NCBI GenBank assembly: GCA_963743305.1 | Contig: CAVUPH010000006.1 | Span: 160,001 to 224,000 of the forward strand | Source of the DNA: an uncultured delta proteobacterium | GTDB lineage: Bacteria > Desulfobacterota > RBG-13-43-22 | Reading direction: 5' to 3' | DNA: 64,000 nt | Shown: piece after piece, positions 1 to 64,000 of the stretch | Position numbering within the stretch: position 1 is the stretch's first letter | Layout of the letters: every line of letters starts with the position of its first letter | Position numbers and translations under genes: made by a program | The notes under the pieces: model-generated | Database searches by the model: none | What the model was told of the DNA's origin: nothing | The model's input: only the letters and a program-made list of their open reading frames with translations

Positions 1-665
1 AAGAACTTGAAGATTGCCTGTTGGAAATCAGAAACGATCCCGAATCCTCCGCCCTGGTGCTGACCAGCGCCAACGAGAAGTTCTTCTCTGCCGGTTTTGA
101 TCTCCCCGAACTCTATTCCCAGGAGGTCTCGGGATTCAAGGGATTTTTTCATTCGTTCAACCGGATTTGCCTCGACCTCTACACCCTGCCCCGGCCCACG
201 GTAGCCGCCCTGACCGGCCACGCCGTGGCCGGTGGTTTTATTCTGGCTTCCTGCTGCGACTATCGATTTATGGCCCAGGGGAAAAAATTATGCGGTTTGA
301 ACGAGATTCAAATCGGGGTACCGGTGCCCTACATCGCCGATTTGATTCTCCGCCAACTGGTGGGGGATCGGGCGGCCACCGAGATCATGTACACCGGTAC
401 CCTGGTGCCGGCCGAAAACGCGCTTCAATTAAAATTCCTGGATGCCCTGGTTTCACCCGAAGGACTCCTCAGCGAAGCCGTTTCCAAAGCCCGCACCCTC
501 GGCCGTCTCCCCCGGGCGGCTTTCCAGACCATCAAAACCAATCGGACGGCCGAAATAGCCGCCCTGGGCCGGCAAAAACTGGAGGAAGATGTCCAGACCT
601 TTTTGAAGATGTGGTATAGCGAAGAAGCTCGGGCGCGTTTAAAGGAAGCCATGAAGAAATTTTGA
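1..665 (+). CDS. Enoyl-CoA hydratase/isomerase family protein (5' end probably outside the window)
   Basis: Crotonase motifs FFSAGFDL, GHAVAGGFILA and LNEIQIG. The ORF-track start is a TTG near the window edge, so the N-terminus is likely truncated. Confidence 0.85.
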   Translation, partial: ELEDCLLEIRNDPESSALVLTSANEKFFSAGFDLPELYSQEVSGFKGFFHSFNRICLDLYTLPRPTVAALTGHAVAGGFILASCCDYRFMAQGKKLCGLNEIQIGVPVPYIADLILRQLVGDRAATEIMYTGTLVPAENALQLKFLDALVSPEGLLSEAVSKARTLGRLPRAAFQTIKTNRTAEIAALGRQKLEEDVQTFLKMWYSEEARARLKEAMKKF

Positions 666-833
666 ACCGGCAGAGCGCTGGGTGCGGAGCGCGGGCCGTA
701 AAACGACAATCAAGAAAACAAAACTTACTTGTCGGTTTAGTTCGAGCGTTCCTTTCGCCCTTTGCTCTTTGCCCTTTGCTTTTTCCGCTATGCGCCCTGC
801 GCTTCGCGCTCCGCGCCTTACAGGAGAGGAATT

Positions 834-1364
834 ATGGAAGTCAAAATCGGAGAGACCTTATTCTTTCTGGAGGAGGGTGACATAACCCGACAGGAAACCG
901 AGGCCATCGTTAACGCCGCCAATTCCCGCCTGGCCGGAGGAGGCGGGGTTGACGGGGCCATCCACCGCGCCGGTGGCCCGGCCATCATGGATGAATGCCG
1001 AAAAATCGGGGGCTGCCCCACCGGCCAAGCCGTCATCACCACCGGCGGAAAATTGAAGGCCCATCGCGTGATCCACACCGTGGGGCCTATTTATCGAGGC
1101 GGGACCCATGGAGAAGCCGACCTCCTGGCCAGCGCTTATCTCGAAAGCCTGAAGCTGGCTCGGAAAAACGGCATTCGCTCTCTGGCCTTTCCGTCGCTCA
1201 GCACCGGGGCTTATGGATACCCATTGAATGAGGCGGCGGGGATCGCCTTAAAAACGGTACTAGGGTTCATCAAAGCCGACCCGGTATTCGACCGGGTCGG
1301 CTTCGTCCTTTTCGGCCCTTCTTCCTATCAGGCCTATGAAAGGGCTCTAGCAAATTTGATTTAA
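834..1364 (+). CDS. Macro-domain O-acetyl-ADP-ribose deacetylase (YmdB-like)
   Basis: GDIT, IVNAANSRLAGGGGVDGAIH, VIHTVGP and STGAYGYP motifs. AGGAGAGG RBS before the ATG at 834. Confidence 0.92.
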   Translation: MEVKIGETLFFLEEGDITRQETEAIVNAANSRLAGGGGVDGAIHRAGGPAIMDECRKIGGCPTGQAVITTGGKLKAHRVIHTVGPIYRGGTHGEADLLASAYLESLKLARKNGIRSLAFPSLSTGAYGYPLNEAAGIALKTVLGFIKADPVFDRVGFVLFGPSSYQAYERALANLI

Positions 1365-1465
1365 AAGACGACTCTTCATCGGACGCCGTCCGGATAATTG
1401 TCGCGGGAGGATCTCAGAGAACCCCAATACCCGGTGAAGAAGAGGGGTTCTTTGATGGAGAAGTA

Positions 1466-1885
1466 CTACTTCCCACCGGCAAGTTTTATCTTTTCGGCCG
1501 AAGCCGGGGTAAGGGGCTTGTCGTCTGGTTTGACGTTGTTGGCCTGGAGGGCAAAGGAGATGATCTCCAGGTATTCATTGTCCTTCAAGCTGCCGGGCTT
1601 ATTCGCCGGCATTTTTTTCTTCGCGAACTCATAGGCCTGACCGGCTGTCTTCATTTTCGGTAAATATCCAGGACCGGCTACCGGAGAAACCTTAACGCCG
1701 GCCATTTTGCCGAATTGCTCGGGAACCGTGCCGCCCTCACCATTGGCCCCATGGCATACGGCACAATATTTACCATAAAGCTCCTTTCCCTTTGACGCCT
1801 GCTCAGGGGTATAGGCAAAGGTTGTTGCCACCACCAAAGCCGAAATCATGACACCTAGAATCAACTGCCAAATCTTGTGCGACAT
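1466..1885 (-). CDS. Monoheme cytochrome c, exported
   Basis: Signal peptide, CAVCH heme motif and a distal Met in KKMPANKPGSL. GGAGG RBS. Confidence 0.85.
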   Translation of the reverse strand: MSHKIWQLILGVMISALVVATTFAYTPEQASKGKELYGKYCAVCHGANGEGGTVPEQFGKMAGVKVSPVAGPGYLPKMKTAGQAYEFAKKKMPANKPGSLKDNEYLEIISFALQANNVKPDDKPLTPASAEKIKLAGGK

Positions 1886-1994
1886 GCTGTCCTCCTTTTT
1901 GATTTATGTTCAACAAAACGTTCAGAAACAGAAGAAATTGGCACTAGAGAAAAAACGATACGCAAAAACCTCCACATCGGATCGTCCCCCTCTA

Positions 1995-2243
1995 CTATCT
2001 TCTTCTATGTCTGTAACCTCCAGCGGATTCGCCGACTAAATATCCACCCAGGGCACCTATCCCCGCGCCAAGGGCAGCCCCTCCGAGGGTATTCCCCCCT
2101 ACCAAAGTACTGAACAAAGCCCCACCCCCCGCACCAATGGCTGCTCCGCTTAAGGTTCCCTGTTGCGTTCTAGACATCCCAACGCATCCGCTTAAGGCTA
2201 CCATAAGAACGAGAATAGTTACGGCAATAAAGATCCGTTTCAT
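1995..2243 (-). CDS. Glycine-zipper lipoprotein
   Basis: Lipobox LSGC followed by GAAIGAGGGA and GAALGAGIGALGG repeats. Confidence 0.8.
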   Translation of the reverse strand: MKRIFIAVTILVLMVALSGCVGMSRTQQGTLSGAAIGAGGGALFSTLVGGNTLGGAALGAGIGALGGYLVGESAGGYRHRRR

Positions 2244-2261
2244 TTTTCATCCCCCTTTGGT

Positions 2262-2726
2262 TTAGTTTTCGGGCCTCAATGGGCGCCCGGCGATCCCCGT
2301 GGTTATATTCGGCCTGACCACGGAGTGCCAGAGCACGCCGACCACGGGCTTATCCAAATGGTCCGGATTCGTTTGATAGTATTGGTCGATCAAGGCCACC
2401 GTTTGATTAATAGTAAGCGGCGTTTTATTGTACCCTTCGACGACTTTCGAGGAGAAATTGTCCCTTTTCAAGTCCGGATACTTATTCATTAAGTATTCTT
2501 CGATGGCTACCGTGTGCCAAACTCCCAAAATGAAAGCCATCTTGGAGTCTTCCGTCATCTTTTGCCAGAGCTCTCCGGTCAATACCGTCATGGCGAAGGT
2601 CTTTCCCATTTCTTTGGTCAAGCCCTTCTCCCCGCGCTCCGCGGCCGTTACGTATATCGAAGTTAAGGCGATTCCGATTACGGCGGCGGCCACCACCAAA
2701 TTCCTGGCCATTATTAATTTTCTCAT
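2262..2726 (-). CDS. Hypothetical exported protein
   Basis: 154-aa ORF with a signal-peptide-like N-terminus and a GGGAGG RBS. Confidence 0.7.
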   Translation of the reverse strand: MRKLIMARNLVVAAAVIGIALTSIYVTAAERGEKGLTKEMGKTFAMTVLTGELWQKMTEDSKMAFILGVWHTVAIEEYLMNKYPDLKRDNFSSKVVEGYNKTPLTINQTVALIDQYYQTNPDHLDKPVVGVLWHSVVRPNITTGIAGRPLRPEN

Positions 2727-2989
2727 GACTCCCTCCCCTGAAATTTTTGAAACCTCGCGGCTTTCTTTCCATAGAGAATGCTCATCGCCAGCCCTTGTGG
2801 ATCTTCGATTTATTCTACGATATTATTCTCTATGAATGGTCTTAGATAAATAACGGGAAGTACGTATTTTTCGAACAAATATTATGTATTTCACTGGCCC
2901 ATGGTTCAAGGCTCCAACTTTCGCTGCAAGGTGGACCGTCAAATCAGGTCAGAAGCGCTTAAGCCCTTTATTATCCCTGTTTTTTCTCC

Positions 2990-4594
2990 TTGACCCTTCT
3001 CAAGGCCTATTTTAAACTCTGCCCTAACCGAAAGAAATTCTTATCTAACAAATTGAAGAGACAGACTCATCCCATCTGGTCTTTAGAACCCGGCCAGGCC
3101 GTGCGGCCGGGACGGCCCCATATTATCCTGATTTTCCTCTGGACCAGTATCGCTCTGTTGGTTGGGGAATTGGGTACTTTTTCTATCCCTTTGGTTGAAC
3201 AAGCAAGTCTTTTCTGGCCGGCGATGGTCTTTCAAACTGTAGGCGGATTGTGGTTTGGAGGACTTGGAATTCTCTCCGCCATGATCTTTCCCCTCGTCTC
3301 CAATGCCCTGGGCGGGTTTCCCTGGCCCCAAAACCTAGCCTGGATCGCGGGCAACTTCATCCAGGGTGGATTATTGCGCTTCTATTTTCAATATAAAGGT
3401 TGGGATCCGTCTCTACCTACCGGCAAGGAGATCTGGGCCTTCATCTGGATCGGGGCCATCCTTTCCAATGTCCTGGGCGTGTTGGTCACCATGAGTATCT
3501 TGGGCTTGACTCCCTACGGGTTGCCTTGGTCCAGAAGCCTGACCTACTGTGCCACTTCCATTATCGGCAACGGCCTGCCCTGCATCCTGCTGGGCCTTCC
3601 CCTGTTGAAATATTTTTCACCTTTGGTCGTCAATTCTCCCCTCTTTTTCCCACGGTTATGGCTGACTAAAAGGTCCCCGGATCCGGCACCCGTTTCCTTC
3701 GGCGACTTCCCTATCGTTTTGAAACTGATGATAGGATTTTTTGCCGGGGGCTTTTTCCCCCTGGCCATCCTGGCGGCGTTTTCCGTATCGGAAGAGGAGC
3801 GTCAGTTTAACGTATTTCTAATCCTGGGTTTATTTTTGTGCCTCATTCTTTCAGGAGTTATTGCCAATCATATTAATACACCCCTTAACCGTATCAAGGA
3901 ACGTCTACGTCAAATCGGTGACGGGGACTTTAAAAAAGAGTTCAAGATTGAAAGCCGGGATGAACTGGGCAGGATTGGCGACGGCCTTCAAGAGATGGCC
4001 TTGAATTTGGCCCGGCTTTACGCCGAGCAGGAAGCGCTTTTCTTAGAGACGATCCTTTCCTTGGCCGAGGCCATTGATGCCCGCGATCCTTATACCCGGG
4101 GCCATTCCGATCGGGTCAGTCAGTACGCCTTGAGGACAGCCCAAGCCATGGGCCTTTCCGGAAAAGAGAGCACGGAGATTTACCAGGCGGCCATCCTCCA
4201 TGATATCGGTAAAATAGGAATACGGGAGGACGTTCTGAATTATGACGGCCCTCTGGATCCGGAGAAATACGCCCATATGAAGACCCACCCCGAGATCGGT
4301 GCTCGCATTCTGGGAGTCGTGAAGGATTTCGGGAAAATCCGTCTGATGGTGCGGGCCCATCACGAGCATTATGACGGCGGCGGGTACCCCGACGGATTGA
4401 AAGGCGGGCATACTCCTTTAGGGGCCAGGATCCTAGCCGTCGCCGATGTCTACGATGCCTTGACCACCGATCGTCCTTACCGGGTCGCCTGGAAGAAGGA
4501 AAAGGCATTGCAAACCATCCAGGAAAAAGCCGGGTCCCAATTTGATCCCCAGGTGGTATCCGTTTTCATCTCCATCATGACGGGATCGCAATAA
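2990..4594 (+). CDS. Membrane-bound HD-GYP c-di-GMP phosphodiesterase with a multi-TM (MASE1-like) sensor and HAMP domain; start uncertain
   Basis: Several hydrophobic helices, HAMP (SRDELGRIG), then DPYTRGHSDRV, LHDIGK, HHEHYDGGGYPDG and ADVYDAL. Confidence 0.88.
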   Translation: MTLLKAYFKLCPNRKKFLSNKLKRQTHPIWSLEPGQAVRPGRPHIILIFLWTSIALLVGELGTFSIPLVEQASLFWPAMVFQTVGGLWFGGLGILSAMIFPLVSNALGGFPWPQNLAWIAGNFIQGGLLRFYFQYKGWDPSLPTGKEIWAFIWIGAILSNVLGVLVTMSILGLTPYGLPWSRSLTYCATSIIGNGLPCILLGLPLLKYFSPLVVNSPLFFPRLWLTKRSPDPAPVSFGDFPIVLKLMIGFFAGGFFPLAILAAFSVSEEERQFNVFLILGLFLCLILSGVIANHINTPLNRIKERLRQIGDGDFKKEFKIESRDELGRIGDGLQEMALNLARLYAEQEALFLETILSLAEAIDARDPYTRGHSDRVSQYALRTAQAMGLSGKESTEIYQAAILHDIGKIGIREDVLNYDGPLDPEKYAHMKTHPEIGARILGVVKDFGKIRLMVRAHHEHYDGGGYPDGLKGGHTPLGARILAVADVYDALTTDRPYRVAWKKEKALQTIQEKAGSQFDPQVVSVFISIMTGSQ

Positions 4595-4885
4595 ACGGAC
4601 TCGTTCCCATCTCCTCTTTTTCAACTATCGGTATCACCGGATCCACCTGACCGTTCGATCTACCCCCGATAGCGATCGGCTATTTCCGGGGTCTCGGGTT
4701 GATGAGCCCTATCCCCCAAAGTATTGCCCTTTTTTTCAGGTTATCGGGGAAACGATGAGGCAGACTCACCTGGAGATTACCCCACCATGAAACAACCCTA
4801 AGTAACGATGCCGATCAAAAAGCCAAATTGCTATTCGGATAAAAATAAGATAATATCCTAATCGCTGAATCGACGAAGAGTCCAG

Positions 4886-6454
4886 GTGGTTTCGAGGGTG
4901 AAAATTAAACCGCAGGTTTGGTTTTTATTAGTGGCCTTTGGTTGGGGCGGGTTCCTGTTCATTCATCGGGCGCAGGCCCGGTCCGGCATTTCGTTAATCG
5001 AAAAAAAAATCTCGGCTCCGGTCTTAGCCGACACGGCGGATAATCGTGCGGGGAATTTCCTGGTCATTTTGAACAATCAACCGCAGGGGAAGTGGCCGGC
5101 CGGAATGGAAGGAGATCGAAAACAGAAAAGAAAAAAAATAGTCCAAATCCTGAGGCAGGCGGCGGGGTCCAGCCAGCCAGGGATCACAGCCGAACTGGAC
5201 CTTCTGGGGGCTCATTATCGCCCTCTCTGGATCATCAACGCCATTGCCGTCAAAGGGACCCGAGCGGTGGCGGAAACTATGGCGCTGCGGGAGGATGTCA
5301 CCCGGATCGAATCCGATCGGGCCTTCCCGGTTCTGCCGGAAAGGCCCGGGCTCACGCTGCCGGGCACTCCGAGTAGCCCACCCTGGAACATCCAGATGAT
5401 CAAGGCGCCGTTTCTTTGGGGATTGGGGTTTACCGGGGAGGGTACGGTTTACGCCAACGCCGATACCGGTGCCCAATGGGACCATCCGGCGTTGATAAAC
5501 AAATACCTGGGCTGGAACGGGCAGAGGGCAGATCACGAATATCACTGGTGGGATGCTATCCATGAGGACTTGAGCGGCAACGGGACCAATCCCTGCGGTT
5601 TTTCTTCGCCGGTCCCTTGTGATGATTACGGCCATGGGACCCACACCATGGGCATCGCGGTAGGCGATGACGGAGAAACCAATCAAATCGGCGTGGCCCC
5701 TGGGTCTAAGTGGATCTCCTGCCGAAACATGGAGGAGGGCTACGGAAGGCCTAGCACCTATCTGGAATGCTATCAGTTCTTCCTGGCGCCGACGGATTTG
5801 AATGGCTTGAACCCCGATCCGGAAAAAGCGCCCGAGGTGGTGGGGAATTCCTATAGCTGTTTTACCTCGGAAGGCTGTTCCCCTCATATCCTGCAACCGG
5901 CGCTGGAAATGCTGCGGGCGGCGGGCATTTTCATGGCGGCCTCGGCTGGCAACAAAGGTTCTTCTTGTGAGAGCATCGTGGATCCGCCGGGTCTGGAGGA
6001 CTCGGTAGTGACTGTTGGCGGGGTCAATTCCCTGGAGGGGATTTATGGCCCGAGCGGCCGGGGACCGGTTACGGTGGACGGCAGCAACCGCCTCAAGCCC
6101 GACCTGGTGGCCCCCGGAGAGGGGGTGCTTTCCAGTACCCCCGGAAACACCTATGCCGTTATGAGCGGCACCTCCATGGCAGTCCCCCACGTGGCCGGAG
6201 CAGTGGCCCTGCTCTGGTCGGCCTTTCCATATTTGGCCGGCCAGGTGGAACAAACGGAATCTATTTTAAAGCAGTCGGCTAAAAAAATTATAACGACCGA
6301 GACTTGCGGTGGGATACCGCCCGATCAGTTCCCCAATCCCGTCGTCGGCTCTGGACTGATCGATCTCCAGACGGCCTATGACTTAATCGTCAATCCGTTT
6401 GCCTACCGGACCTGTCTTCCCCTGATTATGGATGGGTATCAAAAAAGTCATTAA
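4886..6454 (+). CDS. Secreted S8 subtilisin-like serine peptidase (bacillopeptidase F-like)
   Basis: Catalytic triad motifs ADTGA, GHGTHTMG and SGTSMAVPHVAG. Signal peptide and propeptide present. Confidence 0.92.
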   Translation: MVSRVKIKPQVWFLLVAFGWGGFLFIHRAQARSGISLIEKKISAPVLADTADNRAGNFLVILNNQPQGKWPAGMEGDRKQKRKKIVQILRQAAGSSQPGITAELDLLGAHYRPLWIINAIAVKGTRAVAETMALREDVTRIESDRAFPVLPERPGLTLPGTPSSPPWNIQMIKAPFLWGLGFTGEGTVYANADTGAQWDHPALINKYLGWNGQRADHEYHWWDAIHEDLSGNGTNPCGFSSPVPCDDYGHGTHTMGIAVGDDGETNQIGVAPGSKWISCRNMEEGYGRPSTYLECYQFFLAPTDLNGLNPDPEKAPEVVGNSYSCFTSEGCSPHILQPALEMLRAAGIFMAASAGNKGSSCESIVDPPGLEDSVVTVGGVNSLEGIYGPSGRGPVTVDGSNRLKPDLVAPGEGVLSSTPGNTYAVMSGTSMAVPHVAGAVALLWSAFPYLAGQVEQTESILKQSAKKIITTETCGGIPPDQFPNPVVGSGLIDLQTAYDLIVNPFAYRTCLPLIMDGYQKSH

Positions 6455-6526
6455 AGGCAGCCCCCGCTGATAACGAAGCAACTAAACCATAGACCTGTAA
6501 CTTATTATCAAAAGGAGGGAAAAACG

Positions 6527-6988
6527 ATGAGACCTGTATTTTTCGGTATTGTTTTCATTTTGGTGGTTTTGGCCGGTCTGCTCGCTTCGCCGGTCTTTAC
6601 CGGCTCTGATCGGGCGATGGCGGCCCCCGATATCTTCGCCAGCCCGGTTCACGGCGGCTGCTACATCGCCGGGCCGTCCGATTGCCGGATACATGTGGAA
6701 CCTTTTACCATCAACATAGCGGCTGGCACGAAATTGGTGCAGTTTCAGTTGGTGGCTATCCAGGGGGGTACCGGCGTTCAAAAGGTAATCTATGATTTTC
6801 GGCCAGACCAATCCAATCCGGCGCCCTCCCTCGGGACTACCTATACGCCCTCACTGGTTACCCAGGACTTCGCCGCTACCTGCGGCCAATCGTATGAGAT
6901 CAGTCTACAGGGCAAAGACACCGGCGACACCAGCGTCTTCAACCTGGGCTTAACCGGCCAGTTCACCTGTCCAACGACCATGCCCTAA
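6527..6988 (+). CDS. Hypothetical exported four-Cys protein (paralogue 1)
   Basis: GGAGG RBS, signal peptide ending AMA, strong similarity to the next gene. Confidence 0.8.
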   Translation: MRPVFFGIVFILVVLAGLLASPVFTGSDRAMAAPDIFASPVHGGCYIAGPSDCRIHVEPFTINIAAGTKLVQFQLVAIQGGTGVQKVIYDFRPDQSNPAPSLGTTYTPSLVTQDFAATCGQSYEISLQGKDTGDTSVFNLGLTGQFTCPTTMP

Positions 6989-7043
6989 TTTCTAACGGGC
7001 CCTTCGGTTATCTGAAGCAACCTAAGACTGAGAGGGGAATTCT

Positions 7044-7534
7044 ATGACCTTAAAGCAGATAGGGAATTTACTGAAAGCGGGGATCTTCTTAGCCCTGGCC
7101 CTGTTGTGGGGATTTTGTCCCCCCAGGTGGCACAGGCCGGGCCGGATATTTTTGCCAGCCCGGTACAGGCCGGCTGCTACCTGGCGAAGAATGACCGCTG
7201 CAAGATCCACGTGGATCCTTTTACAATCAACCTGGCGGCTGGCAAGAAACTGGTGCAGTTTCAGTTGGTGGCTATCCAGGGGGGCACCGGCGTTCAGAAG
7301 GTAATTTATGACTTTCGGCCTGACCAATCCAATCCGGTGCCTCCTTCCGGAAACACTTTCACGCCTTCACTGGTCGCCAAGGATTTCGGCGCCACCTGCG
7401 GCCAGTCCTATGAGATCAGCTTGCAGGGTAAAGATACCGGCGACGCCGGCCTATTCAATCTGGGGTTGACTGCCCAATTTTCCTGTCCCAAGGGAGATTT
7501 CCGGGATTTCCTGCCGTTAATCAACAAAAATTGA
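7044..7534 (+). CDS. Hypothetical exported four-Cys protein (paralogue 2), frameshifted near 7105
   Basis: RBS and ATG at 7044 give the signal-like MTLKQIGNLLKAGIFLALALL. The homologous body (PDIFASPV...) continues in the frame of ORF 7106..7534. Confidence 0.75.
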
Positions 7535-7675
7535 AAGATGCGCAATGGTGCCGTTCCAAAGGTAAACGGCACCCCGTTCATCTGGAGGCCTCAAAACATT
7601 TCCGGGAACTTTTTGGAGCCCTCCCTGCTCTAAACCAGGAAAGAAGTTCATTTCCAAGGTTTAAGGAGGTTCCCG

Positions 7676-10000
7676 ATGAAAGGCTTCACACGAATTCTGG
7701 CGTTTTTGACCTTGCTTTTAACATCGCTCTATTCAGGCAACGCCTTCCCCGATCCCGGAGAACACGAGGACCGGACGCTCTCTCCCTTTTTCTTCATCAA
7801 AAGCGACAACCCGCGGGTAGATCAATTGCCGCTGAAATCCACTTCGGCTAAGGTGAACATCTCCGGGGTCATGGCGGATGTTTTGGTCACCCAGATCTAT
7901 AAAAATGAAGGCCGAAAACCCCTGGAGGCCATCTATATCTTTCCGGCCTCCACTCGGGCGGCGGTCTATGGTCTGAAAATGACCATCGGGAAACGGGTCA
8001 TCGAGGCCCGGATCCAAAAAAGAGCCGAGGCCCGGCGGACCTATGAACAGGCCCGGGAGCAGGGGAAAACAGCCTCTCTTCTGGAACAGCAACGGCCCAA
8101 TGTCTTTCAGATGAATGTGGCCAATATCCTGCCGGGGGAAGCCATCCAGGTGGAATTGAACTATACGGAATTGTTGGTGCCGACGGACCGGGTTTATGAA
8201 TTCGTGTATCCCACGGTGGTCGGGCCGCGTTATTCCAACCAGCCGACCGAGAAGGCCCCGCCCTCGGAGCATTGGGTGAAAAACCCTTATCTTCACCAGG
8301 GCGAAAATCCGCCTTATGCTTTTGATCTCTCCGTCAACCTGGCGGCCGGCATGCCCATCGCAGATCTGTCTTGCCCCTCCCATAAGGTGGAGACCCATTT
8401 CCCCAACCCTACCCTGGCCAAAGTGGCGTTGGATCGCTCCGAGACCCGGGGCGGGGATCGGGATTTTATCCTGCGCTACCGTTTGGCCGGAGGGCGGATC
8501 CAATCCGGCCTGCTGCTCGCTGAAGGGGAGAAAGAAAACTTTTTCCTGCTGATGATGCAGCCTCCCAAGCGGGTGGTCAAGGAACAGATACCTGGACGGG
8601 AATATATTTTTATCGTCGATGTCTCCGGGTCCATGCACGGCTTTCCCCTGGAGATCTCCAAGACTTTGTTGAAAAATCTGATCGGCCGGCTGCGTCCGGC
8701 GGACCGCTTCAATGTCCTGCTCTTCTCCGGCGGGTCCTCGCTGTTGGCTGAACAGTCCCTCGCGGCCGGCCAGGAAAATATCGACCGGGCGATCCGGCTC
8801 ATCGACCGCCAGCAGGGGGGCGGCGGCACGGAGCTGCTGCCGGCCCTCAAGCGGGCACTCTCCCTGGAAAAGCCTGAGGGCTATTCGCGAACCCTGGTAA
8901 TCGCCACCGACGGCTATGTCACCGTGGAAGAAGAAGTCTTTGATCTGATCCGGAAGAATATCGGACAGGCCAACCTCTTTGCCTTTGGAATCGGCAGCAG
9001 CGTCAACCGTCACCTCATTGAAGGAATGGCCCACGTGGGGCTGGGAGAACCCTTTATTCTCACCCGCCCGGAAGAAGCCGCCTCCCGGGCTGAACGGTTT
9101 CGGGAAATGATCCAATCGCCGCTGCTGACCCGGATCAAGGTCGACTTCAATGGATTTTCAGTGGCCGATGTTGAACCCGCCGGGGTTCCCGACCTTTTTG
9201 CCGAACGCCCCATCATCCTTTTTGGCAAATGGCGCGGACAGCCTCGGGGAAAGATTACCTTAACCGGCCTTTCGGGAGAGGGTCCCTTTCGGGAGGTCAT
9301 CGAGGTGAAAGGAATCACTTCGCTGCCAACCAACCGGGCACTGCGCTACCTCTGGGCCCGACAGCGAATAACAATCTTGTCGGACTTTAACCAGCTTCGG
9401 TCCGACGACCGCCGCATCCGGGAGATAACCGAACTCGGACTCACCTACAACCTTTTAACCGCCTATACCTCTTTTATAGCCGTGGATACGCAAATCCGAA
9501 ACCAGGGCGGGACTTCCTCTACGGTCAAACAACCCCTCCCCCTGCCCCAAGGAGTTTCCGATTATGCCCTGGGCGGGACTGGAAAGGTGGCGGGATTGGC
9601 GCCGATCAGGCCATCCGCCCGATTCGCTCCGGCCGAGTCCGCCGACTCGTCCCCTTTGAAAAGGGCTTTATTGAAAAACGAAGAAAAGGATCAGAAAAAC
9701 GGATTTGCGATGGAAGAAGTCAGGGTGTCCGGAAATTTGGCCAAAGAGGAGGTCCTTCGGGCCATTGGGAAGCAAACTCGTGAAATAAAAAGCTGCTTCC
9801 CGAACGGTTCCCACCCGGAAAGAATTATGATGAAGCTGACAATTAACGCGGATGGAACCGTAAGGGCGGTAGATTTTTTCCCCAAGATCGATGCCGGTAC
9901 CAGAAAATGCATTCTGGAAAAAGCGAAAGGGTGGATTTGCCCAGCCACTCGGGACGGTCTCCAGGGGGAAGTGTCCATAACCCTTGCCCCGGGGGTCTGA
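7676..10000 (+). CDS. Exported VIT plus vWA domain protein with a TonB-C/AgmX-like C-terminal domain
   Basis: VIT region (EAIYIFP...LLEQQRPNVF), MIDAS motif DVSGSM, GGTEL, TDG and FAFGIG. AAGGAGG RBS. Confidence 0.85.
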   Translation: MKGFTRILAFLTLLLTSLYSGNAFPDPGEHEDRTLSPFFFIKSDNPRVDQLPLKSTSAKVNISGVMADVLVTQIYKNEGRKPLEAIYIFPASTRAAVYGLKMTIGKRVIEARIQKRAEARRTYEQAREQGKTASLLEQQRPNVFQMNVANILPGEAIQVELNYTELLVPTDRVYEFVYPTVVGPRYSNQPTEKAPPSEHWVKNPYLHQGENPPYAFDLSVNLAAGMPIADLSCPSHKVETHFPNPTLAKVALDRSETRGGDRDFILRYRLAGGRIQSGLLLAEGEKENFFLLMMQPPKRVVKEQIPGREYIFIVDVSGSMHGFPLEISKTLLKNLIGRLRPADRFNVLLFSGGSSLLAEQSLAAGQENIDRAIRLIDRQQGGGGTELLPALKRALSLEKPEGYSRTLVIATDGYVTVEEEVFDLIRKNIGQANLFAFGIGSSVNRHLIEGMAHVGLGEPFILTRPEEAASRAERFREMIQSPLLTRIKVDFNGFSVADVEPAGVPDLFAERPIILFGKWRGQPRGKITLTGLSGEGPFREVIEVKGITSLPTNRALRYLWARQRITILSDFNQLRSDDRRIREITELGLTYNLLTAYTSFIAVDTQIRNQGGTSSTVKQPLPLPQGVSDYALGGTGKVAGLAPIRPSARFAPAESADSSPLKRALLKNEEKDQKNGFAMEEVRVSGNLAKEEVLRAIGKQTREIKSCFPNGSHPERIMMKLTINADGTVRAVDFFPKIDAGTRKCILEKAKGWICPATRDGLQGEVSITLAPGV

Positions 10001-10005
10001 TAGCA

Positions 10006-10054
10006 AAAGGCCAGGGTTCATTGGCGCACCTTCGGCCCAGGAACCCTGGCCTTT
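10006..10054. terminator. Hairpin between convergent genes, probable terminator
   Basis: 14-bp arms AAAGGCCAGGGTTC / GAACCCTGGCCTTT just after the VIT gene stop. Confidence 0.6.
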
Positions 10055-10140
10055 CTTCTAGCTGTCTTAAATCCCCAAATCTGGGCCGGGGAATAAATTT
10101 AACGGGTCAAATTTCAAAATCCAAACGTTCTGGTTTAGGC

Positions 10141-10290
10141 CGGCGACGAGCCCTTCGACAAGACTTCGGCGAGCCCTTCGATTGACTCAGGGCCTTGAGC
10201 TAGCCGAAAGGCTCAGTCGAGTCGCTCAGGGCCTTGAGTTTGCCGAGAGGCTCGGCCGAGTCGATTTCGTGTTTCTTATTTCGAATTTAC
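10141..10290. repeat. REP-like GC-rich repeat cluster; related sequence at about 61680-61762
   Basis: Tandem CGAGCCCTTCGA (x2) and CTCAGGGCCTTGAG...GCCGARAGGCTC (x2). GTCGAGTCG/CGACTCGAC core shared with the 61.7 kb copy. Confidence 0.6.
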
Positions 10291-11500
10291 CGGTCCCCTT
10301 ACCCATAAAACCGGGTTTCCTCCCGAAAGATTTCTTTTCATACTCAAAACTCGGGACTGTTTTGCGGGCGATTCTTTTCTCATAATCGAATCCCGGGACT
10401 GTTTTGCGAGGTAAACGCTGGCCAAGGCTCTGCTCGATGGACCGGAACATTCTCTCTTCGTCCGGCGCAACGAGGGTGCAGGCATCGCCGGTGGCGTTGG
10501 CCCGCCCGGTCCGGCCGACCCGATGCACATAGTCTTCCGCCTGGCCCGGCACGTCAAAGTTGCAGACCAGCCCGATGGCTTCCACGTCAATGCCCCGGGC
10601 CGCGATGTCCGTGGCTACCAGGACCTGGAAGCGGCCCGCCTTGAAGCCGGCCAGGGCTTCGGTCCGTTGACCCTGGCTACGGTTGCCGTGAATCCGGCCG
10701 CAACGTACTCCCTTTTTTTCCAGGAAGTCGGCCAGACGATTGGCCCGGTGCTTGGTCCGGGTAAAGGCCAGGACGCTCTTCGGCTGGTCCTGCTTCAGGA
10801 GGGCCAGCAGGAGGTTCGATTTCATTTCCTGAGGTATAGTGTAGGCCACTTGGGTAATCCCGGCCGCCGACATGGGTTTCGGGGTGATGTTTAGAGAAAC
10901 CGGATCCTTCAGCATCTCGCGGGCCAGGGTTACTATGGGTGGCGGCAAGGTGGCCGAAAAGAAAAGGGTCTGCCTCTTAACCGGGAGGCCTCCGAGGATA
11001 CGCCGAATATCGGGCAGAAAGCCCATATCGAGCATCCGGTCCGCCTCGTCCAGCACCAGATGGGTAATACCGTCCAGGCGGGCGTAGTCACTCCGCATAT
11101 GGTCAAGGAGCCGACCCGGGGTGGCGATAATGGCATCCACCTTTCGGCGAAAAGCTTGTACCTGCGGAACGGGAGAGACACCCCCGTAAACCGCCATGGC
11201 CTTAAGCGAAGTATAGCGGGCCAGGTCCTGTAGGTGATCCGTTATCTGCACGGCCAGTTCCCGAGTGGGGACCAGGACCAAAACCCTGGTTTTCCCCCGG
11301 GGCTGCCCGATCAGTTGGTGGAGGATGGGGAGCAGGAAGGCGGCGGTTTTGCCGCTTCCGGTCACCGCCGTAGCCATGATATCCCGGCCTTGGAGCAGTG
11401 GGGGGATGGCCAGCCGCTGGATCGGGGTAGGTTGCTCGAATCCTTTTTTCGCAATGGCTTTCAATAGGTTATGGTTAAGTTCAAAAGCTGTAAATGACAT
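10226..11500 (-). CDS. DEAD-box RNA helicase (RhlE-like)
   Basis: Q motif PTPIQ, TGSGKT, PTRELA, TPGRLLD, LDEADRML, SAT, TDIAARGID and YVHRVGRTGR. Confidence 0.95.
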   Translation of the reverse strand: MSFTAFELNHNLLKAIAKKGFEQPTPIQRLAIPPLLQGRDIMATAVTGSGKTAAFLLPILHQLIGQPRGKTRVLVLVPTRELAVQITDHLQDLARYTSLKAMAVYGGVSPVPQVQAFRRKVDAIIATPGRLLDHMRSDYARLDGITHLVLDEADRMLDMGFLPDIRRILGGLPVKRQTLFFSATLPPPIVTLAREMLKDPVSLNITPKPMSAAGITQVAYTIPQEMKSNLLLALLKQDQPKSVLAFTRTKHRANRLADFLEKKGVRCGRIHGNRSQGQRTEALAGFKAGRFQVLVATDIAARGIDVEAIGLVCNFDVPGQAEDYVHRVGRTGRANATGDACTLVAPDEERMFRSIEQSLGQRLPRKTVPGFDYEKRIARKTVPSFEYEKKSFGRKPGFMGKGTGKFEIRNTKSTRPSLSANSRP

Positions 11501-11737
11501 AATTCTCCTTTTTCCACGGGCAATCTAGACCTGAACAGGCAGGTCCGGCCCGAGAGATTAATCCGGCTGGTTCATTTGGAAGTCGTGGGACTTTAAATAA
11601 GAAAAACGGAGGGATTGCCGGTGAAGCCGCCGTTCAGGCTCTGCTGTTCCACTTGGTCTTGCGAAGTGCGCCAAAGGCTAAAGGCTGACGGGTTAGGCTT
11701 CCGGAGCTTTAGGCAAGAACTGATTTATTAATTTTCT

Positions 11738-11766
11738 AAAATACAACAAGCCTGAGTAGATGTCAA
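11738..11766 (-). promoter_or_regulatory. Putative sigma70 promoter of the helicase
   Basis: Minus-strand TTGACA, 17-nt spacer, TATTTT. Confidence 0.5.
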
Positions 11767-11819
11767 GGTAAAACCGCTTTGCCGATCAGCGGGTCATTAT
11801 TGATGGCCCCATTTTTTAT

Positions 11820-11877
11820 AGGCAACTAATAAAAAAGGGTGGATCTATAAGGATCCACCCTTTTTTATTAGTTGCCT
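11820..11877. terminator. Long perfect hairpin, bidirectional rho-independent terminator
   Basis: 26-bp perfect inverted repeat AGGCAACTAATAAAAAAGGGTGGATC / GATCCACCCTTTTTTATTAGTTGCCT around a TATAAG loop. Confidence 0.85.
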
Positions 11878-11888
11878 TGGGAAAGGAA

Positions 11889-12173
11889 TTACTTCTTTTC
11901 CATCGGGGCTGCGGGGGCTTTCTCTTCAGCCGGCTTTTCAGCGGCCGGAGTAGCCTTCTTGACCTTCTTCTTCTTGGCCGGGGCCTTCTTCTTCTTGGCC
12001 GGGGCCTTCATTTCTCCTTCAGCCTTGGGCTCGGCAGCCGGCTTTTCAGCAGCAGCAGCGGGAGCGGCGGCGGCCGGAGCCGCTTTCTCAGCAGCCTTAT
12101 CGGCGGCGAAAGCAGCCATCGAGAAAGTCAAAGCAAAAGCCAAAACCGTCATTAAAGCGAATAACTTTTTCAT
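11889..12173 (-). CDS. Small exported Ala/Lys/Pro-rich low-complexity protein (Asr-like composition)
   Basis: GGAGG RBS, signal peptide MKKLFALMTVLAFALTFSMAAFA, then AAEK/APAKKKK repeats. Confidence 0.8.
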   Translation of the reverse strand: MKKLFALMTVLAFALTFSMAAFAADKAAEKAAPAAAAPAAAAEKPAAEPKAEGEMKAPAKKKKAPAKKKKVKKATPAAEKPAEEKAPAAPMEKK

Positions 12174-12257
12174 AGATTTCCACCTCCTTTCCTCTAAATT
12201 AAACTTTTTCATGAGCCGTGAAGCGCTATGAACGTTTTGTGTTTTGACCATATAGTA

Positions 12258-12274
12258 AGCAATCACTATGCCAA
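12258..12274 (-). promoter_or_regulatory. sigma54 (-24/-12) promoter
   Basis: Minus-strand TTGGCATAGTGATTGCT has the TGGCA-N6-TTGC spacing and lies about 85 nt upstream of the small protein. Confidence 0.75.
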
Positions 12275-12486
12275 ATTGGAAACAATAAATACTTATAGCT
12301 AAATCGACATCTTATCAAAGTGGTGGATTCAGACGAGTCTTCCGGGAAGGGCTATTTTTCTATTTTTTGGAATATTACCGATTTCTAATGAAATATTGTC
12401 TATATTTTGGAATCACCATTGCAAAAAATGATTGACGAGAATTAGAATAACCGGGAAGTATATTCACGAACACCGGTGAAAAGGAG

Positions 12487-13053
12487 GTGCCCATGTTATC
12501 CCTGGTAGTAGTCCTGGCCCTTTCAGGTCTAATCGTCCTTTCCATAATTGTGATCTACAATAAGTTGATCCGGCTCAAAAACACTGTCCAATCGTCCTGG
12601 TCGGATGTGGATGTCCAGTTAAAAAAACGGTACGACCTGGTGCAGAACCTGGTTGAAACCGTTAAAGGATACGCCGCCCATGAGAAATCGGTCTTTCAAA
12701 AAGTGACGGAAGCCCGCTCCCAAGCTATGCAGACCGCCGGCCCTACTGAAAAAGCTTTGGCTGAAACCCAGTTCCAGGCAACACTTAAAACCCTCTTTGC
12801 CCTAGCCGAGGCCTACCCGGATCTGAAGGCCAGTGCCAATTTTACCCAGTTGCAGTCCCAGCTTCAATCCCTGGAAGGCGATATTGAGAATGCGCGGCGT
12901 TACTACAATGCCGTCGTTCGGGATTACAACATCCTGATTGAGTCTTTTCCTTCCAACCTCGTCGCCTCCGGATTCAAGTTTGAAAAATCGGACTTTTTCG
13001 AATTGCAGTCGCCGGAAACGGAACGTCAACCGGTGAAAGTCGGCTTTTCGTAA
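12487..13053 (+). CDS. lemA: LemA family protein
   Basis: N-terminal TM helix, WSDVDVQLKKRYDL, LAEAYPDLKA and ARRYYN. Confidence 0.92.
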   Translation: MPMLSLVVVLALSGLIVLSIIVIYNKLIRLKNTVQSSWSDVDVQLKKRYDLVQNLVETVKGYAAHEKSVFQKVTEARSQAMQTAGPTEKALAETQFQATLKTLFALAEAYPDLKASANFTQLQSQLQSLEGDIENARRYYNAVVRDYNILIESFPSNLVASGFKFEKSDFFELQSPETERQPVKVGFS

Positions 13054-13321
13054 GGCTGCCGAATGGTAGGGCGTCATCACCGACACTGGGTTGTCGTTTC
13101 AATCTACCCAACCTACAGCTTCTACCAGGAACCGCCGGACTGGGATTCCTCCGGCGACGGTTTTGGCGGAGGAAGCTGGTAAGTTTCTTCCCGCCAAAAA
13201 TTGGCAGCCCCTCGTCAACTTTTTGCGCCGCCGTCCCTTCCGGCCCCTGGGGCCAATCCTTCCATCATTTTAACTAATTGATATAAATACAAATCTTATT
13301 TTATTAGACTGTCGGCCCAAG

Positions 13322-13338
13322 TTGGTACTGGTATTGCA
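13322..13338 (+). promoter_or_regulatory. sigma54 promoter upstream of the pilin
   Basis: TTGGTACTGGTATTGCA has the -24/-12 GG...GC spacing and an AT-rich tract upstream. Confidence 0.7.
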
Positions 13339-13546
13339 TTTACGAAAGGCAACAACCAACGGTCTAATACCTAACAGATAAATTGTAAAACCAAATGATA
13401 GAAGGGGGTGAGGGAAACAGGCAGCGCGTTCAGATCCATCAGGTTGGGGAGAGGGTCACTTTAATTGGTAAGCATGGTCAGCCCTTAAAGTCTTTAAAAA
13501 ATAAACCGATAAAACAATAAAAAATCATTCTAAGGAGGAACAAAAA

Positions 13547-13945
13547 ATGATCAAGCAATTAAACAAGAAGAGGAATCAAAAAGGTTTTACCCTGGTGGAA
13601 CTTTTGGTGGTAGTCGCCATCATCGGTATTCTGGCCGCCATTGCCATTCCGCAGTATAACCAGTACCGGAGCCGAGCATTTATCGCCTCAGCCAAATCGG
13701 ATGCCAAGAACCTCTTCACCGCCGTTCAGGCCTTTATCTCCGACAATCCGGGTGCTGCCCTGGTAGCCGATACCAGCACGAACGGCGCGGCCTACGCCAC
13801 GTATCTCTCGGCCGGCAGGACCAGCCCGTCAGTTACTTGCGCGGTTGATGCGAATGGGGTGGTCACGGCCACCACTACCAATGCCGGCGGGAGTTATATT
13901 ATCGATGCCAATGGTACGGTGACGAACACTCTGGCGCCTCATTAA
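13547..13945 (+). CDS. pilA: Type IVa pilin
   Basis: Basic leader, G|[24 protein letters not shown] cleavage and methylation motif, AAGGAGG RBS. Confidence 0.9.
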
Positions 13946-13952
13946 TCGATTC

Positions 13953-14024
13953 ATGCCGGTCATAGCGGGCCTTTTCCACTCAATCGCTGCCGATGGTACG
14001 GTGGTGAGCACTTTGCCGCCCTGA
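13953..14024 (+). other. Diverged duplicate of the pilin 3' end (23-codon mini-ORF or remnant)
   Basis: Translates MPVIAGLFHSIAADGTVVSTLPP*, which parallels the pilin C-terminus [16 protein letters not shown]. Confidence 0.65.
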
Positions 14025-14037
14025 TAAAAAAACCTTC

Positions 14038-14073
14038 AAAAGTGCCCGGAGAATCTTCCCCGGGCACTTTTTT
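14038..14073 (+). terminator. Rho-independent terminator after the pilin locus
   Basis: AAAAGTGCCCGG...CCGGGCACTTTT followed by a T tract. Confidence 0.8.
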
Positions 14074-14139
14074 ATTTTACCTCCTTCACTTTCCTCCGGC
14101 TCTCGTCTTATAGAATTTTTTCGATCTTTTTCAAGGCGC

Positions 14140-14832
14140 TTATCCTTGATGTGTTGGCAAAAAGTCCAAAGAGACCTGTGATTGCGGCCCCGGACTTGAT
14201 CCGGAGGGAATGCAGATCCGCCACCTATGGTAACTATCTTCAATTGACTTAAACAGGGGATTGGCATTCATCAGTCGGATGATCAGATCAACGCTTCGAA
14301 ACAAATCCCCGGCCACAAAGAAGTTGCTGCCGGGGTCATCCCGTTGGAATATCTTCTTCAACGTTTCGCGGCCTTGCCCGGTTTGAACCAAAATGGTTCG
14401 GCAGCCCACCCCTTTCCCCGCCTCCAAATCCTTGAGGGTATCGCCCACAAAGACGCATTTTTTCAAATTCAAACGGTGCTCCCGGGCGGCCTGTTTCAAC
14501 AGGGCGGTCCCGGGCTTGCGGCACTCGCAGCCTTCATCCGGGCGGTGCGGGCAATAATAGATCCCGGCTATTTCTCCCCCGGCCCGGGCGACTTCCCGGG
14601 TCATCTTGCGGTGCAGGCTATCCAAGGCCTCCCGGGTGAGGATCCCCCGGTTGATTACCGATTGATTGGTGATGATCAGCACGGGTATTCCAGCCTCCCG
14701 CAAGGCGCGCAAGGCCGCCTTGACCCCGGGAATAAACCGGAATTCCTCCCAGCTTTTGACATAATCCGCCCGATCCCGGCAAATTACCCCGTCACGGTCT
14801 AAGAAAAGAACACGATTCATTTGGTCTATCAT
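14140..14832 (-). CDS. gmhB: D,D-heptose 1,7-bisphosphate phosphatase
   Basis: FLDRDGVI, ITNQS, YCPH...CECRKP and VGD motifs. The C-terminus runs into a repeat. Confidence 0.9.
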   Translation of the reverse strand: MIDQMNRVLFLDRDGVICRDRADYVKSWEEFRFIPGVKAALRALREAGIPVLIITNQSVINRGILTREALDSLHRKMTREVARAGGEIAGIYYCPHRPDEGCECRKPGTALLKQAAREHRLNLKKCVFVGDTLKDLEAGKGVGCRTILVQTGQGRETLKKIFQRDDPGSNFFVAGDLFRSVDLIIRLMNANPLFKSIEDSYHRWRICIPSGSSPGPQSQVSLDFLPTHQG

Positions 14833-14880
14833 TTTTCTTATTAAACCTCCATGCCCGGAGCGGACACCCTCGAAGTATGA

Positions 14881-15181
14881 AAATCCCCCCCCTTTGCCAA
14901 AGGGGGGAGTTAAATTCCCCCTTTAGCAAAGGGGGATTTAGGGGGATTTCAAAAGGGTTGGAATAACCACCGAATCTTCTATTTTCGTATTAAATGCAAC
15001 CTTTAATAAAAGCTGTATTTTCTTGACATCATGATACGTTCGGATAGTATTTTTTCCGGGTACTTTGGAATTAGTTTAACTTTTCCCCAATCTTTCAAAA
15101 ATCCCCCTACCCCCCCTTTATCAAAGTGGGGAACCCTACCATCAGACCCCTCCCTTCAATAAAGGGAGGTTGGGAGGGATT
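14881..15181. repeat. Two clusters of CCCCCTTT-N-AAAGGGGG palindromes; a third cluster at about 53701-53782
   Basis: Repeated hairpins ending GGGGGATTT or GGGAGGGATT at 14881-14949, 15100-15181 and 53701-53782. Confidence 0.7.
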
Positions 15182-15215
15182 TTTTGATTCATTCTTTCGA
15201 AAGGAACCTTGCCTT

Positions 15216-15866
15216 ATGGACTTATTTCAAGCCATCGAAAACCGCACCAGTTGCCGGGTCTTTTTGCCCGAGCCCGTTCCCAGGGAGTTAATCCGGGAGT
15301 TGCTCTCCTGGGCCGGGAAAGCCCCCTCGGCCATCAATGTCCAGCCCTGGGAATTCGTAGTGGTCACCGACCGGGAAAGAGATCGTCTGGTCCAGCGTCT
15401 TCTCCAGGCCCACCGGGAAAAGCAAGTTTCCTGCGGGGCCGGGACGTCTCGCCCTCTTCCGGAGCCCTGGATCGGTCGCCAGCGCCGGCTTTTTGCCGGG
15501 ATGAAACCTGTCGCCGAACAGCTTTCCCTGGATTTGAATCACTTCATCGGCGAGGGGAGCTGCCGCTTTTACGAAGCGCCGGCGGTGCTGCTGGTTTTTC
15601 TAGACCGTCTCTTCCCCGCTTCCCGGATGGTCTGCGTGGGGATGGCCCTGGGCTATTTCCTGCTGGCCGCTCAGGCCAAAGGCCTGGGTACCTGCCCGAT
15701 CGGGTTGATCAACGCTTATGAAGAAGAAATCAAAGAACAGCTCAACGTCCCGGAGGAGAAACAAATGCTCCTGGGAATTGCTTTGGGCTACCGGGATCCC
15801 CAATCCCCTCTGAACCAATTTAAATCCGATCGGGATGATATGGAAAAAATGATTCGTTGGATTTAA
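15216..15866 (+). CDS. Nitroreductase family protein
   Basis: AIENRTSCRVF, APSAINVQPW, AQAKGLGTC and IALGY. The ORF-track extension upstream is repeat DNA. Confidence 0.9.
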   Translation: MDLFQAIENRTSCRVFLPEPVPRELIRELLSWAGKAPSAINVQPWEFVVVTDRERDRLVQRLLQAHREKQVSCGAGTSRPLPEPWIGRQRRLFAGMKPVAEQLSLDLNHFIGEGSCRFYEAPAVLLVFLDRLFPASRMVCVGMALGYFLLAAQAKGLGTCPIGLINAYEEEIKEQLNVPEEKQMLLGIALGYRDPQSPLNQFKSDRDDMEKMIRWI

Positions 15867-15961
15867 TTTGGAAAAAATAATTCCATTCGGTCTTCGGCCT
15901 GGGGTCCATCTTTAATATAGCTGTGTCCCTCACGGTCTTAGAGGGCGTAATCCTGAAAAAT

Positions 15962-16110
15962 TTAACTTCGAACATCGAACGTCCAACATCGAACATCGAA
16001 TGTTTATTGGAAAAAGATGAAGAAACAGGAATAGGCGCAGAGTGTCCGGCAATGGAGGTTTGTTTTTCATTCGAAGTTGGACGTTCGATGTTCGAAGTTC
16101 GACGTTCATT
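15962..16110. repeat. Inverted heptamer-array element (AACATCG)n...(CGATGTT)n; second copy at 20970-21237
   Basis: AACATCGAACGTCCAACATCGAACATCGAA facing TTCGAAGTTGGACGTTCGATGTTCGAAGTT. Confidence 0.8.
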
Positions 16111-16172
16111 GGTTTTGCCAAATTGGGTTCCCGCCCCGAGCCTGGGAGTTTAATGCGAAATCTGTAATTCCT

Positions 16173-16841
16173 TCACTTCAACGCCTTGACCTCCTGATCC
16201 AGCCGGGCAAAAAATCGGACCATAAAAAGGTGCCGGCTTTCAGCCAGGGCCTTCCCGGTCCGGGTTTGCATGCGATCCTTGACTTTCCTCAGTTTTACCT
16301 GAAATTCTCTGAAGGCGGTATCCTCCCAACTGTAGGAAACGGTCAGGGAAAGGTCTTTATGGGCATTGTGCAGCCTGGCCCCTACTTCCCCGGCAAACAA
16401 AAAGGCCCGTCCCACGCCCACGGCCCCGAGGGAGTCCAGCTTATCCGCATCAAAGAGGATCCGGGCTTCCAGACTGTCCGGGGGATGATTCCCTCTGAAG
16501 CGGTGGCTGCGAATACAGTGAATCACCGCCCGCCGGGTACCGGGGGAAAGGTTAAGGGGAGTCAGGATTTCAGCGGCTTTGCGGGCGCCGACCCGGGCAT
16601 GACAGACCTTCCCCTTAGAGGCCTTCTCCTCCTGCCGCCCGATATCGTGCAGCAGGGCGGCCAATCCCAGTATGGTCAAATCGGCCTTTTCTTTCCGGCC
16701 GATCTTCTGGCACAATTCATAAACCCGCCGCACATGGTCCCAACCGTGGCTGCCTGGACCTTGTCCAACGGCCTTCCGGGCAATTTCTTTTATGATGTTC
16801 CAGTCCGCCTCCGCGAGCCGGATCTTGGTCAAACGGTGCAT
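16173..16841 (-). CDS. HD-domain phosphohydrolase
   Basis: SHGWDHVRRV, LLHDIGR, HARVGA, SHRF and DADKLD. Confidence 0.88.
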   Translation of the reverse strand: MHRLTKIRLAEADWNIIKEIARKAVGQGPGSHGWDHVRRVYELCQKIGRKEKADLTILGLAALLHDIGRQEEKASKGKVCHARVGARKAAEILTPLNLSPGTRRAVIHCIRSHRFRGNHPPDSLEARILFDADKLDSLGAVGVGRAFLFAGEVGARLHNAHKDLSLTVSYSWEDTAFREFQVKLRKVKDRMQTRTGKALAESRHLFMVRFFARLDQEVKALK

Positions 16842-17040
16842 AGTCGCTCAATCACTTAAGAAAATGAATTACCCCAGCCGAAATTTTGGAAATTTTTAGC
16901 CGCAGACCAAGGCGGGGCAGGGTCGCGGCGACTTGCTCGGCTAAGAAAAATAGTCCGCCTTGGTCCGCGTGCGTCCGCGGCAAAAAAAGGTTCAATAAAG
17001 AGGGGGATTGACCGGCGGAAAGGGCGAAAGCCCGGGAGAT

Positions 17041-17454
17041 TTATCGGATCTTTAGTTGATCCAGAAAACGCTTTTCGTAAGGTCCGGTTTCCGACAATTG
17101 GATCCAAGAGTTATCCGGATTCAAGCCTTTGACCACAGCCTGGCAAGTGATCTTAGTCGTCAACGCCTCTCGGCATTTCATTTCCAGCCGGTACCGTTCC
17201 TCAACTCTTTTATAGCCATCACCCGGCAGGGGATCATTTTGTACCGGCCCGGTTTCAATAAGACCCTGCGCCGGATCTACTTTCAGTACGGGAATTCGCA
17301 ACCGTTTTAGTTCCTGCTGGACCTTATCTCCCACGCTGTCGCAGGGGATATCACTGACGATCAGGTTAAGACCCGACTCCTGCCGGACCTCCTGACAGGT
17401 CGCTGCCATGGAGACGAAGGAAGCCAAAACGACCAGAAGCAGGATCAGTCGCAT
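17041..17454 (-). CDS. Hypothetical exported protein or lipoprotein
   Basis: Hydrophobic N-terminus followed by Cys; co-oriented with its neighbours. Confidence 0.65.
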   Translation of the reverse strand: MRLILLLVVLASFVSMAATCQEVRQESGLNLIVSDIPCDSVGDKVQQELKRLRIPVLKVDPAQGLIETGPVQNDPLPGDGYKRVEERYRLEMKCREALTTKITCQAVVKGLNPDNSWIQLSETGPYEKRFLDQLKIR

Positions 17455-17482
17455 GGTTGAACCCCTCGCCGCCTATCCGTCA

Positions 17483-18142
17483 TCAGTAATCCACCCGGAC
17501 GTTCATTTGAGTCCCGTTCGCCTGATAACGACCACGGTCGGGCATCTTTCGCTGCAACGACAGGAAAGAATTGATATCCCAGCCGGGTTCATGGGAATAA
17601 AGGAGCCCCATGAAATTTCTTAGCGTACCGGTAATGCTCCCGTTCCCTCCATCGGGGTCCATCAGGGTCCCGTCCGCGGTATGCCCGAAAAAGCCCAAGG
17701 CATGGGCCGTTTCATGGGTCAGGGTATTATCCAAACCTCCCCGGCAAAATTGCTGGTTGGAATTGATGGAGACTTCCGCCCTGGAAATCCTCCCGGAGTT
17801 AAAATAGAACGTATTGGTAACACCACAAAAGCTGGTAGAACCGGCCAAAGAAAAGGAGATGCCGTCGGAAGGAGGGGAACCGACAAAAACGAAATTAACC
17901 GGTCCGGCCCAGCGGTTTACGGCTGATTCGGCACCGGGAATTCCCGCGGTATATACTTTTATCGTATTGGATTGCCAGCGAATCGTGTGGCCGTCCAATT
18001 GCTGGGCATTGTGGTCGAAAAGAAATTGGTAATCCGAGTTCGATCCTCCACCTCCGGAGTCGGAACTGCTTCCCGAACAGGACCACAGGGAAACCGACAG
18101 CAGGCCCAAGAGGATCAACTGGATGACTTTGAATGGTCTCAT
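17483..18142 (-). CDS. Zinc metallopeptidase lipoprotein (metzincin/matrixin-like)
   Basis: Lipobox LWSC, Ser/Gly linker, HETAHALGFFGH and Met-turn TLMDP. Confidence 0.8.
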   Translation of the reverse strand: MRPFKVIQLILLGLLSVSLWSCSGSSSDSGGGGSNSDYQFLFDHNAQQLDGHTIRWQSNTIKVYTAGIPGAESAVNRWAGPVNFVFVGSPPSDGISFSLAGSTSFCGVTNTFYFNSGRISRAEVSINSNQQFCRGGLDNTLTHETAHALGFFGHTADGTLMDPDGGNGSITGTLRNFMGLLYSHEPGWDINSFLSLQRKMPDRGRYQANGTQMNVRVDY

Positions 18143-18172
18143 CGTGAGGTTTCCATCCCGATATTAGAAAAT

Positions 18173-18250
18173 TGGGGTGAGTGAAGGGGCTCGAACCCTC
18201 GACCTCTGGGGCCACAACCCAGTGCTCTAACCAACTGAGCTACACTCACC
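18173..18250 (-). tRNA. tRNA-His (GUG)
   Basis: G-1 plus GTGAGTG acceptor stem, D arm AGCTCAGTTGGTTAGAGC, anticodon arm CTGGG-TTGTGGC-CCCAG, T loop GTTCGAG and encoded CCA. Confidence 0.97.
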
Positions 18251-18443
18251 ATAAGTCAAAAATAGAATATTTTACCAAAATCAATAGATTTGGCAAGGAG
18301 TTTTTTCACTTTTTCCCAACAAGCGGCATAAACTCTCCAGACCCTTTCTGCTTGACTTGCTTCAACTTTCTTTTTTATGTAGACTCATTCAGTTCGATCG
18401 TGCGATCCCTAAACCCCAACAGGCACAAAGGTCCAAAATCCAA

Positions 18444-20264
18444 ATGAAACCCTCAGACCTGCTCGAGCTTTTCAAGCGCCGCACCCGACACCCCCGACGT
18501 CCCCGTTCGGCGGATATTATCCGCGTCCTGTTTAATCACTTTAAATACTTTACTCCCGTCGGGGAATCGCTGGTTTGCGGGGAAGGTCGTTTTAACGGAA
18601 AACGGATCCTGGTCATCGGGCAGGAAAAGCCCAACTTCGAAAAACTGCGGAAATCGGAAAACATCGGGAAATTGAATTTGGGAATGCTCTCGGCGGATGA
18701 ACATTCCCAAATTTTAGGCATGTTGAACCAGGCCCGGTACATGGATGCCAACGATCTCTTCGTTCTTTGTTTGATCGACACCTACGGCGCCGATATCTCC
18801 ATGGCTTCGGCCCGTCGTTTTCAAGCCTACTTCATCAGTCACCTGATCCGGGAATTCCTGACCATACCTATCCGCACCATTTCAGTAGTCCTGGGAGAAG
18901 GCGGGAGCGGCGGCGCGCTGGCCCTGCAGATGACGGACCGCCGGGGTCAAATGGAGGACGCCCTATACGCTACCGCCCCGCCCGAATCCATGGCTTCCAT
19001 AATCTTTCGGGACGCCGGCCGTATCCAGGAAGCCCTGGAAATATCCAAACCGACGGCCAAGGATCTAAAACGGATAGGGGTCATCGACCAGATCCTTCCG
19101 GTGCCCGAGGAGGTTACCGACCTGGAGGGTTTTGCCGCCTCCATCGGCCGTTACCTTCAGAAATCGACTCAGGAGCTCTCCCGGATAAAAATCAATAAAC
19201 TGCTGGAGCAGCGGGAAAGAAGGGCCTTATCTTTCGGCCTTCCCAAGCATCAGGGCAAGGTCCATGAATTAAAAAAATTACTGGAACGCCCCTTTAAAAA
19301 GTTTTTTTATAAACTTCCCCCGGATATCCAGGTGGTCAATTTTGACGGCTTAACTCAGGTGAACGAACAGTATGCCGACTTACAGGCCCTGGAACCCCAA
19401 CAGGACTATATTCAATGCGGCCGGGAAAGAGGGCAAAATCCGCCCAGCGGCTGCGGGCAATTGATCAAACTGGAGGAATACCTGGAGAACCATCAGGTCT
19501 GCCCGCACTGCGGCCGGCGGACCGTCCTGGATGCCGGCGGCTGGATCCAGTGCCTGACGGATAAGGAGAGTTTTTTTGAGCTCAACCGGGACCTGGACGT
19601 CAGCCAATTACTGGAACCGGAGGACATGACCCCTTATTACCAGGATTTTTTGAATAAGCAGAAAAAACGGTCCCATTTTCTGGAATCCCTGGTGACGGGA
19701 GAGGCCACTCTTTACGGCCATTCGGTGATCCTGGCCATCTCGGATTTTTATTTCAGCGGCGGATCGATGGGGGTAGCCTTCGGGGAAAAATTCCGGCAGG
19801 CGGTAGATCGAGCCATCGAAAAAAAATATCCCTTCATCACTTTGTGCTGCTCTGGCGGCGCCCGACTCTATGAAGGAATCCTGGCTTTGATGCAGATGGT
19901 AAAGACCATCGCCTCCCTGCAACGGCTGAAACGGGAGGGCCTGCCCTTTATTTCCATCCTGGGCGATCCCTCCACCGGCGGCGCCATCGCCAGCTTTGCT
20001 TCCCTGGGAGACGTGATCATTGCCGAGCCCAATGCCCTGGTTATTTTCACCGGTCCCCGGGTTATGAAATCCAGAGGCTTCGAAGTGGACGAAAAATTGA
20101 TCCGCTCCGATTCCCTGTGCGCCCTTTCCGGTCTCATTTTTCAATACCCGAACTTTTTCTACGGCATTCGCGGGATCCACACCGTGACGGAAAGAAAAGA
20201 CTTGAAGCGGGAATTGGTTAAATATATCGAATTTTATTACCGGAACCTGCCCGCTGTTCGTTGA
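18444..20264 (+). CDS. Fused acyl-CoA carboxylase carboxyltransferase, AccA-like then AccD-like
   Basis: N-half has IGQEK, IDTYGA and GEGGSGGALA. C-half has a Cys zinc finger, GGSMG, SGGARLYEG, GGAIASFASLGD and FTGPRV. Confidence 0.85.
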   Translation: MKPSDLLELFKRRTRHPRRPRSADIIRVLFNHFKYFTPVGESLVCGEGRFNGKRILVIGQEKPNFEKLRKSENIGKLNLGMLSADEHSQILGMLNQARYMDANDLFVLCLIDTYGADISMASARRFQAYFISHLIREFLTIPIRTISVVLGEGGSGGALALQMTDRRGQMEDALYATAPPESMASIIFRDAGRIQEALEISKPTAKDLKRIGVIDQILPVPEEVTDLEGFAASIGRYLQKSTQELSRIKINKLLEQRERRALSFGLPKHQGKVHELKKLLERPFKKFFYKLPPDIQVVNFDGLTQVNEQYADLQALEPQQDYIQCGRERGQNPPSGCGQLIKLEEYLENHQVCPHCGRRTVLDAGGWIQCLTDKESFFELNRDLDVSQLLEPEDMTPYYQDFLNKQKKRSHFLESLVTGEATLYGHSVILAISDFYFSGGSMGVAFGEKFRQAVDRAIEKKYPFITLCCSGGARLYEGILALMQMVKTIASLQRLKREGLPFISILGDPSTGGAIASFASLGDVIIAEPNALVIFTGPRVMKSRGFEVDEKLIRSDSLCALSGLIFQYPNFFYGIRGIHTVTERKDLKRELVKYIEFYYRNLPAVR

Positions 20265-20277
20265 GTTGTAGATCCTG

Positions 20278-20925
20278 ATGCCTCCTCTGGACCCGAATGA
20301 CACTTCCCTCTACCGGGAAGTCGACAAAATTCCCCCGGAATACTGGGAGGAATTGAACCACCAATCCCCCGAGGACGTCTGCCGGCGGTCCTGGGTAACC
20401 CATGACCCCGATACCGGCTATGCCCTCCCCTTTTTGAACGATCGCCTGCTTTGCCGACCGGATACCCGCCGACTGCAGTGGGAGAAGGTTCCCGAAAGAA
20501 GTCCGAGTTTTCAGGAAGCGCTGGTTTCGCTGATCTACCTCCTCCGGACCCGGGAAATCCCGCTTTCGGGAATAAAGGTGAACGAGAAAGCGTTAAACGG
20601 CGGGCCTCTTTTTTTCCGCGGGCCCCATGCCCTTTCCAAAGAACCCTTGGAAAAAAAATTTGCCCGGGATCCGCGGGGATTTCTGCAGGCCGGACTTACC
20701 CTGGGGGGAATAGCCACTCATCAAGGGGATGGGGCATTTGAACTGCGCGCCCTCCCCCGAATTTCTTTGGAGTATATTCTTTATGCGGAAGACGACGAAT
20801 TCCCGGCCCAACTGATCATTACCTTTGACCGGACGATCGATCGCCATTTGCCGTTAGACGTAATCTGGGCCTTGGTCAACGTCACCACCCGAAGCATTCT
20901 GAAGGCCGGGGAAGGCGGACCATAA
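20278..20925 (+). CDS. DUF3786-like protein
   Basis: GGPLFFRGPH, ALPRI, DDEFPA and HLPLDVIW recalled as typical of the family. Confidence 0.7.
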   Translation: MPPLDPNDTSLYREVDKIPPEYWEELNHQSPEDVCRRSWVTHDPDTGYALPFLNDRLLCRPDTRRLQWEKVPERSPSFQEALVSLIYLLRTREIPLSGIKVNEKALNGGPLFFRGPHALSKEPLEKKFARDPRGFLQAGLTLGGIATHQGDGAFELRALPRISLEYILYAEDDEFPAQLIITFDRTIDRHLPLDVIWALVNVTTRSILKAGEGGP

Positions 20926-20969
20926 GCGCCAGATTTATTGCTCCGGATCGACTGTAGAAGGGTCATTGA

Positions 20970-21237
20970 AAAAGATGAACGTCGAACATCGAACGTCCAA
21001 CATCCAACATCGAATCTTGATGACCTCGCAAAAAGTCACCAGGGCAGTCATTGCGAGGAGTGAAGCGACGAAGCAATCCCCAATAATCAGCTACTGGCCA
21101 AGACGGAGATTGCTTCCCCGGATCAGGTCCGGGGTCGCTATTACGGTTTTTCCGATTTTTTGCAAAACCATCAATCTTTAATGGGATTTTATTTCTTGAT
21201 TCGATGTTGGACGTTCGATGTTCGATGTTCATCTTTT
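20970..21237. mobile_element. Nested repeats: heptamer-array element interrupted by a GATG...CATC MITE-like element with a palindromic core
   Basis: Outer ends AAAAGATGAAC / GTTCATCTTTT. Inner element 21019-21172 has imperfect terminal inverted repeats and is flanked by AATCTT on both sides. Confidence 0.7.
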
Positions 21238-21262
21238 AAAATGCACTAAAGGGCATATAAGA

Positions 21263-22159
21263 ATGAAACAATCCATGAACGATTACTCCCCTTTTCTAAT
21301 CGAACTCCCCCAACCGTTCCCTGGGCTGGAACGGTTTATCGGGGCCTGGGTTATACCCGGTCCACCAACTATCGTGGTGGACGTAGGCCCCAGATCCTCG
21401 ATCCAGGGGCTCATTCAGGATCTGAAAGCCCGAGGGCTGGAACAGATCGATTATGTGTTGCTCTCCCACATTCACATCGATCATGCCGGCGGCCTGGGGC
21501 CTTTCTTAGCTGAATTTCCCCTGGCCATGGCCGTCTGCCAGGCCCAAGGCCGGAAGCATTTGCTGGACCCCGGTAAATTGTGGGAAGGAAGTGTAAAAAC
21601 CCTGAAAGAGATGGCCTGGGCCTATGGGTCCATAGAGCCGGTCCCGGAAGAGCGCTTAATCGATCATCTGGATTTTTCCCTTCCGGGTTTGACCATCCTG
21701 GAAACGCCGGGACATGCGCCCCATCATTTGAGCTTCGTTTATCAGGAAAGGCTTTTCGCCGGTGAGGGGGCCGGGATCTATCTCCCTTTCCGAGACGGGC
21801 CTTATCTCCGACCCCCTACCCCACCCCGGTTCTTTTTTGATCAGGCTGTGGCCAGTGTCGACCAAATGCTGGCTTTAGCAGACCGGCCCATCTTTTTTGC
21901 TCATTTGGGCGCATTTCCCCATAGCCGGGAAATCCTGGGCGAATACCGGCAGCAGCTCTACCGCTGGCTGGATGCTACCCGGCAGGCCCTGGAATCCCAC
22001 CCCGACGATCCGCTGGAAGCGGCCGCCACAGCGCTGTTGGATCAGGACCCCTGTCTGAAAAATTTCCGATTGCTGGATGAAAAGGCCCAACAGCGGGAGC
22101 GCACCTTCATGCAAAACAGCCTGGCCGGCTTTGCGGGTTATTTGCGGGACCGGTCTTAG
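21263..22159 (+). CDS. Metallo-beta-lactamase fold hydrolase
   Basis: VDVGP, SHIHIDHAGG, TPGHAPHH and FAH. Confidence 0.9.
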   Translation: MKQSMNDYSPFLIELPQPFPGLERFIGAWVIPGPPTIVVDVGPRSSIQGLIQDLKARGLEQIDYVLLSHIHIDHAGGLGPFLAEFPLAMAVCQAQGRKHLLDPGKLWEGSVKTLKEMAWAYGSIEPVPEERLIDHLDFSLPGLTILETPGHAPHHLSFVYQERLFAGEGAGIYLPFRDGPYLRPPTPPRFFFDQAVASVDQMLALADRPIFFAHLGAFPHSREILGEYRQQLYRWLDATRQALESHPDDPLEAAATALLDQDPCLKNFRLLDEKAQQRERTFMQNSLAGFAGYLRDRS

Positions 22160-22250
22160 GTGCTTATTCCATTATTCTGAGAATTTGTCTTTAAATCTGT
22201 TCAGTGGTTTTTATTACAGCCAAAAATATTTCAAATCTTTTCGGCTGGTT
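22157..22250 (+). repeat. Intergenic repeat homologous to 33421-33506 (opposite strand)
   Basis: TAGGTGCTTATTCCATTATTCTGAGAATTTGTCTTTAA...AAAAATATTTCAAAT aligns with minus-strand TAGATTCTTACATCCATTGTTCTGAGAATCTGTCTCTAA...AAAAATATTTCAAAT. Confidence 0.7.
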
Positions 22251-22262
22251 TTGAGGTGGGCA

Positions 22263-23048
22263 ATGGATAAAGCAGGGATAAGGGAAACTGCCCGGCAATG
22301 GTTCAAAGACCTGGCTCCCGTTATCCTCGTCTTGTCTTTCTCCCTTGTTTTTCAGCTTTTTTGGGGGAACCCCCCTTCTACGGACGGCTGGAGGGTGGTC
22401 TACCGGGTAATTCTTCGATTTTTCCGCTATGCCGTTTTTCTCTGCCTCCCCCTCTACCTGGTAAAACCCATCTACAACTCGGTTCTTAAGAAGAAAAGTC
22501 TGATTTTAGTCCAGATCGAGCCCGCCGGGAGATTAACTATCAGCCGCCTTACGCATTGGCTTTTCCGGCCGTTTCAAGGTATCGGGATAGCCTTTATTTT
22601 TGCTACCAAGCTGTTGGCCGTCATCCAAATAATCTCCGGCCCTTCTCCGAACTCTTCTGTTCCCTTTACCCCCGGTCATTTTCAGACGGGTAGACTTCTG
22701 GTCGCTGCGGGTATCACCATAGTAATCTCCCTCCTGTTATCCACCCTCTGGACTTTTGACGATCTCGGGGTTCGGTACCATAACCGGAGGGATCAAGAGC
22801 TGAAGATGGTCGGGAAGTATATCGGGACTCTGATGCCGACAGTTTTCGGGCTTTATGGAATTTTCAGCCTCTACGCCCATTATCCCGGAGAAGGTGCCCT
22901 TATCCATGTCTTTCGAATTATCATCGCCTTGTATCCCCCGCTGGTATTCTTTGCCGTCATTCATACTTATTTTATCAGGAGCAGGCTCGAATATTTTTCC
23001 GGAAGGGTTCCCCTCATGAAAGGAGGGATTTGGCGGGGTCAAGAGTGA
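22263..23048 (+). CDS. Hypothetical integral membrane protein (about 6 TM helices)
   Basis: GAGGTG RBS before ATG 22263; multiple hydrophobic segments. Confidence 0.7.
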   Translation: MDKAGIRETARQWFKDLAPVILVLSFSLVFQLFWGNPPSTDGWRVVYRVILRFFRYAVFLCLPLYLVKPIYNSVLKKKSLILVQIEPAGRLTISRLTHWLFRPFQGIGIAFIFATKLLAVIQIISGPSPNSSVPFTPGHFQTGRLLVAAGITIVISLLLSTLWTFDDLGVRYHNRRDQELKMVGKYIGTLMPTVFGLYGIFSLYAHYPGEGALIHVFRIIIALYPPLVFFAVIHTYFIRSRLEYFSGRVPLMKGGIWRGQE

Positions 23049-23083
23049 GACGGTGAACCAAAAAAGGCCCGCCAAGGCGGGAG

Positions 23084-23160
23084 GAAAACCCTTTCGCCGA
23101 TACCCGACGGCCACGGAGGCCCAATTCCAGGTTAATCTACCCGGATTGTACCCGCCCATT
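23084..23160 (+). repeat. Partial copy of the 24.5/41.2 kb MITE-like element
   Basis: GGAAAACCCTTTCGCCGA...ACGGCCACGGA...CAGGTTAATCTACCC matches 24689-24748. Confidence 0.75.
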
Positions 23161-23232
23161 TACAAACCCAGGAAAGCCGATTAATATAGGAAAATAGCAT
23201 TCTATAGTTGCCTTACTAAAGGAGGTACTCTC

Positions 23233-23604
23233 ATGAGCGAGCAAAATAAAAAACTGGTTTTTGTGGTAACGGCTGCGGAAGAGAGCCCGGAAAAGGCCAC
23301 GATCCCCTTCGTCCTGGGGAACACCGCCTTGGCGATGGATTCCGAACCGATTATTATTCTTCAGATGACGGGCGTCTATTTGGGCATGAAGAATTACGCC
23401 CGCCACGTCCACGCGGCCGGTTTCCCGCCGTTGCAGGAACTGATCGATTTGTATCTGGAGGGCGGCGGGATCATCTATGTCTGCGAACCCTGCATCAAGG
23501 CCCGGCAAATCCTCCCCGAGGACCTGATACCCGCCGCTAAGATTGTAGCCGGCGCCACCCTGGTGGACGCCTTTTTAGAGGCTCAGAATGTAATGGTCTA
23601 TTAA
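23233..23604 (+). CDS. DsrE/DsrF-like family protein
   Basis: PEKATIPF, GVYL and YVCEPC. AAGGAGG RBS. Confidence 0.8.
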   Translation: MSEQNKKLVFVVTAAEESPEKATIPFVLGNTALAMDSEPIIILQMTGVYLGMKNYARHVHAAGFPPLQELIDLYLEGGGIIYVCEPCIKARQILPEDLIPAAKIVAGATLVDAFLEAQNVMVY

Positions 23605-23644
23605 TCCCCCTGCCCGCGACGGGCACCCCAAGCCTGAAAATATT

Positions 23645-24427
23645 TTATAATAAAAACTCCAGCACCGCCTGGTTGAAGCCCTTGGCCTGCTCTACGTTGG
23701 AGAGGTGGCGGGCGCCCGGCAAAATTACCAGCTTCGAATCAACCAGATGCTCTTGAATGGCCCGGGCGGCACTGACCGGCGTCCCCGAATCGTCCTCACC
23801 GACCACAATCAGCGTGGGGATTTTGATCTGCCCGAGTTTCTCCAAATAGTCCAGCTCCCTGATCGCCTGGCTGCAGCCTACGTAGCCGTTGATCGATGTT
23901 TTCAGGAATTGACAGCGTATTTTTTCCAGAATGGGCGGGCCTTGCCTGACAAAGTCCGGAGTAAACCACCGTTCGAGGGTCGGTTCCAGTAAGGGAGCCA
24001 ACCCCTCTTTCCGAACCAGTTCGATCCGTTCCTGCCAGATATCCCTGGAACCGGGTGGATTGGCGGCCGCTGTGTCACATAAGGTGAGGCTCACCAGTCT
24101 GTCCGGGTAATATAACCCCAGGGCCTGCCCGATCATCCCCCCCATGGACAATCCAACAAAATGGATCTTGGCCAGGCCCAGTTCGTCCAGAAGCCTGACC
24201 ACATCTTCGGCCAATAGCTCAAAGGTATACGGCCCGGCCACCGCCTCGCTCCCCCCGTGTCCGCGGGTATCATAGCGTAAGACCTGGAAATGAGACTCCA
24301 GCGCCGGCCGTTGCGGCTCCCACATAACCAAGCCGGACCCGAGGGAATGGCTGAGCACCACCACCGGCGCCCCTTCCTTACCGGTTACTTCATAATTCAA
24401 TAAAATTCCGTTGGCCTTGACCTGCAT
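23645..24427 (-). CDS. pcaD: 3-oxoadipate enol-lactonase-like alpha/beta hydrolase
   Basis: LSHSLG, RYDTRGHG, GLSMGG, ERWFT and ARHLSNVEQ. Confidence 0.8.
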   Translation of the reverse strand: MQVKANGILLNYEVTGKEGAPVVVLSHSLGSGLVMWEPQRPALESHFQVLRYDTRGHGGSEAVAGPYTFELLAEDVVRLLDELGLAKIHFVGLSMGGMIGQALGLYYPDRLVSLTLCDTAAANPPGSRDIWQERIELVRKEGLAPLLEPTLERWFTPDFVRQGPPILEKIRCQFLKTSINGYVGCSQAIRELDYLEKLGQIKIPTLIVVGEDDSGTPVSAARAIQEHLVDSKLVILPGARHLSNVEQAKGFNQAVLEFLL

Positions 24428-24459
24428 GGGCTTCCTTTCAATTTTTCCTTCACTTTATT

Positions 24460-24787
24460 AATTTTGACGCTTCGCCCTTTTAGGTGGGCATCCCCTAGAT
24501 CGGGTATGGCTGTGGGGTCTCGGCGAAAGGGTTTTCCAAAGGTGCTCCGGACTTCGAATTCGGGCCTAACTTACTAATTTTATTTAAAGCAGGCCCATAC
24601 TCCGAGTATTTTGATGTCTTCTCGGCTGGCCCTGCCTCCTGGAAAATTTGAAAGTAAGAGGGCCGGGTTAGAACCTAAAAAGCAATATGGAAAACCCTTT
24701 CGCCGAGACTCCACGGCCACGGAAGCCGGATTTCAGGTTAATCTACCCTATCTTGTAGCCACCCACCCAAAAGGGCGAACAACCTTA
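24460..24787. mobile_element. MITE-like element, copy A
   Basis: Ends TTCGCCCTTTT / AAAAGGGCGAA, internal inverted repeat TCTCGGCGAAAGGGTTTTCCA / TGGAAAACCCTTTCGCCGAGA; reverse-complement homologue at 41245-41596. Confidence 0.8.
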
Positions 24788-24798
24788 ATTTTTCCCGA

Positions 24799-25398
24799 TC
24801 AGTAATAATACGAAAATCCGATTAGATAAACCAGACTCTGAATGCCTCCATTGGGTTTCTTAATATCCGCGTTGGAAACATGGCGATATCGAAAGGAGGT
24901 GTTGACCACCCAATGACTTCCTAGAAAATAGAGGAGGCCGAGACCGCCTTGACTGTCGAAATTAAACTGGGTGGATTGGCTATCCGTAGACCAGGTCATG
25001 TAGTAAGGCCCGGTTCCCACTTCAATGAAAGGATAAAGCTTCTCAGTAAGCGGGAACCCATACTTGAGGAAGAAGGCCAAACCGAACTCCATAGTATCAT
25101 TAGGTTGGAGATTGTAACCGAAATGGGGCTCACACACCAACTCCAGCAAACCCTTGGGTTCCCATCCCAACTTCTTGCCCAAGGGTCTGAGGTCAAAACC
25201 AAAACGAACGCCTAAGGGGATAAACTCTAAGGTTTTTTGCCTTTCTAAATCCCCCTTCCCATATCCGGTAAAAAATCCAACTTCTTGAAGCCCTAAGCCC
25301 AAACCTCCCGCGGCTTCTTGGGGAAAAGCTCCGCCGGAGATAAAAAAAATCCCACCCAAAAACAGCAGCGTGGAGAGTTCTCGAATCGTTTTCCTCAT
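24799..25398 (-). CDS. PagL-like (acyloxyacyl hydrolase family) outer-membrane beta-barrel
   Basis: Signal peptide, QFNF, YRHVSNADIKKPNGG and an aromatic C-terminus. Confidence 0.8.
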   Translation of the reverse strand: MRKTIRELSTLLFLGGIFFISGGAFPQEAAGGLGLGLQEVGFFTGYGKGDLERQKTLEFIPLGVRFGFDLRPLGKKLGWEPKGLLELVCEPHFGYNLQPNDTMEFGLAFFLKYGFPLTEKLYPFIEVGTGPYYMTWSTDSQSTQFNFDSQGGLGLLYFLGSHWVVNTSFRYRHVSNADIKKPNGGIQSLVYLIGFSYYY

Positions 25399-25618
25399 AG
25401 TTCCTGCCCAAAATCTCCTTTTGGTATTTCATCAACCCATCTTCCCAAATCCCAAACAAGCCGACTCGGGACGTTCCGCCAAAACCTTCACGACCCTATT
25501 GAGAAAATCGTCAAGAAAGCGTTGGCTATCGACCTGGCCGAGGTGATCCCTTAAAACTCCCTCGGTTTCATCCTCCCTGAACGCCGCCAATGCACCGAAA
25601 CTGAGCCGGCCTCGCAGA

Positions 25619-27524
25619 TCAGCCGCCTTCGAGGTTGGTCTTTTTATCCAGCTCCTCCCAGCGAAGGTAAGCCTGTTCGATATCACGCTCCACTTCGGCC
25701 AACCGGGTCTTAATCTTTAAAGCCTCTTCCTTCCCCTTTTTGTAAAACAAAGGGTCGGCGCTGGCCCCATAGAGTCTTTGCTGCTCCGATTCCAGGACGC
25801 TGATGCGTTGAGGCAGTCCTTCAAACTCCCGCTTTTCGTTGAATCCCAGTTTCCAGGGTTTCAGCGGTTTAGGCTTTTGAGCCGATTTTCCCCCGGCCTT
25901 TCTTCCCGGAACGGGGCGCCTCTTTCGGCTCCGGCCTTTGAAGCAGCCAGTCGTCGTATCCGCCGGCATATTCGCTGACCCGCCCATTTTCTTCGAAAAC
26001 GAGGGTGCTGGTAACCACTTGATTTAAAAAGGTCCGATCATGACTTACCAGCAAAAGGGTCCCTTGAAAGTCGAAGAGCAGCTCCTCCAACAGTTCCAGG
26101 GTTTCGGCATCCAGGTCGTTGGTCGGTTCGTCCAGCACCAGTACATTGGCCGGCTGGGTAAAAAGCTTGGCCAGCAGGAGCCTGTTTTTTTCTCCCCCGG
26201 AAAGGACCTGTACCGGCGTGCGGATTTTCTCCGCAGAAAAGAGAAAATCCCTTAGATAGCCGATCACGTGGCGCTGCTGCCCGTTCAGCAGGACAAAGTC
26301 ATTCTCCTGACCGATATTTTCCAAGACCGTCTTTTGTTCATCGAGCGGGATCCTGAGCTGGTCGAAATAGGCGATCTGCAGGTGAGTGCCGTGGCGAACG
26401 CTCCCGGACTGGGGGGCCAGGTTTTTCAAAAGGATATTCAGCAGGGTGGTCTTGCCCGCCCCATTGGGCCCGATAATTCCCACCTTGTCCCCGCGCATGA
26501 TCAGGGTGGAAAAATCCCGGACCACGGGGCTTTTCCCATAGGCAAAGCTCACCCGGTTGGCCTCGATAACCAGTTTTCCGGTCTTTTCCGCTTCCTGAAG
26601 CCGCAGTTTGACATTGCCTATTTTCCCGCGGCGGGCCCGGAGGGCTTCGCGCATCCGCAACAAGGCCTGGACCCGCCCCTCGTTTCTGGTTCGCCGGGCC
26701 TTGACACCCTGTCTGATCCAGGCCTCCTCCTGGGAAAGTTTTTTGTCGAACTGGTCATTTTGGTTTTCTTCGGCTTGCAAGACCGCCTGTCTACGTTCGA
26801 GATAAGTCCCATAGTCACAGTCATAGGAGAACAGGCGACCTCGATCCAGTTCCAACACCCGGGTGGCTATTTTTTTCAGAAAAGCCCGGTCATGGGTCAC
26901 AAAGAGCAGGGTCTTCACATAGCGCAGGATAAAGCCCTCCAACCATAAGATGGTCTCGATATCCAGATGGTTGGTGGGCTCATCCAGCAGCAGAATGTCC
27001 GGCTCCAGGGCCAGGGCCCGGGCGAAAAGCGCGCGGCGTTTCATCCCCGCGGAAAGGTCGGCGAATTGGGCTTCAGGGGGAAGATGGGTCCTGGACAAAA
27101 TAGTCTCGATCCGTTGAGAAAGAGCTACCCAATCCTCGGACCCCGAGAGGTCGGCCGGTTCATCCCAGCTTTCAGGAACGCCCGGGATTCCCCCGGATTC
27201 AGGTCTTAGGCCGATACGGTGGTATTCGGACAGGCCCGGCCCTTTCGGACCCAGGCCGCCGGCCACCACCTCGAAGATCGTTCCCTCGAATTCCCGGGGG
27301 ACAACCTGGTCCAGGGCAGAAACGGTGAGGCCTTGCTGACGCCATACTTCCCCACTGTCCGGAAGGATTACTCCGTTCAAAAGCTTGAGCAGGGTAGACT
27401 TTCCTTCCCCGTTGCGACCCAAAAGACAGATACGCTCCCCTTTTTCGATCTGAAAGGTGATATTTTCAAGCAGCGGGGGCTTTGAGAATCCCCAGCACAG
27501 ATCTCGTGCGCCGATTAAAGCCAT
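25619..27524 (-). CDS. uup: ABC-F ATPase Uup, frameshifted near 25895
   Basis: Two ABC domains ([18 protein letters not shown]), WIRQGVKARRTRNEGRV linker. The Uup C-terminal domain (KLGFNEKRE...AYLRWEEL) lies in the frame of ORF 25619..25987. Confidence 0.9.
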
Positions 27525-27554
27525 TCCTTAACCTTCTTTATCTGGGATAATATA

Positions 27555-28457
27555 TTAGCGGGTACGATCTCGAAGCTGCTGGATTAGCGGGGGTCCTTGG
27601 GCGAGATCCTGCAAATCAACTACCCCCAGAACGTATTTCCCGGAAGATTGCAGGCATACACCGCCATAAAGGGGGTCCCGGGCGCAAAGAATTTCACCGG
27701 AGGATTCCGGTTCCCTTTTCAGGGCGCCCCCCTTTTCTTTAAGGGCCTGTTCGTAGGCCTGTATCGTCTGGCGGGCTTCCGCGATCGATTCCTCCAGGAG
27801 AACAAAGATCCGGACCGGACGGCCGTCAAGGAGGGCCTGGGCGGTTAACCCTTTCTTGAAAAAGGGATACCCCAGGACGCTCTGGGGGATATATTTTTCG
27901 GTTTTGGGGATCAGGGCGGAAATCCCGAGTAATGTTAATTCCGGAGGGCTTTTGGATGAAGTCGGCAGATTCCTGGATATCAAACCGGCCAGGTTCAGAA
28001 AAACCGCCTGGTCTTGAGTGGCAGCACCGGAAGCATTGAGCTGAACAAAGTACCGGCCCTGGTAAAACATCAATTGCGACGGGCTGACAAAACCCTCGAT
28101 ACCCGCCTTTACCGGTTCGGCCGTCGGCTTACGATAGTTGGCGTAAATCCCGAAGGCTTCCAGGTCTGAACCCATCTCGTAGACATCGGCGGCAATACCC
28201 AGTTTTTCATTGCCGTCTTTTAAGTAAAGGCCGGCGGTCAGAATCTTAAAGCCGAACTGGAGATAGAGCTCGGCCTCCCCGTTGATATATTCGAAGAGGT
28301 CTTCCCCGGTGTATTTTTTGATTGGGCCTGCCAGTGCCCACCCGGGCAATAATCCGGAAAGCGGCAGTAGCCGCGTGTCGGCTTTCGCCTCCGGCAACAG
28401 CCCGATCCCTATCAGACAAAAAAAGAGTACCTGTATTATTCCTCGGATTTTCTTCAT
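27555..28457 (-). CDS. Exported hypothetical protein (DUF6599-like)
   Basis: Signal peptide, LFEYINGEAELY and AFGIY. Confidence 0.7.
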   Translation of the reverse strand: MKKIRGIIQVLFFCLIGIGLLPEAKADTRLLPLSGLLPGWALAGPIKKYTGEDLFEYINGEAELYLQFGFKILTAGLYLKDGNEKLGIAADVYEMGSDLEAFGIYANYRKPTAEPVKAGIEGFVSPSQLMFYQGRYFVQLNASGAATQDQAVFLNLAGLISRNLPTSSKSPPELTLLGISALIPKTEKYIPQSVLGYPFFKKGLTAQALLDGRPVRIFVLLEESIAEARQTIQAYEQALKEKGGALKREPESSGEILCARDPLYGGVCLQSSGKYVLGVVDLQDLAQGPPLIQQLRDRTR

Positions 28458-28492
28458 GGTGTCCGGTTGTTCTTCCGATTGGTTTCAGAGCG

Positions 28493-29662
28493 CTAGGCAA
28501 ATACCCGTTTGGCCCGCTCCAGCTTGGCCGGGATATCGATCCCGTTTACACAGGAAGCCGTACATTCCGAACAATCCAGACAGGACTTCAAGGAGGCCTG
28601 AGGGGGGATTTCCCGATAGGTATCCATGGCCAAGTCTAGACTGTCGTAGGCTTCGGCGTACATCAGGGAACGGTTGATGTCGCTGATGGCCACTCCGCGA
28701 GAACAGAATCCCTCGCAGCTTCCGCAGAACTGACAGTAATAAGGACTGATGGCCTGACCATACCTTTTCAGGATCTGTTCATCCGCTCGGGTCAGGGCCA
28801 TCCCCATGACGGCCAGATCCTCCCGGAGATGCGCGAGATCCTTCATCCCCGGGATGGCCGCCGTTATGTGGGTATCCTGCAAGGCCCACTTCAAAGCGGC
28901 CTGGTGTGGGCTGACCGGCCCCAGGGCCGAGGTCTGATACCCTCCGGCCTGGGTCTTCATGGCCACGATGCCGATCCCGGCCTGGGAGGCCCGGGCGATG
29001 GCTTGCTTGATTTCCGGGGGACTTTTAAAATTGTAGCCCACCAGGGCCACGTCGAAGAAGCGGTCCGGGTCGTCGGCCAGGGCATTGACGACTTCGGCTT
29101 GGTTGGTGTGGGTAGTCACCCCGAAAAACCGGACCTTGCCCTGCTTCCGCAATTGGACCAGGGCCTCCCGCACTTCCGGAAGGAAGGCCCGCTCTTTACT
29201 TTTGAGGCTATGGAGCTGGAGGACATCGAGGTAATCCGTCTGGAGCTCGGTAAGGCTCTCCTCCACGTCCCGAAAGATTTCTTTTTGGGTATCCGAGGTG
29301 GGTCGGGCTTTGGTGGCCAGATAGATTTTGTCTCGCCGCCCCTTGATGGCCTGGGCCACGATCCCCTCGTTCTTACCGTTCATGTAACGTCGGGCCGTAT
29401 CGATGTAGTTGATGCCCTGGTCCAGGCCGGCCCGGATGACTTCCGGCTCCGGCGTCAGCATGGCCCCGAAGCTGACCACCGTGATTTTCAGGCCGGTGCG
29501 GCCCAAGGTCCGGTAAACCGGGACGGCTTTTTCAGCCGAGGTCATCGAAACGCCCTCGGCAATTTCGTTTAATCCGGTGAGCCCCAGGGCTGCGGCGGCC
29601 CCTCCGCAAACACCCGCCTTGATAAATTGCCGACGGTTTATTTTTTTATCAATGTTTTCCAA
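28493..29662 (-). CDS. Aldo/keto reductase with twin-arginine leader and C-terminal Fe-S domain
   Basis: GGAGG plus TTG start at 29662, NRRQFIK, YRTLGRTG, YIDTARRY, CQFCGSCEGFC and CLDCSECTASC. Confidence 0.85.
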   Translation of the reverse strand: MENIDKKINRRQFIKAGVCGGAAAALGLTGLNEIAEGVSMTSAEKAVPVYRTLGRTGLKITVVSFGAMLTPEPEVIRAGLDQGINYIDTARRYMNGKNEGIVAQAIKGRRDKIYLATKARPTSDTQKEIFRDVEESLTELQTDYLDVLQLHSLKSKERAFLPEVREALVQLRKQGKVRFFGVTTHTNQAEVVNALADDPDRFFDVALVGYNFKSPPEIKQAIARASQAGIGIVAMKTQAGGYQTSALGPVSPHQAALKWALQDTHITAAIPGMKDLAHLREDLAVMGMALTRADEQILKRYGQAISPYYCQFCGSCEGFCSRGVAISDINRSLMYAEAYDSLDLAMDTYREIPPQASLKSCLDCSECTASCVNGIDIPAKLERAKRVFA

Positions 29663-29741
29663 AATAACCTCCGCAAATGCTCTCGAGTCGTCATTGCGAG
29701 GAGTCACTTAGGCGTGACGACAAAGTAATCCCTATTTCAGC

Positions 29742-30278
29742 TTACTCCACCAACAACTTGGTTACTTCCCCCAGACATTTTTCCACCCATTGGTCCAGCA
29801 CCGCATTCGCGGTGGCATTGATGGGATGAGGGATCAGGACAAAAGGATAATCCGGGAAACCATGGGCCAGGGCCATGGCCTTGCCGGAGGACAGGAAGGG
29901 TTCGGTACAAATCACCGCCGTGGGTCGACCCAGCTTCTCCATGATGATGCCATCGAGCACACTGCCCGAGCTGCAGGAGCCTCAGTCCCCGACCCCGGCA
30001 ATAACCACCTGGCATTGCTCAGCCAGTATTTGGGCTTGATCGGCCGGGAGGCCGTGGGATACGGATGGCTTACGAACGTAGCGGTGACCGGCCAATCCCT
30101 CCCGGGCCAGCAATTTTTCCAGTATCCCCTTCAAGAGGTAATCGGAATTTTTTTTGCCGTTGTCAATGACCCCCAGGGTCACTCCCTTAAGTTTTTCCGG
30201 TCGCGGGGCCAGGGTAAAACTGGTTTTTATGGGTCCGTCGGTCGGATCCAGTACAATATAAGACATGGGGTCCCTCAC
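29742..30278 (-). CDS. UGSC-family selenoprotein (UGA 29982-29984 read as Sec), joining two ORF-track ORFs
   Basis: In-frame GTC GGG GAC TGA GGC TCC TGC = VGD-U-GSC. The reading frame continues into ORF 29742..29960 and a hairpin follows the UGA. Confidence 0.9.
29953..29969 (-). promoter_or_regulatory. SECIS-like hairpin (UGSC gene)
   Basis: TCGGGCA-GTG-TGCTCGA, starting 12 nt after the UGA. Confidence 0.7.
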
Positions 30279-30353
30279 CTATTATTCCAATAGAATTTGA
30301 TTCTGACAGGTTCACAGTCGGATTTCGAATTTCGGGTTTCGAATTTTTTCTTT

Positions 30354-31445
30354 TCAGGTCGCCGGCCCCAACTGGGCCAGGGAGCGGGTTCAACCCCCGC
30401 CCGAACAGGTGCCGGCTTCAATCGGCCAGGTCACCGCCTTGGACATGTGCCTCCCGCCCCAGCCCGGGATAAAGGCCGAAAACCTCCCGGCTACTCCGCC
30501 GGCCATAATCAACAAAATATGGTTCGGGGAGGATACCGCCCTGATCATAGTGGTTTCATCCGCCGGGACTAGCGGCGCTTCAATCAGGCCGCCCCGTTTA
30601 AGATCGGCCAGGGGTCGGCAGGCTCGTTCATAAAGAAACTGCCGGACCCGATCTTTCTGCCACCCGCCCTCAATCAGCGTCTGGTAATGTTCCCGGCAGA
30701 GGACCACCACCCCTTCCGTATCCCCCAACATATTAAAGCTGCCCAGGCTGCGCATGCGGTCGGCCATGGTCAGCAAGATGTTTTCCGGTTTCAAGGCCCC
30801 GTGATTCTGAACCTGGTTGGGTCCTTCCGCCGCGAAAACCGTCACCGTGGCGCTCTCCCGGGGAAAACCCCGGGTCACTTGCAACGGCTCCCAACGGCTG
30901 TCTTCCTCTTCGGCGATACAATAGGTGTATTTTCCCGGGTTCCCCAAGGTACCTCGATCGAATTCTCTCCCCCCCAGATTAAACAGGATCAGACGGATCG
31001 CCCGGCCGATGGTGGCGTTGGCCCGATGGCCCGGCCCGAAAACATTTTGGCCGCTGTTCAATCCGATCTCCCGGATGATCGGTCCGTTGACGATCATTAA
31101 AATGGCGGTCCCGGCCGTGGTGGCCGTTACACCGTGCAAACCGAAATCGGGGTGGCTCATAGCCCGCACCGCCGCCACCACCACCGGAAAATATTCCGGG
31201 AGGCACCCGGCCATGACGGCATTGATGGCCGCCTTTTCCGCCGTGAAGACCCGGTTTCGTTCCGGAATGGATCCCAAGATTTCCGTTGACGGCAGTTGGG
31301 CCGCCGCCAGAAAAGCCCTTACTTTTTCCTCGGTCGGCGGGATGATCGGGAGGCCGTCGGTCCAGCCTCGGTCGTAAAAGTGGTCCCGGGCCTGCTCGGC
31401 ATCACTGAACTCCAGCCTGTCGGCATTTCCCAAATTGATTAACAT
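30354..31445 (-). CDS. UGSC-associated protein (GWTDGLPIIPPT family) with candidate C-terminal Sec (CSGGG-U)
   Basis: GWTDGLPIIPPT, NAVMAGC and GHRANATIGRA. UGA at 30390-30392 is followed by a hairpin and 11 more codons. The CDS is secure; the extension is inferred. Confidence 0.8.
30362..30380 (-). promoter_or_regulatory. SECIS-like hairpin after CSGGG-UGA
   Basis: CTGGCCC-AGTTG-GGGCCGG, with the loop starting 16 nt after the UGA. Confidence 0.6.
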
Positions 31446-31460
31446 TCCGTTTCTCCCAAG

Positions 31461-31937
31461 TTATCTTCCGGTGGGGGTCTCCCAGACCATGACCCAGGCA
31501 TCCTCTCCTTCCGGGGCATAATATCGGGGCCGGTGGTACAGCACCTTAAATCCCAACCTTTCGTAAAGTCCAATGGCCGCCTGGTTGGAAGGGCGGACTT
31601 CTAAAAATATTTTTTCGGCTTCTCGGCTTTCAGCTTCCTGAAGGAGATGATTCAGCAGCTTTCGTCCCAGGCCTTTACCCCGCAGGTCCGGGTGAACCGC
31701 AATATTCACCAATTGCAATTCCCCGGACAGGGTCCAAAAACAACTATATCCCAGCACCCTTTCCCCCGGCATTTCCTTAAGGACGAAGAGGCTGGCCGGG
31801 TACTTGGCCAGCTCTTCCTGGAACATGGCCCGGGTCCACGGATGGTGGAAGGAAGCCTGCTCGATGGCCCAAACGGCCTCCAGGTCTTTTTTCCGCGCCG
31901 CTTCAATAACCAGAAAATCCGAGGGAACGATGTTCAA
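31461..31937 (-). CDS. rimI: Ribosomal protein alanine N-acetyltransferase
   Basis: IEQASFHHPW, NIAVHP..RGKGLG, LEVRPSN and YY...EDA. Confidence 0.9.
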   Translation of the reverse strand: MNIVPSDFLVIEAARKKDLEAVWAIEQASFHHPWTRAMFQEELAKYPASLFVLKEMPGERVLGYSCFWTLSGELQLVNIAVHPDLRGKGLGRKLLNHLLQEAESREAEKIFLEVRPSNQAAIGLYERLGFKVLYHRPRYYAPEGEDAWVMVWETPTGR

Positions 31938-31972
31938 AGGGATAAAAGGCCGGGCCGATCCTCTCCGGAGAG

Positions 31973-32380
31973 TCAGGCCACTTCTTTTCTTAGTATTTCC
32001 CCGGCCAGGGAAATGCTTCGCTTTCCGGAGGTCCGTACTTCTTCGGCCAGTTGATTCAGGGATTTTCCGCCTCGCTGGGTGGCGAGATGAATCAGCATAG
32101 GGAGGTTGACACCGGTCACCACCTCCACCTTACCTTCTTCCAAGAAGGAAAGACTGATATTGGAAGGGGTCCCGCCGAACATATCGGCCAGGATCAGGAT
32201 GCCGTCACCGGAGTCCACCTGCTCAATGGCCGAGGCTACCTCGCGGCGCAGCAGGTCCACTTTCGCGTTGGGGTCCAGGGACACGGCTTGTACGCCTTTG
32301 ATCTTCCCGGTTATGAATTCAGCGGCCCTGACCAATTCTTCGCTTAATTTGCAATGACCTACCACAATGATACCAATCAT
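31973..32380 (-). CDS. PTS EIIA, mannose/fructose family
   Basis: MIGIIVVGH, DMFGGTPSN and GVNLPML. Confidence 0.9.
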   Translation of the reverse strand: MIGIIVVGHCKLSEELVRAAEFITGKIKGVQAVSLDPNAKVDLLRREVASAIEQVDSGDGILILADMFGGTPSNISLSFLEEGKVEVVTGVNLPMLIHLATQRGGKSLNQLAEEVRTSGKRSISLAGEILRKEVA

Positions 32381-32496
32381 ATCTAATAACCTCGCCAAAA
32401 ACCGATTAACCGTTGATGTGGTTGATTTGGTTTATTTCGTTGGTTTCGTTTTGAAAACCAAAGAAACCAAAAGAGCCAAATCAACGAAATAAACCC

Positions 32497-33378
32497 TCAC
32501 CCCATTTGGATGTCCCGGTGCTTGGTATTGACCATCAAATCCCGCTTCCTCAAAAAAACCGCCAAGGCATTGACGATGGCCACCGAGCGATGGCGCCCGC
32601 CGGTACAACCCACGGCAATGGTCAGATTGGATTTCCCTTCCTTTTGATATTCCGGGATCAGGAAAGAAATCAGTTTATAAAAATCCCTCAGGAAGGTCGT
32701 GGTTTCTTTCCATTTCATGATGTAATCGGCCACCGATTTTTGATTTCCATCCAAATCCTTTAACTCGGAGACAAAGAAAGGATTGGGTAAAAACCGAACA
32801 TCCATTACTATATCGGCGTCGTAAGGCAACCCGTATTTGTAGCCGAAAGAAACCAAATGAACGACCATGGGGGGAGGGGACGCCACCCGAGAAAACAAAC
32901 GCAGGATCTCCTCCCGCAACTGGTGCACATTCAAATTGGAGGTATCCAGCCGGTAGGTGGCCAACTTTTGGATGGGGGCCATTTTCCGGCGTTCCAATTG
33001 GATGTTTCCGGATAAAGTTTTGCCATCGCCCAAAGGATGGTGACGACGGGTTTGGCTGAATCGTCGGGCCAGGACTTCGTTTTCCGCGTATAAGAACAGT
33101 ATTTCGATCAGGTAGCCCTTGCGTTTGATTTCCTGATAGATCTTGGGAAATTTGGTCAGGAAATCCTTGCCCCGCAGATCCATGACCAGGGCGATTTTAA
33201 AAACCTCCTTGGAGATTTCGTCTTTCAAATCCAGGAAACGCGGCAGCAAAGTGACGGGGAGGTTGTCGATGCAAAAAAAACCGATATCTTCGAAGGCCTT
33301 AAGGGCGGTACTCTTGCCGGACCCGGAAAGGCCGCTGATAATAACCAAACGGATATTTTTCGTGGGTTTGAGGGCCAT
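32497..33378 (-). CDS. rapZ: RNase adapter RapZ
   Basis: SGLSGSGKS, FCIDNLP, SFGYKYG, DVRFLPNP and GCTGGRHRS. Confidence 0.95.
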   Translation of the reverse strand: MALKPTKNIRLVIISGLSGSGKSTALKAFEDIGFFCIDNLPVTLLPRFLDLKDEISKEVFKIALVMDLRGKDFLTKFPKIYQEIKRKGYLIEILFLYAENEVLARRFSQTRRHHPLGDGKTLSGNIQLERRKMAPIQKLATYRLDTSNLNVHQLREEILRLFSRVASPPPMVVHLVSFGYKYGLPYDADIVMDVRFLPNPFFVSELKDLDGNQKSVADYIMKWKETTTFLRDFYKLISFLIPEYQKEGKSNLTIAVGCTGGRHRSVAIVNALAVFLRKRDLMVNTKHRDIQMG

Positions 33379-33420
33379 GCCGTTGTGGCGATATCCTCTT
33401 CCCGCCCGGGGCGAAGAAAG

Positions 33421-33506
33421 ATCTAGCCAAAAATATTTGAAATATTTTTAGATTCTTACATCCATTATTAGAGACAGATTCTCAGAACAATGGATGTAAG
33501 AATCTA
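33421..33506 (-). repeat. Long hairpin repeat starting at the ptsN stop codon
   Basis: TAGATTCTTACATCCATT / AATGGATGTAAGAATCTA inverted arms; homologous to 22157-22250. Confidence 0.7.
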
Positions 33507-33968
33507 AAGGGTCAGGTCATCCTGGTCCTGAATCAATTTTTGCAATTCTTTCTGGCCATTCGCGTTGGCCAAGCTTTCCTTGAAAAGGCTGTTTTTTAAG
33601 AAACGGGAAATCTTGGCCAGGGCCTTAAGATGGTCTCCGGCGGAATTTTCAGGGGCGATCAATACAAAAAAATAATGCGCCGGTTTTCCATCCATGGAGT
33701 CGAAAGGAATCCCCGCCCGGGATCGTCCAAAACAGATGATCATTTGATTAATAGACTTGGACTTACCATGGGGGATCGCAAAACCGTCGCCAATGCCGGT
33801 GCTCCCCAACTTTTCCCGATCCTTGAGAATTTGGAGTAATTTCTCCGCCGACACTCCGGAGAAATTCCGAGCAATCCGATCGGCCAATTCCATTAAAACC
33901 TCTTCCTTGGTCCGGGCGGCGAGTTCGGGAATGATGAGTTCCGGGTTTAGAAAATCACTAATTTTCAT
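33504..33968 (-). CDS. ptsN: PTS EIIA(Ntr)
   Basis: REKLGSTGIG..AIPHGK; located in the rpoN operon. Confidence 0.9.
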   Translation of the reverse strand: MKISDFLNPELIIPELAARTKEEVLMELADRIARNFSGVSAEKLLQILKDREKLGSTGIGDGFAIPHGKSKSINQMIICFGRSRAGIPFDSMDGKPAHYFFVLIAPENSAGDHLKALAKISRFLKNSLFKESLANANGQKELQKLIQDQDDLTL

Positions 33969-33972
33969 TTAT

Positions 33973-34512
33973 TTAATTGGTAGGCTCGATCAGCCCGAAA
34001 TTGCCGTCTTTCCGTTTATAAAGGACGTTGATGACTCGGGATTTGGAATTGGTAAAGACCAGGAACTCACTGCTGGATAGTTTTAGCTGCAGGGAAGCCT
34101 CTTCCACATCCATAGGCTTGGCAAATATTCTTTCCGTCCGGATCACTTCCGGGGTCAGGGCCGGTGTTTCTTCTTCTTCAGGGAACTCCATCTCCTTATC
34201 GCCGGACTTTGACCAGTTTTCGGGATTATGGTCTTTCAGCTTTTCCCGCTGGCGCTTGATCTGCTTTTCAATTTTATCCATGACCATATCTATGGCCGCA
34301 TAAAGGTCTCCGGTCTCCTCCTGGGCTTTGATTTTGATCCCGTTGGCGTTTATGGAAATATCGGCCAGGTGTCGAAATTTTTGAACGGAGAGTACCACAT
34401 GAACTTCAATCGGTTCTTCCATTATTTTTTTCAACCGGTTCAACCGGGTCTCGGCATAATTTTTCAAATGATCCGACGGATCGAGATTCCGAAAAGTTAC
34501 GGAAATTTTCAT
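33973..34512 (-). CDS. hpf: Long ribosome hibernation promoting factor
   Basis: DLYAAID...EKQIKR and C-terminal KPMDVEEA...GLIEP. Confidence 0.93.
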   Translation of the reverse strand: MKISVTFRNLDPSDHLKNYAETRLNRLKKIMEEPIEVHVVLSVQKFRHLADISINANGIKIKAQEETGDLYAAIDMVMDKIEKQIKRQREKLKDHNPENWSKSGDKEMEFPEEEETPALTPEVIRTERIFAKPMDVEEASLQLKLSSSEFLVFTNSKSRVINVLYKRKDGNFGLIEPTN

Positions 34513-36044
34513 AGTCCCTCCTCTGTTTGAATGATGGAATCTTCCTCTGGAGAATGATCCGGCACTTTGTTTTTTTCATTGATTCCGCCCGGGCCAAAAT
34601 CCGGGTGTTTTCTTTTGCTGGAAGGTAAGATACCAAGAATTTCTCGATACTTGGCCACCGTTCGCCGAGCGATATGGATTTTTTCCCGTCGGAGCATCTC
34701 GGTAATTTCCTGATCGCTTAATGGTCGACGGTGGTCCTCCCGGGCGACGAACTGCCGAATTTTTTCCTTGACGCTTTCCGCAGCCACACCCTCCCCGTCC
34801 GGTCCGGGCAGCGAGCCATTAAAGAAAAACTTGAGTTCAAAAATACCTCGCGGGGTATGCACATACTTGTTGGTCGTCACCCGGCTGACGGTCGACTCGT
34901 GCATTTCCACATCTTCGGCCACATCCCGCAAAATCAGGGGCTTCAAGCCGGAAAGGCCGTGATCTAAAAACCCCCTTTGAATTTTAAAAATGCTCTCGGT
35001 CACCCGGTAAATGGTTCGCTGCCGCTGTTGAATACTTTTGATCAACCAGAGGGCCGAGCGCAGCTTTTCCTGAATATATTCCCTGGCCCCTTCCGGCATC
35101 TGTTCTTTGTCATTTAACGCCTTGCGGTAAAAGGAGTTGATCCGTAAGCGGGGCAGGCCATCATCGTTCAGGACGATGATATATTCGTCGCCCACCTTAT
35201 AGATAAAAATGTCCGGACTGATATACTGCGGCTCTTCGGTACTGAAGGCCCGTCCCGGTTTGGGATTTAATTGCAGAATAATCCGGACGGCCTGATAGAT
35301 TTCTTCCAGGGGGGCCTGCAGGATCTTGGCCAGGGCGGGGTAATTTTTTGTTTCTAAGAGATGAATATGGTTTTGAATTATTTCTTCCACCCAGGGCACC
35401 CGGTCCCCCAGATGTCGGATTTGAATCAGCAGGCATTCCTTCAAATCCCGCGCGGCCACCCCCAGCGGATCAAATTCTTGGATGGCCAGCAAGACTTTTT
35501 CAACCGCTTCCGGGGTCTCCTGGGTCGCGACGGCGATTTCTTCGAGCGAAGCGGACAGGTAGCCGTTCCGATCGAGATTGCCGATGATTTCGGTCCCCAT
35601 CTTTTGTTCGGCGGGAGAAAAAACGGATAAGGATAATTGCCAAATTAAATGTTCGGCCAGGGAAACCTTGCGGGTAAGAATATTTTCATAGGAGGGGAGT
35701 TCGCGGTCTTCGGTCCCCTCATCTTGGTGGGGGGCGCTGTATTCATTCAGATAGTTATCCCAGTCCAAATCCTGCAAGGCACCTAAGGCCCCTTCGGAGA
35801 GGTCCACCTCACCGGTCGGAGCTTCCACCTCGGGTAAGGCTTCCTGACCTTCCTTTTCCCCCGGCAGATACTCCGGTTCCTCGACATTCAAATCTTCCAA
35901 CACCGGGTTGGCTTCGATTTCCTGAGTCAAGGTTTCCAGCAACTCCAACCGGGAAAGCTGCAGCAATTTGATCGCCTGTTGAAGCTGGGGCGTCATAATC
36001 AACTGCTGGGAAAGCTTGAGCTGTTGTCTAATTTCCAGACCCAT
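34509..36044 (-). CDS. rpoN: RNA polymerase sigma-54 factor
   Basis: MTPQLQQAIKLLQL, HESTVSR and RpoN box ARRTVAKYRE. Confidence 0.97.
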   Translation of the reverse strand: MGLEIRQQLKLSQQLIMTPQLQQAIKLLQLSRLELLETLTQEIEANPVLEDLNVEEPEYLPGEKEGQEALPEVEAPTGEVDLSEGALGALQDLDWDNYLNEYSAPHQDEGTEDRELPSYENILTRKVSLAEHLIWQLSLSVFSPAEQKMGTEIIGNLDRNGYLSASLEEIAVATQETPEAVEKVLLAIQEFDPLGVAARDLKECLLIQIRHLGDRVPWVEEIIQNHIHLLETKNYPALAKILQAPLEEIYQAVRIILQLNPKPGRAFSTEEPQYISPDIFIYKVGDEYIIVLNDDGLPRLRINSFYRKALNDKEQMPEGAREYIQEKLRSALWLIKSIQQRQRTIYRVTESIFKIQRGFLDHGLSGLKPLILRDVAEDVEMHESTVSRVTTNKYVHTPRGIFELKFFFNGSLPGPDGEGVAAESVKEKIRQFVAREDHRRPLSDQEITEMLRREKIHIARRTVAKYREILGILPSSKRKHPDFGPGGINEKNKVPDHSPEEDSIIQTEEGL

Positions 36045-36769
36045 TAATTCAACCTGAATTTCTCGCCAAGGTAAATCTTCTTGGCTAATTCGCTTTCGGC
36101 CAATTCCTCCGGACTCCCCTCCTCCAAAATGACCCCCTCATTCAGAATGTAGGCCCGATCGCAAACCGACAAGGTTTCCCGGACGTTGTGATCGGAAATG
36201 AGGATCCCGATGTTTTTTTCCTTCAACTGGCGGATGATGTTTTGAATATCATTGACCGCCAAGGGATCGATACCGGCAAAGGGTTCATCCAACAGCATAA
36301 TTTGAGGCGCCGTGACCAAGGCCCGGGTTATTTCCACCCGGCGCCGTTCGCCTCCGGACAGGGAATAGGCCTTATTCCGGGCCAAATGACTGAGCTTCAA
36401 TTCTTTGAGCAATGACTCCAAGCGCCCTTCCCTCTCGGGAGAAGATAAGTCCAGGGTTTCCAGGATGGCCATGATATTCTCGGCCACCGTTAGTTTGGTA
36501 AAGACCGACGGCTCCTGGGGCAGGTAATTAATGCCTTTCCGCGCCCTTTGGTACATCGGCAATTCGCGAATGTCCTCCCCGTCGAACAAGATCCGCCCTT
36601 GATTGGGACGGGTTAACCCGACGATCATGTAAAAGGTGGTAGTTTTCCCGGCCCCGTTGGGCCCCAGCAGCCCCACGATCTCACCCTGGCTCAATTGCAG
36701 AGAAACCCGATTCACCACGGCCTTCCGGTGATAGAACTTGACCAGTTCCTGGACAGAGAGTTGTTTCAT
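36044..36769 (-). CDS. lptB: LPS export ABC ATPase
   Basis: [36 protein letters not shown] and DHNVRETL. Confidence 0.96.
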
Positions 36770-36777
36770 GGGAAGAA

Positions 36778-37362
36778 CTACTTTTTTTCCTCTTGGTGAA
36801 TGACCGCCTGAACCCGATTGGCTCCTTTACTGGTGACCTGGCTGCGGTTTTCCCTGATCCAGACCGTGATTTCCTCGCCCTTAACCAAATTTTTCCCCTG
36901 CCAGACCTTGGGATTCCCCGTCAACACTATTTTTTGTTCGTCGTTGAAGAAAGTAGCGTTTTCCCCCGTAGCCACATCTTCTCCCTGGACGATCTTTACG
37001 TGGCCGGTGGCGATTATCTTATCGATCTTGCTCTGTTGCGACAAGCCTTCCTTTTTTTCGGGTTTGGGGGCCTGGCTCAGCCCGGGCTTTTTTTCCGTGT
37101 CGCCGGTATAATAGACAGTCAGTTTGTCACAGTAGATATAAAGCGTTTCCTTTTCCTGGAGCTGTTTGGCCACTACGGACCCGGAAAAGGTAGCGATCTT
37201 GGCTTTATTATCGGCGTCCAGGGTGTCGGAGGTCACCACGATGGGATTCTTACTGCCGCCGACGGGCTTTTCCCCGGCCCCCCAGGCCGGGGAATGAAAA
37301 AAGGAAAGTCCCAGCATTCCCGCCAATAGGGCCGACATCACTATTTTGCCTGTCTTAATCAT
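36778..37362 (-). CDS. lptA: LPS transport periplasmic protein
   Basis: Signal peptide, OstA-like beta motifs, position upstream of lptB. Confidence 0.88.
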
Positions 37363-37427
37363 CGATCCTCCCTGACCCAACCCGGATGTCGGGCTTATGA
37401 ATTAAAGGCTCCCCACGGAATTGGCCT

Positions 37428-38009
37428 TTATCCGCGGTTCGGCCCCTTAAAAAATTCCTGATAAAAAGTGGTCCTGGCCTTGTTTTTGATAAACAGTCTT
37501 TGGGAATCCAGTTGCATAATAGCCCCCCGGCCTTCCACCATTATTTCCGGGCCCTTGAACGTCACCACCCCGTCGGTGCACACCTCCCTTGTTTCGTCCC
37601 GGTAATAAAGGGTCGGAGCTTTCAACTCATAGCCCCTCTCTGATAAAATGACGACTTCGCCTTCCATATAAATATTTTTGGTCTGGGTATCTAAATAGCC
37701 CCGGTTCCCCACCAAGGAGATGGGTTTATCCTCTTTGGGGAAATAGAGGATGGTTACCTTCTTAAAGGAAACCAGATTCTTGTCCTTCTGGTACTCCACC
37801 TCCTCGGCCTTCAACTCCCAGAGTTTAACCCCGTCCTTGACTTGTGAGAAATTGATTTCTTTTAAACCCACATTACCGGGTGTTTGCCCGGTGACCGGTT
37901 TTTGGGATGGAACGATGGTGGGTTTCTGAGTCCTGAAGGCGTACAGGCCGATCCAAAAAGCGACCACGCACAGGATCCCGATCATCAGCAGATTTTTAAC
38001 TTTCTTCAT
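37428..38009 (-). CDS. lptC: LPS export protein LptC
   Basis: N-terminal TM helix, WELKA, synteny with lptAB. Confidence 0.85.
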   Translation of the reverse strand: MKKVKNLLMIGILCVVAFWIGLYAFRTQKPTIVPSQKPVTGQTPGNVGLKEINFSQVKDGVKLWELKAEEVEYQKDKNLVSFKKVTILYFPKEDKPISLVGNRGYLDTQTKNIYMEGEVVILSERGYELKAPTLYYRDETREVCTDGVVTFKGPEIMVEGRGAIMQLDSQRLFIKNKARTTFYQEFFKGPNRG

Positions 38010-38064
38010 TCAGTTATTATACTCACAATGCCGTTGATAGGTCAATGAGACAATTCCCGGGAGG

Positions 38065-38613
38065 CTACTCCTCAAGGTCCAGGGCGTACCCGTTCACTAT
38101 CTCTTTCCATTTACTCTGGGACTTCAGGATTTCCTCGGCCACCTCTCGAACCGCGCCCCAACCGCCAGATTTTCGGGTCACATAACCCACGGATCGATGG
38201 GTCAAGGGATGTCCGTTCGGGACTCCGATCGACAACCCCACTCGTTGCAGGAGCGGGAGATCGGCTAGATCATCCCCCATGTAGGCCACCTGTTTCAGGT
38301 TCCAGCCTTTATTCCTCAGCAAGCCTTGGACCACAGCCCACTTATCCTGAATATCCTGGAAAAGCAAGGAAATTCCGAGTTCTCCGGCCCGGGCCAGGAC
38401 GGACCCGGAGGAGCGCCCGGAAATGATCCCCACCTCTATTCCGGCCTTTAGCAACCAGCGGATTCCCTGGCCGTCATGAACGTGAAAAATTTTCCTTTCC
38501 TTCCCGCGTTCATCCAACTGAATGCGTCCGTCGGTTAAAACGCCGTCCACGTCCAGCAGGAGTACCGCCACCCCGCGGGCCTTTCGTCGAAAATCATTTT
38601 TGGCAGCGGTCAA
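38065..38613 (-). CDS. kdsC: KDO 8-phosphate phosphatase
   Basis: LDVDGVLTDG, FHVHDG, MGDDLAD and GGWGAVRE. Confidence 0.92.
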   Translation of the reverse strand: MTAAKNDFRRKARGVAVLLLDVDGVLTDGRIQLDERGKERKIFHVHDGQGIRWLLKAGIEVGIISGRSSGSVLARAGELGISLLFQDIQDKWAVVQGLLRNKGWNLKQVAYMGDDLADLPLLQRVGLSIGVPNGHPLTHRSVGYVTRKSGGWGAVREVAEEILKSQSKWKEIVNGYALDLEE

Positions 38614-38645
38614 GGATTCCTCGGAATAATCATTGAAAAAAGAAG

Positions 38646-41200
<2,555 letters not shown>

Positions 41201-41244
41201 CTAAAAAGTCAACTTTCCCCTCCGGTTTTGTCACTGTTATTAAA

Positions 41245-41596
41245 TAAGGTTGTTCGCCCTTTTGGGTGGGTGGCCACAATATCTGGTAGATTAGACTAAA
41301 ATCAGGCCTTCGTGGCCGATGGGTCTCGGCGAAAGGGTTTTCCACCTTGCTTTATAGGTTCTAACCCGGCCCCCATGTTTCTAAATCTTCACGGAGGCAG
41401 GGCCGGCCGAAGAGGCATCAAAAGCCTTTGAGTTTGGGCCTGCTTCAAATAAAATTGGTAATTTAGGCCCGGATTCAAAGTCCGGAGTACCTTTGGAAAG
41501 CCCTTTCGCCAAGACCCGGCGGCCACGGAGACCCGATTTCAAAAAAAAACACCCGATAGCCTAGCCGCTATCCCCAAAGGGCGAAGCGACAACTTA
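41245..41596. mobile_element. MITE-like element, copy B (inverted relative to copy A)
   Basis: TAAGGTTGTTCGCCCTTTTGGG...CCCAAAGGGCGAAGCGACAACTTA; aligns along its length with the reverse complement of 24460-24787. Confidence 0.8.
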
Positions 41597-41602
41597 TTTT
41601 AA

Positions 41603-41631
41603 TTGACAAAATTATGAGAATATTTTAATCT
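41603..41631 (+). promoter_or_regulatory. Putative sigma70 promoter of rpsF
   Basis: TTGACA, 17-nt spacer, TAATCT. Confidence 0.5.
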
Positions 41632-41638
41632 ATTCATT

Positions 41639-41682
41639 TCTCCTTGCTCCCTATGAGGGGGGCTATACTATCCGTAAGGAGG
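41639..41682 (+). promoter_or_regulatory. S6:S18-type ribosomal leader RNA
   Basis: CTCCTT can pair with the SD AAGGAG; inner stem CTCCCT/AGGGGG; unpaired CCG before the SD. Confidence 0.7.
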
Positions 41683-41686
41683 TTCT

Positions 41687-42115
41687 ATGCGCAGGTACGA
41701 AGTGGTATTTATTGTTCATCCGGACTTGACGGATGAAGAGATCAAAGCGGTCAGCGATCGCTACGGCGAAATGATCGTGTCCCTAAAAGGGACGGTCATC
41801 AAAACCGAGGACTGGGGCCGAAGGAAATTAGCCTACGACATCAAAAAACAATCCAAAGGCGCTTATTCCCTGATTGATTTTTACGGCCCTGGAAATATGA
41901 TCAAGGAAATTGAACGTAATTTCAATATTGACGACAAAATCTTAAAGTTTCTCACGGTTAAAATCAAAGACCCCTTTGACCCCGCCCAGTTGGAGCAGGA
42001 AAAGGAAGAAGCGATTCAGCCGGAATCTCTGATCTCCCCTGAAGAAATGGACGAAGGGTCTGAAAAATCCGTCGAAGTTCCAGAAAAGTCTGAAGCGGAA
42101 GAGGAGGGAGAATAG
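41687..42115 (+). CDS. rpsF: 30S ribosomal protein S6
   Basis: [19 protein letters not shown] and acidic tail. Confidence 0.96.
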
Positions 42116-42117
42116 CC

Positions 42118-42372
42118 ATGCCTATACCCCAGAATAGAAGAAAAAAACGCGTTTTTACCAGACGTAAAATCTGCCGATTTTGCGCCGACAAGACCATGCA
42201 TATTGATTACAAGGACATGAAGACGCTCAAATACTTTACTACCGAGCGGGGGAAGATCATTCCCCGGCGCATCTCCGGCAACTGCGCGAAACACCAGAGG
42301 GAACTTACGGTAGCTATCAAAAGAACCCGTCAAATTGCCTTATTGCCCTACTTGTCCAAGACAACCAGTTAA
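42118..42372 (+). CDS. rpsR: 30S ribosomal protein S18 (zinc-binding form)
   Basis: CRFC, IDYKD and [17 protein letters not shown]. Confidence 0.97.
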
Positions 42373-42419
42373 CCGGAGGCTTCAGACCCTGGCATTAGAT
42401 TCGAATCGGAGGACCGTTT

Positions 42420-42866
42420 ATGAAGCTTATTTTAAAAGAGGATGTGCCCCACCTGGGTAAAGCCGGTGATTTAGTGGAAGTGGCCCGGGGCTACGGACGC
42501 AATTTTTTGGTTCCCCAGGGCAAGGCTCTCGACGCCACGGCCCATCACCTCAGGGAGGTGGAGGAACAGAAACGCTTGATTATCAAAAAAACGACCAAAG
42601 ACCTGGAAGGGGCTCAAAAATTGGCGGAACAAATCAACGCCTTGGAGCTGACCCTTTCCCGGAAGGTTTCCGATGGTGAAAAAATATTCGGTTCGGTGAC
42701 CTCCAAAGACTTGGCCGAAGCCCTGGCCAAAGCCCAGATAACGTTTGACCGCAAAAATATACTTCTGGATGAGCCGATCCGGACCTTGGGGGATTTTGAA
42801 ATCCCTTTGAAGGTTCATACCGGAATAACAGCCCAACTTCGCCTCAAGGTGTCTGAAGAAAAATAG
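42420..42866 (+). CDS. rplI: 50S ribosomal protein L9
   Basis: LGKAGD.V.V..GYGRNFL and KIFGSVT. Confidence 0.97.
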   Translation: MKLILKEDVPHLGKAGDLVEVARGYGRNFLVPQGKALDATAHHLREVEEQKRLIIKKTTKDLEGAQKLAEQINALELTLSRKVSDGEKIFGSVTSKDLAEALAKAQITFDRKNILLDEPIRTLGDFEIPLKVHTGITAQLRLKVSEEK

Positions 42867-42872
42867 TATCTT

Positions 42873-44225
42873 ATGCGCCCCTCTGAGGAAGCGGCCCTTA
42901 AGGTACCCCCTCAAAACATTGAAGCCGAACAATCGGTCCTGGGGGGCATCCTCCTCGAACCCGAGGCCCTGTCCCGTATCTTGGAAATTCTGCAGGAAGA
43001 TGATTTTTATCGAGAAGGGCACCGCAAGATATTCTTCGCCATGGTGGCCCTCTACCAGAAAGGGACACCGGTCGATCTCATCACTTTGACCGAATCCCTT
43101 CTCTCCCGGCAAAATCTGGAGGGGATCGGGGGGGCCAGTTATTTAACCTCCCTGACGGATGCCATCCCCTCCGCCGTCAATATTGAAGTCTATGCCCGGA
43201 TCGTCCGGGAAAAAGCCATCCTCCGACGCCTGATCAACATCACCACGGAAATCGCCAGCAAATGTTATCAATTCTCCGGAGAGGTGGAGGATATTTTAGA
43301 CCAGGCTGAAAAATCAATTTTTGAAATCACCGCCGCCAAAATCACCCCCCATATTTACCCCCTGAGCGAGGTCATCAAAGACAGCTTTCAGACCATAGAA
43401 GCGCTTTACGAGCGCAAAGAACGCATCAGTGGGGTTCCCACCGGATTCACCAAACTGGATCAACTGACATCGGGATTTCAACCTTCGGACCTGATCATTA
43501 TCGCCGGACGCCCGAGCATGGGCAAAACGGCTTTTGCCCTGGATATTGCCCGCAACGCCGCTACCCAGGCCGAGATCCCAGCGGTCATTTTCTCCCTGGA
43601 AATGTCCCGCCAACAATTGGCTATCCGCATGTTGTGCAGTGAAGCCCGGGTGGATTCTTACAAGCTGCGGAGCGGTTTTATCGGAGAACGGGACTGGCCG
43701 CGGTTGACCAATGCCGCCGGCCTGCTCTCCGAAGCGCCGATTTATATCGACGACTCCCCGGGACTCACCGTGCTGCAGATGCGGGCCAAAGCCCGACGGT
43801 TAAAATCGGAGAAGGGATTGGGGCTGGCGGTGGTCGATTATCTCCAGTTGATGAGCGGTCGGGGAGGATCGGACCGCCGGGAACAGGAGATCTCGGAGAT
43901 TTCACGTTCTCTCAAGGCCTTAGCCAAGGAACTCAACATACCCGTGGTGGCCCTCTCCCAGTTGAATCGCAAGGTGGAAGATCGTACCGACCGACGTCCC
44001 TTTATGGCCGATTTAAGAGAATCCGGGGCCATCGAACAGGACGCGGACGTGATTTTGTTCATCTACCGGGACGAGATGTATGATGAGAATTCGAAACAGA
44101 AAGGAACCGCTGAGGTCATCATCGGCAAACAGCGTAACGGCCCGATCGGGAAAATCACGCTGTCCTTTATAAATCAATACACCCGATTTGAAAATTTGGC
44201 CGGCGACGACGGGGAACCGTTCTAA
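42873..44225 (+). CDS. dnaB: Replicative DNA helicase
   Basis: PPQNIEAEQSVLG, AGRPSMGKT, DYLQLM, LSQLNR and DLRESGAIEQDAD; no intein. Confidence 0.98.
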   Translation: MRPSEEAALKVPPQNIEAEQSVLGGILLEPEALSRILEILQEDDFYREGHRKIFFAMVALYQKGTPVDLITLTESLLSRQNLEGIGGASYLTSLTDAIPSAVNIEVYARIVREKAILRRLINITTEIASKCYQFSGEVEDILDQAEKSIFEITAAKITPHIYPLSEVIKDSFQTIEALYERKERISGVPTGFTKLDQLTSGFQPSDLIIIAGRPSMGKTAFALDIARNAATQAEIPAVIFSLEMSRQQLAIRMLCSEARVDSYKLRSGFIGERDWPRLTNAAGLLSEAPIYIDDSPGLTVLQMRAKARRLKSEKGLGLAVVDYLQLMSGRGGSDRREQEISEISRSLKALAKELNIPVVALSQLNRKVEDRTDRRPFMADLRESGAIEQDADVILFIYRDEMYDENSKQKGTAEVIIGKQRNGPIGKITLSFINQYTRFENLAGDDGEPF

Positions 44226-44235
44226 GGAGGACCCT

Positions 44236-45876
44236 ATCAGCCACATCTTCGGGAATACCTCCGGTTTAAAAGCCTCCCAACTGAAAAAACTTCAGTATCT
44301 TTACCGCCGCCACATCCCCCCTCAGCAAGTCATCACGCTGGAATTAGCCCAATCTCTGGCGGATATCTCCTTTGAGATAAAACGTCAAATAGGCCTGCTC
44401 ATCAACCGCCGAGGCGACCTGCTCTACGTCATGGTGGGTCATGACCATTCCCTGTTGATCCCCGATTTGTCCGAATTTCGAGGCGCTAAGGGCCGTCTCA
44501 AAGGCTTGCGTCTGCTACACACGCACTTTAAAGAGGAATCCCTGAATGAGGAAGACCGGACCGATCTGGCCCGCCTGCGTCTGGATCTGGTGACCGTCCT
44601 TGGTCTGGACCGGTCCGGAAACGCCCTCTGGCTGCAAACCGCCCACCTGCTTCCCGATAACCCCGAAGGACTGACTTTTAGAGTCTTGGAACCCGAAAGA
44701 CTGGGACAATCCCGACTGGAAGTGCAAAGCCTGGTCCGCTCTCTGGAGGAAGAATGGGGGCACAGGCTTTCGGTCCGCCGGGTGAGGCGTTCGGCGGAGC
44801 GGGCCATGTTGATCAGTATCACCCAACAGCCAAAATCCGTGGCCCAGGAATCCCTCGAGGAATTGAAAGAATTGGCCTACTCCGCCAACCTGGAGGTTGT
44901 GGAAACAGTTATCCAGACCCGGAAAGAAGTCAACCCTAAGTATTTGATGAGCAAGGACCGTTTGAGCAGCCTGTCCATCCGGGCTTTGCAACTGGAGGCC
45001 ACCCTGTGGGTATTTGACCAGGAATTGAATCCCTCCCAGGTCAGTTCCATCACGGATTTCACCGACCTGAAGGTCATCGACCGCACCCAGTTGATCCTGG
45101 ACATCTTTGCGCAGCGAGCCAGGACCCGGGAGGGGAAGATTCAGGTGGAGATGGCCCAATTGAAGTATATTCTGCCCCGCTTGAAGGGCCGGGATGACGC
45201 CCTCTCCCGGTTAACCGGGGGCATCGGCGGTCGGGGGCCGGGAGAAACCCGGTTGGAGATCGACCGGCGGAGGGTTCGCGAAAAAATTCACCGTCTGCAA
45301 CGGGATCTGGAGGCCATTCGCAGCCAGCGTCAACAACGGCGAGGGAAGCGGGAACGAAGGAACATTCCCGTTATTTCCATCGTGGGATATACCAATGCCG
45401 GAAAATCCACCTTGCTGAATACCCTTACCCACAGCCGTTTGGCGGCCGAGGATCGTCTTTTCGCGACGTTGGATCCCACCAGCCGCCGGCTCAAGTTTCC
45501 CCACGACCGGGAAGTGATCATTACCGATACGGTGGGTTTCATTAAAAACCTGCCCAAAGATCTTCTGACCGCCTTTAGGGCTACCCTGGAAGAATTGGAG
45601 AATGCGGACTTGATCCTCCAGGTACTGGATATCAGCAACCCCCGTTTCGAGGAACATATGACCGTAGTAGAAAATCTTCTGAACCAACTCGGGCTTTCCA
45701 CGATTCCCAGCTTGCGTGTTTTCAACAAAATAGACCGGGTGACCAAAGAATATGCCCAAATCCAGCGTTCCCGTTATCAGGCCGTCTTGGTCTCGGCGCT
45801 GCAAGAGCAGACTCTTGGGGAATTGATGGAACGACTCGAAGCGCTTATTGAGGAGCGCCAGGCCGACCATCGCTGA
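44236..45876 (+). CDS. hflX: GTPase HflX, long form, probable ATC start
   Basis: GYTNAGKST, LFATLDPT, DTVGF and NKID. AAGGAGG lies 5 nt before the in-frame ATC at 44236. Confidence 0.92.
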   Translation: MSHIFGNTSGLKASQLKKLQYLYRRHIPPQQVITLELAQSLADISFEIKRQIGLLINRRGDLLYVMVGHDHSLLIPDLSEFRGAKGRLKGLRLLHTHFKEESLNEEDRTDLARLRLDLVTVLGLDRSGNALWLQTAHLLPDNPEGLTFRVLEPERLGQSRLEVQSLVRSLEEEWGHRLSVRRVRRSAERAMLISITQQPKSVAQESLEELKELAYSANLEVVETVIQTRKEVNPKYLMSKDRLSSLSIRALQLEATLWVFDQELNPSQVSSITDFTDLKVIDRTQLILDIFAQRARTREGKIQVEMAQLKYILPRLKGRDDALSRLTGGIGGRGPGETRLEIDRRRVREKIHRLQRDLEAIRSQRQQRRGKRERRNIPVISIVGYTNAGKSTLLNTLTHSRLAAEDRLFATLDPTSRRLKFPHDREVIITDTVGFIKNLPKDLLTAFRATLEELENADLILQVLDISNPRFEEHMTVVENLLNQLGLSTIPSLRVFNKIDRVTKEYAQIQRSRYQAVLVSALQEQTLGELMERLEALIEERQADHR

Positions 45877-45894
45877 TGGACACACTTTTTCTTC

Positions 45895-45923
45895 TTGACC
45901 GCCTCTACCCCTTAAACTATAAT
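45895..45923 (+). promoter_or_regulatory. sigma70 promoter of the FDH gene
   Basis: TTGACC, 17-nt spacer, TATAAT. Confidence 0.75.
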
Positions 45924-46054
45924 CGACCTGATTTTCAGTCTGGCCCGGTATTCAATATTTTTTTAAGTGATTCAAGAGAGTTATAGGTTCCCATCCGTCA
46001 TACCTCGGGAAAAAGGCACAGGGCCGAATGTAAGAAAGGAGTCTCTGACCCCCC

Positions 46055-48839
46055 ATGGAAAAAGTTCACCTAACGATTAACGGTCAACAAATTGAAACCC
46101 TGGCTGGAAAAACCGTCTGGGAGGCGGCCACGGAGTCCGGGTTCACGATTCCTGTTCTGTGCCACCATCCGGCCCTCCCCCCGGACGGCGCCTGTCGAAT
46201 TTGCGTGGTGGAGAGAGAGCCGCAGGGTTCCCTGGAGACGGCCTGCAACTTTCCGGTTGAGGAAGGGTTGGTCCTCCAAACCCATTCGCCCAAAGTGATC
46301 GAGGCCCGGAAAGCCGTCCTGGAATTGTTGCTTTCCAATCACCCGCTGGACTGCTTGACCTGTGAAGCTACCGGGAACTGCCTCCTTCAGGACCTGGCCT
46401 ATGAATATGAGGTTAAAGGCACCCGTTTTACGGGAGAACGGCAACAGTTCCCCATCGACACCTCCAATCCCTTTATTCAAGTGGACCGCAATAAATGTAT
46501 TTTATGCCGTCGCTGTGTCCGGGCCTGCAAATATATAAACGGCGTCGAGGCGGTGAAAATCATCGAAAGGGGTTTCAACGCCGTCATCGCTTTTGGCGAG
46601 GACACCGAGGCCGGCATGGCCCAGAGCCCATGTGAGTTTTGCGGCAGTTGTCTGGCCATCTGTCCCACCGGCGCCCTGACGGCCAAGATGTCTCTCGGCC
46701 GAGGCCGGAACTGGGAATACCGGAGCGTCAAGACCACCTGTTCCTACTGCGGCGTCGGTTGCCAGCTTGATCTAAAGGTGAAAGATAATACCATCGTCCG
46801 AGTGGATTCCTCCTGGGGATCTCCGGCCAACCGCGGTTGGATGTGCGTCAAGGGCCGCTTTGGCTATGACTATGTCAGCCATCCCGATCGCCTGACCAAG
46901 CCCCGGGTGCGTAAGTATTTGTTGGAAGGAGAACGGACCGCCAAACGATTCGGCGATCCCTGGGTGGAAGTGGATTGGGACACGGCCCTGGACTTGACTG
47001 CCAATCGGTTACGGGCGATTCGCGACGAAGACGGCGGTGACCGGATCGGGGTCCTGACTTCGGCTAAGTGTTTGAATGAAGAAAATTATCTGATGAATAA
47101 ATTCGCCCGGCAGGTTTTAGGGACCAACAATATAGACCATTGCGCCCGCCTCTGACACAGCAGCACCGTGGCCGGTCTGGCCATTTCCTACGGTTCGGGC
47201 GCCATGTCCAATTCGATTGAAGATATTGCCGAACAGGCCCGAGCCTTTTTGGTGATCGGATCCAATACCACCGAACAGCATCCGGTGATCGGGTTCCGGG
47301 TCCGCCAGGCCGTCAGACAACGGGGAGCCGTGCTGATCCTGGCCGATCCCCGACGGATCCCCCTGGCGGATTTCGCGACCTTGCACCTGCGTCATCATCC
47401 GGGCACCGATATCGCCCTGGTGAATGGACTGATGCATATCATCCTCTCTCAGGGCTGGGAAGACCAATCCTTTATCGCCGAGCGGACGGAAGGTTTTGAG
47501 GAATTCAAGAAAGGGATCCTGACTTATACTCCGGAACATAGTGTCCCAGATTACCGGAGTCCCCCTGACACAACTCCAGGAGGCGGCCGAACTGATGGCC
47601 AAAAACCGACCCATGGCCGTACTCTGGGCCATGGGTATCACCCAGCATATCACCGGGGTCAGCAATGTCCAGACGCTGGCCAATCTACAAATGGTCTTGG
47701 GCAACATGGGTATCCCCGGAGGCGGCGTCAACCCCTTGCGAGGACAGAACAATGTCCAGGGGGCCTGCGACATGGGCGGTCTGCCCAATGTCTATCCGGC
47801 CTACCAGGCCGTGACCGACCCCGAGGTCCAGCGGAAATTTGAAGCCGCCTGGGGGGTCCCTTTGTCACCCAAGGTGGGGATGACGGTTACCGAGATGATG
47901 CCCGGCATTCCCGAGGGGAAGATCAAAGCCCTCTATATACTAGGCGAAGATCCGATAATGAGCGATGCGGATACGAATCATGTGCGTCATTGCCTCAAGG
48001 AATGTTCCCTGGTCATACTCCAGGAACTCTTTTCCTCCGAAACCGAACCCTACGCCGACATCCTCCTGCCGGGAACAAGTTTTGCTGAAAAAACAGGCAC
48101 CTTTACAAATACCGAACGACGGATCCAAATGGTCCGGAAGGCCATTGACTCCCCGGGAGAGGCTCGCGAGGATTGGCGCATCATCTCCGAGCTCGCCCGG
48201 CGCCTTCTCTCCCAAGGAGAGCGACGGGTGAGTGACGGGACCTACGGCGGATGGGAATATCAGCGCACCTCGGAAATTATGGAAGAGATCGCCGCTCTTT
48301 CCCCCAGTTATGCCGGGGTGACCCACGAGCGCCTGGAGCGGGGGGAAACCTTTCAGTGGCCGGTGAAGAACAGCACCGACCCCGGGACCCCGGTCCTGCA
48401 TGTGGGAAAATTCGCCCGTGGAGTGGGGAAATTTACGGTTAACGAAAATCTCCCGGCCGCAGAAATGCCGAGCCGTGAATATCCCTATCTTCTGAGCACC
48501 GGAAGGGTGCTCTACCACTGGCACGGCGGACAGATGTCCCGAAGGGCCAAGGGCCTGTTGGAAATCTATCCCCGGCCGTTGGTTGAACTCAATCCGGCCG
48601 ATGCCAAGAAGCTGGGTATGAATGGAAATAAACGGATTCGGGTCACTTCCCGAAGAGGAATGATCGAGAGTGATGCCTGGATCACCGACCGCGTCCCCCC
48701 GGGGATGGTCTATGGAAATTTTCATTTTCCGGAGGCCTCGGTTAACGAGTTGACCAACTCCGCCCTGGACCCGGTGTCCAAAATTCCAGAATACAAAATA
48801 TGCGCCGTGCGGGTCGAAGCGCTGAAGGAAACCAACTGA
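46055..48839 (+). CDS. fdhF: Selenocysteine-containing formate dehydrogenase alpha subunit with N-terminal Fe-S domains; Sec UGA at 47153-47155, frameshift near 47540
   Basis: 2Fe-2S and 4Fe-4S motifs, [41 protein letters not shown] and [10 protein letters not shown]. Three ORF-track pieces join into one gene. Confidence 0.92.
47168..47184 (+). promoter_or_regulatory. SECIS hairpin of FDH
   Basis: GTGGCC-GGTCT-GGCCAT, starting 12 nt after the UGA. Confidence 0.85.
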
Positions 48840-48934
48840 GGCAGGTCCATCGTCTCAACCAGCCTTTTTTGGGCCCCCTCTTCTACCCCCTTTCGGCCCA
48901 TTGACTCCGCCGGCGTGGGAGAGGGGCTTTTTTT

Positions 48935-49161
48935 GGTATGTCGTTTCGCTCTTTTGGGTGAGTGGCTAAGATAGAGGGCCGCTTAATACGAAAATAAAAT
49001 AACCCCGTTCCCCAGGTCATTGCGAGGAGAGAAGCGACGAAGCAATGACGGATATCCCAAATATTTTAATGGTTCGGGGTAGCCGCTACGGCCACGGAAT
49101 TCCGATTTCAGGCTAAACTACCCCAGTTTGTGGCCCTCCACCCAAAAGGACGAACTACCTT
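48935..49161. mobile_element. Degenerate MITE-like copy C with a different repeat in its interior
   Basis: Ends TTTCGCTCTTTTGGGTG / CACCCAAAAGGACGAACTACCTT. The interior contains GTCATTGCGAGGAGAGAAGCGACGAAGCAAT. Confidence 0.65.
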
Positions 49162-49236
49162 TCATTTTCAAATACGTGTTGACTATAATTCTGGAGTGGT
49201 TAGTATTGATTGAAATACTAAATAGCGAGGATCTCT

Positions 49237-49728
49237 ATGGATATTCGAAAGATTTATGAATACGCCCTGCAGCGTGAGATAGAAGGAAAGCGTTTTTTTG
49301 AACAAAATGCCGAGCGCTTCGCACACGCGGCAGCCGTCGGGGTCTTTAAGAATTTGGCGCTGGAGGAACAAAAACATATCGAGTTTATCAATCGGCAGCT
49401 TCAGGATCTGGATCAGGAGGTTTCTTCTGCCTCGCCCGCGGGTTTGGAGGTGGAGAATCCGAATTTTTTCCTCAAGAAAGCCGAAAACGAACTGATCGAC
49501 CAGACCGTCCTTCAATCCATGGTACCGGTCCTGCCGATTCTACGAATGGCTTATCTCATCGAACGAGACTTTGCCGAATTCTACCGGATGGCGGCCGATC
49601 GAGTGGAAGGGAAGGCCAAACAGTCCCTGGAAAAGTTGGCCCTCTGGGAAAAGGGTCATGAAAATCTGTTCAAAAACCTCCATGATCGGGCCTTTGAAGA
49701 ATACGCCCAGATGCCTTGGGGGGGCTGA
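49237..49728 (+). CDS. Rubrerythrin/ferritin-like di-iron protein
   Basis: E..G..FF, EEQKH, E.....FY and WEKGH. Confidence 0.85.
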   Translation: MDIRKIYEYALQREIEGKRFFEQNAERFAHAAAVGVFKNLALEEQKHIEFINRQLQDLDQEVSSASPAGLEVENPNFFLKKAENELIDQTVLQSMVPVLPILRMAYLIERDFAEFYRMAADRVEGKAKQSLEKLALWEKGHENLFKNLHDRAFEEYAQMPWGG

Positions 49729-49791
49729 TCATTTTCCGAACCCGTTGGCCTCGGGTCGCAATGAAGGTTCTGTCGACTTTTTGCGAACTCA

Positions 49792-50289
49792 TCACCAGTC
49801 ACTCTGGAAAAGCATGCTCTTTCCATTTTTTAGACTCAGTTCATCCTGCAACTTTTGAAAACGGGTACTGATCACACTGGCCACATTGCTCATGACCAGG
49901 TAACCGATTCTGGGGTCCTTGCTGAAAAGCTTTATCAGGCAATCCCGATTAATCTGGAGGACCTCAACGTCCGTGGTGAGGGCATAGGCGGAAAGCCGGT
50001 AAATATTTGGCGGGACCAGACTGGACCAGCCAAAAACCTTCCCGGGGAGTATCTTGGAAATAGACATCTCTCCGGCACTCTCTCGCCCCGGCAGATCAAA
50101 GCGCAAGTCGATTTGGCCGTCAACAACCGCCCAGAGGAAAAAAGCATCGTCATCTTCGCTGAATATCTTATCCCCCTGTTTAAACAACTTCACCTGGCAG
50201 CAGGGTTTGAGGAACTTCAACTGAATGGCATCTAAACCTCTAAAAACTTCCACCTGTCCCAAAAATCCGATTAAATCCATAAGGCCCAC
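49792..50289 (-). CDS. Stand-alone cyclic-nucleotide-binding domain protein
   Basis: IFSEDD, GKVFGWSSL and YRLSA; no HTH domain. Confidence 0.8.
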   Translation of the reverse strand: MGLMDLIGFLGQVEVFRGLDAIQLKFLKPCCQVKLFKQGDKIFSEDDDAFFLWAVVDGQIDLRFDLPGRESAGEMSISKILPGKVFGWSSLVPPNIYRLSAYALTTDVEVLQINRDCLIKLFSKDPRIGYLVMSNVASVISTRFQKLQDELSLKNGKSMLFQSDW

Positions 50290-50386
50290 CTCTTCTTTCT
50301 CTGGGAAAAAGGTTATTTTGGTTTCAAATAAACCAGTTACCTAGGGCCCCTTTGGCTATCCTTCCTAACCGAATAAATACCCTTCC

Positions 50387-51415
50387 CTACTTTTTTGTAT
50401 AACCGCTCGGGACCTCAAAGGATTCTCCCGGAACCGGGTCGGTATTGAGCGACTTTACTTCCATGGTGCTGGAAAAGAAGGGTGCGCCCTTTCCCCCCGA
50501 CATTTTCTCTTCCGCCTTTTTTTGGACGACCTTTCCTAAAAGACCGCTGACCAGTCCGCCCAGTCCACCGGAGACATCCGTGGGTCGATCCCGCGAAGAC
50601 GAATCCTCCCGAGCCGCTCCTTCCTGGCCCTCGCTTTCAAAATTCCAATCGATGACAGTCCGGATAGGGTAGCCTTTGATTTTGCCCATCTCGTTTTTCA
50701 CCCGCCCCAGCCCTTTTTGTATCTCCTCCGGGGAGGCCTTGGACATGGCGGCCATGGCGGCCATCCCCATCTGGCGGGCCTCTTCCGTGGAAATTTCACT
50801 GCCCAGCAGTTTGGCCAGTGCGCGGTTAAACCGTTGTTCCTCGGCCTGGACCTTCTTGATGGTGGCTGTCTCCGGGGTCGTCCAGAGGTTGGTCGTCATG
50901 GTACTGCGGGATTTGGCCTTGGTCTCCAGGTCCTCCATTTCCAGCAGCCAGGTGACCAGATATTCCTCGCAAGAAAAACCGTTGATGGTGTCGGAGGCCC
51001 CGGTCTTTTTGACCGAAAACTCCGATCGGGTGATTCGAGCCGTTGACTTTTCCGGTTTCTCCTCCCGTTGCGGTTGCTCGGCAGCCGGCCTCTTTAAGGG
51101 CTGGATCGGGGTCTCGGTATAGGTCCTCTTTTTGGTATCCAGGGCCCAGGTCAAGGCCTTATCCACCCGGGTGATGGTAACCGTTTCCGTCTCCCCCGCC
51201 AGTTTGGAAAGAAAAGCCCCGGTGAATTTCAGGTTGTTGGAATCCCATTTTTTTTCACCTTGAATTCGATGAGTCATCATTCCCTCGGCGGCCCCCATTC
51301 CCTTTATTCCACCGGTTTTAAAAAAAGTCTCCACCGTGGCATCGCCCCAGGCCGCGGGGACATTCATGGCCCAAATGAAAAATAACCCGATTACCCCAAT
51401 CATCCCACGCTTCAT
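50387..51415 (-). CDS. Hypothetical exported protein (DUF4412-like)
   Basis: Signal peptide, TINGFSCEEY, KGYP and C-terminal FEVPSGY. Confidence 0.7.
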   Translation of the reverse strand: MKRGMIGVIGLFFIWAMNVPAAWGDATVETFFKTGGIKGMGAAEGMMTHRIQGEKKWDSNNLKFTGAFLSKLAGETETVTITRVDKALTWALDTKKRTYTETPIQPLKRPAAEQPQREEKPEKSTARITRSEFSVKKTGASDTINGFSCEEYLVTWLLEMEDLETKAKSRSTMTTNLWTTPETATIKKVQAEEQRFNRALAKLLGSEISTEEARQMGMAAMAAMSKASPEEIQKGLGRVKNEMGKIKGYPIRTVIDWNFESEGQEGAAREDSSSRDRPTDVSGGLGGLVSGLLGKVVQKKAEEKMSGGKGAPFFSSTMEVKSLNTDPVPGESFEVPSGYTKK

Positions 51416-51659
51416 AATCGCTCCTGAAAAAGTATTTACGTCCAGCGCCCTCTTCTACCGAAAACCCAAATGGCCTATCGGACATTTGGGCCCCTTACTG
51501 ACCTTACTGTAAGTTAAGGGAATCCACGGGAAACTGTCAAGGAGAAAACCGGGTTCAAAACCTCACCAGGCTGAAGGAAAAGTTATAATCGTTATTCTTG
51601 AGGGATTGCTTCGTCGCTTCGCGCCTCGCAATGACAGCCCGGGGCTTTTGGCGAGAACA

Positions 51660-51926
51660 CTATTCTTTAGTTCCATCCAGCAGTTCCCTTATAACCGGCC
51701 TGATATAAATGTCCCCGAGAGGAAACCGCGTCAGCACCCCGACCATGATTTCTATTTTCTCCTTCACCGTCGACCGGGCGTGGATAATCAAAACATATTC
51801 CCCTTTCAAACGACAGAGCCCGCCCGCACTGGACGATTCTTCCAGGTTTACGATCTCGTAGCGAACCTCTATCCCCAGCTTATGGGCCAGCGCTTCGAGT
51901 TGATCCAAAAGGAATTCGTCACTCAT
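51660..51926 (-). CDS. Small conserved hypothetical protein
   Basis: LGIEVRYE, GGLCRLKG and IYIRPVIRELL; natural protein-like composition. Confidence 0.7.
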   Translation of the reverse strand: MSDEFLLDQLEALAHKLGIEVRYEIVNLEESSSAGGLCRLKGEYVLIIHARSTVKEKIEIMVGVLTRFPLGDIYIRPVIRELLDGTKE

Positions 51927-52027
51927 TGGAAGGCCTTTTTTCCAACCAATCGAAATAATGCCTCTATATAAATAAACCCCAACCTATTATCCTTGTCAGG
52001 GACCCTCTTGGCAATCTATATTAACCA

Positions 52028-52855
52028 ATGCAAAAGAAAAGGCTCTATGCTTTCCCCTTTAAGATCGGGACGACCTCCATGGTTTTTGGGGAGGATTTAT
52101 TGGAAAACGTACGGCGACTGTCCCCCCTGGTTGATTTTGTGGAAATCGTCCTCTTCCGGACCCCAGACCTGCATAATCTGCCCACGGCCTTGGAGATCCG
52201 TGAATTAATAAAAATCGGCGGTGGAGAAGGACTTGGTTTCACGGTCCATCTGCCGGCCTCTCTGGAACCGGCATCGACGGACAAAAACCTCCGGGACGAG
52301 TCCCTAAAAACGATCCGCGAGATCTGCGGTCGACTGGAAGAACTGAACCCCGCACATTTTATCCTCCACCTGCCCTTTTCGCCTCCCACGTTGGTCCCGG
52401 TCCCGGATTTTTACTTTAAGACGAAAGACCCCGCCGGGGATTGGAACAGGTGGAGCAACAGGGCGGCCGAGGCATTAAACGCGCTTAGGGTCATTTGTCC
52501 TTCCTCGGAAGCGTTGCTGCTGGAAAATATCAACTATTCACCCCGCTTCCTGGAGCCTTTTTTAAAGGAAGGCCCTTGCCGATTATGCCTCGATCTGGGA
52601 CACCTGCTCCTGGGTCGGGAAACGGTACTGGAGCAGCTCAGGGAATACTACGGGCATATTCAGGAGATCCATCTGCACGGCGTCAGCGGCCACGAAGAAC
52701 ACTTGAGTCTGACTCACCTGCCGGTCGAACGTCTTCAAAAGTGGTTGGCCTTTTTAAAAGAATCCGGTTATCGAAAATGGGTTACCCTGGAACTTTTCAG
52801 TCCGGAAGAACTTCAGGAATCGCTGGCCATTCTTTCCCGGCTGCTCTTAACCTAA
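52028..52855 (+). CDS. TIM-barrel protein of the xylose isomerase/endonuclease IV fold, CbiR (cobamide remodelling)-like
   Basis: KIGTTS, TVHLP, LLEN, CLDLGHL, IHLHG, EHLSL and TLELF. Confidence 0.7.
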   Translation: MQKKRLYAFPFKIGTTSMVFGEDLLENVRRLSPLVDFVEIVLFRTPDLHNLPTALEIRELIKIGGGEGLGFTVHLPASLEPASTDKNLRDESLKTIREICGRLEELNPAHFILHLPFSPPTLVPVPDFYFKTKDPAGDWNRWSNRAAEALNALRVICPSSEALLLENINYSPRFLEPFLKEGPCRLCLDLGHLLLGRETVLEQLREYYGHIQEIHLHGVSGHEEHLSLTHLPVERLQKWLAFLKESGYRKWVTLELFSPEELQESLAILSRLLLT

Positions 52856-52920
52856 AAGATATTTGCTTTGATCGGCCAAGGTGTGATAATGATCGAAAAA
52901 CCCTGCGGGAGGAAATTGCC

Positions 52921-53646
52921 TTGGCTGATTTAAACTCCATTTCCAAAGATCTGATCGAACATCTGGAACTCCAATACGCCCCGGTGGGGATCACTCTTTT
53001 CCGAGAAGGAGAAACGACGCCGTCTGATATTCCGTTTTCTCCGGAAAATTTGAAAAGTTATTGCCAGGCCCTGGTCCTGGCTGGTGAGGGCCGCACGCTG
53101 CTCTTAAAAAAAGAGCAGTTGGGCTGCAAGCTGGGCACCTCGGTCCTGGGGATGGAAGAGGAGATGGAAGCCTACCTGGATGACGGGGTGCTGGAAAAAT
53201 ACGGGGTAGGCCTTTTTGCGACGGAAGAAGCCTCGGCCGAAACCCTGCTGAAATCCACTTACCTCCCCAAAGGAAAAACCCGGTCGGTGCTCATCGCCCC
53301 CTTGAAGGCCTTCAGCGGCCTTCCGCAGGTCGTAGTCTTTACCGCCAGCAGCGAGCAGGTTATGTGGCTGCTCTATGCCCTGAATTATGAAAAAGGCGGC
53401 CGCCAGGAGCTGCCCCAATCCGGCGGGGCTTTGGGCGGCTGCGCCGATATCACCGCCTGGCCGCTTCTGGAAGGGCAGCCCAATGTGACCTTTTTGGGTT
53501 TGGGTTGCCGGATCAAGTCAGCTATTGATGCCTGCCATCTGATGATGGGCCTTCCCGGATCCCTACTGGAACCCCTTCATACCCATATATTAGAAATGGC
53601 CAAGCCTATCTCCATGCTTAAAAACGCCCGGCCGAAGAAAACGTAA
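52921..53646 (+). CDS. DUF169 family protein
   Basis: GGAGG plus TTG at 52921; PVGI, YCQ, GC, CAD and GCR motifs. Confidence 0.75.
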   Translation: MADLNSISKDLIEHLELQYAPVGITLFREGETTPSDIPFSPENLKSYCQALVLAGEGRTLLLKKEQLGCKLGTSVLGMEEEMEAYLDDGVLEKYGVGLFATEEASAETLLKSTYLPKGKTRSVLIAPLKAFSGLPQVVVFTASSEQVMWLLYALNYEKGGRQELPQSGGALGGCADITAWPLLEGQPNVTFLGLGCRIKSAIDACHLMMGLPGSLLEPLHTHILEMAKPISMLKNARPKKT

Positions 53647-53806
53647 AGATAAGAACGCGGAGCGCTCTTTCCCATGAGTTAAAAGAAACGATTCGACAAA
53701 TTCCACCTCGCTCCTCTTCACCAAAGGGGAAAAATCATTCCCTAAAACCCCCTCCTTTTACAAAAGGAGGCTGGGAGGGATTCTAATAATCGAATAAGAG
53801 GAAAGT

Positions 53807-55642
53807 ATGTTTATTCCTTTCGAACTGGTTGGTCAGGCTTTTGAACACTACCAGATCACCGAGTTTATAGGCCGAGGGCCCCTGGGGTTCGTTTACCGGG
53901 CCACGGATACAACAAATCAACAAACCGTCATCCTGAAGCTGTTTCTGAAATCCACCGGAGATCCCGGCGAAATCTCTGAAGAGGCGGAAAAGCCTTTTTT
54001 CGAGGAAGCCCGGGCCCTACGAGAGCTGGAGCATCCCCAGGTGGCCGCTGTTTTGGAAGTTGGAGAAACCGAAGGCTTTCGCTATATCTGCACGGAATTT
54101 GTCCTGGGCAAGTCCCTGGACGATTTGCTCAATGAGCAGGGGGCCCTGCCGCTGGAAACGGCCCTGCCGCTCTTCCGCCAAGTGTTATCCGCTCTCCAGG
54201 CCGCTTATGAGCAAAACATCATTCATCGGAACCTGAAACCGGCCAATATCTTAATTCAACGGAACGGTCGGATCAAGATTACCGATTTTGGCCAAGTCAA
54301 GATCCCTTCCATGGCCGCTACCGTGGCCCTGACAGGGGCCGGCAGTCCTTTTTATATGTCCCCGGAAGCCATCTTAGGCCAACGAGGGGATATCCGTTCG
54401 GACATATTTTCCGTGGGGACTCTGCTTTACCGGGTGTTGACCGGGGAAAAACCCTTTGATGGCGAATCGACCGCCACCATCGTCCAACAGGTGGTGCAGC
54501 AGGACCCGACCTTTCCGAAACTGATCAATCCCCATATACCCGAGGAACTGGGAATCATCTGCACCAAGGCCATGGCCAAAGATCCGTCCAGGCGTTATCA
54601 AACCCCGCAGGAAATGCTGGATGCCTTAACGGCCTTCCAGCCCCTGGGATCGGGCGAAGGATCTACCACCCTGGTAGACCATAAAATCGAACCGCTCCCC
54701 CCTCGACCTCTGTCCGACGAAGGACCCGAGAAACCGCCGATTCAAGAAAGCGTTCCTGATCCCCAGCCCCTATCGGCTCCATCCGAGCCGATCAACCTGG
54801 AAAAGACTCAGCCTATTTCACCCCCCGGTCCTCCCGTCCAGGAAAAGCCGCTTTCCAGTCCCGTTACCGTCCCGGACAAAAAGCCGGAAAAAGTAATCAA
54901 AAGCCCAAAATCCGGCCCCAAAATCATACTGATCGGATCCATCTTTTTCGCCCTTATCCTGGCGCTGATCCTAGTGATCATCCGGCTGGTCAATAACCCG
55001 GGAGGCAACTTGATTTCCTCCGCCAGCCCGCCAGCGGCTCCTCAAAAGACGACCGTCGGTTCGACTCCGGCCGGACCGCTAACTGCCCCGACCATTCCTC
55101 CTTCATCCCCTTCGAACGCCACCCCCCAGGGAACTAACGGGATTCAATCTCCCTCTCAGGCGGAACAATTGCTTCTGCAAGCTAAGGCCGTTTGGAAGAC
55201 CAATATGGATCAGGCCCAGACCCTATTGGAACAGGCCGTGATCCAGGCGCCCCAAAATTTTGAAGTCCATTTTCAATTGGGACGTCTATTAACACAAAGA
55301 CAGCAGTACCCGGCCGCCGTTCAGGAATACCAACGAGCGCTGAATATCAATAACCGGATTCCGGAGGCCTATTTCAACCTCGGCTATATCCATCTCATCC
55401 AAGGCAATTACGACCTGGCCATTCAACACCTGGAGTGGTGCCGGGCCTTGTCCCCCCCCTACCAGGACGAAGTGCTGACCAACATCGGCATCGTTTACCT
55501 GCGCAAGAAAAATTTCAGACAGGCCCGCTCCTATTTTCAAGAGGCGAGCCGTCTGAATCCCCGGAATGTGGTGGCCCGGAACTACCTAAAAAAAATGGAA
55601 CCCGGCGACAAGGAACATAAAAAGAAGGAGGGGCACGATTAG
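53807..55642 (+). CDS. Membrane Hanks-type Ser/Thr kinase-like protein with C-terminal TPRs
   Basis: GRGPLGFVY, ILK, HRNLKPANI, DFG, YMSPE and SDIFSVG, then Pro-rich linker, TM helix and TPRs. Confidence 0.88.
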   Translation: MFIPFELVGQAFEHYQITEFIGRGPLGFVYRATDTTNQQTVILKLFLKSTGDPGEISEEAEKPFFEEARALRELEHPQVAAVLEVGETEGFRYICTEFVLGKSLDDLLNEQGALPLETALPLFRQVLSALQAAYEQNIIHRNLKPANILIQRNGRIKITDFGQVKIPSMAATVALTGAGSPFYMSPEAILGQRGDIRSDIFSVGTLLYRVLTGEKPFDGESTATIVQQVVQQDPTFPKLINPHIPEELGIICTKAMAKDPSRRYQTPQEMLDALTAFQPLGSGEGSTTLVDHKIEPLPPRPLSDEGPEKPPIQESVPDPQPLSAPSEPINLEKTQPISPPGPPVQEKPLSSPVTVPDKKPEKVIKSPKSGPKIILIGSIFFALILALILVIIRLVNNPGGNLISSASPPAAPQKTTVGSTPAGPLTAPTIPPSSPSNATPQGTNGIQSPSQAEQLLLQAKAVWKTNMDQAQTLLEQAVIQAPQNFEVHFQLGRLLTQRQQYPAAVQEYQRALNINNRIPEAYFNLGYIHLIQGNYDLAIQHLEWCRALSPPYQDEVLTNIGIVYLRKKNFRQARSYFQEASRLNPRNVVARNYLKKMEPGDKEHKKKEGHD

Positions 55643-55713
55643 AGAGAGGGAAGATGGAAGAGGGAGAGAAGAGGCAAGACCGGTATCCGAAGATCCATCT
55701 TTATTCTTTATCC

Positions 55714-56505
55714 TCAGTCCTCGGTCCTTTCTACTCGCTTCTTAAGCCCCTCCACAACCCGCTCCAGAATCGCGGGCAGGATCCGGCCGGCTTGGCCCGA
55801 GATAACCAGGTCGGCCAGGTCATCGTAAGGGGTCGGGTCACGGTTGATAATCACCAGTCGGGCGCCACCCCGTTTGGCCGCCAGCGGCAGGGAGGCGGCC
55901 GGTTGCACCACCAGGGAAGAACCTATGACGATAAAAAGGTCGGAGGCGGCTGATCGTCGATAAGCTTCCCGGGTCTCCCGCTCCGGCATAGCCTGTCCGA
56001 AGGAGATGGTCGCTGGTTTGAGCGGCCCTTGGCAGTCGTCGCAGGCCGGGGCTTTGATCCCTTCGCTGATGCGACCCTGGATATCTTCACGGTCATATCT
56101 TTTGCCGCAGTTCAGGCAGGAAACCTGGAGCGCCGTGCCGTGCAGTTCAATGATTTTATCGGCGCCATGGCCGGCCTTTTCATGAAGCCCGTCGATATTC
56201 TGGGTAATGACAGCGTCCAACCTTCCCAGACGGTCCAATTCATAGATAGCCCGATGCGCGGCGTTAGGCTTGGCTTCCCGGATCGAGGCATACATTTCCG
56301 TAGCCATCCGCCAGTATTTTTCCCGACTGGCTTCCCTGACCAGAAAGTTCTGAAAATCAAAATCGGCCGGATTGTACCGGCTCCAGACCCCGCCGGGACT
56401 GCGGAAATCCGGAATGCCCGATTCGGTGCTCAACCCGGCACCGGTAAAAACAACCAGACGCCGGGATTGCAGGATCCAGTCGGCTGCCTGTTTTAGAGAT
56501 TCCAT
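55714..56505 (-). CDS. cobB: NAD-dependent protein deacylase (sirtuin)
   Basis: TGAGLSTESGIPDFR, TQNIDGLH, ELHG, CxxC..CxxC and GSSLVVQPAA. Confidence 0.93.
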   Translation of the reverse strand: MESLKQAADWILQSRRLVVFTGAGLSTESGIPDFRSPGGVWSRYNPADFDFQNFLVREASREKYWRMATEMYASIREAKPNAAHRAIYELDRLGRLDAVITQNIDGLHEKAGHGADKIIELHGTALQVSCLNCGKRYDREDIQGRISEGIKAPACDDCQGPLKPATISFGQAMPERETREAYRRSAASDLFIVIGSSLVVQPAASLPLAAKRGGARLVIINRDPTPYDDLADLVISGQAGRILPAILERVVEGLKKRVERTED

Positions 56506-56553
56506 CAGAAATTCCACAGCAAATCCTTCGTTAAAAGATATCAATCAGGAATA

Positions 56554-56698
56554 TTGATGGTCTCGCAAAAAGTCCCCCGGGCTGTCGTTGCGAGGAGAAA
56601 AGCGACGAAGCAATCCCCAGGAATCAGCTAGTTGCCATGGTGGGGATTGCTTCGCTTCGCTCGCAATGACAGGTTTTTGGACTTTTTGCGAACTCAAG
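56554..56698. repeat. Palindromic element GTC(A/G)TTGCGAG...GCAATC...GATTGC...CTCGCAATGAC within GATG-type ends; related copies near 14157, 21019, 29690, 49016, 49750, 51600 and 58596
   Basis: The same motif words recur directly at these positions. Confidence 0.8.
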
Positions 56699-56785
56699 AT
56701 AAATGGTGGAAGTTGCCTTCACGTTCTATCCAATATTCCAATATTCCGGCATTCCAGTTTTCCATTCTTCCATTCTTCCTGCCTT

Positions 56786-58043
56786 TTAAAGGAAGGCCAG
56801 ACTCAACCACGACCAGTAGGTGATAATAATCAGGGCCAGCAGTAATATGATAATAAAAGGGATGGAGGCCTTATAGAGATCCAGTACCGGCCGTTCGAAG
56901 CGCATACTGGAAACAAACAGGTTGATCCCCACCGGCGGTAAGGAAGCGCCGATTTCCAGGTTGGTCAAAAGGACAATCCCCAAATGGACCGGATGGATAT
57001 CGTAGGCCTGGGCCACGGGAAGAATTAGAGGGACCAGGATCGTCAGTGCCGGAAACAATCCCAACAGGCAGCCGGCCCCTAACAGGAAAAGATTCATCCA
57101 GACCAGAAAGGCCAGGGGACTTTCCACATGTCCCTTTAGAAAATCCAGAACCTTCATGGGGATCTCTGCATTGATCAAGGTGTTGGTTAACCCGAAGGAA
57201 ACCCCGAGGATAATCAGGATCCCTCCGACCAAGATGGTGCTTTTCAGAATGATCGGCGGGAGTTCTTTTATTTTCACGTCCCGATAGACTCCCACCTCCA
57301 CAATCAAAATGTACAACACGGTCAGGGCCGCGGCCTCACTGATAGCTACCAACCCGCTGTAGATGCCGCCCAGGACCACCAGCGGCAAAGGGATTTCCCA
57401 AATCGAGTCCCGGAGGGCCTGCCCTACTTCCCGCAGGGTGAATCGGTGCCGGACGGCGCCGGACCGAAGACCTTTCCAAAAACTGTAAACCGACAGGAGG
57501 ATCACTATGACCAGACCCGGGAGAATGCCGGCCAAAAAAAGTTGGTCAATACTGGTCCGGGCCACCACGCCGTAGAGAATCAGCGGCAGGCTGGGCGGGA
57601 AAAGAAGCCCCAGGGTCCCCGACGTGGTCAGGAGCCCCAGGGAAAATTTTTCGGGGTACCCTTGTGATTTTAAAGCCGGGAAAAGGAGCCCACCCAGGGC
57701 TACGATCGTCAACCCGCTCGCCCCGGTCAGCGCCGTAAAAATGGCCGAAAAAAACAGCGCGATGATCGCCAGACCTCCGGGCAGCCAACCCAGCAGGGCC
57801 TGCGAAAGCCGAACCAGGCGCTGGGCTGGCTTTACTGGCCGCCAGGATATACCCGGCCAAAGCAAAAAGCGGCAGGGCCACCAGCATGGGGGTATGGGCC
57901 AGTTTATAGATTTCAATGATCAGCGCGGAAAAAGAGATGCCGCTGGAGTAGAGAAAAATAAGTCCGCTGAGGGCGATGACAATAAACAGCGGGGTGCCGG
58001 CCAGGGCCAGCAGGACGGTCAGGAAGGTGGAGACGAATCCCAT
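56786..58043 (-). CDS. dctM: TRAP transporter large permease, frameshifted near 57825
   Basis: ALPLFALAG in one frame, then QRLV...PGGLA, TGASG, LFPPSLP and PPVGINLF in the next. Confidence 0.88.
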
Positions 58044-58054
58044 GCCGGAGGCCG

Positions 58055-58525
58055 TTAGGAGTGACGGAGATGACGCCAGCCGGCGAATATAAATCGAACG
58101 CCGATAACGCCCAGCATGACCGGTATGATGGCTTGGGAAAACCACAACGGGATGCCCAGGATCAGAAACTTGCCGCCCTGGGCCTCATCCCGGACGAATT
58201 CGATGCCCGGCCAAACCAGGCTTAAACAGACCAGGGCCGACAGGAAATCCAAACCTCCCTGGACCAACCGTTGTTTGGCCGCCGGCAGATAGTTGGAGAG
58301 CAAGTCAATTTTTATATGCCGTTCCTGGCGGGTGGCCAGGGAAGCGCCCAGCAGGGCTACCCATAAGACCAGATGACGAACCAGCGGATCGATCCAGATG
58401 AGCCCAATGGCAATAACGTTACGAAATAAGATAGGCAGGAAGGCCAACAAGACCATCAACGTCAGGAGGAATATCAGCAGGACTTCTTCCAGTTTATTTA
58501 AAAAGGTATTGATCCGCGGCCACAT
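58055..58525 (-). CDS. dctQ: TRAP transporter small permease
   Basis: Four TM helices and LGASLATRQERHIKID. Confidence 0.88.
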   Translation of the reverse strand: MWPRINTFLNKLEEVLLIFLLTLMVLLAFLPILFRNVIAIGLIWIDPLVRHLVLWVALLGASLATRQERHIKIDLLSNYLPAAKQRLVQGGLDFLSALVCLSLVWPGIEFVRDEAQGGKFLILGIPLWFSQAIIPVMLGVIGVRFIFAGWRHLRHS

Positions 58526-58779
58526 GGCTTGTTTTGTACAATACCCTTCACCTAGTCAAAAAATTCTTGGTTTGAAAGAAAAGTCGAACACCTCCGTCAT
58601 GGCGAGCGAAGCGAAACAATCCCTCGATTGAGCTCGGGGAGACTTGTAAGCTAACGGGGGGATTGCTTCGTCGCTCCGCTCCTCGCAATGACCGGTATAT
58701 CAAGCATTTTCATGTCTTGTGGGTGCCCACCCCGGGACAGAGGCGTAGTACAATAAAAATCAGGTCCGGGTAAGTTAAT

Positions 58780-59817
58780 TCAGTTTTCCTTTCGAAAGGT
58801 CTTCAGCAAGTTTTTAATCTCTTCAAAGGTTTTCTTGGAAAATTGTTCCTCTCCCAGGGTATCCATGGCTTTGAAGACCGAGGCCCGCAATTCTTTGGTA
58901 TCCCTGGCTGCGGGGGTAACGATCTTTATTCCCTGTCGGGTCATCACCCCCAGGGCCTTCTGGTTTTCCTGGCGCACCAGACCTTTCATGGGCTCCAGGT
59001 GCCGTTTAAAGATCTCCTCCACCAAGCCCCGTTGAGCGGTCGGAATTTTGTCCAGGGCGGTTTTCTGCATGACCAGGGCCCCTACCGAATAGGAAAGGGG
59101 CAAGTTGGTCAAATAGGAAACTCGGGTGAACCACTGCATGGAAATAGCGGCCAGGGGGGAGGCGTAGACCGTATCGATCATCCCGGTTTGCAGCGACACC
59201 AAAACATCCGGGATACCCAGGGGAACCGGATTGACGCCCACTTCTTTAAAAACCGCTTTCCCGATGGCGGTATCCTCCCAGATCCAGACCTTTCCCTTTT
59301 TGAGGTCGGCGGCGCTCTTGATCGGCTCTTTGGACAGGAGATAGATAAATCCGTTTTCCCCCCAACCCATGATTTTATATCCGTTATCCCAGAAACCCTT
59401 TTCCAGAAAACCGGACTCCTTGGCCATCACGGCGTCCACCTCATTGTAATTCTCAAAGAGGAAGGGGATAGACAGTATTTTAATGTCTTTGAATATCAGC
59501 CCCAGGCCACCGCCGGTAAAAAAGCCTCCCTGGAGTTGTCCCACTTTAATCTTGCGGAGCATATCCTCCTCGTCGCCTTGGACACCTCCCGGGAAAACCC
59601 GCAGGCTGACCTGTTTGCCGGTTTTCTGTTCCAATTCCTGACTAATGCTTCGGAAGGCTTTCGTCCAGATACTCCCTTCCGGGGCCAAGGTGCCGATCTT
59701 CAAAACGACCTTGTCGCCTGCCGCTCCACAAGGCGCCGCCAAGAAAAGCAACAGTCCGCTAAGGACCAGTCCCAGTATCTTCCTGTTTTTTTTCATTCCC
59801 ATATTCTCTGACACCAT
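58780..59817 (-). CDS. dctP: TRAP substrate-binding protein (TatP type)
   Basis: Signal peptide, KIGTLAPEGSIW, GGVQGDE and SLQTGMID. Confidence 0.9.
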   Translation of the reverse strand: MVSENMGMKKNRKILGLVLSGLLLFLAAPCGAAGDKVVLKIGTLAPEGSIWTKAFRSISQELEQKTGKQVSLRVFPGGVQGDEEDMLRKIKVGQLQGGFFTGGGLGLIFKDIKILSIPFLFENYNEVDAVMAKESGFLEKGFWDNGYKIMGWGENGFIYLLSKEPIKSAADLKKGKVWIWEDTAIGKAVFKEVGVNPVPLGIPDVLVSLQTGMIDTVYASPLAAISMQWFTRVSYLTNLPLSYSVGALVMQKTALDKIPTAQRGLVEEIFKRHLEPMKGLVRQENQKALGVMTRQGIKIVTPAARDTKELRASVFKAMDTLGEEQFSKKTFEEIKNLLKTFRKEN

Positions 59818-59828
59818 CTCCCTCCCGC

Positions 59829-60708
59829 TCAAAAAAACTCGTCTACTTGTTCCAGCAACTTTTGGGCTTTCTGTTTGGCCAGGGTATTTAGCAAAGTCAA
59901 TTCCGGGTCCTGATCGACCGGCGTCTCCAGAACGTGTTTTAACGTCTTTTCAAAAAGATCCCGGTCCAGTCGCTGCCGGGCGTAATATTGGGCGTAATAG
60001 ACCTCCGTCATCAGGAACTTGCCCTTACCCCAGCGCAACGCTTCCTGAAAATGTTCATTGGCTTTTTTTAAATTCCCGCCGAACTGCTCCGGCCGGGCGG
60101 ACAGGAGGATCCCTTTGAAAAGGTGGGCGCCCCCGTAGTAATAACCCGGATCAAGTTGCAGGACTCGTTCCATGAGCGCCTCCACCCAGGGCAGCTCGGC
60201 CATGGCCTCCACGCCCGTCCGGGCTGTTGGCGATCCAGCTCCCCCAGACACTGCCCGCCCCAAAGAGCAGGGGCACATCTTCCCCGGTTGTTTGAACCAA
60301 TTGCTCCTGAAAAAAACGCAGCGGCTGGCCTTGAAACCCCTTCAGGCTGGGGTGCAGATCCAGTGCTTTCAAGGCCTGGGTTTTGGCCCGGGCATACAGG
60401 GCCACGGCACGCCCCTGCTCGCTTTCCTCCAAAATAGACGCGTAGGAGGAGTAGGCCTGGGCTCCGGCCAGCAAGAGGGCGGCATTATCCGGGTATCGCT
60501 GGCTCATCCCGTCGATGAGCATCAGGTAGGAAGGAACGCCCTGACGAACCAGAACCAGATCCGATTGTCGATTAGCCGCCGAAGCGACTTCTTTCAATAA
60601 AGCCGTGGCCCCGTCGGCCACCATCGAACCGGTGGAAACACAACCGGCAGCCGGCAGGACCAACAAAGAGGCCATCCCTATCAATTTTCTCAGGAGACCG
60701 GTTTTCAC
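59829..60708 (-). CDS. TRAP-associated TPR lipoprotein (TatT), frameshifted near 60215
   Basis: Lipobox AAGC, RPEQFGG, HFQEAL and LLNTLAK; position ahead of dctPQM. Confidence 0.82.
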
Positions 60709-60851
60709 TTTTCTTTGGACAATAATCCTAACATAATTAAATAACTAACATTAATCGAGGGGACCGTCAAAGGAAAAATTTCCCGGCCGTTCTCCTTTCC
60801 ACAAACCGTGGGCTAGGTCCAAAAAAAAATACGACCCTGATTTTTCCCTAT

Positions 60852-61649
60852 TTAGCTTTGACGGAATCGCAATGGGAAGTTGTCATCTTTTTTGCTCCGC
60901 AAGCGAACCAACAAGACCAAAGAGACCAATCCGATCCCGGCCAGAAAAAAGAGATGGGTAGCGCTAAGCGGACCGAGGAGGGGCAGGTTATCGTTTCGCA
61001 GGAACTGGACCAGAAATCGTTTGATAAAGTACAATTCCAGGAAGAGGAGAAAGAGGAAGCCATCGAAAGGATAGCCTCTTTTGGCTCCTACCTTTTTTGT
61101 ACCGTATCTCTCCCAACTTACAAGTATAAGAAAAATGGCGAGGTTGGCCCCGAAACTTAACAATTGGGTGGGGTAACGCGCGGCCCAGATCCTATTTAGA
61201 TCCGGAAGCACAATCGCCAGCGGTGAATCGCTCGGCGCTCCGCCGCAACAGCCCGCCGCCAGACATCCAAGACGGCCGATAGCCAGACCGAGAGGAACCG
61301 GTAAGCTTCCCAGGTCAAAGGCGCGGCCTATGGGAATCCCGTGGCGGCGCAAATAATAATACGCTGCCGGAATAGCCACCACCATCCCTCCGATCACCCG
61401 AACCGGACCGTGCCAGAAAAAAGTCCCGGTTACAAACCAGTCCCTAAAAGTGGTCCCGAAGGTCGGGATCAGAGACCCCAGAAATAAGCCAAGGATAACC
61501 AGCAGCATTGCCCTTCCAAGCACTTGGGGTGGGAAAGGAAGTCGCAAAAGTCGTTTAAAGCCGTACACCCCGATGACCAAATACATAACGGAGTACAACA
61601 GGGCATAGGTGTAAATGAAATAGGAACCGACGGTGATGTGGGGAAACAT
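60852..61649 (-). CDS. Divergent prolipoprotein diacylglyceryl transferase (Lgt) family protein
   Basis: AIGRLGCLAAGCCGG, RYPTQL and RFLVQFLR; multiple TM helices. Confidence 0.8.
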   Translation of the reverse strand: MFPHITVGSYFIYTYALLYSVMYLVIGVYGFKRLLRLPFPPQVLGRAMLLVILGLFLGSLIPTFGTTFRDWFVTGTFFWHGPVRVIGGMVVAIPAAYYYLRRHGIPIGRAFDLGSLPVPLGLAIGRLGCLAAGCCGGAPSDSPLAIVLPDLNRIWAARYPTQLLSFGANLAIFLILVSWERYGTKKVGAKRGYPFDGFLFLLFLELYFIKRFLVQFLRNDNLPLLGPLSATHLFFLAGIGLVSLVLLVRLRSKKDDNFPLRFRQS

Positions 61650-61783
61650 TGGGTGATTTACCCGGTTTTGGATTCCAAAATTCGAACCGCCGTGATCTCA
61701 ATATCCGGAATTCGAAACACGATATCGACTCGACTGAGCGGCTCGACCGGGCTCGCCGAGCCATAAATCAGGGTTGACCGGGG

Positions 61784-63433
61784 CTATTGTTTCTGTAGGA
61801 TGAGGGGCAGATAGTTATAAGTCATTCCTCCGGGCAGAGGCGGCGCCACCCAGATATCTGCCCAGATCAGGTCGGTTACCGAGCTTTTAACGGCAGGGTC
61901 CCCGACCTTTTCGGCGGAAACAACGACATTATAAGAGCCCGCCGGTGTTCCCTCCGGAACGGTGCCGACCAGCCAGATGAAATTGAGCCAGTTGGGAATA
62001 GTTGCGGATGGTCCAATTGGACTAGAGGTATCAGGAGCAGTTTCATCCCCCCAGTATAGCTTCCAGTTGGCCCCGGAAATCTGGGAATCGATGGAAAAAT
62101 TCAATGAAATTGGGTAGCTGCTGGCATAGAGCTCATGAAAAATTTTGACCTCTTTAGGCGGTTTGATCCCCCAGGCGATAGCCGGGTTTCCGAATTTGAT
62201 GGTGAAGGTGGTAGCGAGGCTATGGGGCTGCGGGCCGATACAGGTAATCCCGTCCGCTTGGATGGCCCCGCTGGTAGCGGCCAAGGATTTTCGCCCCCTG
62301 ACTTTTTGGACCATTTGCCCAATGGGCGGAGGGTTCTGGCCTTCCTGGCAGAAATAAAGGGGCACGTCGCCGGTGTTTCCGAACAGGTCCAGAGGCAGAT
62401 TCAGGAAAAACTCCCAGGCCGACAGGTTCAGATCGGCCGGGCAAAATGCCTTGGGGCTCTGAGCGACCCCAACCGTCACCCAGCGCTCTCCAACTACCGA
62501 CGGAAGTCGATTCTGGACAAAGGTCATTCGCTCGGGCCGCAGTTCCAGGGGTATTGGATTCATAACCGATTGGGTTTTATCCGTCAACTGTAGCCTGGCC
62601 TGGTTCCCCGGGACCAGAAGGACCGGACTCTGATAATAAGCCGGATCAGCGGTGGGGAAAGTAACCGGGGTCCGAAGGGCCACGAAGGCGCTGTTCGACT
62701 GGAGCCAGTCCACAATCTGTTGGCAGAGGCCGGTGTCCATGGTGACATTTTCGACCCAATACCAGCGCTGCATGGCTAGGGCATTGGGAGCGCCCAGGAC
62801 CGGTTGATTTCTGGCCGTTTGGGCATCGGTCCGGTTGATCGGAGTCTTCTCCACGGCAGCGGGGGAGCCGAGGGATGTTTCCAAAGTAACGGACTGAGCC
62901 CCGGTGGCGTTGGTGCTTTGCAGGGTCTCGTCCACTGTCCACGAGGTCTTACCTTCCGTCATTGCAGGGAAGTTGAACCGAACGGGAATATCCTTCGAGG
63001 GATTGATAAAGAAATAAGGGGGGCCGCCCGCCAAGGGTTGTTTAGCGGGGTCGGGAAAGGTCAGGTTGGACGCTCCGGGAGGAGGGTAATAGGTGAGACG
63101 ATCGGGCTGATTACCCGACCAGGACAATTTCCGCTCCGCCTGGCTCCCGGGTGCTGGATTAAGCGATCCGGTGTTGGTAATGTTCGGATCCATATCCGGT
63201 TTGATAATCGTCGTTGAAGAGGTCCAGGCCGAAGAATGTGTGGTCGTTGGAGGTTGGGTGGGGGGCAGCGTTCCTGAGCCGTCGCAACTGGACGGGCTGG
63301 TGGCGTTGGTGCCGTCGCAGGCGGTAATAGAGAAATAACCGAATATCCCTCCCACCAAAACGATCAGGACCAGACCAAACTGGATGCAGACCCCGGTGGG
63401 GTTGCTATTGAGCCACTTCCAGATTCCGTTCAT
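61784..63433 (-). CDS. Large hypothetical exported or lipid-anchored protein with C-terminal YLPLILQKQ
   Basis: GGAGG RBS before ATG 63433; TM segment followed by ITA-C, Thr/Ser/Pro linker and beta-rich body. Confidence 0.8.
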   Translation of the reverse strand: MNGIWKWLNSNPTGVCIQFGLVLIVLVGGIFGYFSITACDGTNATSPSSCDGSGTLPPTQPPTTTHSSAWTSSTTIIKPDMDPNITNTGSLNPAPGSQAERKLSWSGNQPDRLTYYPPPGASNLTFPDPAKQPLAGGPPYFFINPSKDIPVRFNFPAMTEGKTSWTVDETLQSTNATGAQSVTLETSLGSPAAVEKTPINRTDAQTARNQPVLGAPNALAMQRWYWVENVTMDTGLCQQIVDWLQSNSAFVALRTPVTFPTADPAYYQSPVLLVPGNQARLQLTDKTQSVMNPIPLELRPERMTFVQNRLPSVVGERWVTVGVAQSPKAFCPADLNLSAWEFFLNLPLDLFGNTGDVPLYFCQEGQNPPPIGQMVQKVRGRKSLAATSGAIQADGITCIGPQPHSLATTFTIKFGNPAIAWGIKPPKEVKIFHELYASSYPISLNFSIDSQISGANWKLYWGDETAPDTSSPIGPSATIPNWLNFIWLVGTVPEGTPAGSYNVVVSAEKVGDPAVKSSVTDLIWADIWVAPPLPGGMTYNYLPLILQKQ

Positions 63434-63684
63434 CGGGGACCTCCGTTCTTTGGAGATAATTATCCTTATTAAACGAGAGCGTTTCCTATCAAGTTTCATC
63501 CAGAGTCTTAGTCGATGTTAACTAGTAGCAAAAGGGGAAGTTTGTGTCAAAAGAAATGTGAGGCAGATACTACCTGGGCGGAATCTTAAGATGTACCGAT
63601 ATTGATTTTTCTTTCACCGGGTCATATATTATGCCGAGAAAGATGTGAGGACCGTTACCTGAGAAAAAAAGAGGAGACAAGCAC

Positions 63685-64000
63685 ATGAACCGAATCAGCA
63701 GAAATGTGGGTATTGGAATTTGGGCTTTGGTCCTGTTGACGGCTATATCTACTACTACCTGGGCAGCAGATGTTCCGCGAATCACGAAACAGGAACTCAA
63801 GGGAATGCTGGGGAAAGAAAATGTAATCATTCTCGACGTCCGCACCGACCTTGATCAGGAAAAAAGCAACCAGAAGATCCCGGGAGCAATTATTGAAGAC
63901 CCGGGGAAAGTGGAAAGCTGGATGGCCAAATACCCCAAGGACAAAACCTTGATCTTTTACTGCGCCTGACCCACCGAAGCCACGAGCGCTCGGGTAGCGC
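63685..64000 (+). CDS. Exported rhodanese-like selenoprotein (CxU), running off the window
   Basis: Signal peptide, ILDVR, KIPGA, IFYCA-TGA-PTEATSARVA in frame; hairpin GCGCT-CGGGT-AGCGC at 63986-64000. Confidence 0.85.

Follow-up and report, generated by a model that had tools for sequence, protein, structure and literature searches.

The gene called here gene A, which lies on the minus strand of a 64,000-nt stretch of DNA from an uncultured delta proteobacterium (the window), is with good confidence read as a selenoprotein gene that annotation has truncated. The CxxGxU tail of its product is proposed to act as the redox arm, probably fed by thioredoxin, of a complex with the UGSC-family selenoprotein encoded next to it. 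Comparison of homologues suggests that the UGA now taken as the stop of gene A probably encodes selenocysteine (Sec). In the proposed mechanism, the UGA at 30392-30390 would be decoded as Sec with the aid of a hairpin 16 nt downstream, yielding a 363-aa protein whose disordered C-terminal tail contains C-S-G-G-G-U (CxxGxU). This protein would bind the UGSC selenoprotein (UxxC), which the adjacent downstream gene encodes; in the resulting complex the UGSC redox motif would lie on the part of the gene A surface that is best conserved, beside the invariant cysteine of a MAGC motif. The Cys/Sec tail would be a mobile redox arm that forms a selenenylsulfide and supplies the A-UGSC centre with reducing equivalents, the probable donor being thioredoxin. 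The features are located in Table 1.

Table 1. Positions of gene A, its proposed recoding signals and its neighbour within the window
Feature	Position	Strand	Remarks
Gene A (UGSC partner), proposed full-length selenoprotein CDS	30354..31445	minus	363 aa = 351 aa + Sec + 11 aa
Proposed Sec codon (UGA) of gene A, annotated as stop	30390..30392	minus	aligns with Cys of homologues
Post-Sec extension of gene A, 11 codons, TRSLAQLGPAT	30357..30389	minus	
bSECIS-like hairpin, CUGGCCC / loop AGUUG / GGGCCGG	30362..30380	minus	energies, model fit and controls in text
Proposed true stop of gene A, second in-frame TGA	30356-30354	minus	
UGSC-family selenoprotein gene, 174 aa	29742..30266	minus	Sec UGA 29984-29982, motif GD-U-GSC

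Reading frame and family of gene A

The annotated ORF of gene A (30390..31445, minus strand) encodes 351 aa and ends ...EAGTCSGGG-TGA, its last codons being TGT TCG GGC GGG GGT TGA (C-S-G-G-G-stop). Past this TGA the frame continues as ACC CGC TCC CTG GCC CAG TTG GGG CCG GCG ACC before the second TGA is reached. The initial annotation, which had described this ORF, the TRSLAQLGPAT-TGA that follows it and a hairpin loop 16 nt downstream, is confirmed on the minus strand. In an AlphaFold model the tail is disordered, with pLDDT below 50 for residues 345-363.

Protein searches place gene A in a large family of homologues, and C81 and C176 are invariant in their alignment (A1). No Pfam or NCBIfam model matches gene A, with 0 matches even at E values up to 10. 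The same search, again at E up to 10, found no match to the UGSC family models NF041046 and PF24696; thus, gene A is not itself a member of the UGSC family. A sequence profile search of the PDB gave nothing below E 0.2, and in a Foldseek search of the PDB with the gene A model no match reached E 0.001. The top-ranking Foldseek matches were chains of class I fumarate hydratase (E 0.01, TM 0.24-0.28), and the idea of a fumarase-like Fe-S enzyme was dropped because these matches are too weak. A search of the ESM Atlas returned unnamed clusters and one cluster named "Thioredoxin family protein" that lacks a common Pfam domain.

All of the database entries encountered for the family are 345-351 aa long and are named "hypothetical protein". 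A cluster look-up found no family member named as a selenoprotein and no longer, read-through form. Within its available part, a 2026 catalogue of 119 selenoprotein families has no entry for gene A; together with the lack of a Pfam or NCBIfam model, this agrees with the earlier view that the family is undescribed as a selenoprotein. The CxxxxU tail motif was not found in the literature searched, although an earlier mention of gene A as the UGSC partner may exist elsewhere.

Cysteine at the UGA position in homologues

A selenoprotein can be recognized by an in-frame UGA that aligns with a Cys of its homologues, and gene A has such a UGA. In alignment A1 the UGA column is occupied by Cys in three proteins that read on past it: P0009 (..SCSGDVC-EIPGFQLEPYKLTKP), P0010 (..SCSGDIC-ALPGLQLEPFKLT) and P0037 (..SCSDGTC-DV). 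Counted in the register of the gene A extension TRSLAQLGPAT, position +6 is Q, +7 is hydrophobic and +9 is P in both P0009 and P0010. All three proteins are nested in a clade of 39 rows (SH-aLRT 95), and 32 of these rows, the window included, stop four residues past a Cys. More distant relatives also have CxxGxC tails (L023, SCVEGTCEL; L032, ACVDGTCAL; P0161, VCVDGTCYL; L081, DCADGVCAL), and in L073 and L074 just the CxxxxC spacing is retained (CGPDSC). The occurrence of CxxGxC endings as counterparts of CxxGx-UGA is as the initial annotation predicted. Of the 23 candidates in a protein search restricted to the tail, 10 had an E value no higher than 10; no read-through was seen among these 10, and the search gave no new Cys forms.

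The position of the end is also shared. Among the 120 best gene A homologues (protein sequences), 41 have a tail that ends C-x4-stop, and 105 end 34-36 residues past a GGxAGxFS motif. Other homologues comprise 31 with a C-x2-stop ending and about 40 that end ..TGFT or ..TGGT. In the 46 distant loci among those listed, the end lies 27-43 residues past this motif and the stops are mixed (TGA 25, TAG 12, TAA 9). However, 43 of the 120 best homologues have the same end position with no Cys in their last 8 residues, so the fixed C-terminus could be a family property unrelated to Sec. This would suit a reading in which the UGA is a true stop. In such a case, ...CSGGG would bear the terminal free carboxylate, the tail would have just one Cys, and the hairpin would be an intercistronic RNA structure, serving, for example, in mRNA stabilisation or in translation coupling ahead of UGSC. 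Every database entry is annotated in this way, and the extension has few residues, many of them small. Nevertheless, a true stop leaves unexplained why nested homologues have Cys at the stop position and continue past it into a related extension, and why a Cys is found so often exactly four residues before the stop; this reading is judged improbable.

The hairpin downstream of the UGA

The gene A hairpin has a stem of 7 pairs, one of them U-G. Its 5-nt loop, AGUUG, begins 16 nt past the UGA and has G at position 2 and U at position 3. The bare hairpin has an energy of -12.5 kcal/mol, and in context the value is -13.5 to -14.6 kcal/mol. The published bSECIS model specifies a 3-9 nt loop on a 4-16 bp stem, a G at loop position 1-2, a spacing of 16-37 nt, and an energy at or below -7.5 kcal/mol. 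The hairpin falls within all four published constraints, with its spacing at the allowed minimum (16 nt).

A hairpin with a suitable loop at a suitable distance is rare: when the window was scanned with a simple, ungapped implementation of the published model, 48 of its 1903 TGA triplets fit (2.5%), and 14 (0.7%) reached the stricter level that the gene A hairpin reaches. The window has 20 TGA-terminated ORFs that are 150 aa or longer, and a fit is seen in two of them, gene A and the Sec site of an FdhA-like gene. The scan recovers the Sec sites of both the UGSC and the FdhA-like gene of the window and, among the loci listed, 50 of 69 true UGSC Sec sites. For distant gene A homologues, 0 of 40 terminal TGAs fit among the loci listed, and a SECIS-type loop at minimum spacing in gene A, set against these, is a further observation that a true stop leaves unexplained. 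A scan for terminators and promoters found no terminator-like site at the hairpin, which also speaks against a true stop followed by an ordinary RNA structure. In favour of a true stop, the fold energy is unexceptional relative to dinucleotide shuffles (z -0.69, -0.97 and -1.67), because the region is GC-rich. Rfam, searched with the whole window, matched just a tRNA-His, with no SECIS or tRNA-Sec match; the SECIS result says little, since Rfam presumably has no general bacterial SECIS family.

A second alternative, rated as less probable again, is that the UGA has a dual use. It would mostly terminate translation, with Sec inserted only when selenium is present, and a short, thiol-only form would coexist with a long, Sec-containing form. 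Sec insertion in bacteria competes with release factor 2, which would permit this outcome, and because the tail is disordered, the short form would lose none of the folded domain. However, the sequence offers nothing that separates dual use from plain Sec decoding; the distinction is a matter of efficiency.

A close relative of gene A

L001 is the only close DNA relative among the matches listed (the genome scan gave mostly 41-52% relatives), so that the TGA is seen in the DNA of two gene A sequences among these matches, the window and L001. The gene A of L001 ends CTGGV-TGA-TTTLAQVGS-TAA, with the TGA at the same place and both the frame and LAQ-x-G kept. Its hairpin has the same spacing, a loop of AGGUG and one G-C to G-U change. 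It is weak (-7.8 kcal/mol, 5 bp), being missed by the ungapped scan and passing the published model marginally. The hairpin and the frame of the extension are kept between the window and L001 at ~80% protein identity, a similarity that may be due to a recent common ancestor and not to selection.

The gene A of L001 is disrupted, its coding sequence being split between two frames (2895-3503 and 3610-3798). Such a broken copy, and the single step from TGC or TGT to TGA, would fit a tail that is a remnant, an ancestral CxxGxC having received a TGA nonsense mutation at its second Cys codon with the downstream similarity now decaying, but the truncation would have to persist across the clade down to ~65% identity while the Cys at -5 was conserved, and the retained hairpin and extension frame make this origin very unlikely indeed.

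Decoding of the UGA as Sec is the preferred reading, for which sequence comparison provides the Sec/Cys alignment, the fit to the SECIS model and the pairing of gene A with UGSC.

The UGSC neighbour and the use of Sec

The gene next to gene A scores 124.5 bits against NF041046, for which the cut-off is 125, and matches PF24696 with E 1.1e-48; a hairpin of the bSECIS model is present at its Sec site. The FdhA-like gene has a Sec-type in-frame TGA (CARL-U-HSS). Judged from the UGSC and FdhA-like genes, the organism is a user of Sec; the 64-kb window contains no tRNA-Sec and no sel genes. The initial annotation had counted three other SECIS candidates besides that of gene A; these two genes provide the two other Sec sites found in the window.

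UGSC and gene A are adjacent in 71 of the 80 loci among those listed, and they are fused in the proteins P0127, P0133 and P0205. This pairing marks gene A as the obligate partner of UGSC, with a fold that has no PDB relative, and the partner is probably itself a selenoprotein in some lineages. Many UGSC genes have a UxxCxxC motif. In Foldseek searches the UGSC model matched generic flavodoxin-like or receiver-like alpha/beta folds (TM 0.3-0.58), with no thioredoxin-fold match and no match to GrdB or PrdB.

According to the available parts of the papers concerned, UGSC has been on record since 2007-2008 as an abundant selenoprotein without a known function (PMC1976440, PMC2398784) and is still "uncharacterized" in a 2026 review (PMC13188914). 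The name "UGSC" is absent from the main text and one supplement of BSepDB. A fusion of UGSC with a conserved, Cys-bearing domain of unknown function, "Unknown_1", has been described (Zhang and Gladyshev 2008, PMC2398784) and fits the fused A-UGSC proteins; Unknown_1 may correspond to gene A. In the available part of that paper, no statement was found that the UGSC partner itself carries Sec.

The predicted A-UGSC complex and its thioredoxin neighbourhood

The structure of the complex was predicted for the natural all-Cys gene A-UGSC pair of L073; another natural all-Cys pair is found on a Roseovarius plasmid. The prediction has an ipSAE of 0.74 (best control 0.00), a mark reached by 116 of 157 solved complexes and by 2 of 215 mismatched pairs; at least 88% of contacts are shared between runs, and the partner pLDDT is at least 88. 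The interface includes UGSC residues 97-99 (C/U-G-S) and, on gene A, residues 63-71 beside Cys74, which corresponds to C81 of the window. Thus, in the model the UGSC redox motif is placed directly against the conserved gene A surface beside MAGC, and gene A is predicted to bind the UGSC product via conserved redox residues. Modelling of the pair had been proposed in the initial annotation, and for this all-Cys pair it does predict binding.

The tail of gene A is not among the confident contacts of the L073 model, so the model does not support a role as an arm. It had been suggested earlier that the tail shuttles electrons between the UxxC protein and the MAGC Cys. The Sec tail of that proposal is supported by the Cys-aligned homologues, the fixed end, the bSECIS fit with its controls, and the apparently conserved extension. 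The shuttle is putative; in the model the UGSC motif lies directly beside MAGC. For this reason, the tail may link the pair to an outside reductant (e.g. thioredoxin) rather than link the two proteins, and we infer that it functions as a mobile redox arm.

A tblastn search of plasmids with gene A gave 24 records, all below 45% identity, which were used for gene context. On two plasmids, genes for thioredoxin reductase and thioredoxin flank the A-UGSC pair. Among the genome loci listed, 4 of 80 also have a trxA or trxB match in their flanking DNA. In L003, L005 and L010 trxA is found ~0.4-1.2 kb beyond the UGSC gene, and in L056 trxB, cut by the end of the locus, is ~1.65 kb from gene A. It is this neighbourhood, taken by itself, that suggests a link of the A-UGSC pair to thioredoxin.

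Comparison with known redox systems

Thioredoxin reductase carries electrons between its centres by means of a flexible C-terminal Gly-Cys-Sec-Gly arm that forms a selenenylsulfide. The proposed gene A tail is similar in that a flexible C-terminus would present a Cys/Sec pair. However, Cys and Sec are adjacent in thioredoxin reductase and would be spaced as CxxxxU in gene A. In addition, thioredoxin reductase has a flavoprotein disulfide reductase fold, a domain that gene A lacks: the best PDB thioredoxin reductase match to gene A has E 0.23 over 57 residues, and gene A has neither a Pfam domain nor an adjacent Cys-Sec arm. Class Ia ribonucleotide reductase has a C-terminal CxxxxC tail that is reduced by thioredoxin. 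The Cys forms of gene A (CxxGxC) share this spacing, the tail is disordered, and thioredoxin-system genes lie beside some A-UGSC pairs; the folds, however, are unrelated, and we know of no Sec form of the ribonucleotide reductase tail.

Among the bacterial selenoproteins whose Sec is C-terminal or nearly so are UXX-star, KCU-star and the Cys-Cys-COOH SaoC (Table 1 in the available part of PMC13188914). As described there, these resemble the proposed gene A selenoprotein in that Sec lies a few residues from the end and annotation truncates the protein; with Sec so placed, the SECIS runs into or past the true stop. They differ from gene A in belonging to other families with the motifs CU or UXX, and among those described none has CxxxxU and none matches gene A (0 NCBIfam matches). 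The same source describes GrdA/GrdB and PrdB/PrdC as two-selenoprotein reductases, the GrdB motif being UxxCxxC (PMC13188914). As far as that description goes, gene A and UGSC are like these in being adjacent selenoprotein genes that apparently form one thiol/selenol redox enzyme. Neither gene A nor UGSC matches PF04723 or PF07355 (GrdA, GrdB, PrdB) at E up to 10, and fold searches with the two gave no Grd or Prd match.

Significance

A wider reading, put forward tentatively and with rather less than even confidence, is that gene A and UGSC together make up an unrecognised but widespread two-subunit thiol/selenol reductase with a new fold, present in bacteria and also in haloarchaea, where it is all-Cys. 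The Desulfobacterota version would have Sec in each of its two subunits. UGSC would contribute the catalytic UxxC at the interface, and from gene A would come the site for the substrate (C81, C176) as well as a swinging arm, CxxGxU, recharged by thioredoxin. Homologues that share the same end with a "C-x2-stop" (..TCGT) or a "no-Cys" (..ATGFT) tail would then also be Sec proteins.

If this is true, the gene A family would rank among the larger selenoprotein families that await annotation, and UGSC, prominent among the selenoproteins of aquatic metagenomes, would gain its first functional context. A partner, its probable Sec and predicted binding through redox residues together offer a concrete enzyme to test. 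Gene callers and RefSeq truncate the gene A family, and a Sec-flagged family model would correct many annotations.

The C-terminal end of gene A and its homologues

The initial annotation described a 351-aa open reading frame, here called gene A, whose terminal UGA is followed by an open frame, a hairpin, and the gene for the selenoprotein UGSC. All of these, including the ORF end, can be located in the window, and that description is accurate (Table). The UGSC gene (174 codons) starts about 90 nt beyond the gene A hairpin and matches the UGSC family (PF24696, E 1.1e-48; NF041046, 124.5 bits with a cut-off of 125). If the UGA is read as selenocysteine (Sec), gene A would encode 363 aa; the AlphaFold model of the protein has a mean pLDDT of 81.6 and a disordered stretch at residues 345-363.

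Table. Features of gene A, the neighbouring UGSC gene, and two plasmid-borne relatives of the gene pair
Feature	Position	Strand	Remarks
Gene A ORF, 351 codons	30390..31445	-	C-terminal end ...WPIEAGTCSGGG, then TGA
First TGA of gene A (proposed Sec codon)	30392-30390	-	read from sequence
Extension TRSLAQLGPAT, 11 codons, same open frame	30389-30357	-	translation
Second TGA of gene A frame	30356-30354	-	read from sequence
Hairpin CUGGCCC/GGGCCGG, 7 bp, 5-nt loop AGUUG	30380-30362	-	loop begins 16 nt after first UGA
In-frame TGA of UGSC gene, motif GD-U-GSC	29984-29982	-	translation
All-Cys gene A/UGSC pair, apparent operon with trxB	L081 (Roseovarius plasmid) 2486-5297		
All-Cys gene A/UGSC pair, apparent operon with trxB and trxA	L082 (Arthrobacter plasmid) 1156-4330		

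By the standard logic of pairing Sec with Cys and finding a SECIS element, gene A is a candidate new selenoprotein family. Table 1 of a 2026 review (PMC13188914) comprises 119 families, UGSC included, and the motif CxxxxU is absent from all of them. Every entry in that table carries a domain identifier, mostly from Pfam, NCBIfam or TIGRFAM, and none of those models hits gene A. A few entries carry cd or PTHR identifiers instead; compared with gene A by name only, they belong to families called thioredoxin-like, copper-chaperone, BtuF or Fe-S (PMC13188914). Full-text literature searches, whose coverage of recent selenoprotein papers is incomplete, gave no match to "CxxxxU" or "UGSC family".

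A protein search with the read-through form of gene A yielded 7972 matches among 8000 scored candidates, and among cluster representatives HMMER found 5309 at E <=0.001. No Pfam or NCBIfam model was found for these homologues (NCBIfam release 20.0 has none matching gene A), and those examined are named "hypothetical protein", except for a small number with automatically assigned names (for example "Thioredoxin" or "M15 family metallopeptidase"). Larger homologues (P0126, P0134, P0136, P0138, P0145, P0175) include proteins of ~710-740 aa that carry the gene A domain in two tandem copies; forms of 420-560 aa have extra N-terminal regions.

Among the best 120 of the 7972 homologues, on which all tail counts rest, 41 have Cys exactly four residues before the end (CSGGV, CAGGT, CKGGT, CTGGG and others), 2 have it three residues before the end, and 31 two residues before (..TCGT). 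Another 43, mostly ..ATGFT, lack Cys in the last eight residues. The remaining 3 read on past the position of the UGA, with the tails ..SCSGDVC-EIPGFQLEPYKLTKP (P0009), ..SCSGDIC-ALPGLQLEPFKLT (P0010), and ..SCSDGTC-DV (P0037), and in the protein alignment the second Cys of each falls in the column of the window UGA. A tree was built from the gene A core with tails removed (119 rows: the 120 homologues minus two shorter than 330 aa, plus the window). The three Cys forms are nested in a clade of 39 rows (SH-aLRT 95). In 32 of these, the window among them, the stop comes four residues past a Cys; on these sequences, this is the usual pattern of Sec/Cys interchange. The window extension itself is related to that of the Cys forms: counted from the Sec/Cys position, both carry Q at +6 and P at +9, with a hydrophobic residue at +7. 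More distant relatives have CxxGxC followed by two residues and an ordinary stop (SCVEGTCEL-TAG in L023, ACVDGTCAL-TGA in L032, VCVDGTCYL in P0161, and DCADGVCAL-TAA in the Roseovarius plasmid copy); loci L073 and L074 have CGPDSCEI... This gives a tail consensus of C-x-x-G-x-[C/U].

Among the best 120 homologues the protein end is unusually rigid in position: 105 finish 34-36 residues past the start of the GGxAGxFS motif. At 46 distant loci the spacing from motif to end ranges over 27-43 residues, and all three stop codons occur (25 TGA, 12 TAG and 9 TAA). In the P0040-P0121 range, 31 ..TCG[TNAS]-stop homologues and about 40 ..TG[FG]T-stop homologues end in the alignment column of the window UGA. 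The ..TCGT-stop and ..ATGFT-stop tails can be read in two ways: the stop may be another Sec codon, giving CxxU or a lone U, or it may be a genuine end. The second reading would weaken the argument from a "fixed" end, leaving those from the Cys alignment and the SECIS unaffected.

The SECIS-like hairpin

The folding energy of the gene A hairpin does not stand out against dinucleotide shuffles (z -0.69 with 56 nt, -0.97 with 43 nt, and -1.67 with the 25-nt core); GC-rich DNA leads one to expect as much. The more telling measure is the share of UGAs that have, downstream, a hairpin fitting the published bSECIS model: a loop of 3-9 nt, a stem of 4-16 bp and a UGA-to-loop distance of 16-37 nt (PMC13188914, section 5), with G as the first or second loop base, in most cases with G or U next to it, and an energy of <= -7.5 kcal/mol (PMC13188914). 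With a simple, ungapped implementation, 48 of the 1903 TGA triplets in the window fit (2.5%), and 14 (0.7%) reach the stricter level (>=6 bp, <= -12 kcal/mol) that the gene A hairpin attains. Among the 20 window ORFs that end in TGA and are 150 aa or longer, the model fits two: gene A and an FdhA-like molybdoenzyme, the latter at a Sec site of known type. The scan also recovers the UGSC Sec site of the window. In the fetched loci, it fits 50/69 UGSC Sec-TGA sites and 0/40 TGA codons that end gene A homologues with unrelated tails. Given this rarity and these controls, the hairpin is informative. A terminator scan found no terminator-like site coinciding with it.

The FdhA-like molybdopterin oxidoreductase (46055-48839, + strand) has an in-frame TGA at 47153-47155 (CARL-U-HSS) with a bSECIS-model hairpin. 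Its Molybdopterin domain ends at about profile position 192 in this frame and resumes in another (ORF 47541..48839), which implies a frameshift or an assembly error near 47.5 kb.

Among the 80 genome loci listed in the DNA comparison, L001 alone is close (a Thermodesulfobacteriota MAG, 75% identity). Its gene A tail reads ..GGGCTGGV-TGA-TTTLAQVGS-TAA and is followed by its UGSC gene. The hairpin (GGCCC / AGGUG / GGGUC) keeps the 16-nt spacing and G at loop position 2, with one G-C pair changed to G-U; it is weak (-7.8 kcal/mol) and is missed by the ungapped scan. Gene A lies here in two frames (2895-3503 and 3610-3798) with ~190 nt missing, either an assembly artefact or gene decay, and is deposited as a 202-aa fragment (P0288). 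L001 gives the picture expected of Sec reading, though in a single sequence with a weak hairpin and a broken gene.

Pairing of gene A with UGSC

In 71 of the 80 listed loci the flanks include a UGSC gene, nearly always directly downstream of gene A. The U position of 73 UGSC matches is TGA in 70 and Cys in 3, the latter from a Rhizobiaceae MAG, a Novosphingobium MAG, and the haloarchaeon Natrialba. Natural gene A-UGSC fusions also occur (P0127, and P0133 and P0205, both cut at the UGSC Sec). These fit the "UGSC/Unknown_1 fusion" mentioned in PMC2398784.

Haloarchaea carry the pair, often on megaplasmids (L079, Natrialba asiatica; plasmid matches H2, H4, H9-H11, H15-H17, these plasmid copies being detected as gene A matches only), which takes its range beyond Sec-using bacteria. 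Many UGSC genes in L002-L080 read U-G-S-C-S-S-C, that is UxxCxxC, the motif given for GrdB in the 2026 review (PMC13188914); the window copy reads UGSCSSG. Downstream of UGSC, both the window (27555-29707, - strand) and L001 (4390-5538 and beyond) have an aldo/keto reductase gene whose product has a 4Fe-4S dicluster domain and a TAT signal, followed by a gene for a DUF6599 protein.

The gene order is LysR - gene A - UGSC - trxB on the Roseovarius plasmid and trxB - trxA - gene A - UGSC on the Arthrobacter plasmid. A trxA or trxB match is present in the flanks of 4/80 listed genome loci: trxA lies about 0.4-1.2 kb past UGSC in L003, L005 and L010, and in L056 trxB lies ~1.65 kb from gene A and runs off the end of the locus. 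These neighbours point towards thiol redox chemistry, with the thioredoxin system as the source of electrons. The Arthrobacter UGSC has a C-terminal extension of ~100 aa with CSDC, and its gene A is without a tail Cys.

A predicted A-UGSC complex

The natural all-Cys pair of L073, folded with alignments, gave an ipSAE of 0.74 (three runs: 0.73, 0.76, 0.74) versus 0.00 for the best control; the ipSAE mark is attained by 116/157 solved complexes and 2/215 mismatched pairs, a calibration that is only approximate with user-supplied alignments. At least 88% of the contacts agree across runs, and partner pLDDT is at least 88. PDB searches by sequence profile and fold found no solved complex resembling A-UGSC, so a score owed to memorised structures seems unlikely; they gave no sequence or fold relative of gene A either. 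UGSC is modelled (pLDDT 93.5) as a generic three-layer alpha/beta fold with Sec at a helix start. The prediction supports binding of gene A to UGSC.

On the UGSC side, the confident interface of the L073 model comprises the N-terminal strand (1-11) and the redox motif 97-99 (C/U-G-S); on the gene A side, it comprises the invariant PPT motif (29-32) and residues 63-71, 101-103 and 145-160. Shortly after residues 63-71 comes the invariant cysteine of MAGC, which is Cys74 in L073 and C81 in the window. Since both the PPT motif and the MAGC-proximal residues lie in this interface, the model predicts that the most conserved residues of the gene A family bind UGSC and lie opposite its Sec. The C-terminal tail is absent from the confident contacts of this model.

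In the preferred reading, A-UGSC would be a two-subunit reductase with the flexible CxxGx[C/U] tail as its electron-entry arm, by analogy with the CxxxxC tail of class Ia ribonucleotide reductase and the Cys-Sec tail of thioredoxin reductase. The initial annotation had the tail shuttling electrons between the UxxC of UGSC and the MAGC of gene A. We keep the electron arm as an inferred role and drop that link, because the model places the UGSC motif and the MAGC region in direct contact. Gene A supplies a predicted partner, and a testable complex, for UGSC, a major selenoprotein long unexplained.
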